A stretch of DNA of 64,000 bases. Origin: an uncultured Faecalicoccus sp. (GTDB lineage: Bacteria; Bacillota_I; Bacilli_A; Erysipelotrichales; Erysipelotrichaceae). Position numbers and translations under genes: made by a program. The stretch spans positions 2,827 through 66,826 of the forward strand of contig NZ_CALVGO010000001.1 in assembly GCF_944327125.1 (NCBI RefSeq), written 5' to 3'. Shown here piece after piece: positions 1-64,000 of this stretch (positions are counted from its first letter, which is position 1; every line of letters begins with the position of its first letter). A model generated the notes under the pieces. The model made no database searches and had not been told where the DNA came from. It saw only the letters and a list, made by a program, of their open reading frames with translations.

Positions 1-20
1 CCACAGATCGCTCAATTTTT

Positions 21-45
21 GGAGAACTAAGGTTCTCCTTTTTTT
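21..45 (+). terminator. Rho-independent terminator of the upstream off-window gene
   Basis: GGAGAAC-taag-GTTCTCC hairpin followed by a run of 7 T. Confidence 0.6.
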
Positions 46-103
46 GACTTGATTTTTAATCAAAGCTTGGTATTATACTAGATGTTAAGCGAGGTGTAGT
101 AAA

Positions 104-355
104 ATGGCGTCACAGACAAAGATTCCTGAATGGATCTTACAATGCCTGGATCAGTATGGCAATTGTGCTTGCGGAAGAAATATCACGAAGAAATTAGGGA
201 AGGATAAACTTTTGGAAGAACTTGAATCGCTGGGATATCCATGTGAACTGGAGATCATTGCCGATCAGAAAGAAAAAAGTGCCTATCCTAAGGAAGGCAC
301 GTATATCCTGACTTTAAAAACGCACGATATATTACTGGAAGATGAGGACGAATGA
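104..355 (+). CDS. small hypothetical protein (83 aa, acidic C-terminus, Cys cluster CLDQYGNCAC)
   Basis: ORF preceded by GAGGTG-like RBS; no recognisable family motif. Confidence 0.4.
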   Translation: MASQTKIPEWILQCLDQYGNCACGRNITKKLGKDKLLEELESLGYPCELEIIADQKEKSAYPKEGTYILTLKTHDILLEDEDE

Positions 356-357
356 TC

Positions 358-1359
358 TCATCTTTTTATTTGGCTTTTGATGGCCTCTACAAATTCTCTT
401 GTGGTTGCGTGACCTTTAAGATCGGGGGTCAAGTATTTTTGTTGTGCAAAGACCTGATCTAAAGCTCTTCGTATGGAGGCTGCCACATCCCCTTGTCCCA
501 GATCATCCAGCATCATGCAGGCACTTAGCAATAAAGCCGTTGGATTGGCAATTCCTTTGTTGGCGATATCGGGAGCACTGCCATGAACCGCTTCATACAT
601 GGCGTATTCATCGCCTTTGTTACAGCTGGGAAGCAAACCCAGTCCGCCAATCAATCCGCTTGTCAGGTCGCTGATGATGTCTCCATACAGATTGGGCATG
701 ACGAACACATCGAACTGACCCGGATCCATGACTAACTGCATACAAGTGTTATCAACAATTAAAGAATTTGCTTCGATCGAAGGATATTGTTTGGCAATTT
801 CTTCAAAGATCGATAAGAATAAGCCATCCGTTTTTTTCAATATATTGGCTTTATGTACACAAGTGCATTTTTTTCTTCCGTGATTTACGGCATATTCAAA
901 AGCTGCTTTGATGATCCTTGTGCTGGCTTTTCGAGTGATGATCTTATAGGCAATGACCGTGTCATCGTCGATGACTTCCTCTTTTCCTACATAGAGATCT
1001 TCGGTATTTTCTCGAAAGGTCACGATATCGACATTGGAAAAAAGTGTATTTAGACAAGGATTGGTTTTGGCAGGGCGTATATTGGCCCATAAATCATATT
1101 TATTTCGTAATGTCACATTTAAAGAACGAAATCCTTTTCCAATCGGGGTGGTGATGGGGGACTTCAACAAGATCTTATTTTTTTCAAACGATGCAAAGCC
1201 TTCCTGGGGAATGAATTCTCCGGTTTTTTTATAAACGGCTTCTCCTACATTGAAGATTTCATAAGAAAGGTCCGCCTTTGCGGCATTCAGTATATCCAAG
1301 ACAGCGTCGGTAATTTCCGGCCCGATGCCATCTCCTTTAAAAACAGTTATCGTATTCAC
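358..1359 (-). CDS. icd: isocitrate dehydrogenase (isocitrate/isopropylmalate dehydrogenase family, short NAD(P)-type)
   Basis: N-terminal FKGDGIGPEI, SLNVTLRNKYDLWANIRP and NLYGDIISDL motifs of the beta-decarboxylating dehydrogenase family. Lies directly downstream of citrate synthase and divergent from aconitase, which favours IDH over LeuB. Confidence 0.75.
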   Translation of the reverse strand: MNTITVFKGDGIGPEITDAVLDILNAAKADLSYEIFNVGEAVYKKTGEFIPQEGFASFEKNKILLKSPITTPIGKGFRSLNVTLRNKYDLWANIRPAKTNPCLNTLFSNVDIVTFRENTEDLYVGKEEVIDDDTVIAYKIITRKASTRIIKAAFEYAVNHGRKKCTCVHKANILKKTDGLFLSIFEEIAKQYPSIEANSLIVDNTCMQLVMDPGQFDVFVMPNLYGDIISDLTSGLIGGLGLLPSCNKGDEYAMYEAVHGSAPDIANKGIANPTALLLSACMMLDDLGQGDVAASIRRALDQVFAQQKYLTPDLKGHATTREFVEAIKSQIKR

Positions 1360-1371
1360 TAAAGTTCCTCC

Positions 1372-2640
1372 TTATCTTTGGCCAACATATACGTTGGCAG
1401 GGCGAATCAGTTTTCGATTGTTTTGTCGGTTTTCCAAATGATGGGCCACCCATCCGGCCGTTCTGGCCATGCCGAACAATGGAGTGAATAAATTATCCTG
1501 AATTCCTAAAAGAGAATAGGTAAATCCCGAATAATAGTCCACATTGGCGCATGTTTCCACATGTTTGATCTTACGCATCTGGTATAAGGCAGCGGCTTCA
1601 AAAGCTTCCAGAAAATGATATTGATCCATGGCATCCTTCTCTCTGGCAAGAAGCTTACCAGCCTGTTTGATGACCTGGCAGCGCGGGTCACTTTTTGTGT
1701 AGATCGCATGGCCGATGCCATAAATCAGACCGGATCGATCAAAGAAGTCTTTTTCCAACAATCGTTTCGCAATGGTTCGAAGAGCCTTCTGATTGGTGGT
1801 GATGCCGATTTCTTTGATGATGGCTTCAAACATCGCGTTTGTCTTGATATTGGCACCTCCATGGCGCGGTCCTTTTAAAGAACCTAACGCTGCACTGATA
1901 CAGGAATAGATATCCGTGCCAGTGCTGGACATGACAACATTGGTGAACGTGGAGTTATTTCCTCCACCATGGTCGGCATGAAGCATGAACAATATGTCAA
2001 GGACATCGGCTTCTCTTTGGGTGTAATGGGTGTTGCCTTTAATAATGCATAGGACATTTTCTGCGATCCCCTTATCGGGAAGGGGATACTTGGTGATTTT
2101 TTCCTTTTTATAGTGGCTGAGCATAAATAAGGGCATGCTTGCCAGAATATAAAGGCCTTTTCGCATACGTTCTTCCAATGTATCGGTATCCGGATCCTTG
2201 TCCTGGCTGTATAGTTTTAAAACATCGATCTGGATCGCATTGAGAAGATTGGATGGCTGATAGTGAATGTTTACGCTTTCAGCGTTGGCAATCTTGATCA
2301 GTTCTTTATGAAAATCCAAGAGTTGGCGATGTGTTGGGAGTTTTCCAAAAATCAGAAGAAAAGCGGTCATTTCATATCCAAAGTGATGTTCTTCGCGCAG
2401 AGAGATCAACTCTTCGATATCGTAGCCTCTGTAGATAAGACGGCCGGGAAGATTTTGTTTGTTTCCATTGACAATTTGATATCCGATTACATCGCTGATC
2501 TTGGTAAGGCCGACTTTGACACCGGTTCCGTTCTCGTTTCGAAGACCGGATTTGACTCGATATTTGGCATAAAGAGAAGGGTCGATGCGATTCCACTCTT
2601 CGTTGGCTCGGTATAACTTTTCAAAGTCATTCATATTCAT
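1372..2640 (-). CDS. citrate synthase
   Basis: Citrate synthase signature GIGHAIYTKSDPR plus HADHGGGNNSTF; 422 aa. Confidence 0.9.
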   Translation of the reverse strand: MNMNDFEKLYRANEEWNRIDPSLYAKYRVKSGLRNENGTGVKVGLTKISDVIGYQIVNGNKQNLPGRLIYRGYDIEELISLREEHHFGYEMTAFLLIFGKLPTHRQLLDFHKELIKIANAESVNIHYQPSNLLNAIQIDVLKLYSQDKDPDTDTLEERMRKGLYILASMPLFMLSHYKKEKITKYPLPDKGIAENVLCIIKGNTHYTQREADVLDILFMLHADHGGGNNSTFTNVVMSSTGTDIYSCISAALGSLKGPRHGGANIKTNAMFEAIIKEIGITTNQKALRTIAKRLLEKDFFDRSGLIYGIGHAIYTKSDPRCQVIKQAGKLLAREKDAMDQYHFLEAFEAAALYQMRKIKHVETCANVDYYSGFTYSLLGIQDNLFTPLFGMARTAGWVAHHLENRQNNRKLIRPANVYVGQR

Positions 2641-2696
2641 TTCCTTTCATTTAGTTTCATGTATTATATCATAAACTTTCATTTATTTTCATAATT

Positions 2697-2705
2697 TGGT
2701 ATAAT
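2697..2705 (+). promoter_or_regulatory. extended -10 promoter element (TGgTATAAT) for the aconitase gene
   Basis: TGGTATAAT about 25 nt upstream of the AAGGAG RBS and the ATG at 2731, in the divergent intergenic region. Confidence 0.45.
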
Positions 2706-2730
2706 AACTCGCATATAAAGGAGATCTCAT

Positions 2731-4647
2731 ATGGAAAATTTAACGCAGAAAATCTTAAAAGCTCATTTGGTAGACGGAGAATTGAAACAAGATGAAACCA
2801 TCAGCCTTCATATTGATCAGACTTTGACGCAGGATGCGACAGGTACGATGGCTTATATCCAGTTTGAAGCTATGGGCGTTCCAAAAGTCAAGACTGAGCT
2901 TTCTGTCAGCTATGTGGACCACAATACTCTTCAGAATGGATACATGAATGCGGATGATCATGCGTATCTGCAGTCGGTGGCTTCAAAATATGGAATCTAT
3001 TTTTCTAGGCCGGGAAATGGGATTTGTCATCAGGTTCATTTGGAACGATTTGCCAAACCAGGGAAAACGTTGATTGGAAGCGATTCACATACACCTACCA
3101 GTTCGGCCATTGGGTGTCTTGCCATAGGGGCTGGGGGATTGGATGTAGCCAAAGCCATGGCAGGAATGCCATACCGGCTTACCATGCCAAAGATCGTTGA
3201 GGTTCGCCTGCATGGGCATTTAAGACATGGTGTTTCAAGTAAAGATATCATTTTGGAATTACTGAGAAGATTGAGTGTAAAAGGGGGAGTCGGTTGTATT
3301 TTCGAATATACCGGAGATGCCTTGAAACATTTAAGTGTGTATCAAAGGGCGACGATTGCGAATATGGGGGCAGAGCTGGGGGCGACCACTTCTGTATTTC
3401 CAAGTGATGAAGTGACAAAACAATTCTTGTCCCAGCAAGGTCGTCTGGAGGATTTTGTGGAATTGAAAGCGGATGTCAATGCCCATTATGATCAAACAAT
3501 TGAGATCAATCTGGATACATTGGTCCCTCTGGCGGCTTGTCCAGATTCTCCGGACAATGTCAAATCGGTTTATGAACTGGAAAAAACAAAAATTGATCAA
3601 GTGGCGATTGGATCTTGTACCAACTCGGGATTTGAAGATTTGATGAAAGTGGCTTCCATATTAAAAGGAAAGACGATTGCCCCGAATGTGTCTCTGGTGA
3701 TCTCACCGGGATCCAGACAGGTTTTGATGAAACTGATCCAGACCGGAGCCTTACGTACATTTATTGAAGCAGGCGCCCGCATTTTGGAATGTACCTGCGG
3801 ACCATGTATTGGAATGGGTCAGAGTCCAAAGACCAATGGAATCTCTTTACGTACGTTCAATCGAAACTTTTACGGCCGTTCTGGGACTTTGAGTGCAGGG
3901 ATCTATCTGGTTTCTCCAGAAACAGCGGCATGCAGTGCGGTTGCCGGCCATTTTGTCGATCCCCGCAAGGTGGATTATGAAGACAAGCGTGTCTATGAGC
4001 CAAAGATCGTGGATGATTCTATGATTTATCCTCCAAGCACAGAACCAGAAAAAGTGGAAATCATTCGCGGGCCGAATATCAAACCGATTCCCACCAATGA
4101 GTCTTTACCAAACGATATCGATAAGAAAGTGGTCATCAAGCTGGGGGACAATATTACCACGGACCATATTGCACCGGCAGGAGCGAAGGTTTTGCCATAT
4201 CGTTCCAATATCGAAAAACTGTCTACGTTTGTCTTTGAAAACAATAAGAAAGAGTTTTATAAAGTATGCCAGGAAAATCACGGCGGCATCATTGTGGCCA
4301 AAGAAAACTATGGGCAGGGATCCAGCCGTGAACATGCAGCGCTGGCGCCGATGTATCTGGGCATCAAGGCTGTGATCTGTTGTTCGTTTGCCCGTATTCA
4401 TAAAGCCAATCTGATCAATTTTGGTATCCTGCCTTTGGTTTTTGTTCACAAGGAAGATTATGAAACCATTGATGAAATGGATGAATTGTATATCGAAAAC
4501 GTTCGGTCTCTTTATTCACAAAGAACTTTAAAGGTACAGAATAAGACCAAGAATATTTCATTTGAGGTTTCCTGTGACTGCAGTAAGGAAGATCTTGATT
4601 TGATCATGGCAGGAGGGGCCTTGAATTATATTCGCAATTTAAAATAA
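2731..4647 (+). CDS. aconitate hydratase (638-aa compact aconitase)
   Basis: Fe-S ligand motifs IGSDSHT, IGSCTNS and CGPCIGMGQ; swivel-domain motif GQGSSREHAA. Confidence 0.9.
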   Translation: MENLTQKILKAHLVDGELKQDETISLHIDQTLTQDATGTMAYIQFEAMGVPKVKTELSVSYVDHNTLQNGYMNADDHAYLQSVASKYGIYFSRPGNGICHQVHLERFAKPGKTLIGSDSHTPTSSAIGCLAIGAGGLDVAKAMAGMPYRLTMPKIVEVRLHGHLRHGVSSKDIILELLRRLSVKGGVGCIFEYTGDALKHLSVYQRATIANMGAELGATTSVFPSDEVTKQFLSQQGRLEDFVELKADVNAHYDQTIEINLDTLVPLAACPDSPDNVKSVYELEKTKIDQVAIGSCTNSGFEDLMKVASILKGKTIAPNVSLVISPGSRQVLMKLIQTGALRTFIEAGARILECTCGPCIGMGQSPKTNGISLRTFNRNFYGRSGTLSAGIYLVSPETAACSAVAGHFVDPRKVDYEDKRVYEPKIVDDSMIYPPSTEPEKVEIIRGPNIKPIPTNESLPNDIDKKVVIKLGDNITTDHIAPAGAKVLPYRSNIEKLSTFVFENNKKEFYKVCQENHGGIIVAKENYGQGSSREHAALAPMYLGIKAVICCSFARIHKANLINFGILPLVFVHKEDYETIDEMDELYIENVRSLYSQRTLKVQNKTKNISFEVSCDCSKEDLDLIMAGGALNYIRNLK

Positions 4648-4746
4648 AGAGTTTGTGCAAAAATAAAACTAAAAAGTATAAGCCTTCTATAAACAAAAGT
4701 ATCGTAGAAAAAGGTATAATGTGTTTAAAGAAAAGAGGGAGTATTT

Positions 4747-5886
4747 ATGATCATACAAAGTAAAAGAATCTGGGTCTTAAATAATTGGCTGGAAGCCCAG
4801 ATCGAAGTGGAAGATGGAAAAATCGTAAACATCTATCCTTATCAGACAAAACCAGTGGATAAAGATTATGGCGACAAACGTATCGTTCCTGGATTCATTG
4901 ATGTGCATACGCATGGAGCTTATGGCTTTGATACCAACGATGCCGAAGAAGAAGGATTGCGTAACTGGATGAAAAACATCGTAAAAGAGGGGGTAACTTC
5001 GATTTTGCCTACAACGATCACGCAAAGCGAAGAAGTTTTGACCAATGCGGTGAAGAATGTAGCCAAAGTAGTAGAAGAAGGATACGAAGGAGCTGAGATC
5101 CTCGGTATTCATTTTGAAGGTCCTTATCTGGATCAGGTTTATAAGGGAGCACAGCCGGAACAATATTGTGTAAAACCGGATGTGGAACAATTTAAACGTT
5201 ATTATGAAGCTAGCAATCATCTGATCAAGATCATTACGGTGGCCTGTGAACACGATGAAGATTACGCTTTGACCAAATTCTGCGTGGATCATGATATCGT
5301 CGTCAGCCAGGGACATTCTGGAGCTACATATGAACAGGCTCGAATGGCTATTGCCAACGGAGCCAAGAGTATGACCCATGTATATAATGGAATGACAAAA
5401 TTCCATCATCGTGATCCGGGTCTGGTAGGCGCTGCTTTCCGTTTCCGTGATGTATATGGAGAAATCATTTGTGACGGAAATCATTCTACTTACGATGCAC
5501 TAAACGATTACTTTACGGCCAAAGGTCCAAATTATGCGGTAATGATCACGGATTCTTTGATGGTTAAAGGATTGCCTGCAGGCACGAAGACATTGTTTGG
5601 TGGAAACGAAATCGAACTGTATGAAGATGGAAGCGCTCATTTGACATCGACAAAGGGTCTTGCGGGTTCTACATTGAATGTCAATAAAGGTTTGGGAATT
5701 TTGGTAGAAAAAGCCCTGGTACCTTGGCAAAGTGCCATCAACTCCTGTACGATCAATCCGGCACGCATGTTAGGTGTTGATGATCGCAAGGGAAGCATCC
5801 AGACTGGAAAAGATGCAGACCTGGTTGTACTCAATGATGATTACAGTGTTGAAATGACATATATCAAAGGAAAAGAAGCTTTCTAA
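4747..5886 (+). CDS. nagA: N-acetylglucosamine-6-phosphate deacetylase
   Basis: GFIDVHTHGAYGFD metal-binding start, HFEGPYL and THVYNGM motifs; 379 aa. Confidence 0.85.
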   Translation: MIIQSKRIWVLNNWLEAQIEVEDGKIVNIYPYQTKPVDKDYGDKRIVPGFIDVHTHGAYGFDTNDAEEEGLRNWMKNIVKEGVTSILPTTITQSEEVLTNAVKNVAKVVEEGYEGAEILGIHFEGPYLDQVYKGAQPEQYCVKPDVEQFKRYYEASNHLIKIITVACEHDEDYALTKFCVDHDIVVSQGHSGATYEQARMAIANGAKSMTHVYNGMTKFHHRDPGLVGAAFRFRDVYGEIICDGNHSTYDALNDYFTAKGPNYAVMITDSLMVKGLPAGTKTLFGGNEIELYEDGSAHLTSTKGLAGSTLNVNKGLGILVEKALVPWQSAINSCTINPARMLGVDDRKGSIQTGKDADLVVLNDDYSVEMTYIKGKEAF

Positions 5887-5911
5887 AGGTGTGCAGATGC
5901 ACACCTTTTTT
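5886..5911 (+). terminator. Rho-independent terminator after nagA
   Basis: AAGGTGTGCA-ga-TGCACACCTT hairpin plus TTTT. Confidence 0.75.
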
Positions 5912-5940
5912 ATCAAATAATAAAAATCAATAACAAATTA

Positions 5941-5969
5941 TAGACAAACAATAATAAAGTTTGTATAAT
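5941..5969 (+). promoter_or_regulatory. sigma-A-type promoter for the aldolase gene
   Basis: TAGACA, 17-nt spacer, TATAAT, followed by GGAGGA RBS. Confidence 0.5.
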
Positions 5970-5993
5970 GTGTGTTGATGGAGGATTTAGAAC

Positions 5994-6662
5994 ATGGAAC
6001 TAATTATTGATTCAGCAGACATTGGTAAAATCAAAGCATTGAATGAACTTTGTACGGTGACTGGAGTCACTACGAATCCAACGATTTTGACGCAGTCGGG
6101 CAAAGAAGCTTTGGATGTTATTGATGAACTGATTTCTCTTTTGAGCCCGGATCAAAAGCTCTTTATTCAGGTGGTAAAAACAGATTATGAAGGTATTATG
6201 GAAGAAGCCAGAAAAATATCTAAGCTTCGTCCTAAAAATATGTATGTGAAGATTCCTGTGACCCATGATGGCTTAAAAGCTATTAAAACTTGTAAGGAAG
6301 AAGGAATTCACACCCTGGCCACAGCGATCTATACGGCTGAACAAGGGTTTATCGCTGCCTGCAATGGGGCCGATTATCTGGCACCCTATGTGAATCGTAT
6401 GTGCAATTACGGAGATGGCGTTGAGACGACAAAGGATCTGATTGAAATGCTTCGCGTTCATCAGATTCCAACAAAAGTGGTTGCGGCAAGCTTTAAAAAT
6501 ACATACCAGGTTCATGAATTGATCAAGGCGGGTATCCAGGCGGTTACCGTACCTTGTGATGTCTTGTTTAATATGATCGATCATCCGGCAACAACGATTG
6601 CGGTCGGCGAGTTCACGATGAACTGGCAAAAGGCTTATAATCGAAAAGAGCTTTTTAAATAA
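5994..6662 (+). CDS. fsa: fructose-6-phosphate aldolase / transaldolase-family (TalC/Fsa type) protein
   Basis: 222 aa; N-terminal MELIIDSADIGKIKALNELCTVTGVTTNPTIL is typical of the short transaldolase/FSA family. Confidence 0.8.
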   Translation: MELIIDSADIGKIKALNELCTVTGVTTNPTILTQSGKEALDVIDELISLLSPDQKLFIQVVKTDYEGIMEEARKISKLRPKNMYVKIPVTHDGLKAIKTCKEEGIHTLATAIYTAEQGFIAACNGADYLAPYVNRMCNYGDGVETTKDLIEMLRVHQIPTKVVAASFKNTYQVHELIKAGIQAVTVPCDVLFNMIDHPATTIAVGEFTMNWQKAYNRKELFK

Positions 6663-6673
6663 TTCATATTCAT

Positions 6674-6697
6674 AAAGGGTACAAGCCCTTTTTTTTG
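6674..6697 (+). terminator. Rho-independent terminator
   Basis: AAAGGGT-acaa-GCCCTTT short hairpin followed by a T run. Confidence 0.5.
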
Positions 6698-6728
6698 TGT
6701 TTTTGACAAAATCAACATTTTTATTCTG

Positions 6729-6737
6729 TGCTATAAT
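6729..6737 (+). promoter_or_regulatory. extended -10 element (TGcTATAAT) 6 nt upstream of the ATG at 6744; candidate leaderless start
   Basis: TGCTATAAT ends at 6737 and the ATG is at 6744; no Shine-Dalgarno sequence lies between them. Confidence 0.4.
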
Positions 6738-6743
6738 AGAACA

Positions 6744-7610
6744 ATGAGACAGGGAATATTGTTGTCGATTATCAGTGCTGTCAGTTTTGGACTGGTACCT
6801 TTATTCACAAAGGTTGTACTCGATCTAAATTTTGATGTATATGCCATTGGCTTTTTCCGTTTTTTAGGACTGGGAATCTTTTCCTACTGTATGTTAAGGT
6901 TAAAGAAACAATCGTTAAAGATGGATGGCCGCCAGTTGTTTTCGATAGGGATCGATAGTTTCTTTCAGGTGATCACTTTATTGCTATTAAGTACATCGTA
7001 TTTGTATATCCCTACGGGTAATGCGACATCGCTGCACTTCATGTATCCGATTTTTGTGTTTTTGATCTTGTTTTTGTACTATAAGAATCGGTTTTCAAGA
7101 ACGCAATGGTTCGCCCTGGTCATTTCCATTGTCGGCATTTTATTTTTTATCGAATTTAAGGATCTCAACAATGGCTACGGAATGGCGTTGGCTGTGATTT
7201 CAGGTTTTACCTACGCATGTTATATGGTGGTTTTGGATAAACAGGGACTTGCCGCACTGAATCCCTTTGTCGTTGCGTTTTATGCCTGTTTGATGGAAGT
7301 CGTCGTCCTATTTTGTATTTGCCTGTTGAAGGGAAGTTTCAATGTGATATGGAACTGGCAGGCTGCCGGTTCACTGTTCCTGCTGGTGGGATTGTCAATT
7401 TCCGGAGTTTTGCTTCTGCAGGTGTCAACACGTCTGATTGGTTCAGCGACAGCCTCCTTATTTTGTCTGTTCGAACCTTTGACCTCTTTGTTTTGCGGAT
7501 GGCTTATTTTAAAGGATACGATGCAGTTTTCGAATATTATCGGATGCCTTTTGATCTTTACAGGGATCTTCCTGATCATGAAACCAAAAAGGAGAAAAGT
7601 GTATGGATAG
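6744..7610 (+). CDS. EamA/DMT-family transporter (10 predicted TM helices)
   Basis: 288-aa polytopic hydrophobic protein with a duplicated 5-TM layout typical of EamA domains. Confidence 0.7.
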   Translation: MRQGILLSIISAVSFGLVPLFTKVVLDLNFDVYAIGFFRFLGLGIFSYCMLRLKKQSLKMDGRQLFSIGIDSFFQVITLLLLSTSYLYIPTGNATSLHFMYPIFVFLILFLYYKNRFSRTQWFALVISIVGILFFIEFKDLNNGYGMALAVISGFTYACYMVVLDKQGLAALNPFVVAFYACLMEVVVLFCICLLKGSFNVIWNWQAAGSLFLLVGLSISGVLLLQVSTRLIGSATASLFCLFEPLTSLFCGWLILKDTMQFSNIIGCLLIFTGIFLIMKPKRRKVYG

Positions 7611-8142
7611 AAGAAAAATTTATGAACAATCAAAAGATCCTTACCGATTTCCGTTAAAGAAAATAGCTTTTTATTCGGTTAAGGACAGTATATGGATTGC
7701 GATTATCATGGCGGCAATCTTTGGCATTATTCTTTATGTGTTCCAAAGAAATCGATGGCAGTCCTCGATTTTCATTCCCATCATTGTTTTGATTCCTGTT
7801 TTGATTTTTGGTATTTTGATTCCGCTTAGAAAGTCAAAAATGTTTTTAAGAGAACAGGAAAAACTCAGCGGACATGCTTTTGCCCAAAGAACGGATGCGG
7901 ATCTTCCAGTACAGGACAGGGAATGGCTTTTATGTCGAATGTCACCGGGATATCTGATTTTTAATCGCAATGCGATACGGGAAGTGATTGGCTTTCAGAC
8001 ATCCAGAGTATCGATGACAGGGGATGGAAGCGGGAGAATCAAACTGGAATATATTGATTCCAGGGGAAATAAAAAGCTTGTCGATTTTCGTCATTCTGAA
8101 AAGAATAAACGTCGTTTTGAAGCGTGGTTTTATAGACAGTAA
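7603..8142 (+). CDS. hypothetical membrane protein (2 TM helices plus a soluble C-terminus)
   Basis: AAGGAG RBS; start overlaps the stop of the transporter gene by 8 nt; no family motif recognised. Confidence 0.55.
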   Translation: MDRRKIYEQSKDPYRFPLKKIAFYSVKDSIWIAIIMAAIFGIILYVFQRNRWQSSIFIPIIVLIPVLIFGILIPLRKSKMFLREQEKLSGHAFAQRTDADLPVQDREWLLCRMSPGYLIFNRNAIREVIGFQTSRVSMTGDGSGRIKLEYIDSRGNKKLVDFRHSEKNKRRFEAWFYRQ

Positions 8143-8143
8143 A

Positions 8144-8170
8144 GCACAGGAGACTGTGTTTTATTTTTAT
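8144..8170 (+). terminator. Rho-independent terminator
   Basis: GCACAG-gaga-CTGTGT hairpin plus TTTATTTTTAT. Confidence 0.55.
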
Positions 8171-8176
8171 AAATAT

Positions 8177-8203
8177 TTAGCACTAAATGGTTGCGAGTGC
8201 TAA
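8177..8203. promoter_or_regulatory. CIRCE operator 1 (HrcA-binding inverted repeat)
   Basis: TTAGCACTA-N9-GAGTGCTAA versus consensus TTAGCACTC-N9-GAGTGCTAA; overlaps the -35 region. Confidence 0.9.
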
Positions 8204-8218
8204 ATATTATGATATAAT
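8191..8218 (+). promoter_or_regulatory. sigma-A-type clpB promoter
   Basis: TTGCGA, 16-nt spacer, TATAAT, located between and overlapping the two CIRCE elements. Confidence 0.6.
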
Positions 8219-8222
8219 ACAG

Positions 8223-8249
8223 TTAGCACATAGAAAGATAGAGTGCTAA
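8223..8249. promoter_or_regulatory. CIRCE operator 2
   Basis: TTAGCACAT-N9-GAGTGCTAA immediately downstream of the -10 and upstream of the AGGAGGG RBS. Confidence 0.9.
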
Positions 8250-8264
8250 AAGGAGGGATGTTCT

Positions 8265-10826
8265 ATGGTAAACTTTGAACAGATGTCAGAACGTTTACAA
8301 AAAATATTGATGGAGTCATTTAATCTGGCCAAGTCGTATCAGCATACCAGCGTTGATACGATTGATGTGTTGGAAGCAATATTCAAAGAGGATGTGTTGG
8401 ATGGATTGTATGATCGGCTGCAGATCGATAAAAATAGAGCACTGCAGATCATCGCGGACGAAAACAAGCGAATTGCGCGATCCAACAATGTGAACTTAAA
8501 TTTTTCGTCCGAGGTTCAGCAATCTTTGGATACAGCTGAACAGTGGGCCAGAGAACACGATGAAACATACTTGAGCGTTGCCAGTCTCTGGATTGCGTTG
8601 ATGTTCAATCGTTCGTACATTTCAAAACGTCTGGTCAAAGAATTTCATTTGACGAAGGAAGCCTGTCAACAGGCTGAACTGGAAAGACGAAATGGTAAGA
8701 AATACGATTCGCCAAATGCGGAAGAAAATGTAGAGGCATTAAAAAAATATGGACGAGATCTTGTTCAGGATGTTAAAGATGGAAAGATCGATCCTATTAT
8801 TGGCCGTGATGACGAGATTCGTCGTGTTATGCAGATCTTATCTCGAAAGACCAAAAATAATCCAGTATTGATTGGAGAACCAGGCGTTGGAAAAACGGCA
8901 GTCGTAGAAGGAATCGCATGGCGTATCATGAAAAAAGATGTTCCAGAGTCGTTAAAGGAAAAACGATTGATCGAACTGGATATGGGTTCTTTGATTGCGG
9001 GGGCAAAATATCGAGGTGAATTTGAGGAAAGGCTGAAGTCGATCCTGGAAGAAGTCAAACGATCCAATGGACAAATCATTTTGTTTATTGATGAGATTCA
9101 TAATCTGGTAGGAGCAGGAAAAACAGAAGGCTCCATGGATGCCGCCAACTTGTTGAAACCTATGCTGGCGCGAGGTGAACTGCACTGCATTGGCGCAACG
9201 ACTTTTAATGAATATCGAAAATATATTGAAAAAGATGCTGCTTTGGAAAGACGGTTCCAGCGTGTAAACGTTCAGGAGCCGAGTGTGGAAGATACCATCA
9301 GTATCCTGCGTGGCTTAAAAGATCGTTTTGAGTCTTATCACGGTGTCCGTATCTTGGATGAAAGCTTGATTGCCGCTGCGACTCTTTCGGATCGCTATAT
9401 CACCGATCGTTTTCTTCCGGATAAAGCCATCGACCTTGTGGATGAAGCTTGTGCAACCTTAAAAGTAGAAATGGAAAGCATGCCGCAGGAACTGGATGAA
9501 CTTCAGCGTGAGATCCTGCAGCTTCAAATTGAAAAGACCTCGTTATCAAAAGAAGACGATAAAAAGGCAGTCGAAAGACGAAATGAGATTGAAGAAAAGC
9601 TGGGACGTCTTCAGAGTCAAAGAGACCAGATGCATTCCAAATGGGAGGATGAAAAAGCGGTATTGGCACATGCCAAGGAAGATAAGCAGGCATTGGAAAA
9701 AGCTCGCCTGGATCTGGAGCAGGCACAAAATGATGCCCGTTATGAAGAAGCGGCCCGCCTGCAGTATTCCGTTATTCCACAATTGGAAGCACGTATAAAG
9801 AAACAGCAGGAGCTGGTCAAGGAGGATTCTTTGATCCAGGAAACTGTAGATGAAGAAATGATTGCCAAGATCGTATCCCGCTGGACAGGCGTGGAAGTAA
9901 CACGACTGGTGGAATCAGAACGGGAGAAACTGCTTCATTTGAAAGAACAGCTTCAAAAACGTGTCGTAGGTCAGGATGAAGCCCTGGATCTTGTGACGGA
10001 TGCGATCTTACGAAGTAAAGCCCAGATTCAGGATGAAAACCGTCCTATTGGATCTTTTATGTTCCTAGGCCCAACCGGGGTAGGAAAAACGGAAGTGGCC
10101 AAGGCTCTTGCTGAGCAGCTGTTTGATGATGAACGGCATATCGTACGTATTGATATGTCTGAATATATGGAGAAACACAGTGTGGCCCGTTTGATTGGTG
10201 CGCCTCCTGGATACGTAGGGTACGATGAAGGCGGTCAGCTCACCGAAGCGGTTCGGCGCAATCCATACAGCATCGTTCTCTTTGATGAGATCGAAAAAGC
10301 CCATCCGGATGTCTTCAATGTTCTTTTACAGATCCTGGATGACGGACGAATTACCGATTCCAAAGGGGTTACCGTAGATTTCAAGAATACGATCATCATT
10401 CTTACCAGCAATTTGGGCTCCCAATATGCCTTTGAAAAGGATAACTATGACCGGTATATGGATGAAGTAAAACGTCATTTTAAACCCGAGTTTATCAATC
10501 GTATCGATGAAATTATCGTATTCAACGCTTTAGGGGATGATGCATTTATCAAGATTGCCCATAAATTTATCAATCAACTGGCGCATCGTTTGTTAAAACG
10601 GGATATTCATCTGCATGTCAGTGATCAGGTCTATGCACAGATTGCCAAGATGGGCGTGGATCCTGTTTACGGGGCTCGTCCTATGAAACGATACATTCAG
10701 CGGCAAATTGAAACCAATATTGCCAAAAAGATCATTGAAGCGGGTGTATTCAAAGAATCGGATCTTTATGTCGATTTTGAACAAGGCGAATATACGTTTA
10801 CCGTCGTCGAAAAAGAAACCGATTAA
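8265..10826 (+). CDS. clpB: ATP-dependent chaperone/disaggregase ClpB
   Basis: 853 aa; two AAA+ modules (Walker A GEPGVGKT and GPTGVGKT), a long coiled-coil middle domain between them, and a Clp N-domain. Confidence 0.92.
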
Positions 10827-10861
10827 ACAGTTTGAGAGTCTTCTCTCAACTGTTTTTTTTG
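10827..10861 (+). terminator. Rho-independent terminator after clpB
   Basis: ACAGTTTGAGAG-tctt-CTCTCAACTGT hairpin plus a run of 8 T. Confidence 0.85.
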
Positions 10862-10923
10862 ATATAATATTAATATAAACATTAACATATGTTTTCTTTT
10901 ACTATAAACAAAGGAGGGATATT

Positions 10924-11289
10924 GTGAAAAGAGTAATTCCATTGCTTGGCTTGCTGGCCCTTGCGGGATGTCAGAATTCAGGAATAAAGATCTCGCAAGT
11001 GGATGATTTTTCTATCGATGGTTATGAACTATCTCAACCAGGGATCTATATGATCAATTCCAATGAGGATCCATATATTATTTTTAATGATTTTGGTATG
11101 GATGCAGAAAGTGTAAGCTGTGAACAAAAGGGGAAGGAGATCCTGGTCCGTTTTGAAAAAGAGACACCGAAAGAAGAAACGGTTGTATACCGGCTGGACA
11201 TAGATTCTCCAAAGGATTCCACAATACGCTGTTTAGATGAAAATGGTCAGGAGTATTCTTTTGAAAATGTGATCTTAAAACAAGAATAG
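10924..11289 (+). CDS. small lipoprotein
   Basis: GTG start after AAGGAGGG RBS; signal peptide with lipobox LLALAGC. Confidence 0.65.
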   Translation: MKRVIPLLGLLALAGCQNSGIKISQVDDFSIDGYELSQPGIYMINSNEDPYIIFNDFGMDAESVSCEQKGKEILVRFEKETPKEETVVYRLDIDSPKDSTIRCLDENGQEYSFENVILKQE

Positions 11290-11328
11290 GTCTGATTTGC
11301 GTTATAATATATACAGGAGGATCAACAA

Positions 11329-12048
11329 ATGGAACTGAAGGAAATGATTCAACAATCAAATAATATTGTATTTTTTGGAGGAGCGGGGGTCAGTACAGAA
11401 AGCGGTATCCCGGATTTTCGAAGCGATAATGGACTTTACAAGAAAAAGTATCGATATCCTGCCGAAATTATGGTATCGCATAGTTTCTTTGTTCAAAATC
11501 CTAAGGAATTCTATGAATTTTATTTTAATCAGATGATCTATCCCGATGCAAAGCCCAATAAAGCGCATCAGGCGCTGGCAAAGCTGGAGGCAATGGGAAA
11601 GTGTAAAGCCATCATTACACAGAATATCGATGGACTTCATCAAAAAGCGGGTTCAAAGAATGTGTTTGAGCTTCATGGTTCTGTGGCAAAGAATACTTGT
11701 GTTTCCTGCCGAAGACACTACACTTTGGAGGAAGTGATCAAGGCAAAGGATGATGAAGGAATACCTCGTTGTCCGCATTGTGGAAATATTATAAAACCGG
11801 ATGTGGTTTTATATGAAGAAGCCTTGGATCAGGATGTATTGCATGGAGCCTTACGGGCTATTGCCAATGCGGATCTTCTTATCGTTGGAGGAACCAGTCT
11901 GGTGGTTTATCCAGCCGCTGGTCTGATCGATTATTTCCATGGCAAGTACTTGGTGGTGATCAATAAGGCAGCCACAGACCGTGATGGTATGGCCAATCTG
12001 GTGATCCATGATTCGATTGGAAAAGTTTTAGAAGAGGCAATCCGCTAA
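11329..12048 (+). CDS. NAD-dependent protein deacylase, Sir2 family
   Basis: GAGVSTESGIPDFRS, TQNIDGLH and the zinc ribbon CxxC...CxxC (CVSC, CPHC). Confidence 0.9.
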   Translation: MELKEMIQQSNNIVFFGGAGVSTESGIPDFRSDNGLYKKKYRYPAEIMVSHSFFVQNPKEFYEFYFNQMIYPDAKPNKAHQALAKLEAMGKCKAIITQNIDGLHQKAGSKNVFELHGSVAKNTCVSCRRHYTLEEVIKAKDDEGIPRCPHCGNIIKPDVVLYEEALDQDVLHGALRAIANADLLIVGGTSLVVYPAAGLIDYFHGKYLVVINKAATDRDGMANLVIHDSIGKVLEEAIR

Positions 12049-12232
12049 AAGAAATCAACACATTTAAAAATATTTCTATAATCCCCACTTTTTACTTAAA
12101 AATAAACAAAATTTACACTGTTTTTACAGAAAACCAGTGTGATGGAGTAGTCCTTTTTGAGCTAATATTTCGAATTTGACTATCGGTAATATATAATAAA
12201 TTTAATAAAAAGAAGTGTTAAGAGGATACGTT

Positions 12233-12445
12233 ATGAAGTTAAAGAGGATTAGAGATCTAAGAGAAGATAACGATCTGACGCAAGCCGAAATCGCTAAGTA
12301 TCTTAATGTAACCCAAAGAACTTATTCCAGGTATGAAAATGATGACCGGGCGATTCCCCTTGAACAATTGATTAAACTGGCAGATTACTATAATACCAGC
12401 GTTGACTATCTTTTAGATCGTACAGACAAAAAGGAACCGTATTAA
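12233..12445 (+). CDS. XRE-family helix-turn-helix transcriptional regulator (70 aa)
   Basis: LTQAEIAKYLNVTQRTYSRYEN HTH motif. The ATG at 12233 follows an AAGAGGA RBS; the tracked start at 12215 is GTG and overlaps that RBS. Confidence 0.75.
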   Translation: MKLKRIRDLREDNDLTQAEIAKYLNVTQRTYSRYENDDRAIPLEQLIKLADYYNTSVDYLLDRTDKKEPY

Positions 12446-12472
12446 AAAGTACAAGCCGAAACTTGTACTTTT
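12446..12472. terminator. bidirectional Rho-independent terminator between convergent genes
   Basis: AAAAGTACAAG-ccgaa-CTTGTACTTTT, with an A run on one side and a T run on the other. Confidence 0.8.
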
Positions 12473-12478
12473 ACGGTG

Positions 12479-13261
12479 TTAAATTTTGTTGAACCATCCT
12501 TTTTTCTCACAGATATTATAGATTCCATTATCTACATTTGCATCCGTTACTATGGATGCTTTTTCTTTGAGTGCATCACAGGCATTTCCCATGGCTATAC
12601 TGGTCCATCGGGGATCAAACATGACGATATCGTTGGTGTCATCTCCAAAAACGACAACATCCTCGATTTTTCCGTGAAGCCTTTCCATCATATCAAGGAT
12701 TCCCTGATGTTTGGCATCGTATTGAAAGATGAGATATTCTGGTTCGAATCGGATATGACCAATCGTGTTCAAAAGTTTCAAATCCTTTTCTTGTTCAGGT
12801 AAAACAGAGAGGTAGAGTTTATAGATAATATCCAACTTATCGTAGTCCATCTTTGGATCGATATAATACCGGGTGGGTTCTTTGCGTTCACCGACTTGTT
12901 GACGAAACAAATCGTTTTTGGCATACACATCGATGGAATCATTTAACTGCAGGAGAACGCCGATTCCATGTTCATCAGCTTCCTTGATCAGTGCTTTTGC
13001 CTTTTCAAGGTCTAAAGGCAGGTTTCGTACCAGTTTGTCATTGATGACAAGGCCTCCGCCTCCGCAGCATACCATATTGTGAAGACCCACTTCTTTCATA
13101 AAATGGATCGATTTATAATGGGCTCTTCCTGTTGCGATTGCGACAAAATGTCCTGCTTCCTGCAGCTTGTCCAAAGCCAGTTGGGCACTGGGAACAATTT
13201 TATTGGTTTTGCGATCTGTCAATGTGCCGTCTATATCAAAGAAAAAATATTTTTTGGTCAT
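12479..13261 (-). CDS. Cof-type HAD-IIB family hydrolase
   Basis: FFFDIDGTL motif I and GDDTNDIVMF motif IV. The start at 13261 follows AAGGAG with 7-nt spacing. Confidence 0.85.
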   Translation of the reverse strand: MTKKYFFFDIDGTLTDRKTNKIVPSAQLALDKLQEAGHFVAIATGRAHYKSIHFMKEVGLHNMVCCGGGGLVINDKLVRNLPLDLEKAKALIKEADEHGIGVLLQLNDSIDVYAKNDLFRQQVGERKEPTRYYIDPKMDYDKLDIIYKLYLSVLPEQEKDLKLLNTIGHIRFEPEYLIFQYDAKHQGILDMMERLHGKIEDVVVFGDDTNDIVMFDPRWTSIAMGNACDALKEKASIVTDANVDNGIYNICEKKGWFNKI

Positions 13262-13346
13262 AAAACTTCTCCTTTTCGCTAGAATAATATCACGAAATTG
13301 CATCTATGTTAGATTCTTTTACAAAGAAAAAAGAGACCGAAGTCTC

Positions 13347-14624
13347 TTAGATTTCATGGATATAAATATTATTTACACGATCCGGTCCTACAGAAACCAT
13401 AGAAATGCGGACACCTGTAAATTCTTCAATGAATTGGAGGTATTTTTTACAGTTTTCCGGAAGCTGATCATAAGTTTCCATTTTGGAAATATCTTCTTTC
13501 CATCCGTCAAATTCTTTGTATACCGGCTTTGCCTTGGCAACCATAGATTGATCGCTAGGAATGTAGTTATAAACTTTTCCATCAATTTCATATCCTGTAC
13601 AGACATACAGTTTTTCCAAACCTGTCAATACATCGATCTTAGTGATTACGATATCTGTCAGTCCATTCATCATTACCGCATGTTTAACGACCAGCAGATC
13701 CAGCCACCCGCATCGTCTAGGACGTCCTGTGGTTGCCCCATATTCAAATCCTTTTTCGCGGATCCAGGATCCCTGTTCGTTGTTGAGTTCTGTTACAAAC
13801 GGTCCTTCACCAACGCGGGTAGAATATGCCTTAACGACACCGACGACTGTCTGTATACGGCTTGGGGCCACGCAAGCTCCAACGGTAACACCGGCACTGG
13901 TTGGGGAAGAGCTGGTAACATAAGGATACGTTCCATAATTGATATCTAACATGGCTGCCTGAGCCCCTTCAAACAGAACGATTTTATCTTCGTCCAGCGC
14001 TTCATTTACGATATGCGTGGTTTCTTTGATCATAGGAACGATCTTATCGTAGATTTTTTCAAAGTCGCTGACCATCTTATCAAAATCCATTGCCTGACCA
14101 TCATAGACCTTAGTGAACAGTTTATTTTTGAAATCCAGGCATTCTTTTAAACGGACTTTAAAGCTTTCAAAATCAATGAATTCATGGTAACGAATTCCTC
14201 TTCGTGCGTATTTGTCCGCATAACAAGGTCCGATACCTTTTTTTGTTGTACCAATTTTGTGGCTGGCACTTTGTTCTTCCAGTTCATCCTGGTAGCAGTG
14301 ATATGGCATAAGCATCTGAGCTCGGTCACTGATAATAATGTGATCACAAGTCAGTCCGCCTTTTTCTAAGGTTTCCATTTCTTTTAAAAGTATAAAAGGG
14401 TTACATACAACACCTGGACCAATGACACAAAGTGCATTTGGATTGAGCACTCCGCTTGGCAGAAGATGCAGTACATGTTTCTTTCCCTGTACGATAACCG
14501 TATGACCCGCATTGTCTCCACCCTGGAAACGAACGATCATATCCGCTTTCTGGGCGAGCACATCAACGATTTTTCCTTTTCCCTCATCGCCCCACTGAGT
14601 TCCAACGATAACTTGGCTTGGCAT
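13347..14624 (-). CDS. purA: adenylosuccinate synthase
   Basis: VIVGTQWGDEGKGK P-loop, GGDNAGHT and GTTKKGIGPCYADK motifs. The start at 14624 follows GGAGG with 8-nt spacing. Confidence 0.93.
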   Translation of the reverse strand: MPSQVIVGTQWGDEGKGKIVDVLAQKADMIVRFQGGDNAGHTVIVQGKKHVLHLLPSGVLNPNALCVIGPGVVCNPFILLKEMETLEKGGLTCDHIIISDRAQMLMPYHCYQDELEEQSASHKIGTTKKGIGPCYADKYARRGIRYHEFIDFESFKVRLKECLDFKNKLFTKVYDGQAMDFDKMVSDFEKIYDKIVPMIKETTHIVNEALDEDKIVLFEGAQAAMLDINYGTYPYVTSSSPTSAGVTVGACVAPSRIQTVVGVVKAYSTRVGEGPFVTELNNEQGSWIREKGFEYGATTGRPRRCGWLDLLVVKHAVMMNGLTDIVITKIDVLTGLEKLYVCTGYEIDGKVYNYIPSDQSMVAKAKPVYKEFDGWKEDISKMETYDQLPENCKKYLQFIEEFTGVRISMVSVGPDRVNNIYIHEI

Positions 14625-14833
14625 AATAAAAGCCTCCTTAAACAATACAGAAAAATTATATCAGAATTGATACATTAGGGCAATTTGATATTCAATAGGA
14701 TACCGGCTCAAATCGATTTAATTTTGATTTTTGAAAAAGAGGAAAAGTGAAAAAAGTGCATAAAATAGGGAAAATTTTAACATTTAGACAGAAAAGTATA
14801 GTATAATAATAAAAACGGAAAGGATGAACGCAA

Positions 14834-15199
14834 ATGAAAGAAAGACTATCGAAAAGAGAATCGGACATTATGGAAACTCTATGGAATTCTAATGAACCTC
14901 TCTCGGCGAATGATATTTTAACTCTTATCCCAGATATAACGATGAATACGATTCAGCCAAATTTAAAGAAGCTGATGAAAAAAGGATTTATTAAGGTAAC
15001 GGGTGTAGGCTATACAAAAAATTCGATTACCCGACAATTTTCGCCAATCATTTCACAAGCTACATATCTCTCGGCTTATTTGAATGATGAAGCATTGAAA
15101 GACTTTGCTCTTCGTTTTATTGAGCAGTCTTCCGATGATAAAGAATTAAAAGAATTACGTGACTTGATCGATAAAAGAAGAAAAGAGTTAAAAAAGTAA
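14834..15199 (+). CDS. BlaI/MecI/CopY-family winged-helix repressor
   Basis: 121 aa; LSKRESDIMETLWNSNEPLSANDI N-terminus is typical of the penicillinase-repressor family. Confidence 0.75.
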   Translation: MKERLSKRESDIMETLWNSNEPLSANDILTLIPDITMNTIQPNLKKLMKKGFIKVTGVGYTKNSITRQFSPIISQATYLSAYLNDEALKDFALRFIEQSSDDKELKELRDLIDKRRKELKK

Positions 15200-15202
15200 A
15201 AA

Positions 15203-15242
15203 GAAAAACCTGAGTTACAGATGAAACTCAGGTTCTTTTTTT
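15203..15242. terminator. bidirectional terminator shared by the two convergent BlaI-like genes
   Basis: GAAAAACCTGAGTT-acagatga-AACTCAGGTTCTTTTT. Confidence 0.8.
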
Positions 15243-15257
15243 GGGGAAGACAAGGGC

Positions 15258-15626
15258 TTACTTTTCGAGCTCTTTTTTCTTCCGGTCGATTAGTTTTTTT
15301 AATTCATTGAGTTCGTTAAGATTGGTGTTGGAATTGATCAGATACGCTGTGACCTCAAACCGACTTTTATCTCCCAGTAAAAATTGAATATAATCTGCCT
15401 GAGATACAGTAGGAGCATATAAGCGAGTTAAAGAAGTGCTGGAATATCCAATGTCTGCCACTTTGATATATTTCATGTTCAAAAGAACTCTTAGAACTTG
15501 TTGAACTGTATTCATATTGAGATTTTCATCTGCTTGATGGATTTGGCTCGCCGATAATGGTTCTTTTGAATTCCATAATATAGACATCACTTGATTTTGA
15601 CGTTTTGTCAACAGTTTAAGTTTCAT
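15258..15626 (-). CDS. BlaI/MecI/CopY-family repressor (paralogue)
   Basis: 122 aa; LTKRQNQVMSILWNSKEPLSASQI aligns with the neighbouring gene; shared C-terminal LIDRKKKELEK. Confidence 0.75.
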   Translation of the reverse strand: MKLKLLTKRQNQVMSILWNSKEPLSASQIHQADENLNMNTVQQVLRVLLNMKYIKVADIGYSSTSLTRLYAPTVSQADYIQFLLGDKSRFEVTAYLINSNTNLNELNELKKLIDRKKKELEK

Positions 15627-16041
15627 CGTTTTACCTCACTCACTTTTGACTATATTATATTCATGAAATCTTTTATTTACAAACAAAATGTAATTAGTGT
15701 AAGAAAAAATTCTAATCAAAAAAAACACCAAATCACCATATTAAAGGGATTTGGCACTTTAGGATCGTTATCCTGTGATCCATTTAATCACTACTTCTTT
15801 AGATTCCTTGATGAGAGGATTTCCTAATAGATCGGATGGACGACGACATGGAATTGTTCACAAAAAGCAAAATCTTTTGTTTTATCCATGAAAAACAGAT
15901 CTTCATCGCTTTGTACTTCTTCAATGCCGAGAATTTTTGTTTCTACATTTTTAAATTAAATAAATGACAGTTCTAAAACCGTCAATATGATGCTTTTAGG
16001 TTATAAATTTATAATCACAGTCAACGATCGTAATTAAATAC

Positions 16042-16084
16042 AAAAAAGTGTCAAATCTGCTTTATATAAAGGAGATCTGACACT
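16042..16084 (-). terminator. Rho-independent terminator downstream of tRNA-Trp
   Basis: On the minus strand, AGTGTCAGATCT-loop-AGATTTGACACT hairpin followed by TTTTTT. Confidence 0.7.
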
Positions 16085-16096
16085 ATATTTTCTTAA

Positions 16097-16170
16097 TGGC
16101 AGGGGTAGCAGGAGTTGAACCCACATCAACGGTTTTGGAGACCGCTGTTCTACCATTGAACTATACCCCT
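16097..16170 (-). tRNA. tRNA-Trp (anticodon CCA)
   Basis: The reverse complement AGGGGTATAGTTCAATGGTAGAACAGCGGTCTCCAAAACCGT...TACCCCTGCCA folds as a cloverleaf with anticodon loop CTCCAAA and an encoded 3-prime CCA. Confidence 0.9.
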
Positions 16171-16311
16171 AAGCGCTTGTATATTCTAGCATAATTGCGA
16201 ATAGGATTCAACTGTAATTTTGCCTCTTATACAACATACAGATATTTTATACAAGCTTGATAGAAGTATGGAGTAAAATCTTATATACTATAACTAAGGA
16301 GGTCATTTTAC

Positions 16312-17013
16312 ATGAAATATACGATTTTAGGAGATTCTGATTGTCCTATTGTTCAGGCAACCTTGGAAAAAGGAGAAACAATTAAAATAGAGAGAGGTTC
16401 TATGGTTTATCTGTCGAATGTTTCTATTGAAGGGAAAATGAACAGTCAAAAAAAGGGAATAGGCGGAGTGCTTGGAGCCATTGGTCGAAGTATGACCAGC
16501 GGTGAAAGTATGTTTATCACCTTTGCGACAGGACAAACAAATCAAAGCGTTTTGGGGATTGCTCCACCGATTCCAGGAAAGATCCATTGTCTGCATGTGG
16601 ATCCATATCAACAATATCGATTGAATACAGGAGCGTTTCTTGCCTGTGATGAAACAGTGGATTACGTAATGAAAAAACAGGATATAGGAAAAGCTTTATT
16701 TGGTGGAACTGGTGGTTTGTTTGTGATGGAAACACAAGGGCAAGGAGATATCCTTGTGTCTGCTTTTGGAGATTTGATGAAGATTGAAGTCACACCGGAT
16801 CATCCAATCACAATTGATAATGAACACGTTGTTGCCTGGGACAGTTCACTTGAATATAATATCAAAGTCGCTTCAGGAACATTTGGATTTACAACCGGGG
16901 AAGGACTGGTCAATGAATTTTATGGTTCAGGAACCGTTTTGATTCAGACACGAAATGTTCACAACCTGGCGGATGCAGTTCGCCCGTTCTTGCCAACTTC
17001 TTCCAGCAACTAA
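16312..17013 (+). CDS. AIM24/TIGR00266-family protein (DUF124-like)
   Basis: 233 aa. The pattern MKYTILGDSDCPIVQATLEKGETIKIERGSMVY ... GLFVMETQGQGDILVSAFG is typical of this beta-rich family. Strong AAGGAGG RBS. Confidence 0.6.
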   Translation: MKYTILGDSDCPIVQATLEKGETIKIERGSMVYLSNVSIEGKMNSQKKGIGGVLGAIGRSMTSGESMFITFATGQTNQSVLGIAPPIPGKIHCLHVDPYQQYRLNTGAFLACDETVDYVMKKQDIGKALFGGTGGLFVMETQGQGDILVSAFGDLMKIEVTPDHPITIDNEHVVAWDSSLEYNIKVASGTFGFTTGEGLVNEFYGSGTVLIQTRNVHNLADAVRPFLPTSSSN

Positions 17014-17022
17014 ATGAAAACT

Positions 17023-17051
17023 GAACCTCATATTTTTGAGGTTCTTTTTTT
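17023..17051 (+). terminator. Rho-independent terminator
   Basis: GAACCTCA-tattt-TGAGGTTC hairpin plus a run of 7 T. Confidence 0.8.
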
Positions 17052-17108
17052 ATGCTCTTAAATCAAGATTTTTTGTTCAAAAAAAGTTTCAAAATTTAAA
17101 TATACGAG

Positions 17109-17137
17109 TTGACACATCATACTATGCAATATATAGT
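17109..17137 (+). promoter_or_regulatory. sigma-A-type promoter of the padR operon
   Basis: TTGACA, 17-nt spacer, TATAGT. The spacer and -10 contain the small inverted repeat ACTAT-N7-ATAGT, a possible operator. Confidence 0.6.
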
Positions 17138-17159
17138 AATATGTGTAAGGAGGTATAAA

Positions 17160-17477
17160 ATGGATGCGCAGTTAAAAAAGGGTTTTTTAGAATTTTGTGT
17201 TTTAGCTTCCTTAAAGAATAAAGACTCTTATGGCTACCAAATTGTTAAGGATGTTTCGCAATACATCGAAATATCTGAATCTACGCTATATCCCATATTA
17301 AGACGCCTGGAAGCCAGCCAAAGTGTCGTGACTTATACCGAAGAACATAAAAACCGATTAAGAAAGTATTATCGAATCACCCCAAAAGGGAAAGAATCGA
17401 TTCAATTATTTTTAGATGAATGGAAAGAAATTCAATCCATCTATGAATATATCAAAGGAGAAATGGATCATGAATAA
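17160..17477 (+). CDS. PadR-family transcriptional regulator
   Basis: LKKGFLEFCVLASLKNKDSYGYQIVKDV ... STLYPILRRLE motif. The ATG at 17160 follows an AAGGAGG RBS. Confidence 0.85.
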   Translation: MDAQLKKGFLEFCVLASLKNKDSYGYQIVKDVSQYIEISESTLYPILRRLEASQSVVTYTEEHKNRLRKYYRITPKGKESIQLFLDEWKEIQSIYEYIKGEMDHE

Positions 17478-18090
17478 AGAGGAATTTTTAAGGACTCTGG
17501 AAAGACTTTTAAAAAGCCTTCCTAAACAAGAGAGTCAGAAGATGTTGGATTATTATGCGGAAATGATCGAAGACCGTATGGAAGAAGGAATGAGTGAAGA
17601 AAGTGCTGTAGAAGATCTGGGCGATGTGGGAGTGATTGCCAGTCAAATCTTGAGCACGCAACCCGTTAAAGAGAAAAAGTTATCCAATCCTGCAAAAGTA
17701 CTGATTGTCTCCTTGTTGATCTTAGGAAGTCCTTTATGGGCTTGTATCGCATTAGCCTTATTGGCACTGATTCTGACCGGGCTCTTGTTGATCTTGACTG
17801 GATACATTCTGATTTGGCTGATCCCTGTCTTGGCGTGCGTATTCATGGTTGCCGGATTGATTGTGTGCTGTGTAAGTATTCTGGGTTCACCATTTGTGAT
17901 GGCATCCAGTTTTACGACAGGACTCTTACAACTGGGTGTAGGTTTTATCGCCGCCGGTCTTTCTATTCTGGCTGGATTGTTCATGGTTGTGGTATCGCGT
18001 TTCTTTGTGCGGATGACCGTTGGCTTTAGTCATTGGCTGAAAGTGCATGTATTCTGTAGGATGAAGGAGGTCCACCTATGGCAAAGTTAA
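17470..18090 (+). CDS. DUF1700-like membrane protein (PadR-operon partner)
   Basis: N-terminal MNKEEFLRTLERLLKSLPKQESQKMLDYYAEMIEDR followed by about 4 TM helices. The start overlaps the padR stop (ATGA-type coupling). Confidence 0.7.
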   Translation: MNKEEFLRTLERLLKSLPKQESQKMLDYYAEMIEDRMEEGMSEESAVEDLGDVGVIASQILSTQPVKEKKLSNPAKVLIVSLLILGSPLWACIALALLALILTGLLLILTGYILIWLIPVLACVFMVAGLIVCCVSILGSPFVMASSFTTGLLQLGVGFIAAGLSILAGLFMVVVSRFFVRMTVGFSHWLKVHVFCRMKEVHLWQS

Positions 18091-18275
18091 AACTATTATT
18101 GATCACGGCTTTGGGTTGTATTGTTTTAGGCTTGACTTGTTGCGGGTATGCATATTTTTCAGGTCAGGACCTGCACTATGAAAGTGGACAATGGTATCAA
18201 AGTGTACATGTAAATGAATCGAATGAGTTAAATCTAAGTATTCACTGGAACAATTTATCAATTGTTCTAAAATAG
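18078..18275 (+). CDS. small membrane-anchored protein, possibly the truncated third gene of the PadR operon
   Basis: 65 aa with an N-terminal TM helix; GGAGG RBS; start overlaps the previous stop. Function not supported. Confidence 0.35.
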   Translation: MAKLKLLLITALGCIVLGLTCCGYAYFSGQDLHYESGQWYQSVHVNESNELNLSIHWNNLSIVLK

Positions 18276-18320
18276 ACTTGCACTCTTTGTGATTTTTCAT
18301 TACAATGCAATGGTAGAGTT

Positions 18321-18478
18321 CGGATGACGAATGTTAGAGAGAGTCTTTGGACCACCGAAGAATTTATTATTTCAGGTAAAAGGATAGCATTCTGACGAGC
18401 CTCTGGAGAGTTCCTTAAATGGACGCCGAAGGAGCAAGCCCTTAGGGGTGAAACTCTCAGGCAAAAGGACAGAGGATT
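18321..18478 (+). promoter_or_regulatory. tandem glycine riboswitch (two aptamers)
   Basis: Aptamer 2 cores: CTCTGGAGAG (18401-18410), GCCGAAGGAGCAA (18425-18437), CTCAGGCAAAAGGACAGAGG (18456-18475). Aptamer 1, more degenerate: AGAGAGAG, CACCGAAG, TTCAGGTAAAAGGATAG. Confidence 0.85.
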
Positions 18479-18510
18479 AGATAGTTTTACTATATTCTAA
18501 TTCCTCTTTT
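18471..18510 (+). terminator. riboswitch expression-platform hairpin (putative terminator)
   Basis: AGAGGATTAGA...TCTAATTCCTCT hairpin plus TTTT. Its 5-prime arm overlaps the 3-prime strand of aptamer-2 P1 (CAGAGG). Confidence 0.5.
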
Positions 18511-18531
18511 ATGATAAAGGAGGATTTTTTT

Positions 18532-19929
18532 ATGGACACTCTTTCCAATGTTTTGAGTCAGATCAATGATTTGGTCTGGGGATTGCCTTTGATTTGTTTA
18601 CTGTTGGGAACTGGCCTGTATTTTACCTTGCGGTTAGGCCTGTTACAGTTTCGCCGTCTTCCTTTGGCTTTTAAACTGATGTTTAAAAAAGAAGACCATA
18701 AAGAAGGCGATGTTTCCAGCTTTCAGGCCCTTTGTACCGCTTTATCCAGCACGATTGGAACCGGAAATATCGTAGGGGTAGCCACTGCCATTATTGCCGG
18801 AGGACCAGGTGCTTTATTCTGGATGTGGATTTCTGCCTTTTTAGGGATGGCCACAAAATATTCAGAAGGTCTTTTGGCAATCGTTTATCGGCAGCGGGAT
18901 GAAAAAGGACAGATGTCTGGCGGTCCAATGTATTATTTAGAAAAAGGGTTGAAACATAAAACTTTAGGAAAGATCTTAGCCCGCCTGTTTGCGGTATTTG
19001 GCGTAGGTGTGGCTTTGTTGGGGATTGGAACGTTTACCCAGGTTCGCTCGATTGCCGATGCGGCGCAGCTGACACTCAATATTCCCCCTCTGGTTACGGG
19101 AATCTTTCTTGTGGTGACTGTGGGCTTCATTACCATTGGTGGAATCAAGCGAATTGCTTCGGTTTCAGAAGTTATCGTTCCTTTTATGAGCGTTGCCTAT
19201 ATTGCCAGTGTTGTATTGATCATGATCACGCATTATCAAGCAATACCGGGAACTTTGGCTTTGGTTGTTCAATCGGCCTTTACGCCTTCGGCTGCTTTTG
19301 GCGGAAGTGTGGGTATCACGATGCAGATGGCGATGCGAAGCGGAATCAGCCGCGGAATTTTTAGTAATGAATCGGGATTGGGAAGTGCTCCGATTGCCGC
19401 AGCGGCCGCTAAGACCGATTCTTGTGTAGAACAAGGTTTAGTTTCTATGACGGGAACCTTTATAGATACGATCTGTGTTTGTACGATGACGGGGATGGCC
19501 ATCATCATTACCCAGTCATATTTGCTGGGCGTGGAAGGATCGGCTATGACGACCATCGCCTTTCAAAACGGATTTCCTATTGGAGAGATTGGCATCTATG
19601 TCGTGAATATTGGCTTGTTGTTCTTTGCGTTTACGACCATTATCGGTTGGAATTATTATGGGGAAAAGTGTATCCAGTATCTTCTGGGACAAAAAGCAAT
19701 CCTTCCTTATAAAATTCTTTTCATTGTCTTGATTGGAATCGGACCTTTTATGTCTTTGGATTTTGTCTTTACTTTAGCGGATATTGTTAATGGCTGTATG
19801 GCATTTCCTAACTTGATTGGTCTTGTGGCATTACGAAAAGTCGTTTACCAGGAAACGAAAGCTTATTTTATGAATTATCGCTGTGTGAAAGAAGCCCGAA
19901 AACAAGAGCTTGCTGCTAAATCGGCTTAA
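18532..19929 (+). CDS. sodium:alanine/glycine symporter (AGCS family)
   Basis: Polytopic protein with AGCS-family motifs GEVSSFQALCTALSSTIGTGNIVGVATAI and SNESGLGSAPIAAAAAKT. The ATG at 18532 lies 8 nt after AAGGAGG; the tracked start at 18511 contains that RBS. Confidence 0.88.
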   Translation: MDTLSNVLSQINDLVWGLPLICLLLGTGLYFTLRLGLLQFRRLPLAFKLMFKKEDHKEGDVSSFQALCTALSSTIGTGNIVGVATAIIAGGPGALFWMWISAFLGMATKYSEGLLAIVYRQRDEKGQMSGGPMYYLEKGLKHKTLGKILARLFAVFGVGVALLGIGTFTQVRSIADAAQLTLNIPPLVTGIFLVVTVGFITIGGIKRIASVSEVIVPFMSVAYIASVVLIMITHYQAIPGTLALVVQSAFTPSAAFGGSVGITMQMAMRSGISRGIFSNESGLGSAPIAAAAAKTDSCVEQGLVSMTGTFIDTICVCTMTGMAIIITQSYLLGVEGSAMTTIAFQNGFPIGEIGIYVVNIGLLFFAFTTIIGWNYYGEKCIQYLLGQKAILPYKILFIVLIGIGPFMSLDFVFTLADIVNGCMAFPNLIGLVALRKVVYQETKAYFMNYRCVKEARKQELAAKSA

Positions 19930-19960
19930 AACCAACTTTGGTAAATTTTTCACAAAAATA

Positions 19961-19990
19961 TTGACAAACGGATTTCTACAGGTTTAGTAT
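19961..19990 (+). promoter_or_regulatory. sigma-A-type promoter driving the FMN riboswitch and ribU
   Basis: TTGACA, 18-nt spacer, TAGTAT. Confidence 0.5.
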
Positions 19991-20003
19991 AAGGACGTAC
20001 AAA

Positions 20004-20112
20004 AAACTTCAGGGTCGGGTGAAATTCCCAATCGGCGGTCATACTCCGCGAGCCTTCGGGCAGGAATCGGTGCAATTCCGATAGCGACAGTTACAGTCTG
20101 GATGGAAGAAGG
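20004..20112 (+). promoter_or_regulatory. FMN riboswitch (RFN element)
   Basis: CTTCAGGGTCGGGTGAAATTCCCAATCGGCGGT ... CCGCGAGCC ... GGTGCAATTCCGATAGCGACAGT ... AGTCTGGATGGAAGAAGG matches the RFN core. Confidence 0.9.
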
Positions 20113-20148
20113 TTTTTTGAAATCCTTTTTTATCGTTTTTGTATCCTG

Positions 20149-20179
20149 AGAGGTTTTGTGACAAACCTCTTTTTCTTTT
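20149..20179 (+). terminator. FMN-riboswitch terminator hairpin
   Basis: AGAGGTTT-tgtgac-AAACCTCT perfect 8-bp stem followed by TTTTCTTTT. Confidence 0.75.
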
Positions 20180-20216
20180 GAAAAAGAGGGGGCTGATCTG
20201 TGAGGAGGTAATGAAT

Positions 20217-20831
20217 ATGTCAGCACAATCGACTGTCCAGTCAAAAACATCTCGTGTGCAATGGATCGCAAAGGTTTCGATTCTTTCGGCAGTTGCGTTT
20301 CTATTGATGCTCTTTGAGATCCCACTTCCGTTTTTTCCGCCTTTCTACGAACTTGGTTTTGATGAAGTAGCGGTCATGATTGGAGGATTTGCGATGGGAC
20401 CTCTGGCCGGGGCTTGCATTGAAACTTTAAAAATCGTTTTGAATTTATTGTTTCAAGGAACTGACACGGCTTGCGTGGGAGAAATTTCCAATCTTATTAT
20501 TGGTTTAGCTTTTGTGGTTCCTAGTTCCATCTACTACCAAAATCATAAGACGCGCAAAGGGGCTTTAATTTCCTTGATCATTGGAATTGTATCCTTGGCT
20601 GTAATTGGATCTTTGGCAAATTATTTTATCGCATTGCCGGCTTATTCTTATTTCTATGGCTTACCGATGGAAGCTATCATAAAAATGGGAACAACGCTGT
20701 TGCCGCTTGTTTCCAATACCTTTACTTTTGTCCTCTTTATGACATTGCCTTTCAATTTATTAAAAGGCTTGATTGTTGGAATTATCGTATTTATTTTATA
20801 CAAACGGATCTCACCTCTTCTGCATCGTTAA
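20217..20831 (+). CDS. ribU: riboflavin transporter, ECF S-component RibU type
   Basis: FMN riboswitch upstream. About 6 TM helices with ILSAVAFLLMLFEIPLPFFPPFYELGFDEVAVMIGGFAMGP. The ATG at 20217 is 8 nt from GAGGAGG. Confidence 0.85.
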   Translation: MSAQSTVQSKTSRVQWIAKVSILSAVAFLLMLFEIPLPFFPPFYELGFDEVAVMIGGFAMGPLAGACIETLKIVLNLLFQGTDTACVGEISNLIIGLAFVVPSSIYYQNHKTRKGALISLIIGIVSLAVIGSLANYFIALPAYSYFYGLPMEAIIKMGTTLLPLVSNTFTFVLFMTLPFNLLKGLIVGIIVFILYKRISPLLHR

Positions 20832-20856
20832 TTTTCGAGGTGAATCAAGTTCTCCT

Positions 20857-20882
20857 GCAGGGTGGATAACCCTGCTTTTTTT
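20857..20882 (+). terminator. Rho-independent terminator after ribU
   Basis: GCAGGG-tggataa-CCCTGC hairpin plus a run of 7 T. Confidence 0.8.
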
Positions 20883-20924
20883 GTTTGACAGATGGAGTAT
20901 TCCTTAGTATTATATTTAAGCACT

Positions 20925-21012
20925 GGAGAGTTGTCCGAGCGGTTTAAGGTGCAGTCTTGGAAAGGCTGTGTGGTTAACGCCACCAAGGGTTCGAATCCCT
21001 TACTCTCCGCCA
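20925..21012 (+). tRNA. tRNA-Ser (anticodon GGA)
   Basis: GGAGAGTTGTCCGAGCGGTTTAAGG...; anticodon stem CAGTC/GGCTG with loop TTGGAAA; long variable arm; TTCGAATCC T-loop; encoded CCA. Confidence 0.9.
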
Positions 21013-21162
21013 TTGCATGTAAAGTCCTTTTATCAAGGGCTTTTTTCATATATTGGTAATATATTGACTCAGATATCATAAAGTGTGTGAAAATATATTA
21101 TTTCCAGGATATTGAAATATTTTCTGATAGAATAGCTAGTATGGAAAGGTCAAAGTGAAATT

Positions 21163-21693
21163 ATGCGAGATCCTTATGAAGTTTTGGGCGTGTCTCGAGA
21201 CGCGTCTCCCGATGAAATAAAATCAGCGTATCGAAAACTGGCTAAAAAGTATCACCCGGATCTACATCCAGGGGATGAGGAATGTGCAAAAAAGATGCAG
21301 GAAGTGAATGCGGCATATGATCAAATCACAGATCCGGAAAAATATGGCAATCCTTCCTACCAACAATCCAATCCGTATGGCAATGCATATCAGGATCCGT
21401 TTAGTTATTTTTATAATCAGCAAAATCAAAACAACCAAAATACTCATTTTTTCTATTATGGACCGTTTGGGTTTAATTATTCATCCAATTCACAAAATAC
21501 TAGAGCGCGGGGTTCTTTCTTTAGAAATATGATCCTGTTGATCTTGATTTTTAATTTACTTTCTTACTGTACAAGAGTGGCTTACTTTTATCCTTATGGC
21601 TATGGAAATGAAAATAGGGAAGAAAGAGAGCAGGAAGAACAAAGAGACAACAACGATTCGTGGTGGAATAATGATGAAAGCGTAGCTGTTTGA
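21163..21693 (+). CDS. J-domain (DnaJ-like) protein with a Q/N/Y-rich linker and one TM helix
   Basis: [31 protein letters not shown] contains the HPD tripeptide. The rest has no DnaJ zinc finger or C-terminal domains. Confidence 0.8.
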
Positions 21694-21708
21694 GACTACG
21701 CTTTTTTT
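21679..21708 (+). terminator. terminator hairpin spanning the stop codons of two convergent genes
   Basis: AGCGTAG-ctgtttgaga-CTACGCT hairpin plus a run of 7 T. The stem arms lie inside the last codons of both ORFs. Confidence 0.55.
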
Positions 21709-22532
21709 GATATTTCCTGATGGAGATAGTCTTTGTCTTCTTCCTTTTTTGTGGGAATAAAGAACTGGATAAAGGCAAACTGTTTTGAGTTCTTAGAATA
21801 GAAATAACTGAATATAGAAAACACTGTAGCGCCTACAAAATTTACGAAGAGATCGCTCATCGTGTCAATCAATCCAATATCTACATACCCCTTGTCGGAG
21901 ATGACTTCACCATTGATTGTCACTTCCTGGATCTCATCGATGGAAAAAGCAGGAAGCTGATCATCTACACCTGCACTGTGGATCTCTTGGATCAGAGTGT
22001 CTTTTTGAGTATCCATTCCAAAGAAGCGGTCCATGGAGTACTCGAAGAATTCCCACATTACGCCGATTGTCATGGAAAAGGTAAAGGAAACGATCGCAAA
22101 GAAAACAGGAGAGACAAAAAATTTGATCTTTTCTTTTTTATTCAATAGTCCGACCAATGAAAAACCGATGGCGGCGCATACAAAACCATTGATGGTGTGC
22201 AAAATCGTGTCCCAGTAAGGGATGGAGAAATAATAGTTATCGATTTCCCCCAGAATTTCGGCGGCATAAATAAAGACCAGGATCAATATTTCTAAAAAGA
22301 TGGGCAACTCAACTTTAAAAGTCAGCTGCACCAAACTGGGAACGATAAAAAGCAAAAGGGTCAGAACACAGACAAAGATGTTTTCATAATTCTGTGTGAA
22401 GATCTGACGAATCAATACTATGATGACCAAAGTTCTTAAGATCATATATACCGCAAAGGAGGACCGATGTTCTTTGATTTCTTTTGACAGGGCCTCTTTT
22501 AGGCAGAGTAAATACTTTTTTATCGATTGCAT
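21696..22532 (-). CDS. hypothetical polytopic membrane protein
   Basis: 278 aa with about 6 TM helices and a soluble insert; no family recognised by eye. Confidence 0.55.
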   Translation of the reverse strand: MQSIKKYLLCLKEALSKEIKEHRSSFAVYMILRTLVIIVLIRQIFTQNYENIFVCVLTLLLFIVPSLVQLTFKVELPIFLEILILVFIYAAEILGEIDNYYFSIPYWDTILHTINGFVCAAIGFSLVGLLNKKEKIKFFVSPVFFAIVSFTFSMTIGVMWEFFEYSMDRFFGMDTQKDTLIQEIHSAGVDDQLPAFSIDEIQEVTINGEVISDKGYVDIGLIDTMSDLFVNFVGATVFSIFSYFYSKNSKQFAFIQFFIPTKKEEDKDYLHQEISKKA

Positions 22533-23278
22533 TTAATGTCTCCCTGACGAATGAAAAAGTAATAAGATAGAATTCCTCCGGCAATCGCTACATTCAGGCT
22601 TTCAAATGAGGCCATTTCAATTTTTATGGTTTGATGACAAAGCTCGATCAATTCCGGATGGACGCCTTGTCCTTCATTTCCTAACACAATACCATAGCTT
22701 TCGGGTACCTGGACGCGATCGAGGGGCACCGATTGACTGTGTAAACTTGTGGCATAGATATTCATTCCGTTGTTTTTGAAATTCGGAATGGTAAAGATCA
22801 AATCGGTATATATAACAGGTACATGAAACAAAGCTCCCTGGGATGATTGGATCGTTTTCGGATTGTAGATATCGGCGCAACCGGATGAGCAGTAGACGGC
22901 CTCGATTCCAAAGGCAAGAGCCGTTCTTATGATCGTACCTACGTTGCCTGGATCTTGTACATCATCCAGGAATAAAGCCCTGTGAATGGGATGGGATGTC
23001 CATTCCATTTTCTTGCACAGGCCGATGATTTTTGCCTGTGAATTTTGTACTGAAAGTTTCTGCAGGACCGGTTTGGTACAATAAGTCAAAGGTACATTCA
23101 AAGAAAGCTTTTCATCCTGCAAAATGAAAACTTCTTTTAAACATCCAGCTTCATACGCTTCATGGACAAGATGTTGTCCTTCGACAAGAAAGAGATTTGT
23201 TTTATCTCTTTCTTTTTTTTTGTGCAGCTTGGTTAGCTCACGAATGGTTTTATTTTGAGTAGATTCTATCAATTTCAT
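22520..23278 (-). CDS. TrmH/SpoU-family RNA 2-prime-O-methyltransferase
   Basis: C-terminal SPOUT motifs LDDVQDPGNVGTIIRTA, IVLGNEGQGV and SLNVAIAGGI. Confidence 0.85.
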   Translation of the reverse strand: MKLIESTQNKTIRELTKLHKKKERDKTNLFLVEGQHLVHEAYEAGCLKEVFILQDEKLSLNVPLTYCTKPVLQKLSVQNSQAKIIGLCKKMEWTSHPIHRALFLDDVQDPGNVGTIIRTALAFGIEAVYCSSGCADIYNPKTIQSSQGALFHVPVIYTDLIFTIPNFKNNGMNIYATSLHSQSVPLDRVQVPESYGIVLGNEGQGVHPELIELCHQTIKIEMASFESLNVAIAGGILSYYFFIRQGDIKCNR

Positions 23279-23829
23279 GGCTTTATTGTATCACGCTTAT
23301 GTAAAAACGCCAGTATATATAAAACCATGTTGACCAAACAGGAAAAGGCTGTTTCTGCACTGGATGTGATATGTCCGGGAAACAGTAAAAGAAAGGCACA
23401 GAACATAAAAACAAACAATAGGAAGCGTTCATATCGGTCAAGGTTTCCTTTCCAATAGAAATAATACAGCCATTCCATGATGAAACAAGTAACCGAAGCG
23501 ATGGCTATCCAGATATGCAGATCATTGATCCAGGAACTTTGATCCAAAGAATATGGAATGATGCAGGATAAGACCATGAGGATACAGATCAGTGTGTGAA
23601 AAAATCCTGGATAGGGGAAATTCGTTTTATCCCAGATAACCTTTGAAAGATAATAAAAGCCCCATGCACTGCTGATGGCCCAGAGAATCAAATAGATAGG
23701 ATGCCCCATTTGGTTTCCAATGTGACTTTGGTTATCAAAAAAAGGGTCGATCACAAAGAATGGATATAAGTTTAAACAGAGATTCAGAATCCAGACATGG
23801 ATCAATGATAAGTATTTTGTGTATCGCAT
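23275..23829 (-). CDS. hypothetical membrane protein (about 5 TM helices)
   Basis: Hydrophobic 184-aa ORF whose stop overlaps the methyltransferase start by 4 nt. Confidence 0.5.
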   Translation of the reverse strand: MRYTKYLSLIHVWILNLCLNLYPFFVIDPFFDNQSHIGNQMGHPIYLILWAISSAWGFYYLSKVIWDKTNFPYPGFFHTLICILMVLSCIIPYSLDQSSWINDLHIWIAIASVTCFIMEWLYYFYWKGNLDRYERFLLFVFMFCAFLLLFPGHITSSAETAFSCLVNMVLYILAFLHKRDTIKP

Positions 23830-23898
23830 AAAAGAATTTTAAATATTTTTTACGAATTTGTCATTTCTTTTCGTATTTATTAGTGAGGTTGAAAAGAG

Positions 23899-24885
23899 GT
23901 GATTGATTTGAACGATTGGATCCGCGTTCTCTCTAAGAATCCATCTGTGCTGGAAACCATATTGAACGATCCAATGAAATTAGATCTGAGTGTATTTGAC
24001 AAGATGGCTCACGACGATTTCAGTCTTCGAAGTGCTCTGCACGATCCCAAACGAGGTATCATCCACTATTCGATTGAGGGACTGGTTAGTCTCGAAGATT
24101 TTTTGAATCAGGTAACTTTTGAAGATAGAGAAGGATATCTTTTTCTGGATCAACTTTTTGAGACAGCCATCGCGGTCAATCGAAACAAACCGGTTTTGTT
24201 TGATCCATCTTATGTGTTTGTATCTCCCTATGGCGACAAGTTCTATTTTCTTGTCGTTCCCATTATGCTGGAGGAATGGATGTTTCAAAAGGAACAGATC
24301 TCATCATGGGTCCAGTATCTTTCCAAACATTTCAAAACACATACGGCGTATGAAATCATCGGCTATATGCTGAGTCTTTCCCAAAGTGATGAATTTTCCT
24401 TACCCAATCTGATTTCCGGTTTGGTCAATTTAAAGGATCATTATTATCCGAAAAAAAGACATTTCTTTTCTATTCCAAAGAAAGAACGGTTTTATTTAAA
24501 AGAACCGGTGCACTCTCTTTACTATGATGCATACTCTTCGGCTTCCAAGGTAGTACATGAAGAAAATGGTACACAGGTCTTAGGTGAGCCTTTGGTAGGC
24601 AAAGCCTATTTGATCCAAGAAGATACCCAGGAGAAGTTCATGATCCAGTTTGAATCCACGGTTGTCGGCCGTACAGTATCTTGCGATATTCAGTTATTGG
24701 AAGATTCAATATCCTTAAAACATGCCGAAATACTTTATGAGAATCAACGATACTATATCAAAGATCTGAAAAGCCGAAACAAGACCTTTCTTAACGGAAA
24801 ACAGGTGATTCGAAAGATGCGTTTAAAAGAAGGAATGCGGATTCAATTTGGGAATATAAACTTCATTTTCCATGAAACTGGATGA
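23899..24885 (+). CDS. FHA-domain protein (unknown N-terminal domain plus C-terminal FHA); first gene of the T7SS-like operon
   Basis: C-terminal VVGRTVSCDIQLLEDSISLKHAEILYENQRYYIKDLKSRNKTFLNGKQV is a canonical FHA core. The start is uncertain: GTG 23899 or TTG 23908. Confidence 0.75.
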   Translation: MIDLNDWIRVLSKNPSVLETILNDPMKLDLSVFDKMAHDDFSLRSALHDPKRGIIHYSIEGLVSLEDFLNQVTFEDREGYLFLDQLFETAIAVNRNKPVLFDPSYVFVSPYGDKFYFLVVPIMLEEWMFQKEQISSWVQYLSKHFKTHTAYEIIGYMLSLSQSDEFSLPNLISGLVNLKDHYYPKKRHFFSIPKKERFYLKEPVHSLYYDAYSSASKVVHEENGTQVLGEPLVGKAYLIQEDTQEKFMIQFESTVVGRTVSCDIQLLEDSISLKHAEILYENQRYYIKDLKSRNKTFLNGKQVIRKMRLKEGMRIQFGNINFIFHETG

Positions 24886-26254
24886 TAGCCGATATCGAGT
24901 TGTGGAAAACTATCACATGTCATTCAATAGCCGCGTTGATCTCGTGGAAGATCAGTTAACAGGAAAGAGATATATCTCGAAGTCAATCGATTTAAACAAA
25001 AGTACACCTGTCTTGATTCATCAATTGAAAACAGAGATCCATATTCTTTCTTTGTTGAATGATGTGCACGTACCGCAGCTATCGGATGTGATACTTTCTC
25101 ATGACTCTATGAGCTTGATTGAAACAAAAATTGATGGAATACGCCTGGATCAAATCCAAAATCGATGGACAGTTCTCAGATATCGAAAAAGATGGGCGTT
25201 GGAATTGATGCACCTCTTGGAAACCCTTCACCAATTCGGTTTTCTTTATATCGATGTAAAAAAAGAAAATCTAATTGTATCGAAAAACCATCTCTTTCTC
25301 ATCGATTTCAACGCTTGTATTCCTATTCATTCTGTTCAGGCTTGTATGGCCTCTCCCTCAAATGAGGCTCCTGAATTGAAAACTAAAAGTAGAAAGGAGG
25401 TATACACAGATATTTATGCATTGGGATCGCTGATGACGAGTTTTTATCATTTTGGTTTTCTTAAAATATGGATTCGAAAATGTATGCGTGTAACACCGCA
25501 AAAGAGATATCCAAGTATCTCTAGGACTCGTTTCAGTTATCTGATGTTCCTTTATGTCCAAAGAATTTTGATGATCTGTGTTTTTATATTTCTGTCTGTT
25601 TTCTGGATCTTTCAAAATTCTTTGGCGTATGAAGGGACACTGATGGAAAAGTATCGGGAAGAGATCATGGAAATCACAGGTACAAGGCAGGAAAAAACAC
25701 AGATTGTTCTTCATGACTGGATCGTAAAAGGAAAACTTAAAAAAGGATCTTTTGACGATAATCAAACCGCAAAGTATTTTTTGAATCAAGCTTTATTGAC
25801 AAGAAATGTCGAAGTAATTCGATACATTGTGCAAAACATACCGAAATCTATCGTAAAAGAGATCTATGTTCCTTATCAAATGGCAAGGATGATATCAAGC
25901 CCGGACAAACCAATGTCGCAGAAACAGATTCTGAAACTTTTGCGTGCTATAGAAAAAGAAAAAGATCTTTTAACCCGTGTAGACAACCTTCAGCTCTTTG
26001 AAGAAATATTACTGGAAAAAGAAAGAGTCTTATCAACAGAAAATGTCCAGTATCTATCAACGATTCATCATAGATGGACCAACCAGCAAATGAAGGAAAA
26101 TCAGGAGATATTTTTAAAGTTGGCTTGTACTCATGGGGAATACTGTCTTTATCTGGAAACCAGGGGGTTCAAGAAACAGACGTTGCCAGATAACTATATA
26201 GAGATGTTTAAAGAGGATCAAACGTTCAAAAAAATCATGAAGATGATGGAATAG
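24872..26254 (+). CDS. membrane protein with a cytoplasmic Hanks-type kinase-like domain, one TM helix and an extracytoplasmic C-domain (EssB/YukC position and topology)
   Basis: Kinase subdomain motifs: K in RYISKSI, E in LKTEIHIL, YIDVKKENL (catalytic loop D-x-K-x-x-N), DFN (DFG-like), APE, DIYALGSL. There is no Gly-rich loop. TM helix at about 25532-25612. The start overlaps the previous stop by 14 nt. Confidence 0.7.
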   Translation: MKLDDSRYRVVENYHMSFNSRVDLVEDQLTGKRYISKSIDLNKSTPVLIHQLKTEIHILSLLNDVHVPQLSDVILSHDSMSLIETKIDGIRLDQIQNRWTVLRYRKRWALELMHLLETLHQFGFLYIDVKKENLIVSKNHLFLIDFNACIPIHSVQACMASPSNEAPELKTKSRKEVYTDIYALGSLMTSFYHFGFLKIWIRKCMRVTPQKRYPSISRTRFSYLMFLYVQRILMICVFIFLSVFWIFQNSLAYEGTLMEKYREEIMEITGTRQEKTQIVLHDWIVKGKLKKGSFDDNQTAKYFLNQALLTRNVEVIRYIVQNIPKSIVKEIYVPYQMARMISSPDKPMSQKQILKLLRAIEKEKDLLTRVDNLQLFEEILLEKERVLSTENVQYLSTIHHRWTNQQMKENQEIFLKLACTHGEYCLYLETRGFKKQTLPDNYIEMFKEDQTFKKIMKMME

Positions 26255-26263
26255 GAGGCGATT

Positions 26264-33561: not shown

Positions 33562-34440
33562 TTCTGTTAATTCTGGGTGATTTACAAGGTATTCTGGATC
33601 CGAGACACGTAAAGCATCAAAGATTTCCTGATCGTGGATCTCAAATCCATGTTTCTGGAGATAATAAATCAAACAGTTATTGGATATTTCCTGATTGGAA
33701 TTGCTGACGAGATCGGTTTTGATCTTATCAATGTTTTTGTCATAGTCTTTACTGATCAGAACTCCAACATAATATGCACCGCTGGATTCGTCTTCATCGG
33801 TCATGACTTCATCGATTACGCCTTCCTCTTTGGCAGAGTATAAAGAATTGATGACATAATCTGGGAGGGAATCTTCCAAACATGTCGAAACAACGATTTC
33901 TTCATTTTTAAATTTAGAATCTTCACTGGAATACTGATCCCATACCGTTTGGGCATCTGTCCCTTCCTGTAATGCCTTTAAAGCATTTTTGGCATCATCT
34001 TTGTTGTCGCACATCAGCACTTTGGCGATGGTAGGTTTATATTCTTTTTTGATCTCTTTTTTCTGGTCTTTGAAGTATTGATCCATCAGTTTTTCCTGTT
34101 GGATCATAGGGATGATGATGTTTTCAATATAATCATCTTTGTTTCCTTCTTCGCCTTTTTCATCGGATTCTTCATAAAGCTTGTTGGCTTCTTCCTGAAT
34201 CTTCTTGCCACGTCCGATCTCTGCATCTAACACAGCATTGGTAGCAAGCAGGATCGTATTGGAAGAACCGGAATATTTTTTAAGCAGATCGTATTCTTCG
34301 CCGCGGGTAAAGCTTTGATCTCCAACGGTGAATAAGACTTCATCTGCGTCTTTGATCTGTGTCGAAGACTGGGAACAGGCGCTTAGCAACAGCAAAGAAC
34401 TAAAGGCAAAACATAACGTTTTTTTCAAATTACTTTTCAT
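33547..34440 (-). CDS. PrsA-like foldase lipoprotein with a degenerate parvulin region
   Basis: The start at 34440 is 9 nt after GGAG. Signal peptide MKSNLKKTLCFAFSSLLLLSAC contains a lipobox. Paralogous to the upstream gene. Confidence 0.6.
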   Translation of the reverse strand: MKSNLKKTLCFAFSSLLLLSACSQSSTQIKDADEVLFTVGDQSFTRGEEYDLLKKYSGSSNTILLATNAVLDAEIGRGKKIQEEANKLYEESDEKGEEGNKDDYIENIIIPMIQQEKLMDQYFKDQKKEIKKEYKPTIAKVLMCDNKDDAKNALKALQEGTDAQTVWDQYSSEDSKFKNEEIVVSTCLEDSLPDYVINSLYSAKEEGVIDEVMTDEDESSGAYYVGVLISKDYDKNIDKIKTDLVSNSNQEISNNCLIYYLQKHGFEIHDQEIFDALRVSDPEYLVNHPELTEEEDQ

Positions 34441-35461
34441 TGTCTTCATCTCCTGTTCTAGAGGAAATATATTCATTGATTTTCTTTTCGGTTTCATCAT
34501 CTTTAAATTCGATGTCAAGATCTTTCGCATAAGCTTCTACGATTTTAACATCCAATCCTTTATTTGCGTTTAGAATGGCAGAAAGGACATTGTTGGATAC
34601 CGTTTCATTTTTTGAATTCCACATCTTTTTTAAATCGGTTTGATCAACGTGTACACGATATAAGTAGAACAGTCCAGTGGATGAATCTGTAACTTCGATC
34701 CAATCGCTGGTTTCCCCTTCTTGTAGTTTGGTAGCGGCATCGATCACAGCGGAGTTTAGTGTGGAACTGCTTGCGGCGTCGGTATCGATATAGCCATAGA
34801 AACCGTCATTGCTGGCCGTGGAAGTATCTTCGGAATATGCCGTAGCAGCATCGGCAAAGCTTTCCTTTTCCAAAGCAGAATCGATATTATCTTTTTTCTT
34901 CTGTTCATCTTCTGTTAAACTGTCCAGACTTTCCACCTGCATAGAGAGAATAGAAATCGTACGAGGTTTTTTCTCTTGCAGTGCTTTGGTTGTTTCATCG
35001 AAATGTTCTTCGATATAATCTCTTTGCATTTCTGTTTGTTTCACAGTCATTAAATAAAAATCATACAAATCGTCTGAATCAGTAAAACCGTAAGCGGCCA
35101 GTTCTTTTTGAACTTGCTGTTCCAGCTCCAAATCGGTCGTGGAAGACTGATTGGCTTCAAAAGCTTTCAAATATTCTTTTGCCTGTTTTTCGATTTCGTC
35201 AGTAGTTTCAATTGCCTGGTTTACAACGAGATTTCGGTAGGCGTTGTAAAGAATCTCGTTATCCGAATCTTTTGATTCCTCATAAATATCCTGGGCGGTT
35301 ATATTCGCCTCATCCATACTGGCAACAACCTGGTTGCCGTCGGAATCTGTCATCTTGGAAACATTGTATTTATTTTCATCGTATACAAAATAGCATACAA
35401 AAGAGATGATGATGATGGCAATTACGACCACAAACCAATTGTGTCTTAAGAAATCGCTCAT
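34430..35461 (-). CDS. membrane-anchored PrsA/PpiD-like chaperone (SurA-N-like region plus a degenerate parvulin-like region)
   Basis: N-terminal TM helix WFVVVIAIIIISFVCYFVY. DGFYGYID...GLFYLYRV stands in place of the parvulin GGDLGWF...GYHIIKV motifs. The start at 35461 follows GGAGG. Confidence 0.55.
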   Translation of the reverse strand: MSDFLRHNWFVVVIAIIIISFVCYFVYDENKYNVSKMTDSDGNQVVASMDEANITAQDIYEESKDSDNEILYNAYRNLVVNQAIETTDEIEKQAKEYLKAFEANQSSTTDLELEQQVQKELAAYGFTDSDDLYDFYLMTVKQTEMQRDYIEEHFDETTKALQEKKPRTISILSMQVESLDSLTEDEQKKKDNIDSALEKESFADAATAYSEDTSTASNDGFYGYIDTDAASSSTLNSAVIDAATKLQEGETSDWIEVTDSSTGLFYLYRVHVDQTDLKKMWNSKNETVSNNVLSAILNANKGLDVKIVEAYAKDLDIEFKDDETEKKINEYISSRTGDEDNEK

Positions 35462-35593
35462 GGTAGACCTCCTCATAAAAAATCTTTATCAATTATAGCG
35501 AATATCCTTATAAATTGCAATGAATGTTAAAATCGTATGAATTGAGATTTAAAAGCTTTTTTGTTACTATAGTACAGGAAAAGAGGAATGAAT

Positions 35594-36409
35594 ATGACAG
35601 AGCTCGTTATCAAAGACTTACATGTATCTGTAGAAGATAAAGAAATTCTAAAAGGATTGGACCTTACGATCCATTCTGGGGAACGTCATGCCTTGATGGG
35701 GCCAAACGGAAACGGAAAAAGTACCCTGTTAGCGGCCATTATGGGAAATCCCAAATACAAAGTGACCCAGGGATCCATTACTCTTGATGGAGAAGATGTC
35801 CTGAAAATGGAAGTAGACCAGAGAAGCAAGGCTGGTTTATTTTTAGGTATGCAGTATCCCAGTGAAATCAGCGGTGTAACCAATTCTGATTTTTTACGTT
35901 CGTGTATCAATGCCCGCCAGGAAAAACCAATCAGTTTATTTAAATTTATCAAGGAAATGGATAAGGCCATTCAACAGTTGGACATGAAACCGGATCTGGC
36001 GCATCGTTTCCTGAATGACGGATTTTCCGGAGGGGAAAAGAAGCGCAATGAAATCGTACAGATGATGATGCTCAAACCATCCATCGCAATGCTTGATGAG
36101 ATTGATTCGGGATTGGATGTGGATGCCTTGAAAATTGTCAGTGAGGCAATCGATCAATGCCAAAAAGAAAATGATATGGGACTTCTGATCGTATCGCATT
36201 ATGCACGTTTCTATGAATATCTGCAGCCTACGCATGCTCATGTTCTGGTGGATGGCAGAATCGTTGTTTCCGGCGGTCAGGAATTGATTGAAAAGATTGA
36301 TACCCAGGGGTACGAATGGCTGGAAGAAGAATACCATGTAAAAGCCAATAAAGAAGATACTCGGAAACGTCCGACCAGTCTTGGCCTTTGCGGTGCGAAA
36401 AGAGGCTGA
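35594..36409 (+). CDS. sufC: Fe-S cluster assembly ATPase SufC
   Basis: Walker A GPNGNGKST, ABC signature FSGGEKKR, Walker B IAMLDEIDSGLD. Confidence 0.93.
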   Translation: MTELVIKDLHVSVEDKEILKGLDLTIHSGERHALMGPNGNGKSTLLAAIMGNPKYKVTQGSITLDGEDVLKMEVDQRSKAGLFLGMQYPSEISGVTNSDFLRSCINARQEKPISLFKFIKEMDKAIQQLDMKPDLAHRFLNDGFSGGEKKRNEIVQMMMLKPSIAMLDEIDSGLDVDALKIVSEAIDQCQKENDMGLLIVSHYARFYEYLQPTHAHVLVDGRIVVSGGQELIEKIDTQGYEWLEEEYHVKANKEDTRKRPTSLGLCGAKRG

Positions 36410-36411
36410 GT

Positions 36412-37209
36412 ATGGAAAAACAGTATATTGATGTATTTCAAGACGAGCTTTTGATCGATGCGCCTTCCCAGTTGTCGATCCATATTCATAAACAAGCCAG
36501 AGGAAGTCTTTTTATCGTTGTTCAAGAAGATGTACAGATTTCCATCGTTATGGATGAACAAAGCTCTTCCCATATTTTGTTCTATAATAAGAATCAAGAT
36601 AAACTGAAGCTGGATATCCACTCGAATTTGAAAAAAGATGCTGAGTGCAAAATGGGCTTTTTAGATATGGAAACCGATTCGGTTTCTATGGATCTTAAGA
36701 CTGTTTTGGATGAACCGGGCGCTCATTTTGAATTGATGACAGGTCAGCTGGGACAGGAAAATACGATCAAACATAACAATATTGAGATCTTGCACAAGGC
36801 AGGATATACTCAGGGTCTGATGCAGAACTTTGCCGTTCTTTTTGATAAGGCAGATTATCAAATGGTCGCCAATGGAAACATCAAAAAGGGATGTTCCCAG
36901 GCTCAGTCTCATCAGGTCACAAGAGTGCTGACCCTTGGAAAAGACCATAAAGCCAAGGTCATTCCGCTTCTTTTGATCGATGAAAATGACGTAAAAGCAA
37001 GCCACGCCCAAACAATTGGCCAGCCCGATGAAGATCAGCTCTATTATTTGAAATCCAGAGGACTCTCTCATCGTCAGGCGTTGGGATTGTTGAGTATTGG
37101 TTATTTACTTCCGGTTCTTGATTTGATGGACAACGAATCAAAGAAAGAAGAACTGCGGCAGGAAATGGAAAATAAGGTGGGATTATATGGAAACAGAGAA
37201 AATTCGTAA
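36412..37209 (+). CDS. sufD: Fe-S cluster assembly protein SufD (short form)
   Basis: Position between sufC and sufS. C-terminal beta-helix motif VKASHAQTIGQPDEDQLYYLKSRGLS. Confidence 0.8.
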   Translation: MEKQYIDVFQDELLIDAPSQLSIHIHKQARGSLFIVVQEDVQISIVMDEQSSSHILFYNKNQDKLKLDIHSNLKKDAECKMGFLDMETDSVSMDLKTVLDEPGAHFELMTGQLGQENTIKHNNIEILHKAGYTQGLMQNFAVLFDKADYQMVANGNIKKGCSQAQSHQVTRVLTLGKDHKAKVIPLLLIDENDVKASHAQTIGQPDEDQLYYLKSRGLSHRQALGLLSIGYLLPVLDLMDNESKKEELRQEMENKVGLYGNRENS

Positions 37210-38428
37210 AGATTTTCCGATTCTTTCACGGACAATGTCAGGACATCCGCTGATCTATTTTGATAATGGAGCAACGACCTTAAAACCACAGCCTGTCATT
37301 GATGCGGTCGTGAATTATTATACCTACCTGGGAGCCAATGCGCATCGTGGAGATTATGAGATGAGTGCCCAGGTAGACAGTGCTTATGAGGGAGCCAGAA
37401 AAAAGACGGCCAACTACCTCAATGCATCCTGTCCTGAAGAAATTATCTTTAATTCAGGAAGTTCCGAAGGACTCAACCAAGTCGCTTTGATGCTTACGCA
37501 ACAGATGCTCGAACCAGGTGACGTTATTTTGAGTGATGAAAGTGAACACGCCAGCAGCGTATTGCCGTGGATGCATGCGTGTAAAGAACACAATTATACA
37601 TTGGAATATATTCCTTTGGACAATGAAGGAAAGATCACGGTTGAAAATTTTAAGAAGGCCTTGCATCCAAAAGTTAAGGTGGTTTGCCTGGCCCAGGTTT
37701 CGAACGTACTGGGGTTTACGGCTCCCATTAAAGAAATCGTCAGACTGGCGCATGAACAAGGCGCCCTGGTTGTGGTGGATGGGGCACAAAGCACTCCGCA
37801 TCTTCCTATCGATGTACAAGATCTGGATGTGGACTTCTTTGTGTTTAGTGCCCACAAAATGTGCGGCCCGACCGGCGTCGGTGTTCTGTATGGCAAAAAA
37901 AGTTTGTTGGATCAATTGGAACCCATTTTTTATGGCGGTGAAAGCAATGCCCGATTCAATCGCTGCGGATCTTTGATCTTAAAAGATACCCCATTGAAAT
38001 ACGAAAGTGGTACACAGCCCATTGAAGGAGTTTTGGGACTGTCGGCTGCAATTGATTATATTGAGTCCATTGGGAAAGAGAACATCCATGCCTATGAAAT
38101 GGAATTAAAGCGATATTTTATAGAAAAGGGAAAACAGTTGGGCAACATTCATTTTTATAATGAAAATGCCGAAAGCGGCATCTGTACTTTCAATGTTTTT
38201 GACAATGGACAAATGATTCCCAGCCAGGATGTGGCCAGTTATTTAAATACAAAGGGAATTGCCGTGCGCTCTGGTACGCATTGCGCCAAGATGCTTGTCG
38301 ATGTTTTACAGGTGCCGGGAACATGCCGTGCCAGTTTCTATTTTTATAACACTAAAGATGAAATCGATCGGTTGATCGAAGCTTTAAAAGAAGCTACTTT
38401 GGAGAACTGTATCAATATATTCTTTTAG
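37187..38428 (+). CDS. sufS: cysteine desulfurase SufS
   Basis: PLP lysine motif FSAHKMCGPTGVG and catalytic Cys loop RSGTHCA. Confidence 0.92.
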   Translation: METEKIRKDFPILSRTMSGHPLIYFDNGATTLKPQPVIDAVVNYYTYLGANAHRGDYEMSAQVDSAYEGARKKTANYLNASCPEEIIFNSGSSEGLNQVALMLTQQMLEPGDVILSDESEHASSVLPWMHACKEHNYTLEYIPLDNEGKITVENFKKALHPKVKVVCLAQVSNVLGFTAPIKEIVRLAHEQGALVVVDGAQSTPHLPIDVQDLDVDFFVFSAHKMCGPTGVGVLYGKKSLLDQLEPIFYGGESNARFNRCGSLILKDTPLKYESGTQPIEGVLGLSAAIDYIESIGKENIHAYEMELKRYFIEKGKQLGNIHFYNENAESGICTFNVFDNGQMIPSQDVASYLNTKGIAVRSGTHCAKMLVDVLQVPGTCRASFYFYNTKDEIDRLIEALKEATLENCINIFF

Positions 38429-38443
38429 AACAGGAGGGGTACA

Positions 38444-38884
38444 ATGAGTGAAATCGATCCTAAATTATTAAGAGATATCATTATGGATCATTATCAGTAT
38501 CCAAGAAATCACGAATTGACAAATGAAGAAGGGTATTTATCCAAACACATGGCCAGCGATTCCTGTATCGATGATATTACCGTTCAAGTCAAATTGGATC
38601 AGGATACGATCCAGGACGTACGCTTTGATGGCGAAGCCTGTACGATTTCAACGGCCAGTACCAGCATTATGTCTGAACTGGTAAAGGGAAAAACCACGCA
38701 AGAAGCCAAAGAGATCATTCAAAACTACTTCTCGATGATCGATCAGAAAGAATATGATGAAGATCTTTTAGAGGAAGCTGTTGCGTTTCAAAATGTGGGG
38801 AAACAAGCCAATCGAATCAATTGTGCAACCATTGGATGGAAAGCGCTACGAGACATGATCAAAGAAAGTGAAGGGCAATCATGA
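38444..38884 (+). CDS. sufU: Fe-S cluster scaffold / sulfur acceptor SufU
   Basis: [11 protein letters not shown] start; Cys ligands in [13 protein letters not shown] and NCATIGW. Confidence 0.9.
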
Positions 38885-40284
38885 AGGAAAAAAATGAAAT
38901 CAATCTCTCAAATGAATATGAATATGGCTTTCATGATGAAGACACCAGTGTGTTCAAGACCCAGAAGGGTTTAAATGAAGACGTTGTCAAAACGATATCG
39001 AAAATCAAAAAGGAACCCGAATGGATGCTGGATCTGCGTTTAAAAGCGTATCACTCCTTTGTCGAACAAAAAAATCCAGAATGGGGTCCGGATCTAAGTC
39101 ATATTGATTTTAACGAATATACGTATTATATAAAACCCAGTGAAAAACAGGAAAAATCCTGGGATGAAGTTCCTGATACGATTCGCGATACTTTCAATAA
39201 GCTAGGGATCCCGGAAGCGGAACAAAAGTTTCTGGCGGGTGTCAGCACACAATACGAAAGTGAAGTTGTCTACCATAATATGCTTGAAGAAGTTCAGGAA
39301 AAAGGGGTATTGTTCTTTGATACCGATACCGCTTTGAAAGAATGCCCGGAACTCTTAAAGAAGTATTTTGGCAAGATCGTTCCTTACACAGACAATAAAT
39401 ACGCTGCGCTCAATACGGCAGTATGGTCTGGAGGCTCCTTTATTTACGTTCCCAAGGGCGTTACACTAGAAAAACCGCTGCAGTCTTATTTTCGAATCAA
39501 TTCCATGAGTATGGGACAGTTTGAGAGAACGCTGATCATCGTTGATGAAGGGGCAGATGTGCATTACGTTGAAGGATGTACGGCCCCCATCTACTCCAAA
39601 GATTCATTACATGCAGCTGTGGTTGAGATCTATGTTCATAAAGATGCCAAATGCCGCTACAGTACGGTTCAAAACTGGTCCAACAACATTATCAATCTGG
39701 TGACCAAAAGAGCAAAAGTTTATGAAAATGGTCATATGGAATGGATCGACGGAAACATTGGCTCTCATATCAACATGAAATATCCGGCCTGTATTCTGGC
39801 AGAACCATATGCCAAAGGAACTACGGTTTCCATCGCCGTGGGAAGCAAAGGACAAAAGCAAGATGCCGGAAGTAAAATGATTCACCTGGCTCCTTATACC
39901 ACCAGTAATATTATTTCCAAATCGGTAGCTCGTCAGGGAGGCGAGGTCAACTACCGCGGTTGGGTTACCCATTCTAAAAATGCGAAATATGCCAAGAGCA
40001 AAGTTGAATGTGACACCCTGATTCTTGATAAGTACTCTCGCAGCGACACGATTCCATTGAACTTCTCGCAAAATGATACTTCGCAAATCGAGCATGAAGC
40101 GACCGTTTCCAATATATCCGAGGAACAGCTTTTCTATTTGATGAGCCGCGGTTTGTCCCGTTCTCAGGCCACTGAAATGATCGTAATGGGCTTTTTAGAA
40201 CCATTCACGCGGGAATTACCGATGGAATATGCGGTAGAGCTCAATCAAATGCTCAAGCTTGATATGAGTGATTCGATTGGATAG
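38881..40284 (+). CDS. sufB: Fe-S cluster assembly protein SufB
   Basis: 467 aa; conserved [19 protein letters not shown] and [22 protein letters not shown]. Confidence 0.93.
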
Positions 40285-40807
40285 AAAAGCGACCATTCAT
40301 AAGCGAAAACATCTTTCGCTCATTCAAAGACAACAAAAAGAAAAGGCAATAGTCCAGAAACTTTTGCCTTTTTTAGAAGGAAACATCGGTGCTTATATGC
40401 CGATTTTGGGAGAAGTGGATATCATGGAAGTTTCTTTGGCGAAAGGAAAAGTGTTTCTGCCCAAAGTGCTGGATAACCAGAATATGGAATTTATTCTTTT
40501 TGACGGAAACTTAAAAGAAGGCGCTTTTGGTGTTATGGAACCCTCTGGACCCGCCGTGGATCCAGAATCTTTGGATGTGATTGTTGTTCCTATGGTCAAC
40601 TTTTGCGGATTTCATAGACGAGGATATGGAAAAGGGTATTATGACCGCTATTTAAAAAAGACGAAAGCCTTAAAGATTGGTGTGGCTTTTGATCTTCAGG
40701 AAGATGAGTTTTCTACGGGACAATACGATGTGGATATGGATATTTTGATTACCGAAACCAAGTTATGGAGGAATCCGAATGCGAATACTATTTTATGGAG
40801 ACAGTAA
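40268..40807 (+). CDS. 5-formyltetrahydrofolate cyclo-ligase
   Basis: 179 aa; MPILGEVD ... [25 protein letters not shown] is typical of the family. GTG start, position uncertain. Confidence 0.75.
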
Positions 40808-41411
40808 TACATGGGGATACGATGCGCAAAGCGGGCTTCGATATACAGAGCGGTTTACCGCTTTGATCCAGAAGGCGTGTCCTGAAGATGAGATCATAGA
40901 AGAAGGCCTTTGCGGGCGAACGATTTGTCATGAAGATCCTTACAGCTTTGAGCAGCGAAACGGAACGAAAACGGTTTCCATGGTGATTAAAACACACGTT
41001 CCTCTGGACTTGATCGTCATTATGTTAGGAACCAATGATGCCAAACGGGTTTATGGTACCAATGCCGCATCTTCCATCGAAAAGGGGATGGATATGCTTC
41101 TTCATGAGGTAATGGATCCAGAGAATTATAAACACGCATCCAAAAAACCGAAGATTCTTGTCCTTTGTCCGCCAAAGATGCATCCAGGCTTTAGAGATCG
41201 TGAATTCACATGGGCCAATTTCAGCGAGGAGGGTTATCGTATCATTGAAAATATGAAAGAACCTTTAAAACGAGTCTGTGAGAAGTGGAAAGTGGATTTT
41301 TATGATTTGGAAGATGTTGTTGCCGGTCAATTTGATGCCCTGCACCTGGATCTGCAAGGACATCAAAAAATCGCTGAAAAACTGATACCGAAGTTAGGAG
41401 AATATCGATGA
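40779..41411 (+). CDS. SGNH/GDSL-family hydrolase
   Basis: Block [12 protein letters not shown], block III LGTNDA, block V DALHLD. Confidence 0.8.
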   Translation: MRILFYGDSNTWGYDAQSGLRYTERFTALIQKACPEDEIIEEGLCGRTICHEDPYSFEQRNGTKTVSMVIKTHVPLDLIVIMLGTNDAKRVYGTNAASSIEKGMDMLLHEVMDPENYKHASKKPKILVLCPPKMHPGFRDREFTWANFSEEGYRIIENMKEPLKRVCEKWKVDFYDLEDVVAGQFDALHLDLQGHQKIAEKLIPKLGEYR

Positions 41412-42457
41412 GCACTAGAGAAAACGCTGTAAAATTCTGGAAATCTTTTGAAAAGGTAGAACGCCAGATCAAAGAGTATCTAACACAACAAAAATATGAA
41501 GAATGCATGGAAATCATCGAAGAACTCGATACGGCGGCTTATGAAGATTTCGGCTGCCATTTCTTTGTGGACAATGCCTATTCGGATTTTGAACTGACAT
41601 GGGATACAGGCCCAAATAAAACCGTTCAGTACATTGCCGATCTTGTTTGCGCCATGGCACCTGAATCGATTTCAAAGTCATGGATATTGAATTCTTCGCT
41701 GCCTCCGCTTTCGCAAAAGGCCATTCAAGCTCAGGTCCAGATCAAAGACCAAGTTTATGCGCTTCCTGATTTTCTCCTTTTTTATGAAACAGTGCCTGGA
41801 CAGGAAACCTGGAACTGTGAGATCTACTGCCCAGGGTTCTCGTTGATCAAAAATTCGGAGAACAAAAAGGAAATGGGAATGTATCTTTTGGAGCTGGCTT
41901 TAGGACAATGTGCTTATGAGGCCTATATCTCAAAGGTTGATTTTTTAGATCAGCCTAAAAAGGAGTCGCCTTTCTGTAACTTGGTAGACGCTTATGAAAC
42001 TTTGATGGAGCATGTAGAAAAGAATCAATGGAAAACCTATAACACTCCGCTTGAAATTTACAGTGTATATCAGCCGATGCAGGATTTTGCCCATGATTCC
42101 TTGCGAAAAGATATGAAGTTTATCTTTACGACCCATCCTTTACTGATTGAAGAAACCATTGAAGGGCAAACCGATGTCATAAAAGATCTGGAAGCCAAGG
42201 AAGGAGAGTTTGGCTATCTCTATTATTCCAATCCTTTTGGATCTAGAGAAGACGCTCTGTTTCGTCAAAACCTTTCTTCACAGCTCAATGAACTCATGAA
42301 TAAGACCCATTGTGCCAGAGTGATCGGGGGAGCGATTGGAAAGAGCTACTCCTATATCGATTGGATCGTTTTTGACAGAAACCGTTTTTTAAAGGCTCTT
42401 GAACAAATAAAAAAGCAGATCGATCCAAAAGTCGAACTGCATTATCAGAAATTCTAA
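41408..42457 (+). CDS. hypothetical cytoplasmic protein (349 aa)
   Basis: AGGAGA RBS and ATGA overlap with the upstream gene; no family recognised. Confidence 0.55.
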   Translation: MSTRENAVKFWKSFEKVERQIKEYLTQQKYEECMEIIEELDTAAYEDFGCHFFVDNAYSDFELTWDTGPNKTVQYIADLVCAMAPESISKSWILNSSLPPLSQKAIQAQVQIKDQVYALPDFLLFYETVPGQETWNCEIYCPGFSLIKNSENKKEMGMYLLELALGQCAYEAYISKVDFLDQPKKESPFCNLVDAYETLMEHVEKNQWKTYNTPLEIYSVYQPMQDFAHDSLRKDMKFIFTTHPLLIEETIEGQTDVIKDLEAKEGEFGYLYYSNPFGSREDALFRQNLSSQLNELMNKTHCARVIGGAIGKSYSYIDWIVFDRNRFLKALEQIKKQIDPKVELHYQKF

Positions 42458-42924
42458 GTTTGAATGTCCGCCAGGGCATCAATCAAACGCTGTCTTCTGA
42501 TGCCGGTTGGCGGCTTGTCTGGATTTTCCAGAAAACGAGCCAGAATATCGGCATCTTTCAATAATTCACACAATGGTGAGTCAAAAAGCTCTTTTTTGGA
42601 ATGCTGAGCGATCGCAAAACAGATATCGTCGATTTCATAGACTTTGAACTCTTTCGATTGCGACAGATACTGGTGAGCGTGCAGGCTGGAAAGCCGGGCA
42701 TGTTCACTATGGGCGCAATTGTCGATATATTGCGCATAGTCATGGAACAAAGCGGCAATTTTTGCCTTTTCAACTGAAATGGATCGCGTGATGGCCAATA
42801 AGGTCACACAGCTGTCCACCATGGCAGTATGACTGATCGCCGCAATGCGCAGAGGCTCATTATGGATTTTGGCAAATTGTTCATAAACAAAGGCCTTTGC
42901 CTTTTCGTAACGTGTAAGTTCCAT
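42454..42924 (-). CDS. HD-domain phosphohydrolase
   Basis: HTAMV...ALFHDYAQ HD motif. The start is placed at 42924 (MELTRYEK) because the tracked upstream extension runs through the csp terminator hairpin. Confidence 0.7.
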   Translation of the reverse strand: MELTRYEKAKAFVYEQFAKIHNEPLRIAAISHTAMVDSCVTLLAITRSISVEKAKIAALFHDYAQYIDNCAHSEHARLSSLHAHQYLSQSKEFKVYEIDDICFAIAQHSKKELFDSPLCELLKDADILARFLENPDKPPTGIRRQRLIDALADIQT

Positions 42925-42949
42925 AGCTTTATTATACAATAGATTCAAT

Positions 42950-42978
42950 AAAAAAACGCACCTATGTGCGTTTTTTTG
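42950..42978 (-). terminator. Rho-independent terminator after the cold-shock gene
   Basis: AAAAAACGCAC-ctat-GTGCGTTTTTTT symmetric hairpin. Confidence 0.85.
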
Positions 42979-42992
42979 TACAACATCGTACA

Positions 42993-43202
42993 TTATTCAG
43001 CTTCGACCACAGTCACATCACTTGCCTGTTTACCGCGATCACTTTCTATGATGTTGTAAGTAACCGTCTGGCCCTCGTCAAGAGTTTTAAATCCTTCAGC
43101 GTTGATTGATGAATAATGAACAAATACGTCTTTACCATCTTCACCGGTGATGAATCCATACCCCTTTTCGGCATTAAACCATTTTACCTTACCAGTGTTC
43201 AT
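42993..43202 (-). CDS. cold-shock protein (CspA family)
   Basis: [18 protein letters not shown] and DVFVHYS RNP-1/RNP-2 motifs; 69 aa. Confidence 0.95.
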
Positions 43203-43477
43203 GCAAACCTCCTATTCCATTATCTTCTGTTGTTAACTGAGGGTATAAGTATTCATACTCGCAATCATTCAAGACGATAACTTGATTACCTAAATAATAA
43301 CACTCATAGACCATTTTGTCCATTTTTTAAAAGGAGATTCTAAAGTATATTATCATATAAATTTACGTTTTATCTGTTGTAAGAACCATGTTAAATTCTA
43401 CCATTTTCTTTGTTTTTCAGTGCACAACCTTCTTGTTTTGTTGTATTATTAAATTGATAGATTGAGAGGGTTGTACT

Positions 43478-44920
43478 ATGTTGATCAAGGACGATGCACT
43501 GCGACAAGTTACCGCACGTACTTTACGTGTTAAAGAAGAAGATTTAACGCCGGAAAAAATGCTGGAGCTGAGACATCTGGAAGCACCAGACTATGAAATC
43601 AAGACCTTGGAAGGCCTGGAATACGCCGAAAATCTTGAAGTGCTCAACGTTTCAAATAATAATCTGGAAGAATTGGATCCTATTCGGGATCTGAGAAATC
43701 TTGAAGTCTTGGATGTTTCCCGTAACCAGATCCGTGACCTTCAGGCTTTGCATGGACATCGTCAGTTAAAAAAGCTGAATCTGTCCCGAAATAAGCTGTA
43801 CACGATGGATATCAGCAGTGTGGCGGCCATGATCGATTTGGAATATTTGAATCTGGAGCGGGCAAAAGTAGACAGCCTGGAATACTTGGAACGATGTAAG
43901 AAACTAAAAGAAGTGTTCATCAATACAGAAAACGGTCCGTTTAGTTTTGCGATTCTGGGATCTCTGAAGAATCTAAAAAAACTGCATATGGCGGGTATGC
44001 GTCTGTTTAATATTCAGGATCTTTCCTACTTGGAAAACATTGAGGAATTGGATCTTTCTACCAACTTGATGAGCGACATTTCTCCGTTGATGCTGATGAA
44101 AAAGTTAAAACGTTTGAACCTTTCGAATTGTCCTTATATTCATAATTATGACGTCTTAAAGGATTTTTGTAATCTGACTTCCATCAACATTGCGTTTAAC
44201 CAGGCAGATAACTTTAATTTTCTTAAAGATCTCGAACTTTGTGAGTCCCTGCATCTGCAGCAGACAGGATTTACCGATTTAAGCCTTTTAAACAAGATGA
44301 AGAATTTGAAACGTCTCAACGTTTCTAAAAACGAGATCAAAAACATGAATCGTTTTAAGGCTGTCGAAAATCTTGAAGTTTTCAAGGCGCAGTTCTGTCA
44401 GCTGGAAAACATTGATTTTTTGAAGAAAGCTACCAAATTAGTGTATTTGGATCTGTATACCAACCGAATCAAAGACATCTCGATTTTGAAGAGCATGAAA
44501 AACATGGTCAATCTGAATGTAGGACGAAACGAGATCAAGGATATTCGATGCTTGAAAGATATGAAACAGCTGCAGATCTTATCTTTGGAAAATAACGATG
44601 TCAAAGATATCAGTCCGTTAAAAGATTTGGTGGACCTGTGCAATGTGGATCTTTACAACAATGTGATTTCCGATCTGAAACCATTGGAAAACCTTGGCTT
44701 TATATCGTATCTTCGCTTAGACCACAATGCCATTACCGATCTGAAACCATTGGAAAAGCTGAAATTCCTTCGATCGTTAACGCTGAAAGCCAACTATATT
44801 ACGGATGTTTCACCGTTGAAAGATCTCCAGTTACTGGAAGCGCTCCGACTGGATGATAATCCAATTGAAGATACCAGTGTATTGGAAACGATGAAGTTCT
44901 ATGATAAGTTCTCTGACTGA
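43478..44920 (+). CDS. leucine-rich repeat protein (about 19 internalin-type 22-residue LRRs) with no signal peptide or anchor
   Basis: Repeating LxxLxxLxLxxNxIxDIxxL units throughout, for example LENLEVLNVSNNNLEELDPIRD and LRNLEVLDVSRNQIRDLQAL. Confidence 0.85.
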   Translation: MLIKDDALRQVTARTLRVKEEDLTPEKMLELRHLEAPDYEIKTLEGLEYAENLEVLNVSNNNLEELDPIRDLRNLEVLDVSRNQIRDLQALHGHRQLKKLNLSRNKLYTMDISSVAAMIDLEYLNLERAKVDSLEYLERCKKLKEVFINTENGPFSFAILGSLKNLKKLHMAGMRLFNIQDLSYLENIEELDLSTNLMSDISPLMLMKKLKRLNLSNCPYIHNYDVLKDFCNLTSINIAFNQADNFNFLKDLELCESLHLQQTGFTDLSLLNKMKNLKRLNVSKNEIKNMNRFKAVENLEVFKAQFCQLENIDFLKKATKLVYLDLYTNRIKDISILKSMKNMVNLNVGRNEIKDIRCLKDMKQLQILSLENNDVKDISPLKDLVDLCNVDLYNNVISDLKPLENLGFISYLRLDHNAITDLKPLEKLKFLRSLTLKANYITDVSPLKDLQLLEALRLDDNPIEDTSVLETMKFYDKFSD

Positions 44921-44994
44921 TGGATAAGACAGGGGAATTGGATCATTGCAGAGTAGAGAAAAAGAATGGATTTCCTATGTGGATGATCCATTTT

Positions 44995-45513
44995 TTATTT
45001 GATAGAAAGAACCAGTTTTGAAATCGGAAGCATTTCCAGAATAACTTCATTTTTTGAAGTGTCAGGCTGCAGATGAGGAGAATATTCATATGTATGTTTG
45101 TTTCCTTTTTGATCTACTCCGGATACTTCAAACGTAACGGAATCAAAAGTAACCTCTTTTAACCGTAAGACTTGTGGGTTTTGAAGATAAGGAATTTCAC
45201 AGAGAGGCAGAATGACACTTTGAATACATAACAACGGTCCCATGATCATGGCAATGATGGAAACTGTGGTATTTATTATCCGTTTCCGCCAGGTCCAGTC
45301 GAGCGGTTTTCTTTTTTGAAACAGGAGAATTCCACCGACAATGAGCTGCACAGACAACAACAAGAAAAATGGAATTATGGTATAGCGAATGAAGAGCTTG
45401 AGCTCAAGTGGATCGACCGATACCTGACTTTTCCAAAAACACAGCCAGATGGAAACGATGCTCAATCCACACAATATCCATTTCATTCTTCGAAACCATT
45501 TTGGATCGTTCAT
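44995..45513 (-). CDS. hypothetical membrane protein (3 TM helices plus a C-terminal soluble domain)
   Basis: 172-aa ORF with hydrophobic segments; no family recognised. Confidence 0.5.
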   Translation of the reverse strand: MNDPKWFRRMKWILCGLSIVSIWLCFWKSQVSVDPLELKLFIRYTIIPFFLLLSVQLIVGGILLFQKRKPLDWTWRKRIINTTVSIIAMIMGPLLCIQSVILPLCEIPYLQNPQVLRLKEVTFDSVTFEVSGVDQKGNKHTYEYSPHLQPDTSKNEVILEMLPISKLVLSIK

Positions 45514-45547
45514 GTTTTCATTATAGTGAAAAGATGTAAGAGCGTAA

Positions 45548-46405
45548 TTAAATATCCGTTAAATCAATACGTTCTGTATTTTTAAAATGCAGCTTGGCAA
45601 CCTGGAATAAGGCATCACGACCAAATCGCTGGACGAATTCTCGGGCGCAGCGATCAACGTTGGAACCAGCTCCTTTTTCAAAATGAAAATCGTAGGCTTG
45701 TTCCATTTTATCCATGGATTCCAGAAAGGCATTTCTTGCCAATATACTGGCGCAGGCCACCGATAAATATTTGTTTTCGGCTTTTGTTTCAAAATGAATG
45801 TTTTTGACCACTTCCGGTTCATTCTGAAGATAACGGTAATAGCTTTTTTCCTGGACAAATTGATCAATGATGATCTTTTTAGGAAGGATAAATCCTTTTT
45901 TTTTCAAATTGATATATGCCTGATTGTGCAAGCGGCATTTTATATCCACCATGTTGTGTACGGCATGGACAGAATTGTATTTGGCGTTTTGCACGATCAG
46001 TATGGAATGTGGGCAACAGGCTTTGATTTGTGGAGCCAGCTGTACGATTCTTTTATCCGGGATTTGTTTGGAGTCCTGGATGTTTAATTCTTTGAGTTTT
46101 ATGGAAGCATCCCGATCAACGATGCAGGCGGCCACAGTAACAGGTCCAAAATAGTCACCAGTACCTACTTCATCACTTCCTGCCTGCGGATAGATTTCGT
46201 AGTCAGAGTCTTCACTTTTCATCCAGTTCAGATCCTGACCCTGAAAGACGACCTTTCCGCTAGTGTAGGCTGTGATCGTACATTCCTCTGTTTTGATTTG
46301 ATAGTATGTGTAGTCAGGCTGGCTCTCTTTGATGATATGAGAAGAGAGTCTTTCTTTTAAATCTCCAATTTCCTTTGCAGTCATTGTTTTCGTATATGTT
46401 GCCAT
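45548..46405 (-). CDS. rnhC: ribonuclease HIII
   Basis: AGSDEVGTGDYFGP catalytic motif, an N-terminal TBP-like domain, and SVACASILAR. The start at 46405 follows a GGTGGTGA RBS. Confidence 0.88.
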   Translation of the reverse strand: MATYTKTMTAKEIGDLKERLSSHIIKESQPDYTYYQIKTEECTITAYTSGKVVFQGQDLNWMKSEDSDYEIYPQAGSDEVGTGDYFGPVTVAACIVDRDASIKLKELNIQDSKQIPDKRIVQLAPQIKACCPHSILIVQNAKYNSVHAVHNMVDIKCRLHNQAYINLKKKGFILPKKIIIDQFVQEKSYYRYLQNEPEVVKNIHFETKAENKYLSVACASILARNAFLESMDKMEQAYDFHFEKGAGSNVDRCAREFVQRFGRDALFQVAKLHFKNTERIDLTDI

Positions 46406-46481
46406 GAAATCACCACCCAAAGTGTATCATAGAATCGGCTTTCTTGCCTTTTTATTGATTGATTTATGATACAATATCAAT

Positions 46482-47036
46482 ATGACTTTAAATACACGTT
46501 ATTTTGTTTATTACGATTTTGGCTTGATTCTGATTGCGGTCTTGATTTTGTTTTTGGCCTATCGAAAAGGTTTTGTTCGACAGCTTACCGATGTGACGAC
46601 GTATCTGATCAGCTTGATCGTATCGATCCTTTTAAGCCCTGAACTGGCCAGTGTCTTTCCCATTGTATCTCTAGATAACAAAGACAAGCTGTGGGAAATC
46701 GTCGATAAAGTAACGATGCCTGTTGTCAACATATTTCTCTGGTTTTTGATTCTCTTTATAGGGCTAAGGATCCTCTACCGTATTTTGGCTTTTGTTTTTT
46801 CTTCCAGGAAAAAAACAAAATTATCTTTACTGAACCATCTTTTAGGCTTAGGGCTGGGGATGATCAAAATTTTTCTTCTGGGAATCACGTTGACTCTGGT
46901 GCTGCAGTGTCCATTGATTCGCTTTGGTGATGAATTTGTTCAACATTCGGTTCTTCGATATGTGGAGCCTTCGATGGATATTTTGATCGATTATTGGGAA
47001 GGAGAAGAGTATGCGCACGGAAATACAATTTCGTAA
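46482..47036 (+). CDS. cvpA: CvpA-family membrane protein
   Basis: 4-TM protein in the conserved rnhC / cvpA / mutS2 neighbourhood of Firmicutes. Confidence 0.65.
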   Translation: MTLNTRYFVYYDFGLILIAVLILFLAYRKGFVRQLTDVTTYLISLIVSILLSPELASVFPIVSLDNKDKLWEIVDKVTMPVVNIFLWFLILFIGLRILYRILAFVFSSRKKTKLSLLNHLLGLGLGMIKIFLLGITLTLVLQCPLIRFGDEFVQHSVLRYVEPSMDILIDYWEGEEYAHGNTIS

Positions 47037-49326
47037 CGAATTAAATCATGCCATTGATTTTGATAAAGTTCTTCAGCAGTTTTCCAGTTATACTTCTTTT
47101 TCCTTGAGCTGTGAAAAAATCAAGGCCGCTTTACCGAATTTGAGCTTATATCAGATCCAGGAAGATCTGAAGCTGGTTGAAGATTCCATTCATTTGTTTC
47201 AAAGCGGAAGCACGCTTTCACTTCAGGGATGTTTTGATATTGAAGAATCCATAAAAAAAACATCCAAACAAATGACGCTGAGTCCATCTGAACTTTGGGA
47301 GATCCAATCGGTATTAACCGTTATAAGACGCGTGATCAATACTTTAAAACAGGAAGAAAAGACCAAGCTCCAGGAATATGCCGCTACCATGGATCCTTGC
47401 ACAGAATTGATGAAATCGATTCAAAAGTGCGTGGATGCCACCGGGTCCATCAAAGAAGATGCCTCGGTGACGCTGATTCAAAAATTCCATGAGCTTTCTT
47501 CAACAAAAAGTGCATTGACCTCCAAAACACGCGATTTTGTCAAACACAACAGTATGCGTTTGATGGAAAATTTAACAACTTCCATTTCAGGAAGGGTTTG
47601 TGTATTGGTCAAGGCTTCAGAAAAGAATGCCTTTGGCGGTATGATCCATGGACAATCCCAAAGTGGTTTGGCTTATTACGTAGAACCTTCTGCCTTTGTT
47701 CCTTTCAACAATCAGATTCAGCTCGTGCTTTCTCAAATCGAAGAGGAAAAAATGCGGATCTGTAAAGAACTTTCTATGCAGGTTGCCAAAAAAGAAAGAA
47801 CCCTGTTGTCAAATATGGAAACCTTGACGCTTTTGGATTGTGCATTTGCCAAGGCTCGATGGGCCAAAGACTATGATGGCTGTGTCCCTGTGCTGCAGAC
47901 CAAAGATCATGCTTTAAAGCTGGAAAATGCCCGGCATCCCATGATTGATCAAAAAAAAGTTGTGGCCAACACTTACCAGTTACGATCCAACCAGAAAATT
48001 CTGATGATCACGGGCCCGAATATGGGTGGGAAAACGGTCACTTTGAAAACGATTGGATTATTTGTCGCTCTTTCCCATAGTGGATTTCCAGTATCGGCGC
48101 ATCATGCCATGATGCCATATTATCGTTCTTTATGGTTTGATATCGGTGATCAGCAGTCTATCGAAAACAACTTGTCGACTTTTTCCAGTCATATATCGTC
48201 TTTGTCGAGGATCTGTTCTTCTTGCGATCGGCATTCTTTTGTCCTGCTGGATGAAGTGGGCAATGGAACCGATCCCCTGGAAGGAAGTTCACTGGCGATT
48301 GCTATACTGGAGTATCTGGCCCATAAAGAGGCTACCATTATCACAAGTACACATTATAATGCGGTCAAGACATTTGGGAAAACGCATCCTGAAGTTTTAG
48401 TTTCAACCATGCAGTTCGATAAAGACACCCTGCAGCCTACCTATCGCTATATTCCTGGAGTCTCCGGTGCAAGTTATGCGTTCTATATTGCCCGTCAGTA
48501 TCAGTTGGATCCTAAGATCCTGGAAAGAGCCAAAGCGCTTAAGGAAGAGGCAGAAGATCTGAACAATAAGGAATTGGAAAAGCTGGAACGTCTTCAAAAT
48601 GAAGTCGTACAGGAAAAAGAAAAGTTTGACCAACTGATTCGTAAGGCACATCAGATACAAAAAGAAGCCGATGAGAATAAACGAAAATGGGAAAAAGAGA
48701 AAGAGCGTTTTGACAAAGAGTATAACGAAAGGCTTCAAGAAATGCTTGCCCAAAAAGAAAAAGAGGCCGATGAGTTGTTTAAAGAGCTTCATAAAAAGGA
48801 TACTTTGAAGCTTCATGAACAGACGAAATTTTTTCATGACTTGTCCCAATTGGAACCGGAAACAAAAGAACAAAACAACGATGAAGTCTTTTCTGTGGGA
48901 GACTACGTTAAGATTGCGGATCTGAATACTCATGGAGAAATCATTGATTTAAAGAAAAAAGAAGCCACTGTTCTGACCAATGGTATGAAAATGAAGGTCA
49001 AGACCAATACACTGCATAAAATAAAACGTCCCAAGGTACAACAGCCGGTTTTCAAACAAAGAAAAGAAAAGGTATTTACCCGCGTTCCTTTGGAATTAAA
49101 TATTATCGGATATCATGTGCAGGAAGGGCTTTCGGCATTGGATCATTATTTAGATCAATGTGTAGCTCATCAAATCAAACAAGTTCGCATTATTCACGGA
49201 ATGGGAACAGGAAAACTAAGAACGGCTGTTCTTAATGATTTAAAAAAACATCCCAATGTAAAGGAATACATGGCAGCAGGTCCCAGCGATGGCGGTTTAG
49301 GAGCGACCATTGTTGTTTTAAAGTAG
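47011..49326 (+). CDS. mutS2: endonuclease MutS2
   Basis: Walker A GPNMGGKT, Walker B LLDEVGNGTDP, a K/E-rich coiled coil and a C-terminal Smr domain (LNIIGYHVQEGL...IIHGMGTGKLR). Confidence 0.92.
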   Translation: MRTEIQFRNELNHAIDFDKVLQQFSSYTSFSLSCEKIKAALPNLSLYQIQEDLKLVEDSIHLFQSGSTLSLQGCFDIEESIKKTSKQMTLSPSELWEIQSVLTVIRRVINTLKQEEKTKLQEYAATMDPCTELMKSIQKCVDATGSIKEDASVTLIQKFHELSSTKSALTSKTRDFVKHNSMRLMENLTTSISGRVCVLVKASEKNAFGGMIHGQSQSGLAYYVEPSAFVPFNNQIQLVLSQIEEEKMRICKELSMQVAKKERTLLSNMETLTLLDCAFAKARWAKDYDGCVPVLQTKDHALKLENARHPMIDQKKVVANTYQLRSNQKILMITGPNMGGKTVTLKTIGLFVALSHSGFPVSAHHAMMPYYRSLWFDIGDQQSIENNLSTFSSHISSLSRICSSCDRHSFVLLDEVGNGTDPLEGSSLAIAILEYLAHKEATIITSTHYNAVKTFGKTHPEVLVSTMQFDKDTLQPTYRYIPGVSGASYAFYIARQYQLDPKILERAKALKEEAEDLNNKELEKLERLQNEVVQEKEKFDQLIRKAHQIQKEADENKRKWEKEKERFDKEYNERLQEMLAQKEKEADELFKELHKKDTLKLHEQTKFFHDLSQLEPETKEQNNDEVFSVGDYVKIADLNTHGEIIDLKKKEATVLTNGMKMKVKTNTLHKIKRPKVQQPVFKQRKEKVFTRVPLELNIIGYHVQEGLSALDHYLDQCVAHQIKQVRIIHGMGTGKLRTAVLNDLKKHPNVKEYMAAGPSDGGLGATIVVLK

Positions 49327-49335
49327 GTGAACGAT

Positions 49336-51102
49336 ATGGCAATATCTGAACTTCTAAAAAACAAGCTGGCTCTTTTACCGGATCAGCCCGGCTGTTACAT
49401 CATGAAAGACGTCCGGGGAAACATTCTGTATGTCGGTAAGGCCAAGGTCTTAAAAAATCGGGTACGCAGTTATTTTCATGGGGTTCATGACAATAAAACG
49501 ACCCGTCTTGTTTCCCGAATACACGATTTTGAATTTATCGTGACCGGCAGCGAAAAAGAGGCCCTTCTTCTGGAAATCAATCTGATCAAGAAGAATCAGC
49601 CTCCCTTTAACATCATGTTCATGGATGACAAAAGTTATCCTTACATTGTGATGACCAAAGAGAAATATTTTACTGTGCAGGTTACACGGAACATCAAGAA
49701 TAAAAAAGATGAATATTTTGGCCCTTATCCCAGTGCACAGTCTTGTTATGATATCGTAAAGCTGATCAATCGGCTGTATCCGATCCGCAAATGCAAGACC
49801 ATGCCCAAAACCCCTTGTCTGTATTATCACATGCATCAATGTTTAGGGCCTTGTTTCCAGAAAATCGATCATCAGGAAAATGAAGGATACCGAAAACAGA
49901 TTCGCCGTTTTCTTCAAGGCGATTCCAGTGAAGTGATCAAAGTGGTTAAAGATAAGATGGAGAAAGCTTCTTTGAACCTGGAGTTTGAAAAGGCACAGGA
50001 ATACCACGAGATTCTTCAATCCATTGAACATGTGATGGAAAAACAGACCATTGATTTCAAGGACCGCAAGATTCGCGATGCCTTTGGGTATTATGAAGAC
50101 AAAGGATATATCTCTTTGCAGGGATTTTTTATTCGCAATGGAAAACTTTTGGAGCGCACCTTGGCTATACAGGAGCTGTTTGAAGATCCCATGGAGGCCT
50201 TTGTCAGTTTTATTCTGCAGTATTATCAACAAAATATGATTCCTAAAGAGATCCTGGTTCCTGAAGGGACACCGGTGGAACTTTTAGAACAGGTGCTGCA
50301 GTGTAGAGTCTATATTCCGCAAAGGGGAGCGAAGAAAGCTTTGCTTGATCTGGTAAAGAAAAATGCCAGAGAAGCCCATGAACAGAAATTTGAACTGGCT
50401 TTGCGCAAAGACAAAGAGCTGGCGCAAGCCAATCAGAGACTTTCCTCGTTGATGAAAAAAGAGATCCATACAGTAGAACTGTTTGATAATTCCCATATTC
50501 AAGGAGCGTTCAATGTGAGCGGGCTGGTCGTTTACGAAGACGGAAAACCGGATAAAAGCCAATACCGGCATTATAAACTCGACACTTATCAAAGCGATGT
50601 TGACAGTATGAAAGAAGTTTTATACCGAAGATATTTTCGTCTTTTGATGGAAGACAGAAAAATGCCGGATCTCTTGATCGTGGATGGAGGAAGCCAGCAG
50701 ATCCAGGCGGCCAAACAAATCAAGGAAGAATTGGGAATCGATTTGATGATTGCCGGGCTGGTCAAAGACGATAAACATACCACCAGAGCTTTGATGAACG
50801 AAGATCTTCAGGAACTTGCACTGGATAAGAAAGAACCTTTGTTCTTTTTGTTGACGCGAATGCAGGACGAGGTCCATCGTTATGTAATCACATATCATAG
50901 AAAGATTCGATCGCAATCGATGACCAGATCCATCCTGGATACGATCGAAGGAATCGGACCGAAGCGAAAAAAAGAATTGTTGAAACATTTTAAAAGCATG
51001 AAAAAAATCAAGGAAGCCTCTGTGGAACAGCTTCGTGAAGTTCTTCCGGAAAAGACGGCTTACTTAGTCTATGCTCAGTTTCATAATGGGAAAGAATCAT
51101 GA
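49336..51102 (+). CDS. uvrC: excinuclease ABC subunit C
   Basis: GIY-YIG motif (GCYIMKD...ILYVGKA), a UVR domain, an endonuclease domain and a C-terminal HhH. The ATG at 49336 is 5 nt after AGGTGA. Confidence 0.92.
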   Translation: MAISELLKNKLALLPDQPGCYIMKDVRGNILYVGKAKVLKNRVRSYFHGVHDNKTTRLVSRIHDFEFIVTGSEKEALLLEINLIKKNQPPFNIMFMDDKSYPYIVMTKEKYFTVQVTRNIKNKKDEYFGPYPSAQSCYDIVKLINRLYPIRKCKTMPKTPCLYYHMHQCLGPCFQKIDHQENEGYRKQIRRFLQGDSSEVIKVVKDKMEKASLNLEFEKAQEYHEILQSIEHVMEKQTIDFKDRKIRDAFGYYEDKGYISLQGFFIRNGKLLERTLAIQELFEDPMEAFVSFILQYYQQNMIPKEILVPEGTPVELLEQVLQCRVYIPQRGAKKALLDLVKKNAREAHEQKFELALRKDKELAQANQRLSSLMKKEIHTVELFDNSHIQGAFNVSGLVVYEDGKPDKSQYRHYKLDTYQSDVDSMKEVLYRRYFRLLMEDRKMPDLLIVDGGSQQIQAAKQIKEELGIDLMIAGLVKDDKHTTRALMNEDLQELALDKKEPLFFLLTRMQDEVHRYVITYHRKIRSQSMTRSILDTIEGIGPKRKKELLKHFKSMKKIKEASVEQLREVLPEKTAYLVYAQFHNGKES

Positions 51103-51116
51103 TATAATACGGCCGT

Positions 51117-52169
51117 ATGGTAAAGGAAAAAAAAGAATTATTTGCCAGGATCGTGCTGATCTTATTTTGCCTGACGATTTTTTCGGCCTGTTTCTGGGCG
51201 ATGAATCAGACCTATGACCCTTTGGCTCGTTATCCTTACGCAAATGATCAAAATAGAGAAAAGATTTTGACGTATCTGGATTCGGATGATATCGATTATA
51301 TTATTTCCAATCAGATTCATCCGGACGAATTTATGGATTTTATTGATGTTCCCGGATTCGATATCCGTTATTGCCGGCTGTATACGCTCTGCAAAGAGAC
51401 TCAAAATCAGGAAAACGACTATATCGTAAATTTTGTGAATCGTTACCGCACGCACTTTACTGCGGGTTCTCTGGAAACTTTGTTGAAGCATTATTCTTAT
51501 CTGGATTTGACAACTTTCTACGAAAACGAAATGACAAACAATCCGACTCTGAAACTTGTGGAAGACCCTACATGGCCTTTGCTGGTTTTAAATAATAGAA
51601 CCTCTGTGTATAAATATGCGCCCCAAGATCTGGTTTCCGGGCATGGCATATTTTTGAAGCAGGAAGCCATGGATGCCTATGAAGATATGAACAATGCCTA
51701 TAAGTCGATGCTGGAAAGTTCGGATTCCCTGGTGTTGGAAAAAGGGTATACCGCATATGAAAATATATTTACGGAATACACTTCTTTATCTACGGTTTCT
51801 CCTGAGTACGTGGATACAGTTTTCCTTCCTGCCGGAGAAAATGAATTTCAGTTAGGATATACAGTGGCCCTGGAAGGCTATAACCAGTGGCGTACGCAGG
51901 TCTTGTCTCAGGAAGAAGTTTATAAGGATCATCAATACGATTTAATATTGGATGCATTAGACCAGACAATACGATCCAAAATCTCCTGGCTGGAAGAAAA
52001 TGCTTATCGTTTTGGTTTTGTGGTGCGTTATCCACGTGGTAAAGAAAGCCAGACCGGACATGCATATGATCCTTTTGTGCTTCGTTATGTAGGGAAAGAA
52101 AATGCCAAGGCGATGAAAGAAAAGGACAACGTAATGGAACAAATGAATTTTAGTGAGGAACTGGAATAG
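51117..52169 (+). CDS. M15-family D-alanyl-D-alanine carboxypeptidase (VanY-like), membrane-anchored
   Basis: N-terminal TM helix; C-terminal ENAYRFGFVVRYPRGKESQTGHAYDPFVLRYVG is typical of VanY/M15B. Confidence 0.75.
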   Translation: MVKEKKELFARIVLILFCLTIFSACFWAMNQTYDPLARYPYANDQNREKILTYLDSDDIDYIISNQIHPDEFMDFIDVPGFDIRYCRLYTLCKETQNQENDYIVNFVNRYRTHFTAGSLETLLKHYSYLDLTTFYENEMTNNPTLKLVEDPTWPLLVLNNRTSVYKYAPQDLVSGHGIFLKQEAMDAYEDMNNAYKSMLESSDSLVLEKGYTAYENIFTEYTSLSTVSPEYVDTVFLPAGENEFQLGYTVALEGYNQWRTQVLSQEEVYKDHQYDLILDALDQTIRSKISWLEENAYRFGFVVRYPRGKESQTGHAYDPFVLRYVGKENAKAMKEKDNVMEQMNFSEELE

Positions 52170-52172
52170 GAT

Positions 52173-52643
52173 ATGCAGATTGTTTTGATTAGTGATACTC
52201 ATTCGCAAAATGAGATTCTTCATGCACTGACAGAAAAATATAAAAAAGCGGATGCCTTTATTCATTGTGGTGATTTGGAAGACGATCCCCGGCTTTATCC
52301 GCAATGGCTGATTGTTAAAGGGAATAATGATTATGGAAAATTTAGAGACCATTTACGGCTGAGGGCAGGAACACATCGTATTTACGTAACGCACTCACAC
52401 CATTGTTCTTACTTGTACAGAGAAAAAAATCTGGAACGGCTTGCCAAGGAATATGATTGTGACATTGTGTTTTATGGCCATACACACGTATCTCGCATCA
52501 CAAAGACAAATGATATGCTTCTTGTCAATCCCGGTTCAGCCAGGCTTCCTCGAGATGGAAAATCACCAAGTTATGCATTGGTCAATATTGATGGAGACCA
52601 AGTCGATGTAAAGATCATTCATCAGGAAGAGTGGGATTTTTAA
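52173..52643 (+). CDS. YfcE/MJ0936-family metallophosphoesterase
   Basis: ISDTHS, CGDL, GNND, GHTH and NPGS motifs. Confidence 0.88.
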   Translation: MQIVLISDTHSQNEILHALTEKYKKADAFIHCGDLEDDPRLYPQWLIVKGNNDYGKFRDHLRLRAGTHRIYVTHSHHCSYLYREKNLERLAKEYDCDIVFYGHTHVSRITKTNDMLLVNPGSARLPRDGKSPSYALVNIDGDQVDVKIIHQEEWDF

Positions 52644-52659
52644 AAAGGAATCTATACAT

Positions 52660-52683
52660 GCCGGCAGCTGCTGGCTTTTTTAT
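52660..52683 (+). terminator. Rho-independent terminator
   Basis: GCCGGCAG-CTGCTGGC hairpin plus a run of 7 T. Confidence 0.7.
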
Positions 52684-52807
52684 ATACGCTTTGAATGGGA
52701 AGGTATAGAAAGTCGCAGAGAAAAGATTGATATTCAACGTCAGGATTATGTATAATTCTATTGGTAATAAAAAAGCTCTTGATCAACAAGAGCTTTGAAA
52801 TCAAAAG

Positions 52808-52884
52808 TGGCGTCCTCGGAGGGATTCGAACCCCCGACCGTGCGCTTAGAAGGCGCATGCTCTATCCAACTGAGCTACGAGGAC
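52808..52884 (-). tRNA. tRNA-Arg (anticodon TCT)
   Basis: Reverse complement GTCCTCGTAGCTCAGTTGGATAGAGCATGCGCCTTCTAAGCGCACGGTCGGGGGTTCGAATCCCTCCGAGGACGCCA; anticodon loop CTTCTAA. Confidence 0.92.
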
Positions 52885-52964
52885 AGCACAAGTATTATAA
52901 CAAAACCCATTTTCAAATTCAATGAATAAATTTTATAAGGGAAGAATCAGTTAGGGGAATAAAG

Positions 52965-53744
52965 ATGGAAAATGAAACCAATCAGGAATTAAGAAAGGGA
53001 TATTATTTCGTAGGATGGTATATTGACGAAGAATGTACCAAACGTTTAAATCCAGGGGGGATCCTTCCTACGACAATGACTCTCTATGATAAATGGGTGC
53101 CTATATGGTATAAGATCCATTATGAATTGAATGGCGGAATGAATTCCCGACTCAATCCTAATTTTCTAAATGTAGAGTCTGGTGTCCTGCGCCTTCATCC
53201 GGCTCGAAAACCAGGTATGGCTTTTGATGGTTGGACATTGAATGGAAAAAAGATCGAGATCATCCCTGAAGGACAGACCAGCGAGATCACTCTGGTGGCT
53301 CATTTCAAGGAGCTGAGTACGGTGAGTTTTGAAAGTAATGGTGGCGGTCTGATCGAACCCAAACAAGTGGACGGTCAGGGAAAGATCAAACCGTTTCGGC
53401 ATCCTTTGAAACTGGGTTACGATTTTGTTGGCTGGTACTACGATCCTCAGTTTGAGCACCCCTTTTCTTTTGACCATAAGATCTCTTCTTCATGTACTTT
53501 ATATGCTCGTTGGGAAGTGAGCATTTATCACATTCGCTATGATGCTTCCGGAGGTGTTTCATCTCGGCGAAACCCGCATATTTATACATATTTCAGTCCT
53601 ACGGTAAAACTTTTACCTGCCTATAAAAAAGGATATGTTTTTGATGGGTGGTATGATCATCGAGGCAATCCGTTGACACAGATCGTGACCCACAGTATGG
53701 GAGACAAGGTCTTGATTGCCCGGTTTCACAAAGAAGATAAATAA
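52965..53744 (+). CDS. protein made of four Listeria-Bacteroides-type repeats (InlB B-repeat / Flg_new-like), no signal peptide
   Basis: Four G[YM]xFxGW units: GYYFVGWYIDEECTKRLNPG, GMAFDGWTLNGKK, GYDFVGWYYDPQFEHPF, GYVFDGWYDHRGNPL. Confidence 0.75.
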   Translation: MENETNQELRKGYYFVGWYIDEECTKRLNPGGILPTTMTLYDKWVPIWYKIHYELNGGMNSRLNPNFLNVESGVLRLHPARKPGMAFDGWTLNGKKIEIIPEGQTSEITLVAHFKELSTVSFESNGGGLIEPKQVDGQGKIKPFRHPLKLGYDFVGWYYDPQFEHPFSFDHKISSSCTLYARWEVSIYHIRYDASGGVSSRRNPHIYTYFSPTVKLLPAYKKGYVFDGWYDHRGNPLTQIVTHSMGDKVLIARFHKEDK

Positions 53745-53772
53745 ATGAAAACAGAAAAAAAGGAGAAAAGTT

Positions 53773-54591
53773 ATGCACACAGTTACTTTGGTCGCCACGG
53801 ATCTTGATGGAACTTTTTTAAACAGTCAGAAACAAGTTTCAGATTTAAACCGCAAGGCAATTTCTTTGTTGAAAAACGAAGGCATTTTATTTGGAATTGC
53901 TTCGGGAAGACCGATTGAAACCGTTCGCGCCATGTTGGATGAATGGCAGATTGCTGACAGTGTCAGCTTTATCATGGGAATGAATGGAGGCGCCATTTAC
54001 GATATTCGTAGACGGACAAAAGAGGAATATCATTTGTTGGATGGCAAGATTGTTTTGGATATTATTCACTTTTATCAGGATATGGATGTGATTTTCTTCG
54101 TATTGGTTGGAGACATTCGCTACACCAACAAATCTACACCGGAAACCCGTGCTCATGCCAAAATGTTTGGTGAAACAGAAATTGAGATCGATTTGGAAAC
54201 GTTCTTAAAAGAAAGGACGGTAAACAAGCTGATCATATACTGCGATCCTGCTTATATGCCTAAAGTGATCGAACGATCAAAATCTTTCCGCCGATTTGAT
54301 TGTGTAGGTTTTACGACCGCTCCCGATCTTTTTGAATATTGTGATCCCGTTATCAACAAAGGCTATGGGATACAGAAACTCTGTAAACATTTTGGAGTAA
54401 ATCTGGAAAACTGCGTGGCTTTTGGTGATGAGGCCAATGATATTCAGATGCTTGAGAAAGTGGGAATGGGCGTCTGTATGAAAAACGGCTGCGATGCGGC
54501 CAAAGCGGTGGCCAATGTTGTGAGTGAATATACAAATGATGAAAGTGCTTTAGGGCATTTTCTCATGGATCATGTTTTAATGACAAAGTAA
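53773..54591 (+). CDS. Cof-type HAD-IIB family hydrolase
   Basis: LVATDLDGTFL motif I and FGDEANDIQML motif IV. Confidence 0.88.
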   Translation: MHTVTLVATDLDGTFLNSQKQVSDLNRKAISLLKNEGILFGIASGRPIETVRAMLDEWQIADSVSFIMGMNGGAIYDIRRRTKEEYHLLDGKIVLDIIHFYQDMDVIFFVLVGDIRYTNKSTPETRAHAKMFGETEIEIDLETFLKERTVNKLIIYCDPAYMPKVIERSKSFRRFDCVGFTTAPDLFEYCDPVINKGYGIQKLCKHFGVNLENCVAFGDEANDIQMLEKVGMGVCMKNGCDAAKAVANVVSEYTNDESALGHFLMDHVLMTK

Positions 54592-54615
54592 GAAGATCTT
54601 AGGATCTTCTTTTTC
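54590..54615 (+). terminator. Rho-independent terminator
   Basis: AGAAGATC-ttag-GATCTTCT hairpin plus TTTT. Confidence 0.65.
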
Positions 54616-54635
54616 CCCTTTAGGAAGGAGATTTT

Positions 54636-55517
54636 ATGAGAATCCATGTTGGAACAAGAAAGTCAAGATTGGCCTTAGCCCAAACGCAGCTGGCTATAGA
54701 GTCTTTAAAAAAGTTTTTGCCAAATTTGGAAACACAAATCGTTTCTATTTCCACAAAGGGAGATCAGGATTTTCAAACTCCTTTGTACCAGATGCCGACG
54801 ACGGGGGTTTTTATCAAGGAAATTGAGCAGGCCTTGATTGACCATACCATCGATCTGGCTGTGCATTCACTGAAAGATGTGAGTTCTATAAGTGACGATC
54901 GGTTGATGTTGTTGCCGTTTACTGTATTCGAAGATAAAAGAGATGCCTTGATCTCAAAAGATCACCAGTCTTTGACGGAACTCAAAAAAGGAGCCCGCAT
55001 TGCGACCAGCAGTATCCGAAGGATGGCTTGTATCCATCAGGTGCGTCCGGATATTGAGTTTGTAAGTATACGGGGAAATATTGATACAAGACTTGAAAAA
55101 TTTAAAAAGATGGATCTGGATGGCATTGTATTGGCCATGGCCGGCTTAAAAAGGCTTTCTAAAGATGATCTTGTGGATGAGATCCTGGATCCTTCGATCC
55201 TTGTCCCGGCTTGCGGACAGGGAACCCTTGCCGTGCAAATTCGTAAGGAAGATAGAGATTTGTATGCCGGTTTGCCAAAGAGAACCATTTCGCAAAGAGA
55301 AGTAGAAATTGAAAGAGAATTTCTTTCTTTGTGCAATACCGGATGCCATGATCCAATCGGATGTATGATCCAGTTTGACAACGATCATATTCTGGCTTAT
55401 GCCTGTCTGGGAACATCTATGGAAGACATTAGTGTGATTCGAGAGGTTCTTCCTATGGAAAAGGAGTCCCAAACAGCCAGCATTCTTTATGAGAGATTAC
55501 AGGAGAAAAAAAGATGA
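54636..55517 (+). CDS. hemC: hydroxymethylbilane synthase (porphobilinogen deaminase)
   Basis: IHVGTRKSRLALAQT start, HSLKD, RGNIDTRL and ACGQGTLAVQ motifs. Confidence 0.9.
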   Translation: MRIHVGTRKSRLALAQTQLAIESLKKFLPNLETQIVSISTKGDQDFQTPLYQMPTTGVFIKEIEQALIDHTIDLAVHSLKDVSSISDDRLMLLPFTVFEDKRDALISKDHQSLTELKKGARIATSSIRRMACIHQVRPDIEFVSIRGNIDTRLEKFKKMDLDGIVLAMAGLKRLSKDDLVDEILDPSILVPACGQGTLAVQIRKEDRDLYAGLPKRTISQREVEIEREFLSLCNTGCHDPIGCMIQFDNDHILAYACLGTSMEDISVIREVLPMEKESQTASILYERLQEKKR

Positions 55518-56905
55518 TTTGGTTTATAGGTGCGGGTTGTTTTCATCCCGATATGCTTACATTAGGGGCAAAGAAAATATTAGAAACTTGTGACTGTATC
55601 TTGTATGATCATCTTGTCAATAAAGAGTTCCTGCAGTATGCCAAAAATGACTGTGAATGCATCTGTGTTGGTAAACGCGGACATCAACATTCTTTTCCTC
55701 AGGAAGACATCTTTAGTTTATTGGTGGAAAAAGACAACGAATACGCACAAGTTGTTCGTTTAAAGGGAGGAGACCCTTTTTTGTTTGCCAGGGGAAGTGA
55801 AGAAATGCGGTATGTGCTGGAACATGGCTGCAACTGTCAATACATTCCCGGCATCAGCAGTGCGATTGGGGCCCTGGGGTTTGCGGGGATTCCTGTAACG
55901 CAGCGCAATACATCGACTGGGTTTGTGGTGCATACGATGCACTTTCAAGATGGCAAGGATCATTTGGATTACGATGCCATTGCCAGAGAGAAGAATACAC
56001 AGATCTTTTTTATGGGGTCGCACAAAATCAAAGAGCTTGCGCAAAATTGTATGGATCACGGGATGCCAAAAGATACACCGATTGCCTTGGGATCGCATTT
56101 GACCTATCCTTCGCAAAAAGTTTTGACATCGACTTTAGAAGAGATCCTACAAGAAGACATCACACCCTATACAGCTCCTTTGTTGATCGTATTGGGAGAA
56201 GTAGCCCGCAATCAAGAATTTTTCGATAATACAAAACGACTTTCTTGTTTTTCCAAAAAGGCACTATTCTGCACGATCGATGAAGAGCGTTTTCCCATAG
56301 AAGATCTCACTTTAAATAAAGGAATCTATACGTACCATCGTCAGGTAGGACACATTGAATATACATCTAGCCACGATCTTTTACTGGATGACCACGATAT
56401 TTTGATTTTCAGTTCAAAACATGCTGTGACTGGTTTTTTTCAGTATCTGAACAGGAAACAAATTGATATTCGTTCGCTTTCTGATAAAAAGATCTTTTGC
56501 ATTGGAAAGAAAACCGAGGATGCTCTTTGTCAAAGAGGATTGATCGTTGATCATATGGAAGATCATCGAAATGCGATGTTTGCGTCTATCGATTCAAAAA
56601 GCCGGTGTCTTTATATCAAAGAAGAGAGTGTATCCTGCCCGCTTCCTTCTTTTAGCTGTTACAGGATCGTTGCCAATGATTTTTCTTTGCCGGAAGAATC
56701 AATGGATGCTCTATGTGTTACCAGTCCTAAAACTTTGGAGATTCTTTGTGCCCATGGCATCGATCGGAAGATCGATCTCTTTTGTTTCGATCATCGCTCC
56801 AAAGAGAAAGCCATAGATCTGGGTTTTCAAAACATTCATCCTTGTCCTTCCTCCAAAGAAGCCCTGATAGCGCGGATGGTCGAATTTTTTGAGGAGTCAT
56901 TATGA
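55514..56905 (+). CDS. cobA: bifunctional uroporphyrinogen-III C-methyltransferase / uroporphyrinogen-III synthase (CobA-HemD fusion)
   Basis: N-terminal SUMT motifs (IGAGCFHPDMLTLGA, VVRLKGGDPFLFARG, PGISSAIGA). The C-terminal half of about 220 aa has HemD-like size and placement. Confidence 0.8.
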   Translation: MIWFIGAGCFHPDMLTLGAKKILETCDCILYDHLVNKEFLQYAKNDCECICVGKRGHQHSFPQEDIFSLLVEKDNEYAQVVRLKGGDPFLFARGSEEMRYVLEHGCNCQYIPGISSAIGALGFAGIPVTQRNTSTGFVVHTMHFQDGKDHLDYDAIAREKNTQIFFMGSHKIKELAQNCMDHGMPKDTPIALGSHLTYPSQKVLTSTLEEILQEDITPYTAPLLIVLGEVARNQEFFDNTKRLSCFSKKALFCTIDEERFPIEDLTLNKGIYTYHRQVGHIEYTSSHDLLLDDHDILIFSSKHAVTGFFQYLNRKQIDIRSLSDKKIFCIGKKTEDALCQRGLIVDHMEDHRNAMFASIDSKSRCLYIKEESVSCPLPSFSCYRIVANDFSLPEESMDALCVTSPKTLEILCAHGIDRKIDLFCFDHRSKEKAIDLGFQNIHPCPSSKEALIARMVEFFEESL

Positions 56906-57921
56906 GAGTTTGTCTGGATATTGAAATGCAGGATCATATCGTCTGTATCTTGGGAGGCGGTCAGGTCGCTTTACGCAAAGCTAAAAAGTTTTTATCCGCT
57001 GGTGCTAAAGTGTATCTGTGCAGTTTGAAATATTTACCAGAATGGAAGGATTTGAACGTTACGATCTTGACCTATTCGGAATTGATGAAGCTTCTGCCCA
57101 ATGCCACTTTGGCCATTGCCTGCACAGACGATGTTTTCGCAAACAAGATGTTTATTCAAGAGGCGAAAAAACACAGTGTTTTGACTATGTCTTGCCATTT
57201 AGAGCAAGACCAGGATACCTATGCCATGGTTGAATCAAGAAATGAGGATCTTGTCCTGGCCTGTCATACAAAGGGTGCTTTTCCAGCGGCCAACAGGGCG
57301 ATACTTAACGATTGGAATACCTCCTTACAACTATTAAAAGCGATTCGAGAACGTTTAAAAAACCGCCAGCTCAGTCCTGTCCTTTTAAAGCTGAATCGGG
57401 AACATCTTCAATTTCTTTATGAATGCATCGATTTGCCAGGCCTTGTGTATCTGCTTCATGGAGGCAGTTCTTTTCGGGCCAGGCTTCAGTGCTGTATTTT
57501 ACAGGAGAAAGCCAAAAAGAACTTTTCAAACTATGCGATAGGTACGTTTTTCTTATCCAAACGTCATCAGGATGTAAGTTTGGAAGAATTCTGTGAACTT
57601 CTGCAGGACTTGCAGTGTAAAGTGCATTTTGTCTTTCTGTTTTGGGAATGGGGAAATTATGTCAAAAAGGGAAAAGAGGTCCTGAACTCCTATTCTTTTT
57701 CGAGTCAGGTCCTTCATTTTGATCCTTCCTGTTATGTCAAAACAAACGAGAACCTGATCATGCATACGAACAAGAAAGCGAGTACGAAAAACAGCGTTGT
57801 GGTCAGTATGCTGGATTCTTCATTTTTAAGGAAACAATATCCGGACTCTCGATTTGTTTCCTGCCTGGAAGATGAAAAGACCTTGGAAAGGATCGTTTAT
57901 GAAACCCATCCAGCTTTTTAG
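56902..57921 (+). CDS. precorrin-2 dehydrogenase (SirC / CysG-N-like) with an extra C-terminal domain of about 165 aa
   Basis: N-terminal Rossmann motif VCILGGGQVALRKAKKFLSAGAKV. The C-terminal part (LVYLLHGGSS...VHFVFLFWEWGNY) has a CbiX/SirB-like pattern. Confidence 0.7.
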   Translation: MRVCLDIEMQDHIVCILGGGQVALRKAKKFLSAGAKVYLCSLKYLPEWKDLNVTILTYSELMKLLPNATLAIACTDDVFANKMFIQEAKKHSVLTMSCHLEQDQDTYAMVESRNEDLVLACHTKGAFPAANRAILNDWNTSLQLLKAIRERLKNRQLSPVLLKLNREHLQFLYECIDLPGLVYLLHGGSSFRARLQCCILQEKAKKNFSNYAIGTFFLSKRHQDVSLEEFCELLQDLQCKVHFVFLFWEWGNYVKKGKEVLNSYSFSSQVLHFDPSCYVKTNENLIMHTNKKASTKNSVVVSMLDSSFLRKQYPDSRFVSCLEDEKTLERIVYETHPAF

Positions 57922-58447
57922 CCGAAGTGCTCTTTTTCTGACGCTGATGATCATATCGGCGTATATTCAGATTACTTTGCCCACTCCATATTATCCAATG
58001 CATATCACCTTGCAGCTCTTTGTATGCATTGTCTGCGGGTTCTGTCTTCCTGTCCATTATGCGATCTTGAGCATGGGCGTTTATATATTGATGGGGCTGA
58101 TTGGATTTCCTGTTTTTGCCAGTGGCGGCGGAATTTCCTATATCATGCGCCCTACTTTTGGATTTATTTTAGGTTTCTTTTGCTGCTCCATTTCTTGTTC
58201 GGCTTTGAAACAAAGAAAAAGACCCACATGCCTTTTGGATTATTTCAAAATAGGCGTTGTCGGTCTGTTTCTATACTACTTGATTGGGAATCTCTATTAC
58301 TATTTTTCTTTCCCTGTTTTAATGGAAACGCATATCCCTCTCTGGTTTTCTTTGTTCAATGGCGTTCTGGTATCCATTGTACCGGATTTTCTCCTTATGG
58401 CGATCGCATGCCGGACGTCCAAATCTTTACAGATATTTTTCCAGTAA
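57899..58447 (+). CDS. bioY: BioY-family transporter S-component
   Basis: ITLQLFVCIVCGFCL ... GFPVFASGGGISYIMRPTFGFILGF matches the BioY core. The start at 57899 overlaps the previous gene by 23 nt. Confidence 0.7.
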   Translation: MKPIQLFSRSALFLTLMIISAYIQITLPTPYYPMHITLQLFVCIVCGFCLPVHYAILSMGVYILMGLIGFPVFASGGGISYIMRPTFGFILGFFCCSISCSALKQRKRPTCLLDYFKIGVVGLFLYYLIGNLYYYFSFPVLMETHIPLWFSLFNGVLVSIVPDFLLMAIACRTSKSLQIFFQ

Positions 58448-59962
58448 CGCCTGCCATTGGTCGGCGTTTTCTTTTTGCCAGAGATCGAAGGTCTGGTGTG
58501 CCCGGGTGACTTTTTGTCCCAATTCGATAAAGAAAGCATTGATGTCATCTTGTAAGATCAGTCCAACTTCTTTTCCAAACTGGGTCGCATCCATAGAGGC
58601 CTGTCCTTGTACGGTCATCTTGAAAGCCGGATAAGGTTTTTTATCTACCAGTTTTGTGAACCCCTGAAGGCCAATGGCTCCGATCTGGTTGGCTCCGCAG
58701 GAACTTGGGCAGCCGGAAATATAGATCTTAGGAAGGACTCCTTCTTCAAAATCATACGGACGAAGTGCTTCAATCAGGGCTTTTAAGACATTGTTGGAGT
58801 CGCGAAGACCAATTTGACAGGTTGCGGCGCCAATACAGCTGACGCTGGCTTCAAACTGGGTGCGGGCTCCATCGTCTGTATGGCTAAGAACTTCTCTGGC
58901 TTCCTTTTCGGTCAAGTTTACGATATACAGATCTTCCTGCGGACTCAAACGAATCTCTACATCTTCCATATTCTCGATCACGTCCCAAAGTTCTTTCCAC
59001 TTGGCTGTTGTCATATTTCCACACAAAGGATGATAATACACTGCATACAATCCTTTTTGTTTCTGGGCAATTACCCGTTTAGGCAGATCGTTCCAAAGAG
59101 GTCCTGTTTTTGAGATTGGATTTGAGACAGGGGAAACATCATGATCCAGATTTTTCATGGCACGTTCCACTTTTTCTTTGAATTCCTTCTGGATTCCGTC
59201 GATTCCCAGTGTTTCTTGTAAATAGCGTGTTCTGGCTTTGGCACGGTTGGTATAATTTCCGTGTTCCATAAAAAGGAGAACCATAGTATTCACGTAATAT
59301 AAGATGTCTTTGGGGTTGATATGATCTCCAACCTTGACCCCCATCCTTGGATTGTTTCCCAATCCTCCGCAACAATACACATCAAAGGTATGATCTTCAT
59401 TGGCAATAAAGCCCAAGTCTCTGAAATTGGCATGAGTCTCATTGGCTTTAGAGTTGGAAAAGGCTACTTTCAGCTTTCGTGGAAGAGAATATTTGTTGAT
59501 AATGCTCAATAAATATTCGCCGGCTTGTTTGGCGTAGGGGTAAACATCGAAAGGCTCCTCGGGATCAATGCCGGATAAGGGAGAGCACATGACATTCCGT
59601 GGGAAATCGCCTCCGCCTCCGCGTGTAATGATTCCTTTTTCTAAAGCTTCTTTCATGATTGGTGTCAAAGCCTCCGGTTTCACATCGTGCAGCTGGACGG
59701 TTTGACAAGTTGTACAGTGGGTGCGCTCAATGTCGTATTTTTCACATTGTTCGACAAGAAATTTTAGTTTTTCTTTTGTGATGCGTCCCTGATTCATTCT
59801 CAATCGCAGCATAAAGGTACTGCCGCCGCGCTGGGCATAGGAACCAAAGCCACCGCTGTATCCCTTGTAGTCTTTGATTGATATCTCTTTTTGATAGAAT
59901 AATTGTGTCTTTCTTTCAAATTCAGGTAATTCTTTTAAAAGTTCTTCACGTAGCTGATCCAT
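58427..59962 (-). CDS. siroheme/[4Fe-4S]-type sulfite (or nitrite) reductase, monomeric ferredoxin-dependent-like
   Basis: Cys-X5-Cys (SCIGAATC) and Cys-X3-Cys (GCPSSC) siroheme-cluster ligands, with duplicated NIR/SIR half-domains. The start at 59962 is 7 nt after GGAGG. Confidence 0.8.
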   Translation of the reverse strand: MDQLREELLKELPEFERKTQLFYQKEISIKDYKGYSGGFGSYAQRGGSTFMLRLRMNQGRITKEKLKFLVEQCEKYDIERTHCTTCQTVQLHDVKPEALTPIMKEALEKGIITRGGGGDFPRNVMCSPLSGIDPEEPFDVYPYAKQAGEYLLSIINKYSLPRKLKVAFSNSKANETHANFRDLGFIANEDHTFDVYCCGGLGNNPRMGVKVGDHINPKDILYYVNTMVLLFMEHGNYTNRAKARTRYLQETLGIDGIQKEFKEKVERAMKNLDHDVSPVSNPISKTGPLWNDLPKRVIAQKQKGLYAVYYHPLCGNMTTAKWKELWDVIENMEDVEIRLSPQEDLYIVNLTEKEAREVLSHTDDGARTQFEASVSCIGAATCQIGLRDSNNVLKALIEALRPYDFEEGVLPKIYISGCPSSCGANQIGAIGLQGFTKLVDKKPYPAFKMTVQGQASMDATQFGKEVGLILQDDINAFFIELGQKVTRAHQTFDLWQKENADQWQALLEKYL

Positions 59963-60066
59963 TGTAGTTCCTCCATGTATCCCTATTATATAAGATTTCA
60001 TTTAATAATCATAATGATATTTGATATAATCTAAAACTGTAGATAGTATATGAAAGAAGGGAAGAC

Positions 60067-61428
60067 ATGGAGAATATTTTAGGCATAGAGAAGCCTTCAA
60101 AATTATTACGGAGTTTTGCGATTCCCAGTATTATTTCCATGCTGGTGAGTTCTCTTTATAATATCGTCGATCAAATTTTTATCGGCCAGGGTGTAGGCTA
60201 TCTGGGGAATGCAGCCACCAACGTAGCCTATCCTTTGACCACGATTACTTTGGCAATCTCTTTATTGATTGGGATCGGTTCAGCGTCCCGTTATTCTCTG
60301 TATTTGGGGGCCGGTCAAAAAGAAAAAGCACGCAGCGTGATTGGGAATGGTGTTGTGGCGATGTTGATTGCCAGTTTGATTTACGTGGTCCTCGTTTTCC
60401 TTTTTCTGGAACCGTTGATGCACGCCTTTGGGGCAACGGATCAGATTCTACCGTATGCTCTGGAATATACTTCCATTACGACTTTTGGTGCCCCCTTTTT
60501 AATTGGAACCAATGTATTGAGCAATATGATTCGCGCGGATGGAAGTCCGAAATATTCGATGTTCTGTGTGCTGATCGGCGCTTTGGTGAATACGGTTCTT
60601 GATCCTATTTTTATCTTTCCTTTCCATATGGGAGTGGCCGGTGCTGCCTGGGCCACGGTATTGGGACAGGTGATTTCCTTTGTTGTGGGCGCGTTCTACC
60701 TTAAACATTTTAAACAAGTGGACATGCAACTGAAAGATTTTCGTTTTTCTTTCTCTCAGACGCTTCAGACTGCCGGGATCGGCATCAGCGCCTGCATTAA
60801 TCAGTGTTCGATTCTTTTTGTCCAGGTCATTTTAAACAACTCTCTGGTGTACTACGGACAGTTTACTGAATTTGGTCAGGAAATCCCATTGGCGGCCTGC
60901 GGTATCGTCATGAAAGTCAATGCGATCTTACTGGCAGTGATCATTGGAATCTCACAGGGGACACAGCCGATTGTCGGTTACAATTACGGAGCAAAAAAAT
61001 ATCAGCGTGTCAAACAGACTTTCCGCCTGTCTTTGGGTTGTGCTTTAGGTGTTTCCATGGTGGGGTGGCTTTGTTTTCAAATATTTACCCAACCCATCTT
61101 ATCGTTGTTTGGAACTGGAAATCCCTTGTATTTTGATTTTGCCACACGGTTTATGAAGGTGTTTCTTCTTATGGCCTGTGTAATTGGTGTTCAGGTTGTA
61201 TCTTCCGGATATTTTTCGGCTGTAGGAAAGCCTTTGAAAGGGATGGTCCTTTCTTTGACCCGCCAGGTTTTGTTCTTTATTCCTCTGGTGTTGATCCTGC
61301 CGAAATTCCTTGGCCTGGATGGAATTATGATCAGTGCACCCATTGCCGATTCGGTGGCTTTTATCGTATCAGGAGTCTTTGTGATGAAAGAATGGAAACA
61401 TCTTAAATATCTTCAGGAAACTTCGTGA
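60067..61428 (+). CDS. MATE-family efflux transporter
   Basis: 453 aa with 12 TM helices. N-terminal LLRSFAIPSIISMLVSSLYNIVDQIFIGQGVG is typical of MATE. Confidence 0.88.
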   Translation: MENILGIEKPSKLLRSFAIPSIISMLVSSLYNIVDQIFIGQGVGYLGNAATNVAYPLTTITLAISLLIGIGSASRYSLYLGAGQKEKARSVIGNGVVAMLIASLIYVVLVFLFLEPLMHAFGATDQILPYALEYTSITTFGAPFLIGTNVLSNMIRADGSPKYSMFCVLIGALVNTVLDPIFIFPFHMGVAGAAWATVLGQVISFVVGAFYLKHFKQVDMQLKDFRFSFSQTLQTAGIGISACINQCSILFVQVILNNSLVYYGQFTEFGQEIPLAACGIVMKVNAILLAVIIGISQGTQPIVGYNYGAKKYQRVKQTFRLSLGCALGVSMVGWLCFQIFTQPILSLFGTGNPLYFDFATRFMKVFLLMACVIGVQVVSSGYFSAVGKPLKGMVLSLTRQVLFFIPLVLILPKFLGLDGIMISAPIADSVAFIVSGVFVMKEWKHLKYLQETS

Positions 61429-61447
61429 TCGTTGTTTCCTTTTTTTG
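61414..61447 (+). terminator. Rho-independent terminator overlapping the MATE stop codon
   Basis: CAGGAAAC-ttcgtgatcgtt-GTTTCCT hairpin plus a run of 6 T. Confidence 0.65.
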
Positions 61448-61476
61448 TGTTAAAATTTTTCTGAGAGGTTATAAGT

Positions 61477-63249
61477 ATGAAATGGAATAAATGGATTGTT
61501 TTTTTGGTAAGTGTTTGTCTGTTGTGCACAGGCTGTTCTTATTCTTCAACACAGGTTACGGTTCCAAAAGAAGAAAAAATACAGCTGACCAAAACACAAA
61601 AAGAATTTGATGATTTTCTTGAGGAGCAGATGATAGAAACCCTGACTGCGGATTACTATACGCTCCATTCGTATGTCGAAGATCCAGAAGCCTTGGGAAT
61701 TGATGAATCTACGGTCGAAAAAACATTTGGCCGCATGGATGAAGCCTCCATGGAGGATAACAGGCTAGAGATTCAGGAGACGTTGGATGAATTACAAACG
61801 TTTGACAAAGAAGATCTGACATCTTCTCAACAAGATACTTATGATGCGTTTTTATTTAATATGGAAGTTTCCCAGAAATTAAGCGATCCTAAGTTTGATT
61901 ATCTTTCCAGTGAGTTCAGTCCGACCAATGGGATCCATGTTTCTTTTCCGATGATTTTTTCGGATTGGGAGCTATATTCTCAGAAAGATGTAGAAAATTT
62001 GATTCTAATGATCGAGGATGTAGATGATTATACGCAAAGTGCCATCGACTACACATGGAAACAAAATGAGATGGGGACAATGTGCATTGATTTTGATTCG
62101 GTGATTTCTTATTGCCAGCAGATCCTGGAACAAGGCAATGAAAGTTCTTCGCTGAACACTTTGATCAAGAGAGTAAAAGAACTATCATTAGATACAAACC
62201 TGGAAAAAGAATATATATCCAGGATCCAAAAGGCATTTAATGATTCGTATCTTCGCTCCTATCAGATGATCCTGGAAGCAATGACAGAGTTGGAGGAAAA
62301 AGGAGAGAATCATCCCACTGGACTGGCCAATTTGCCAAACGGCAAAGAATATTACACGTATCTTATGCAGTCCAATACGGGACGAATCCAATCGGTGGAA
62401 GATGTGGAAGAAAAAATGAATGAAGCGTATCAAGATCATATCTTTTCATTCTACAATAACTATGAGGAAACGATGGATCTTTTCGATATGAAGACATCGT
62501 ATACCAGTTATGAAGAAATTCTGGAAGATGTCAAGGAACAGATGTTTGAAGATTTTCCTACCATTTCCAGTCTGGATTATGAGATTCGGGACATGGAAGA
62601 AGACATCGCCACCGACAATGGCATGGCCGCTTATTATCAGATTCCTACCTTGGATGGAAACCAGAAAGGACAGCTGCGTGTCAATCCCCACAACAATGAT
62701 ATTTCCAGTGTGGATACATTTATGACGGTCTGCCATGAAGGAATGCCGGGGCATATGTATCAGTATAACTACCTGCATGAAGCCACATCACAAAAAATTC
62801 GATGGTCTTTATTACGTTCGATTGCCTATCAGGAAGGCTACGCTACCTATGCGGAACATTACAGCCTGAAATATTTAAAGGATATTCCGCAGAAAACGTT
62901 GAAAGCTTATAGTTCCTACTCAATGTTTCTATACGATGCCCTGATCTTGGCAGATATCGGTATCCATTATTATGGTTGGGATATTGATACATGCAATGAG
63001 AATCTGGAAATGTATGGAATCAATCTGATTCAGGAACAATACGATCAGCTTTTGTATGATGCTTGTATCTTTGAGCCTTACTATGTAGGCGCCTACGAGT
63101 TCTTTACCCTTCAAAAGAAAGCGCAGGAAAAGCTTGGACATTCTTATGATGACCGTGAATTTCATCAGGCCATTCTGTCGGCAGGATCCCTGCCTTTTGA
63201 AATCGTGGAGAGGCATGTAGAGGATTATATTTCGGCACAAAAGAAATAA
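61477..63249 (+). CDS. DUF885-family lipoprotein (metallopeptidase-like)
   Basis: Signal peptide with lipobox LLCTGC; HEGMPGHMYQ motif characteristic of DUF885. Confidence 0.8.
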   Translation: MKWNKWIVFLVSVCLLCTGCSYSSTQVTVPKEEKIQLTKTQKEFDDFLEEQMIETLTADYYTLHSYVEDPEALGIDESTVEKTFGRMDEASMEDNRLEIQETLDELQTFDKEDLTSSQQDTYDAFLFNMEVSQKLSDPKFDYLSSEFSPTNGIHVSFPMIFSDWELYSQKDVENLILMIEDVDDYTQSAIDYTWKQNEMGTMCIDFDSVISYCQQILEQGNESSSLNTLIKRVKELSLDTNLEKEYISRIQKAFNDSYLRSYQMILEAMTELEEKGENHPTGLANLPNGKEYYTYLMQSNTGRIQSVEDVEEKMNEAYQDHIFSFYNNYEETMDLFDMKTSYTSYEEILEDVKEQMFEDFPTISSLDYEIRDMEEDIATDNGMAAYYQIPTLDGNQKGQLRVNPHNNDISSVDTFMTVCHEGMPGHMYQYNYLHEATSQKIRWSLLRSIAYQEGYATYAEHYSLKYLKDIPQKTLKAYSSYSMFLYDALILADIGIHYYGWDIDTCNENLEMYGINLIQEQYDQLLYDACIFEPYYVGAYEFFTLQKKAQEKLGHSYDDREFHQAILSAGSLPFEIVERHVEDYISAQKK

Positions 63250-63334
63250 AGTTGAATTTGTGGAAAATGCAAGAGGCTCCGTTGATTCTTGCTATCACTT
63301 ATGATAAACTTTAACTGTTTCGCCAGGAGGTACG

Positions 63335-64000
63335 ATGAATTCCTATTATCAGTCTTTATTTAAAGAACTCCAGACAAAAATGGAAGAGGAAAAGTACCAG
63401 GAGGCGTACGATTTGATTCATCAGGAAATCTCTGTTCCTTACGTTCCCCAGGACTGCCTGGATCGATTGATGGAATATGAGGAGGATTGTCGCCCTTATT
63501 TAAAGGAAGAAACAAAGTCTCCTTCCATTGAGCAGGTCTTTTCCTGGATCGATGATCCTTTGAAACAAGATCTGGTGATCCCTTTTTTAAAGACAGTGAA
63601 TTTAAGGCAATATCCTGAAGAAGTACAGTCTTTACTGAACAAGGATCTGTTGCCGGAAGTCAAAGGGGAACTGATTGAGTATCTGATGGAACAGAAAATC
63701 GATCTTCCTTTCCAAGTGGAAAAAGAAGGATGGGAGATCACCTTCATTCCAAGTGCGATCTTGGATGAGCATTCAGACCCGACCGTGCAGGAAGTCTTGG
63801 CGCTTTTTGATCAATGGTTTTCCAATGAGGATCCTGCATTTCAAAACTTCTGCATCACACTTTTTCATCAGGAGATCTTATCCCGAAGACCTTTTGATTT
63901 CAGTGAAGAAGAAGCCCTGCCTATCGCCATATCCATTGTTCGATTGGTGTATGATGCGTTTATGAGGGATGACGAGTTTGAAATCTTTATTCAAAATCAT
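63335..64000 (+). CDS. hypothetical protein, 5-prime partial view (the ORF runs off the window end)
   Basis: The ATG at 63335 is 4 nt after AGGAGG. The frame stays open for 222 codons to the window edge (MNSYYQSLFKELQTKMEEEKYQEAYDLIHQ...). It is absent from the ORF track because no stop is present. Confidence 0.6.
   Translation, partial: MNSYYQSLFKELQTKMEEEKYQEAYDLIHQEISVPYVPQDCLDRLMEYEEDCRPYLKEETKSPSIEQVFSWIDDPLKQDLVIPFLKTVNLRQYPEEVQSLLNKDLLPEVKGELIEYLMEQKIDLPFQVEKEGWEITFIPSAILDEHSDPTVQEVLALFDQWFSNEDPAFQNFCITLFHQEILSRRPFDFSEEEALPIAISIVRLVYDAFMRDDEFEIFIQNH

What the first reader, a model, noticed from the sequence alone, without database searches (positions are those of the whole stretch)
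24872..26254. EssB-position membrane protein retains nearly all Hanks kinase catalytic residues
Canonical EssB/YukC has a pseudokinase fold with the catalytic motifs lost. This protein has the same topology: a cytoplasmic N-domain, one TM helix at about 25532-25612 and an extracytoplasmic C-domain.

Motifs still readable in the N-domain:
- the beta3 Lys (RYISK)
- the alphaC Glu (LKTEIHIL)
- the catalytic loop Y-I-D-V-K-K-E-N-L (D, K and N conserved; about 25246-25272)
- D-F-N in place of DFG (25304-25312)
- A-P-E
- the subdomain IX Asp (DIYALGSL)
- the subdomain XI Arg (PQKRYPS)

Only the Gly-rich loop is missing (YHMSFNS), and HRD has become YID. Two FHA domains, which read phosphothreonine, are encoded next door: the stand-alone protein and EssC. 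The locus could therefore be a secretion machine gated by real phosphorylation rather than by a dead kinase scaffold.
Basis: partly seen in the sequence, partly recalled or inferred. Interest (0 to 1): 0.7.

Follow-up and report, generated by a model that had tools for sequence, protein, structure and literature searches.

The report
Secretion-linked membrane kinase, probably active
A gut Faecalicoccus bacterium encodes, inside a compact type VII-like secretion operon, a membrane protein shaped like the dead-kinase scaffold EssB but with an almost complete kinase catalytic core, next to two phosphothreonine-reading FHA domains. This points to phosphorylation-controlled secretion, an idea already published for related systems in 2024.

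Summary
ORF 24872-26254 (460 aa) scores 62.9 bits on Pfam Pkinase (cut-off 31.7). K37, E55, Y126-I-D128-V-K130-K-E-N133, D145-F-N147, APE, D180 and R212 align to the canonical catalytic positions. Only the Gly-rich loop is absent. These residues are near-invariant in 49 relatives of 20-41 % identity.

Both neighbouring FHA domains keep the GR/SxxH/N phosphothreonine motifs in 20-21 of 21 orthologues. The whole operon is syntenic across Erysipelotrichaceae.

The protein is not an EssB/YukC family member:
- It gives no PF10140 hit.
- hhalign against an EssB profile gives probability 1.4 %.
- The C-domain fold does not match.
- Its closest solved relatives are PknB/Stk1/StkP.

Garrett, Higginson & Palmer (2024) described EssB-topology kinases (TsxD) with intact active sites, DUF6382-FHA proteins and pThr-competent FHA-ATPases in T7SSc/d/e/j, and proposed phospho-regulation.

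This locus differs from those subtypes:
- It has no PPM phosphatase.
- Its ATPase is 1148 aa with a single Walker A.
- Its D1 domain is an outlier.
- Its kinase has a DFN motif, no Gly loop and a truncated C-lobe.

A new lead is an invariant Thr (T225) in the FHA protein, 32 residues before GR, that is shared with TseJ/TsfJ/TsjJ. Catalysis is untested.

The parts
23275..23829 (-). 184-aa polytopic membrane protein, divergently transcribed. It is always adjacent to the operon. Whether it belongs to the system is uncertain.
   Evidence: Syntenic in 20 loci. A 192-204 aa counterpart sits in the distant loci L026-L028. No Pfam or NCBIfam hit.
23899..24885 (+). [quoted passage not shown] FHA motifs: GR 24667-72, SLKH 24712-23, SRNKT 24772-86.
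   Evidence: FHA E 8e-21; DUF6382 sub-threshold in this protein, found in 13/15 orthologues. pThr motifs conserved 21/21 and T225 21/21. Its end overlaps the kinase start by 14 nt.
24872..26254 (+). The finding: a bitopic Hanks-type Ser/Thr kinase-like protein (TsxD-class). Kinase domain aa 1-215 (24872-25516), TM aa 221-247 (25532-25612), extracytoplasmic helical-repeat domain aa 250-460 (25619-26251).
   Evidence: Identical to WP_297236484.1, 'hypothetical protein [uncultured Faecalicoccus sp.]'.
25247..25312 (+). Catalytic loop Y126-I-D128-V-K130-K-E-N133 through the Mg-binding D145-F-N147.
   Evidence: Aligned to HRDLKPEN and DFG of MELK, PknG and Stk1. Family conservation: D128 49/49, K130 48/49, N133 47/49, D145 49/49, N147 46/49.
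26264..28033 (+). [quoted passage not shown] Same topology as TsdI/TseI but about three times shorter.
   Evidence: Sequence inspection. Conserved position in most loci. No family hit. TsxI description.
28005..31451 (+). EssC/TsxC-like ATPase, 1148 aa. FHA motifs: GR 28251-56, SKEH 28296-307, SRNG 28344-55. Two TM helices at 28617-28775. ATPase D1 carries the only Walker A (29688-29711). The last 385 aa are a divergent tail.
31444..31680 (+). 78-aa protein in the position and of the size of EsaB/YukD/TsxB.
   Evidence: Conserved in 17 loci. No Pfam hit. Assignment is by position and size only.
31695..32293 (+). Two non-identical WXG100 genes (31695-31991 and 32003-32293).
   Evidence: PF06013 E 4e-13 and 1.5e-8.
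32290..33553 (+). A 57-aa helical ORF (32290-32463), a 269-aa protein (32453-33262) and a DUF4176 protein (33269-33553). Probably a conserved substrate with partner proteins. A bidirectional terminator lies at 33538-33562.

Best explanation
The gene encodes a T7SS-dedicated, single-pass membrane Ser/Thr kinase of the Hanks/PknB type. It is the counterpart of the TsxD kinases of T7SSc/d/e/j.

Architecture: a minimal cytoplasmic kinase domain (aa 1-215), a TM helix, and an extracytoplasmic helical-repeat domain (aa 250-460).

Shown:
- kinase-family membership
- the canonical placement and family-wide conservation of the catalytic Lys, Glu, Asp-x-Lys-x-x-Asn, Mg-binding Asp, P+1 Ser/APE and the whole regulatory spine
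- strict co-inheritance and translational coupling with a DUF6382-FHA protein and an FHA-bearing EssC-like ATPase, both of whose FHA domains keep the phosphothreonine pocket

Inferred:
- The kinase is catalytically competent. It is a non-RD kinase, so it probably does not depend on activation-loop phosphorylation.
- It is controlled through its outside domain or by oligomerisation.
- It phosphorylates a threonine that the FHA domains then bind, switching assembly or activity of the secretion ATPase.
- The best candidate acceptor is T225 of the FHA protein (T-Q-V-L-G, Leu at +3). It is invariant in a variable linker and sits 32 residues before the GR motif, as in TseJ/TsfJ/TsjJ.
- Dephosphorylation would have to come from a phosphatase encoded elsewhere.
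For: Kinase identity and catalytic core:
- Pkinase 62.9 bits against GA 31.7.
- Residue-by-residue alignment to MELK, PknG and Stk1.
- AF2 pLDDT 94.8, and the Foldseek top 50 are all true kinases.
- In 49 relatives at 20-41 % identity: K37 45/48, E55 48/48, D128 49/49, K130 48/49, N133 47/49, D145 49/49, D180 49/49. Regulatory-spine residues L59, L70, Y126 and F146 are conserved.
- D-x-K-x-x-N together with the P+1 Ser is the Ser/Thr-kinase signature (established knowledge).

FHA domains:
- GR/SxxH/N motifs conserved 20-21/21 in both FHA domains.
- Garrett's Table S1 shows these motifs are kept only in T7SS subtypes that have a kinase.

Genomic linkage:
- Synteny in 18 genome loci, further metagenome loci, and distant members at 20-25 % identity.
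- 14-nt overlap between the FHA gene and the kinase gene.

Candidate acceptor:
- T225 invariant 21/21, context T-x-[LIV]-[LI]-G.
- Same motif and spacing in TseJ, TsfJ and TsjJ.

Precedents:
- The T6SS PpkA-Fha pathway, cited.
- Esr kinase acting on pT152 of an FHA protein that controls Esx.
Against: - No family member has a GxGxxG loop.
- The VAIK Ala is I/V/F/L in 48/48 members. CK2 tolerates Val there, but the pocket must be atypical.
- The alphaG/GHI region used for substrate docking is deleted.
- No PP2C/PPM phosphatase is present in the operon, the window or 22 related loci, unlike T7SSc/e/f/j.
- In T7SSb the FHA-pseudokinase contact is phospho-independent.
- The T225 motif also occurs in T7SSf, which has no locus kinase. 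It may simply be a structural strand of the FHA fold.
- No biochemical data exist for any TsxD kinase in the searched literature.
Confidence: 0.6

Rival explanations
1. It is a scaffold rather than an enzyme. The kinase-fold domain binds nucleotide at most, or nothing, and works like EssB/YukC as an assembly hub that the FHA domains contact without phosphorylation. The conserved 'catalytic' residues are kept for fold stability or for a nucleotide-dependent conformational switch.
For: - No Gly-rich loop in any member.
- A bulky residue at the adenine-contacting VAIK Ala position. YukC fails to bind ATP because of a bulky Phe in the cleft.
- Truncated C-lobe.
- No cognate phosphatase.
- Same topology, size and gene position as EssB, whose pseudokinase dimer binds the EssC/YukB FHA domain.
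Against: - Pseudokinase scaffolds lose the HRD Asp, the catalytic Lys/Asn and the DFG Asp. EssB has lost all three motifs.
- Here all of these are 96-100 % conserved over 20-41 % identity.
- The FHA pThr pockets are also intact, which Garrett's Table S1 links to the presence of a kinase and not to EssB-type systems (0 % GR and SxxH in TsbC).
- Most related short membrane kinases also lack GxGxxG yet keep [HY]xDxKxxN and DFG.
Confidence: 0.25
2. It is a true EssB/YukC orthologue, an ancestral-like EssB that never lost catalysis, rather than an independently recruited PknB-type kinase.
For: - The bitopic layout is identical: about 215 aa of (pseudo)kinase, a TM helix, and about 210 aa of helical ectodomain, 460 aa in total against 444-451 aa.
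- It sits next to an FHA-bearing EssC-like ATPase.
- The hhalign register places YIDVKKENL on EssB YTFVLAPDEL, which is the known structural equivalence.
- TsxD models superpose on TraF/YukC-type bitopic dimers.
Against: - No PF10140 hit.
- hhalign probability 1.4 %, E 0.036, and nothing aligns in the C-domain.
- The best PDB fold match for the C-domain is E 0.17, to designed helical repeats, not 2YNQ or 6Z0F.
- The profile's best PDB hits are Stk1 and StkP.
- No EsaA or EssA partners are present in the operon.
- Garrett et al. also found no sequence identity between TscD and EssB.
Confidence: 0.12
3. It is a kinase-fold enzyme with a different chemistry or substrate (AMPylation as in SelO, glutamylation as in SidJ, or a small-molecule/lipid kinase), or a housekeeping kinase that merely neighbours the T7SS genes.
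For: The nucleotide pocket is atypical: no Gly loop, Ile at the VAIK Ala position, and DFN. NCBIfam gives weak sub-threshold hits to LanL/LanKC and Bud32 kinase domains.
Against: - The D-x-K-x-x-N catalytic loop, the P+1 Ser161 and APE are typical of protein Ser/Thr kinases.
- The best relatives are PknB, StkP and the CAMK group.
- The gene is never seen outside the FHA-kinase-TsxI-like-ATPase module in the 25+ loci examined, and it overlaps the FHA gene.
Confidence: 0.05

Closest known systems
TsxD membrane Ser/Thr kinases (TscD, TsdD, TseD, TsjD) of T7SSc/d/e/j; Garrett, Higginson & Palmer 2024, Microlife (PMC11217815)
   Same: - A single-pass membrane kinase with a cytoplasmic N-terminal kinase domain, a conserved active site and a helical ectodomain.
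- Encoded inside a T7SS cluster.
- Accompanied by a DUF6382+FHA protein (TsxJ), by an FHA-ATPase with intact GR/SxxH/NG motifs, by two WXG100 genes and by a small TsxB-like protein, as in T7SSe.
- Phospho-regulation is proposed on the same logic.
   Different: - No PPM phosphatase (TsxF) in the locus.
- The TsxI-like protein is 589 aa rather than about 1650 aa.
- The ATPase is 1148 aa with one Walker A, against 1293-1572 aa with four NTPase domains.
- ATPase D1 is only 41-48 % identical to every b-j representative, while those are 52-75 % identical to each other (OCR-derived sequences).
- The kinase lacks the Gly-rich loop, has DFN, and lacks the alphaG region.
- The host lineage is Erysipelotrichaceae, which is not named in the paper or in its held supplements.
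EssB/YukC pseudokinase of T7SSb (PDB 4ANN, 2YNQ, 6Z0F, 9QKS) and its T4SS homologue TraF
   Same: Bitopic topology, overall length, a kinase-type fold in the cytoplasmic domain, a helical ectodomain, and an adjacent FHA-bearing ATPase.
   Different: - EssB has lost VAIK, HRD and DFG (LDMR / YTFVLAPD / TRG) and does not bind ATP. Here all three motifs are intact.
- There is no detectable sequence or ectodomain-fold relationship.
- The FHA domains of T7SSb EssC lack the pThr pocket.
PASTA kinases PknB / Stk1 / StkP (PDB 4EQM, 9RUK, 5U94)
   Same: These are the closest solved sequences and folds for the kinase domain. All catalytic and spine residues are shared.
   Different: - They carry a canonical GxGxxG, HRD (RD type), DFG, a longer activation loop, a full C-lobe with alphaG, and extracellular PASTA repeats.
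- They are housekeeping kinases, paired with a PP2C phosphatase.
T6SS threonine-phosphorylation pathway (PpkA-Fha1-PppA in P. aeruginosa; PpkA-TssL-Fha in A. tumefaciens)
   Same: A membrane Hanks kinase together with an FHA protein gates assembly of a secretion machine post-translationally. It is cited as the analogy.
   Different: The secretion machinery is unrelated, the hosts are diderm, and a dedicated phosphatase is present. It is a functional analogue only.
Esr kinase/FHA threat-sensing pathway linked to Esx in Actinomycetales (2026 preprint, PMC13622651)
   Same: A Ser/Thr kinase phosphorylates a Thr in the disordered region of an FHA protein (EsrG1 T152), and this controls the Esx/T7SS response. 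FHA output proteins are encoded within esx operons.
   Different: It belongs to Actinomycetota and includes MoxR/vWA/beta-propeller sensor modules. The output shown is mainly transcriptional.

Membership tests
Hanks-type (eukaryotic-like) Ser/Thr protein kinases, Pfam PF00069 | Significant match to the Pkinase profile above the curated threshold | tested here: met
   62.9 bits against GA 31.7, E 4e-17. Family profile against Stk1 E 3.5e-28.
Hanks-type (eukaryotic-like) Ser/Thr protein kinases, Pfam PF00069 | beta3 Lys, alphaC Glu, catalytic D-x-K-x-x-N, Mg-binding Asp of DFG, APE, and the subdomain IX Asp and XI Arg at aligned positions | tested here: met
   Alignments. Family conservation 82-100 %.
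Hanks-type (eukaryotic-like) Ser/Thr protein kinases, Pfam PF00069 | Gly-rich loop GxGxxG over the phosphates | tested here: not met
   HMSFNS in the window. Absent in all 49 relatives. Also absent in 85 of 92 more distant short membrane kinases.
Hanks-type (eukaryotic-like) Ser/Thr protein kinases, Pfam PF00069 | Complete C-lobe (alphaF-alphaG-alphaH-alphaI) | tested here: not met
   The Pkinase match stops at profile position 189/263. Stk1 residues 206-242 have no counterpart. The model shows only one short helix between alphaF and the TM helix.
Hanks-type (eukaryotic-like) Ser/Thr protein kinases, Pfam PF00069 | ATP binding and phosphotransfer activity | not testable with these tools
   Requires biochemistry. 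Model coordinates could not be inspected.
EssB/YukC (Pfam PF10140, T7SSb core pseudokinase) | Sequence match to the YukC/EssB family | tested here: not met
   No PF10140 hit at E<0.1. hhalign of the family against an 11-member EssB alignment: probability 1.4 %, E 0.036.
EssB/YukC (Pfam PF10140, T7SSb core pseudokinase) | Degenerate catalytic motifs (pseudokinase) | tested here: not met
   All three motifs are intact here. EssB has LDMR / YTFVLAPD / TRG.
EssB/YukC (Pfam PF10140, T7SSb core pseudokinase) | Bitopic N-in topology: kinase-fold domain, one TM helix, helical ectodomain | tested here: met
EssB/YukC (Pfam PF10140, T7SSb core pseudokinase) | Ectodomain fold like EssB-C (2YNQ) or YukC (6Z0F) | tested here: not met
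   C-domain model pLDDT 94.9. Best PDB Foldseek E 0.17, to designed helical repeats and TPR. No EssB or YukC in the top 50.
EssB/YukC (Pfam PF10140, T7SSb core pseudokinase) | Co-occurrence with the T7SSb partners EsaA and EssA | tested here: not met
   No such families among the operon proteins. The rest of the genome was not available.
TsxD kinase of kinase-bearing T7SS variants (T7SSc/d/e/j, Garrett 2024) | Membrane-bound Ser/Thr kinase with a conserved active site, encoded in a cluster with a TsxC ATPase and WXG100 | tested here: met
TsxD kinase of kinase-bearing T7SS variants (T7SSc/d/e/j, Garrett 2024) | The ATPase FHA domain keeps the GR, SxxH and NG motifs | tested here: met
   GR 19/20, SxxH 20/20, S-x-N-G 20/20. 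Compare Table S1.
TsxD kinase of kinase-bearing T7SS variants (T7SSc/d/e/j, Garrett 2024) | TsxJ component (DUF6382 + FHA) as in T7SSe/f/j | tested here: met
   FHA E 8e-21. DUF6382 in 13/15 orthologues, best E 2e-5; sub-threshold in the window protein.
TsxD kinase of kinase-bearing T7SS variants (T7SSc/d/e/j, Garrett 2024) | PPM/PP2C phosphatase TsxF in the cluster (T7SSc, e, j) | tested here: not met
   No PPM family hit among the operon proteins. A motif scan of the window and 22 loci was negative (crude).
TsxD kinase of kinase-bearing T7SS variants (T7SSc/d/e/j, Garrett 2024) | TsxC ATPase of 1293-1572 aa with four NTPase domains, clustering with one described subtype | tested here: not met
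   - 1148 aa, with 1048-1147 aa in the orthologues recovered intact.
- One Walker A.
- The 385-aa tail has no PDB or D1 similarity.
- D1 is 41-48 % identical to all b-j representatives, which are 52-75 % identical among themselves.
- The comparison used OCR-derived sequences, one per subtype, so the phylogenetic placement is provisional.
TsxD kinase of kinase-bearing T7SS variants (T7SSc/d/e/j, Garrett 2024) | Direct sequence relationship of the kinase to TseD/TsjD | not tested
Only accession numbers of TsxC proteins are held.

The most novel reading that the evidence does not exclude
The Erysipelotrichaceae locus is an eleventh, minimal T7SS subtype. It has a one-Walker-A ATPase, a short TsxI-like protein and no dedicated phosphatase.

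In this reading, a Gly-loop-less 'DFN' kinase phosphorylates the conserved Thr(-32) motif of the DUF6382-FHA protein. That motif would act as a GarA/OdhI-like phospho-switch whose acceptor is shared with TseJ/TsfJ/TsjJ.

The DUF6382 domain, rather than the kinase, would be the true EssB-N-like pseudokinase module. EssB-type systems would then derive from a kinase-plus-FHA circuit.
Probability: 0.2. Interest if true: 0.6.

Novelty: new variant of a known kind. Interest (0 to 1): 0.4.

Why it matters
T7SSb biology has an unexplained feature: a dead kinase (EssB) binds FHA domains that no longer read phosphothreonine. Systems in which both the kinase and the FHA pockets are intact show what that circuit probably looked like when it was live, and they offer a route to testing post-translational gating of type VII secretion in Bacillota.

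This version is compact, at about 10 genes. It is chromosomal and conserved in cultivable gut commensals, including Faecalicoccus pleomorphus DSM 20574, Faecalitalea cylindroides, Catenisphaera and Holdemanella. It also supplies a precise candidate phospho-site, T225 of the FHA protein.

The concept was published in 2024, so the added value is a new lineage or variant and a sharper, testable mechanism rather than a new principle.

Tried and rejected
1. EssB membership. Pfam gives no YukC hit. I rebuilt S. aureus EssB from memory, validated it against 4ANN, collected PF10140 proteins and ran hhalign. The result was probability 1.4 %, so membership is rejected at the sequence level.
2. Ectodomain homology to EssB-C/YukC. 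A separate AF2 model (pLDDT 94.9) searched against the PDB found only generic helical repeats at E >= 0.17.
3. Full-length Foldseek. The output is swamped by more than 2000 true kinases, so the rank of EssB could not be seen.
4. Phosphatase search. There are no PPM hits among the operon proteins, and a PP2C motif scan of the window and 22 loci was negative. The regex is crude and the rest of the genome was not available.
5. ATPase C-terminal 385 aa. There is no PDB sequence hit and no hhalign similarity to its own D1.
6. DUF6382 as a pseudokinase. hhalign against EssB is collinear but has probability 0.13 %. The PDB profile search is empty. A further homologue search returned only close relatives. 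This remains an untested lead.
7. Assignment to a published subtype. Garrett's supplements hold only accession numbers and OCR'd alignments. No Erysipelotrichaceae genus names were found in them. The D1 comparison was done on the OCR text.
8. A genome scan with the 43-sequence alignment failed for lack of a conserved stretch. It succeeded with a 15-sequence alignment.
9. P0064-type short kinases. The contig was too short to judge the context.


Full report
**What is there**

The ORF at 24872-26254 (+) encodes 460 aa. It sits in a tightly packed plus-strand operon, 23899-33553, that ends at a bidirectional terminator at 33538-33562. The operon genes, in order:
- a DUF6382+FHA protein (23899-24885), whose end overlaps the kinase start by 14 nt
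- the kinase-like protein
- an EssC-like FHA+FtsK ATPase (28005-31451)
- a 78-aa protein of YukD size
- two WXG100 genes
- a 57-aa ORF
- a 269-aa protein
- a DUF4176 protein

The kinase protein is identical to WP_297236484.1. RefSeq annotates it as 'hypothetical protein' of an uncultured Faecalicoccus sp..

**Checking the observation**

The protein is a bona fide Pkinase match: 62.9 bits against a gathering score of 31.7, E 4e-17. There is no YukC/EssB hit.

| Residue(s) | Canonical position |
|---|---|
| K37 | beta3 Lys |
| E55 | alphaC Glu |
| Y126-I-D128-V-K130-K-E-N133 | catalytic loop |
| D145-F-N147 | DFG |
| S161 and A166-P-E168 | P+1/APE |
| D180 | subdomain IX |
| R212 | subdomain XI |

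- All coordinates were verified.
- The Gly-loop equivalent is HMSFNS.
- An AF2 model built on 43 relatives has pLDDT 94.8. It shows a kinase N-lobe, a short C-lobe, one long TM helix (216-251) and an all-helical C-domain.
- The 50 best PDB fold matches are all true kinases, including PknG, CaMKII, PknB and PKA.

**Beyond one sequence**

A search of 1.8 billion representative proteins found about 45 full-length relatives of 440-470 aa at 20-41 % identity.

| Position | Conservation |
|---|---|
| K37 | 45/48 (3 Arg) |
| E55 | 48/48 |
| Y126 | 47/49 |
| D128 | 49/49 |
| K130 | 48/49 |
| N133 | 47/49 |
| D145 | 49/49 |
| F146 | 48/49 |
| N147 | 46/49 |
| D180 | 49/49 |
| R212 | 40/49 |

- The regulatory-spine residues L59, L70, Y126, F146 and D180 are likewise conserved. 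This is the pattern of an enzyme, not of a decayed pseudokinase.
- 'YID' is unremarkable. Tyr occupies the His position in AGC kinases (YRD in PKA; established knowledge). Ile in place of Arg makes this a non-RD kinase.
- Three features argue for caution:
  - No member has a GxGxxG loop.
  - The adenine-contacting Ala of VAIK is always I/V/F/L. CK2 has Val there, so this is not disqualifying.
  - About 38 residues of the alphaG region are missing.
- Most of the next 92 more distant short membrane kinases also lack GxGxxG while keeping [HY]xDxKxxN and DFG. The Gly-less state is therefore a clade trait under continued selection for the catalytic loop.

**Context**

- A scan of species-representative genomes returned 18 loci. 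Most are labelled Erysipelotrichaceae: Faecalicoccus, Faecalitalea, Holdemanella, Catenisphaera, Absicoccus, Floccifex and an Erysipelothrix-labelled MAG. Three are labelled only Bacillota or Firmicutes, and two are bins labelled Bacteroidaceae and Segatella.
- In every locus the same module is present in the same order, including the divergent 184-aa membrane protein upstream and two minus-strand genes downstream.
- Distant family members at 20-25 % identity sit in the same FHA-kinase-~600 aa-ATPase-WXG100-DUF4176 arrangement.
- Both FHA domains keep the phosphothreonine-binding residues in all orthologues:
  - FHA protein: GR 21/21, S272 and H275 21/21, S-x-N 21/21
  - ATPase: GR 19/20, SxxH 20/20, S-x-N-G 20/20

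**Is it EssB?**

Only by position and topology.
- Pfam finds no YukC match.
- I validated a recalled S. aureus EssB sequence against PDB 4ANN, collected PF10140 proteins and compared profiles. hhalign gives probability 1.4 %, E 0.036. The register does match the published structural equivalence, YIDVKKENL against YTFVLAPDEL.
- The ectodomain, modelled separately at pLDDT 94.9, is a helical repeat with no significant PDB match. The best hit is E 0.17, and neither EssB-C nor YukC is listed.
- The sequence affinity of the kinase domain is to PknB, Stk1 and StkP.

**What is already known**

Garrett, Higginson & Palmer (2024) defined T7SSc-j. They reported the following:
- membrane Ser/Thr kinases (TscD, TsdD, TseD, TsjD) with 'similar topology to EssB' but a conserved active site
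- TsxJ proteins (DUF6382+FHA)
- ATPase FHA domains that keep GR/SxxH/NG only in subtypes that have a kinase (Table S1)
- PPM phosphatases

They explicitly proposed phospho-regulation by analogy with the T6SS. A 2026 paper notes that TsxD models resemble the bitopic EssB/TraF arrangement. A 2026 preprint shows experimentally that an Esx-linked kinase phosphorylates T152 of an FHA protein in Schaalia.

**How this locus differs**

It resembles T7SSe in having two WXG100 genes, a TsxB-like protein, TsxJ, TsxD and an FHA-bearing TsxC. The differences are:
- It has no PPM phosphatase. There is no Pfam or NCBIfam hit, and a crude PP2C motif scan of the window and 22 loci was negative.
- The TsxI-like protein is 589 aa rather than about 1650 aa.
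- The ATPase is 1148 aa, and 1048-1147 aa in the orthologues recovered intact. It has a single Walker A, and its 385-aa tail matches neither EssC D2/D3 in the PDB nor its own D1. All published TsxC proteins are 1293-1572 aa with four NTPase domains.
- Its D1 domain is 41-48 % identical to each T7SSb-j representative, while those are 52-75 % identical to one another, and it is 28 % identical to EccC. These sequences were taken from OCR text, one per subtype, so the result is provisional.
- No Erysipelotrichaceae genus is named in the paper or in its held supplements, and no paper in the library links that family with T7SS.

I therefore rate it a new variant of a known kind.

**Mechanism proposed**

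- Shown: a kinase-family protein with a conserved catalytic core, genetically locked to two pThr-competent FHA domains and a T7SS ATPase.
- Inferred:
  - It is an active non-RD Ser/Thr kinase.
  - Its ectodomain or oligomeric state controls activity.
  - It creates a pThr that recruits or releases FHA domains to switch the ATPase.
- Candidate acceptor: T225 of the FHA protein.
  - It is invariant (21/21) in an otherwise variable linker, in the context T-x-[LIV]-[LI]-G. The Leu/Ile at +3 is a common FHA preference.
  - The same motif lies 32, 32 and 30 residues before the GR motif in TseJ (GTTVLA), TsfJ (ETELL) and TsjJ (STQLI) in Garrett's Fig. S4. In the window the distance is 32.
  - This suggests either a GarA/OdhI-like cis switch or a conserved structural strand.
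  - T7SSf has the motif without a locus kinase, which is a caveat.

**Confidence**

- That this is a T7SS-dedicated TsxD-class kinase-fold protein: about 0.95.
- That it is catalytically active and gates secretion through FHA-pThr binding: about 0.6.
- The main rival, a nucleotide-binding or inert scaffold acting like EssB: about 0.25.
- Direct EssB orthology: about 0.12. This is not exclusive of activity.

Noticed in passing
window 28005-31451: - The EssC-like ATPase is unusually short, at 1148 aa. It has one recognisable FHA domain, two TM helices and a single Walker A (29688-29711).
- Its last 385 aa (30294-31448) match nothing in the PDB by profile and do not resemble its own D1 domain.
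- Orthologues recovered intact are 1048-1147 aa.
- Published T7SS ATPases are 1293-1572 aa with four NTPase domains.
   Followed up: partly
window 29589-30293 (ATPase D1): D1 is 41-48 % identical to every T7SSb-j representative, whereas those are 52-75 % identical to each other. The representative sequences were copied from OCR text of Garrett 2024 Fig. S2. This suggests a separate T7SS branch in Erysipelotrichaceae.
   Followed up: partly
window 24562-24585 (FHA protein aa 222-229, T225 at 24571-24573): A Thr is invariant (21/21) in a variable linker, in the motif T-x-[LIV]-[LI]-G, 32 residues before the FHA GR motif. The same motif and spacing occur in TseJ, TsfJ and TsjJ. It is a candidate phospho-acceptor or cis FHA ligand.
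   Followed up: partly
window 23899-24543 (DUF6382 domain of the FHA protein): - hhalign aligns this domain collinearly over 141 columns with the EssB pseudokinase domain ('NKPVLFDPSYVFVS' against 'RYTFVLAPDELFFT'), but the match is not significant (probability 0.13 %).
- Garrett's Supplementary Data 3 lists a Foldseek hit to a 'protein kinase domain-containing protein' for TsfJ.
- DUF6382 might be a pseudokinase-like fold.
   Followed up: partly
window 24959-24961 (kinase T30) and 24950-24967: The family-specific motif D27-Q28-x-T30-G31-K in the beta2-beta3 turn is nearly invariant (T30 21/21). Ordinary kinases show no conservation at this place. It might compensate for the missing Gly loop or serve as a docking or phospho-site.
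   Followed up: no
window 26264-28033: [quoted passage not shown] It has the same topology as the Ig-like TsdI/TseI proteins but a third of their size.
   Followed up: partly
window 32290-33553: A trio of genes is conserved in all related loci: a 57-aa helical ORF overlapping both of its neighbours, a 269-aa protein with a helical N-part and a Gly/Ala/Ser-rich C-half, and a DUF4176 protein. This is probably a core substrate with partner proteins.
   Followed up: partly
window 23275-23829 (-): A 184-aa polytopic membrane protein with no family hit is always divergently adjacent to the operon. It is also present as a 192-204 aa protein in distant loci L026-L028. It is possibly an unrecognised component.
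   Followed up: no
window 33547-35476 (-): A lipoprotein-like 327-aa protein and a PrsA-like PPIase (348 aa, Rotamase domain) are conserved immediately downstream of the operon, on the opposite strand, in most of the related loci that extend that far.
   Followed up: no
window 18393-18482 and 20001-20117: A glycine riboswitch lies upstream of a Na+/alanine symporter (18511-19929). An FMN riboswitch lies upstream of an ECF-transporter S component (20139-20831). Both are ordinary arrangements.
   Followed up: no
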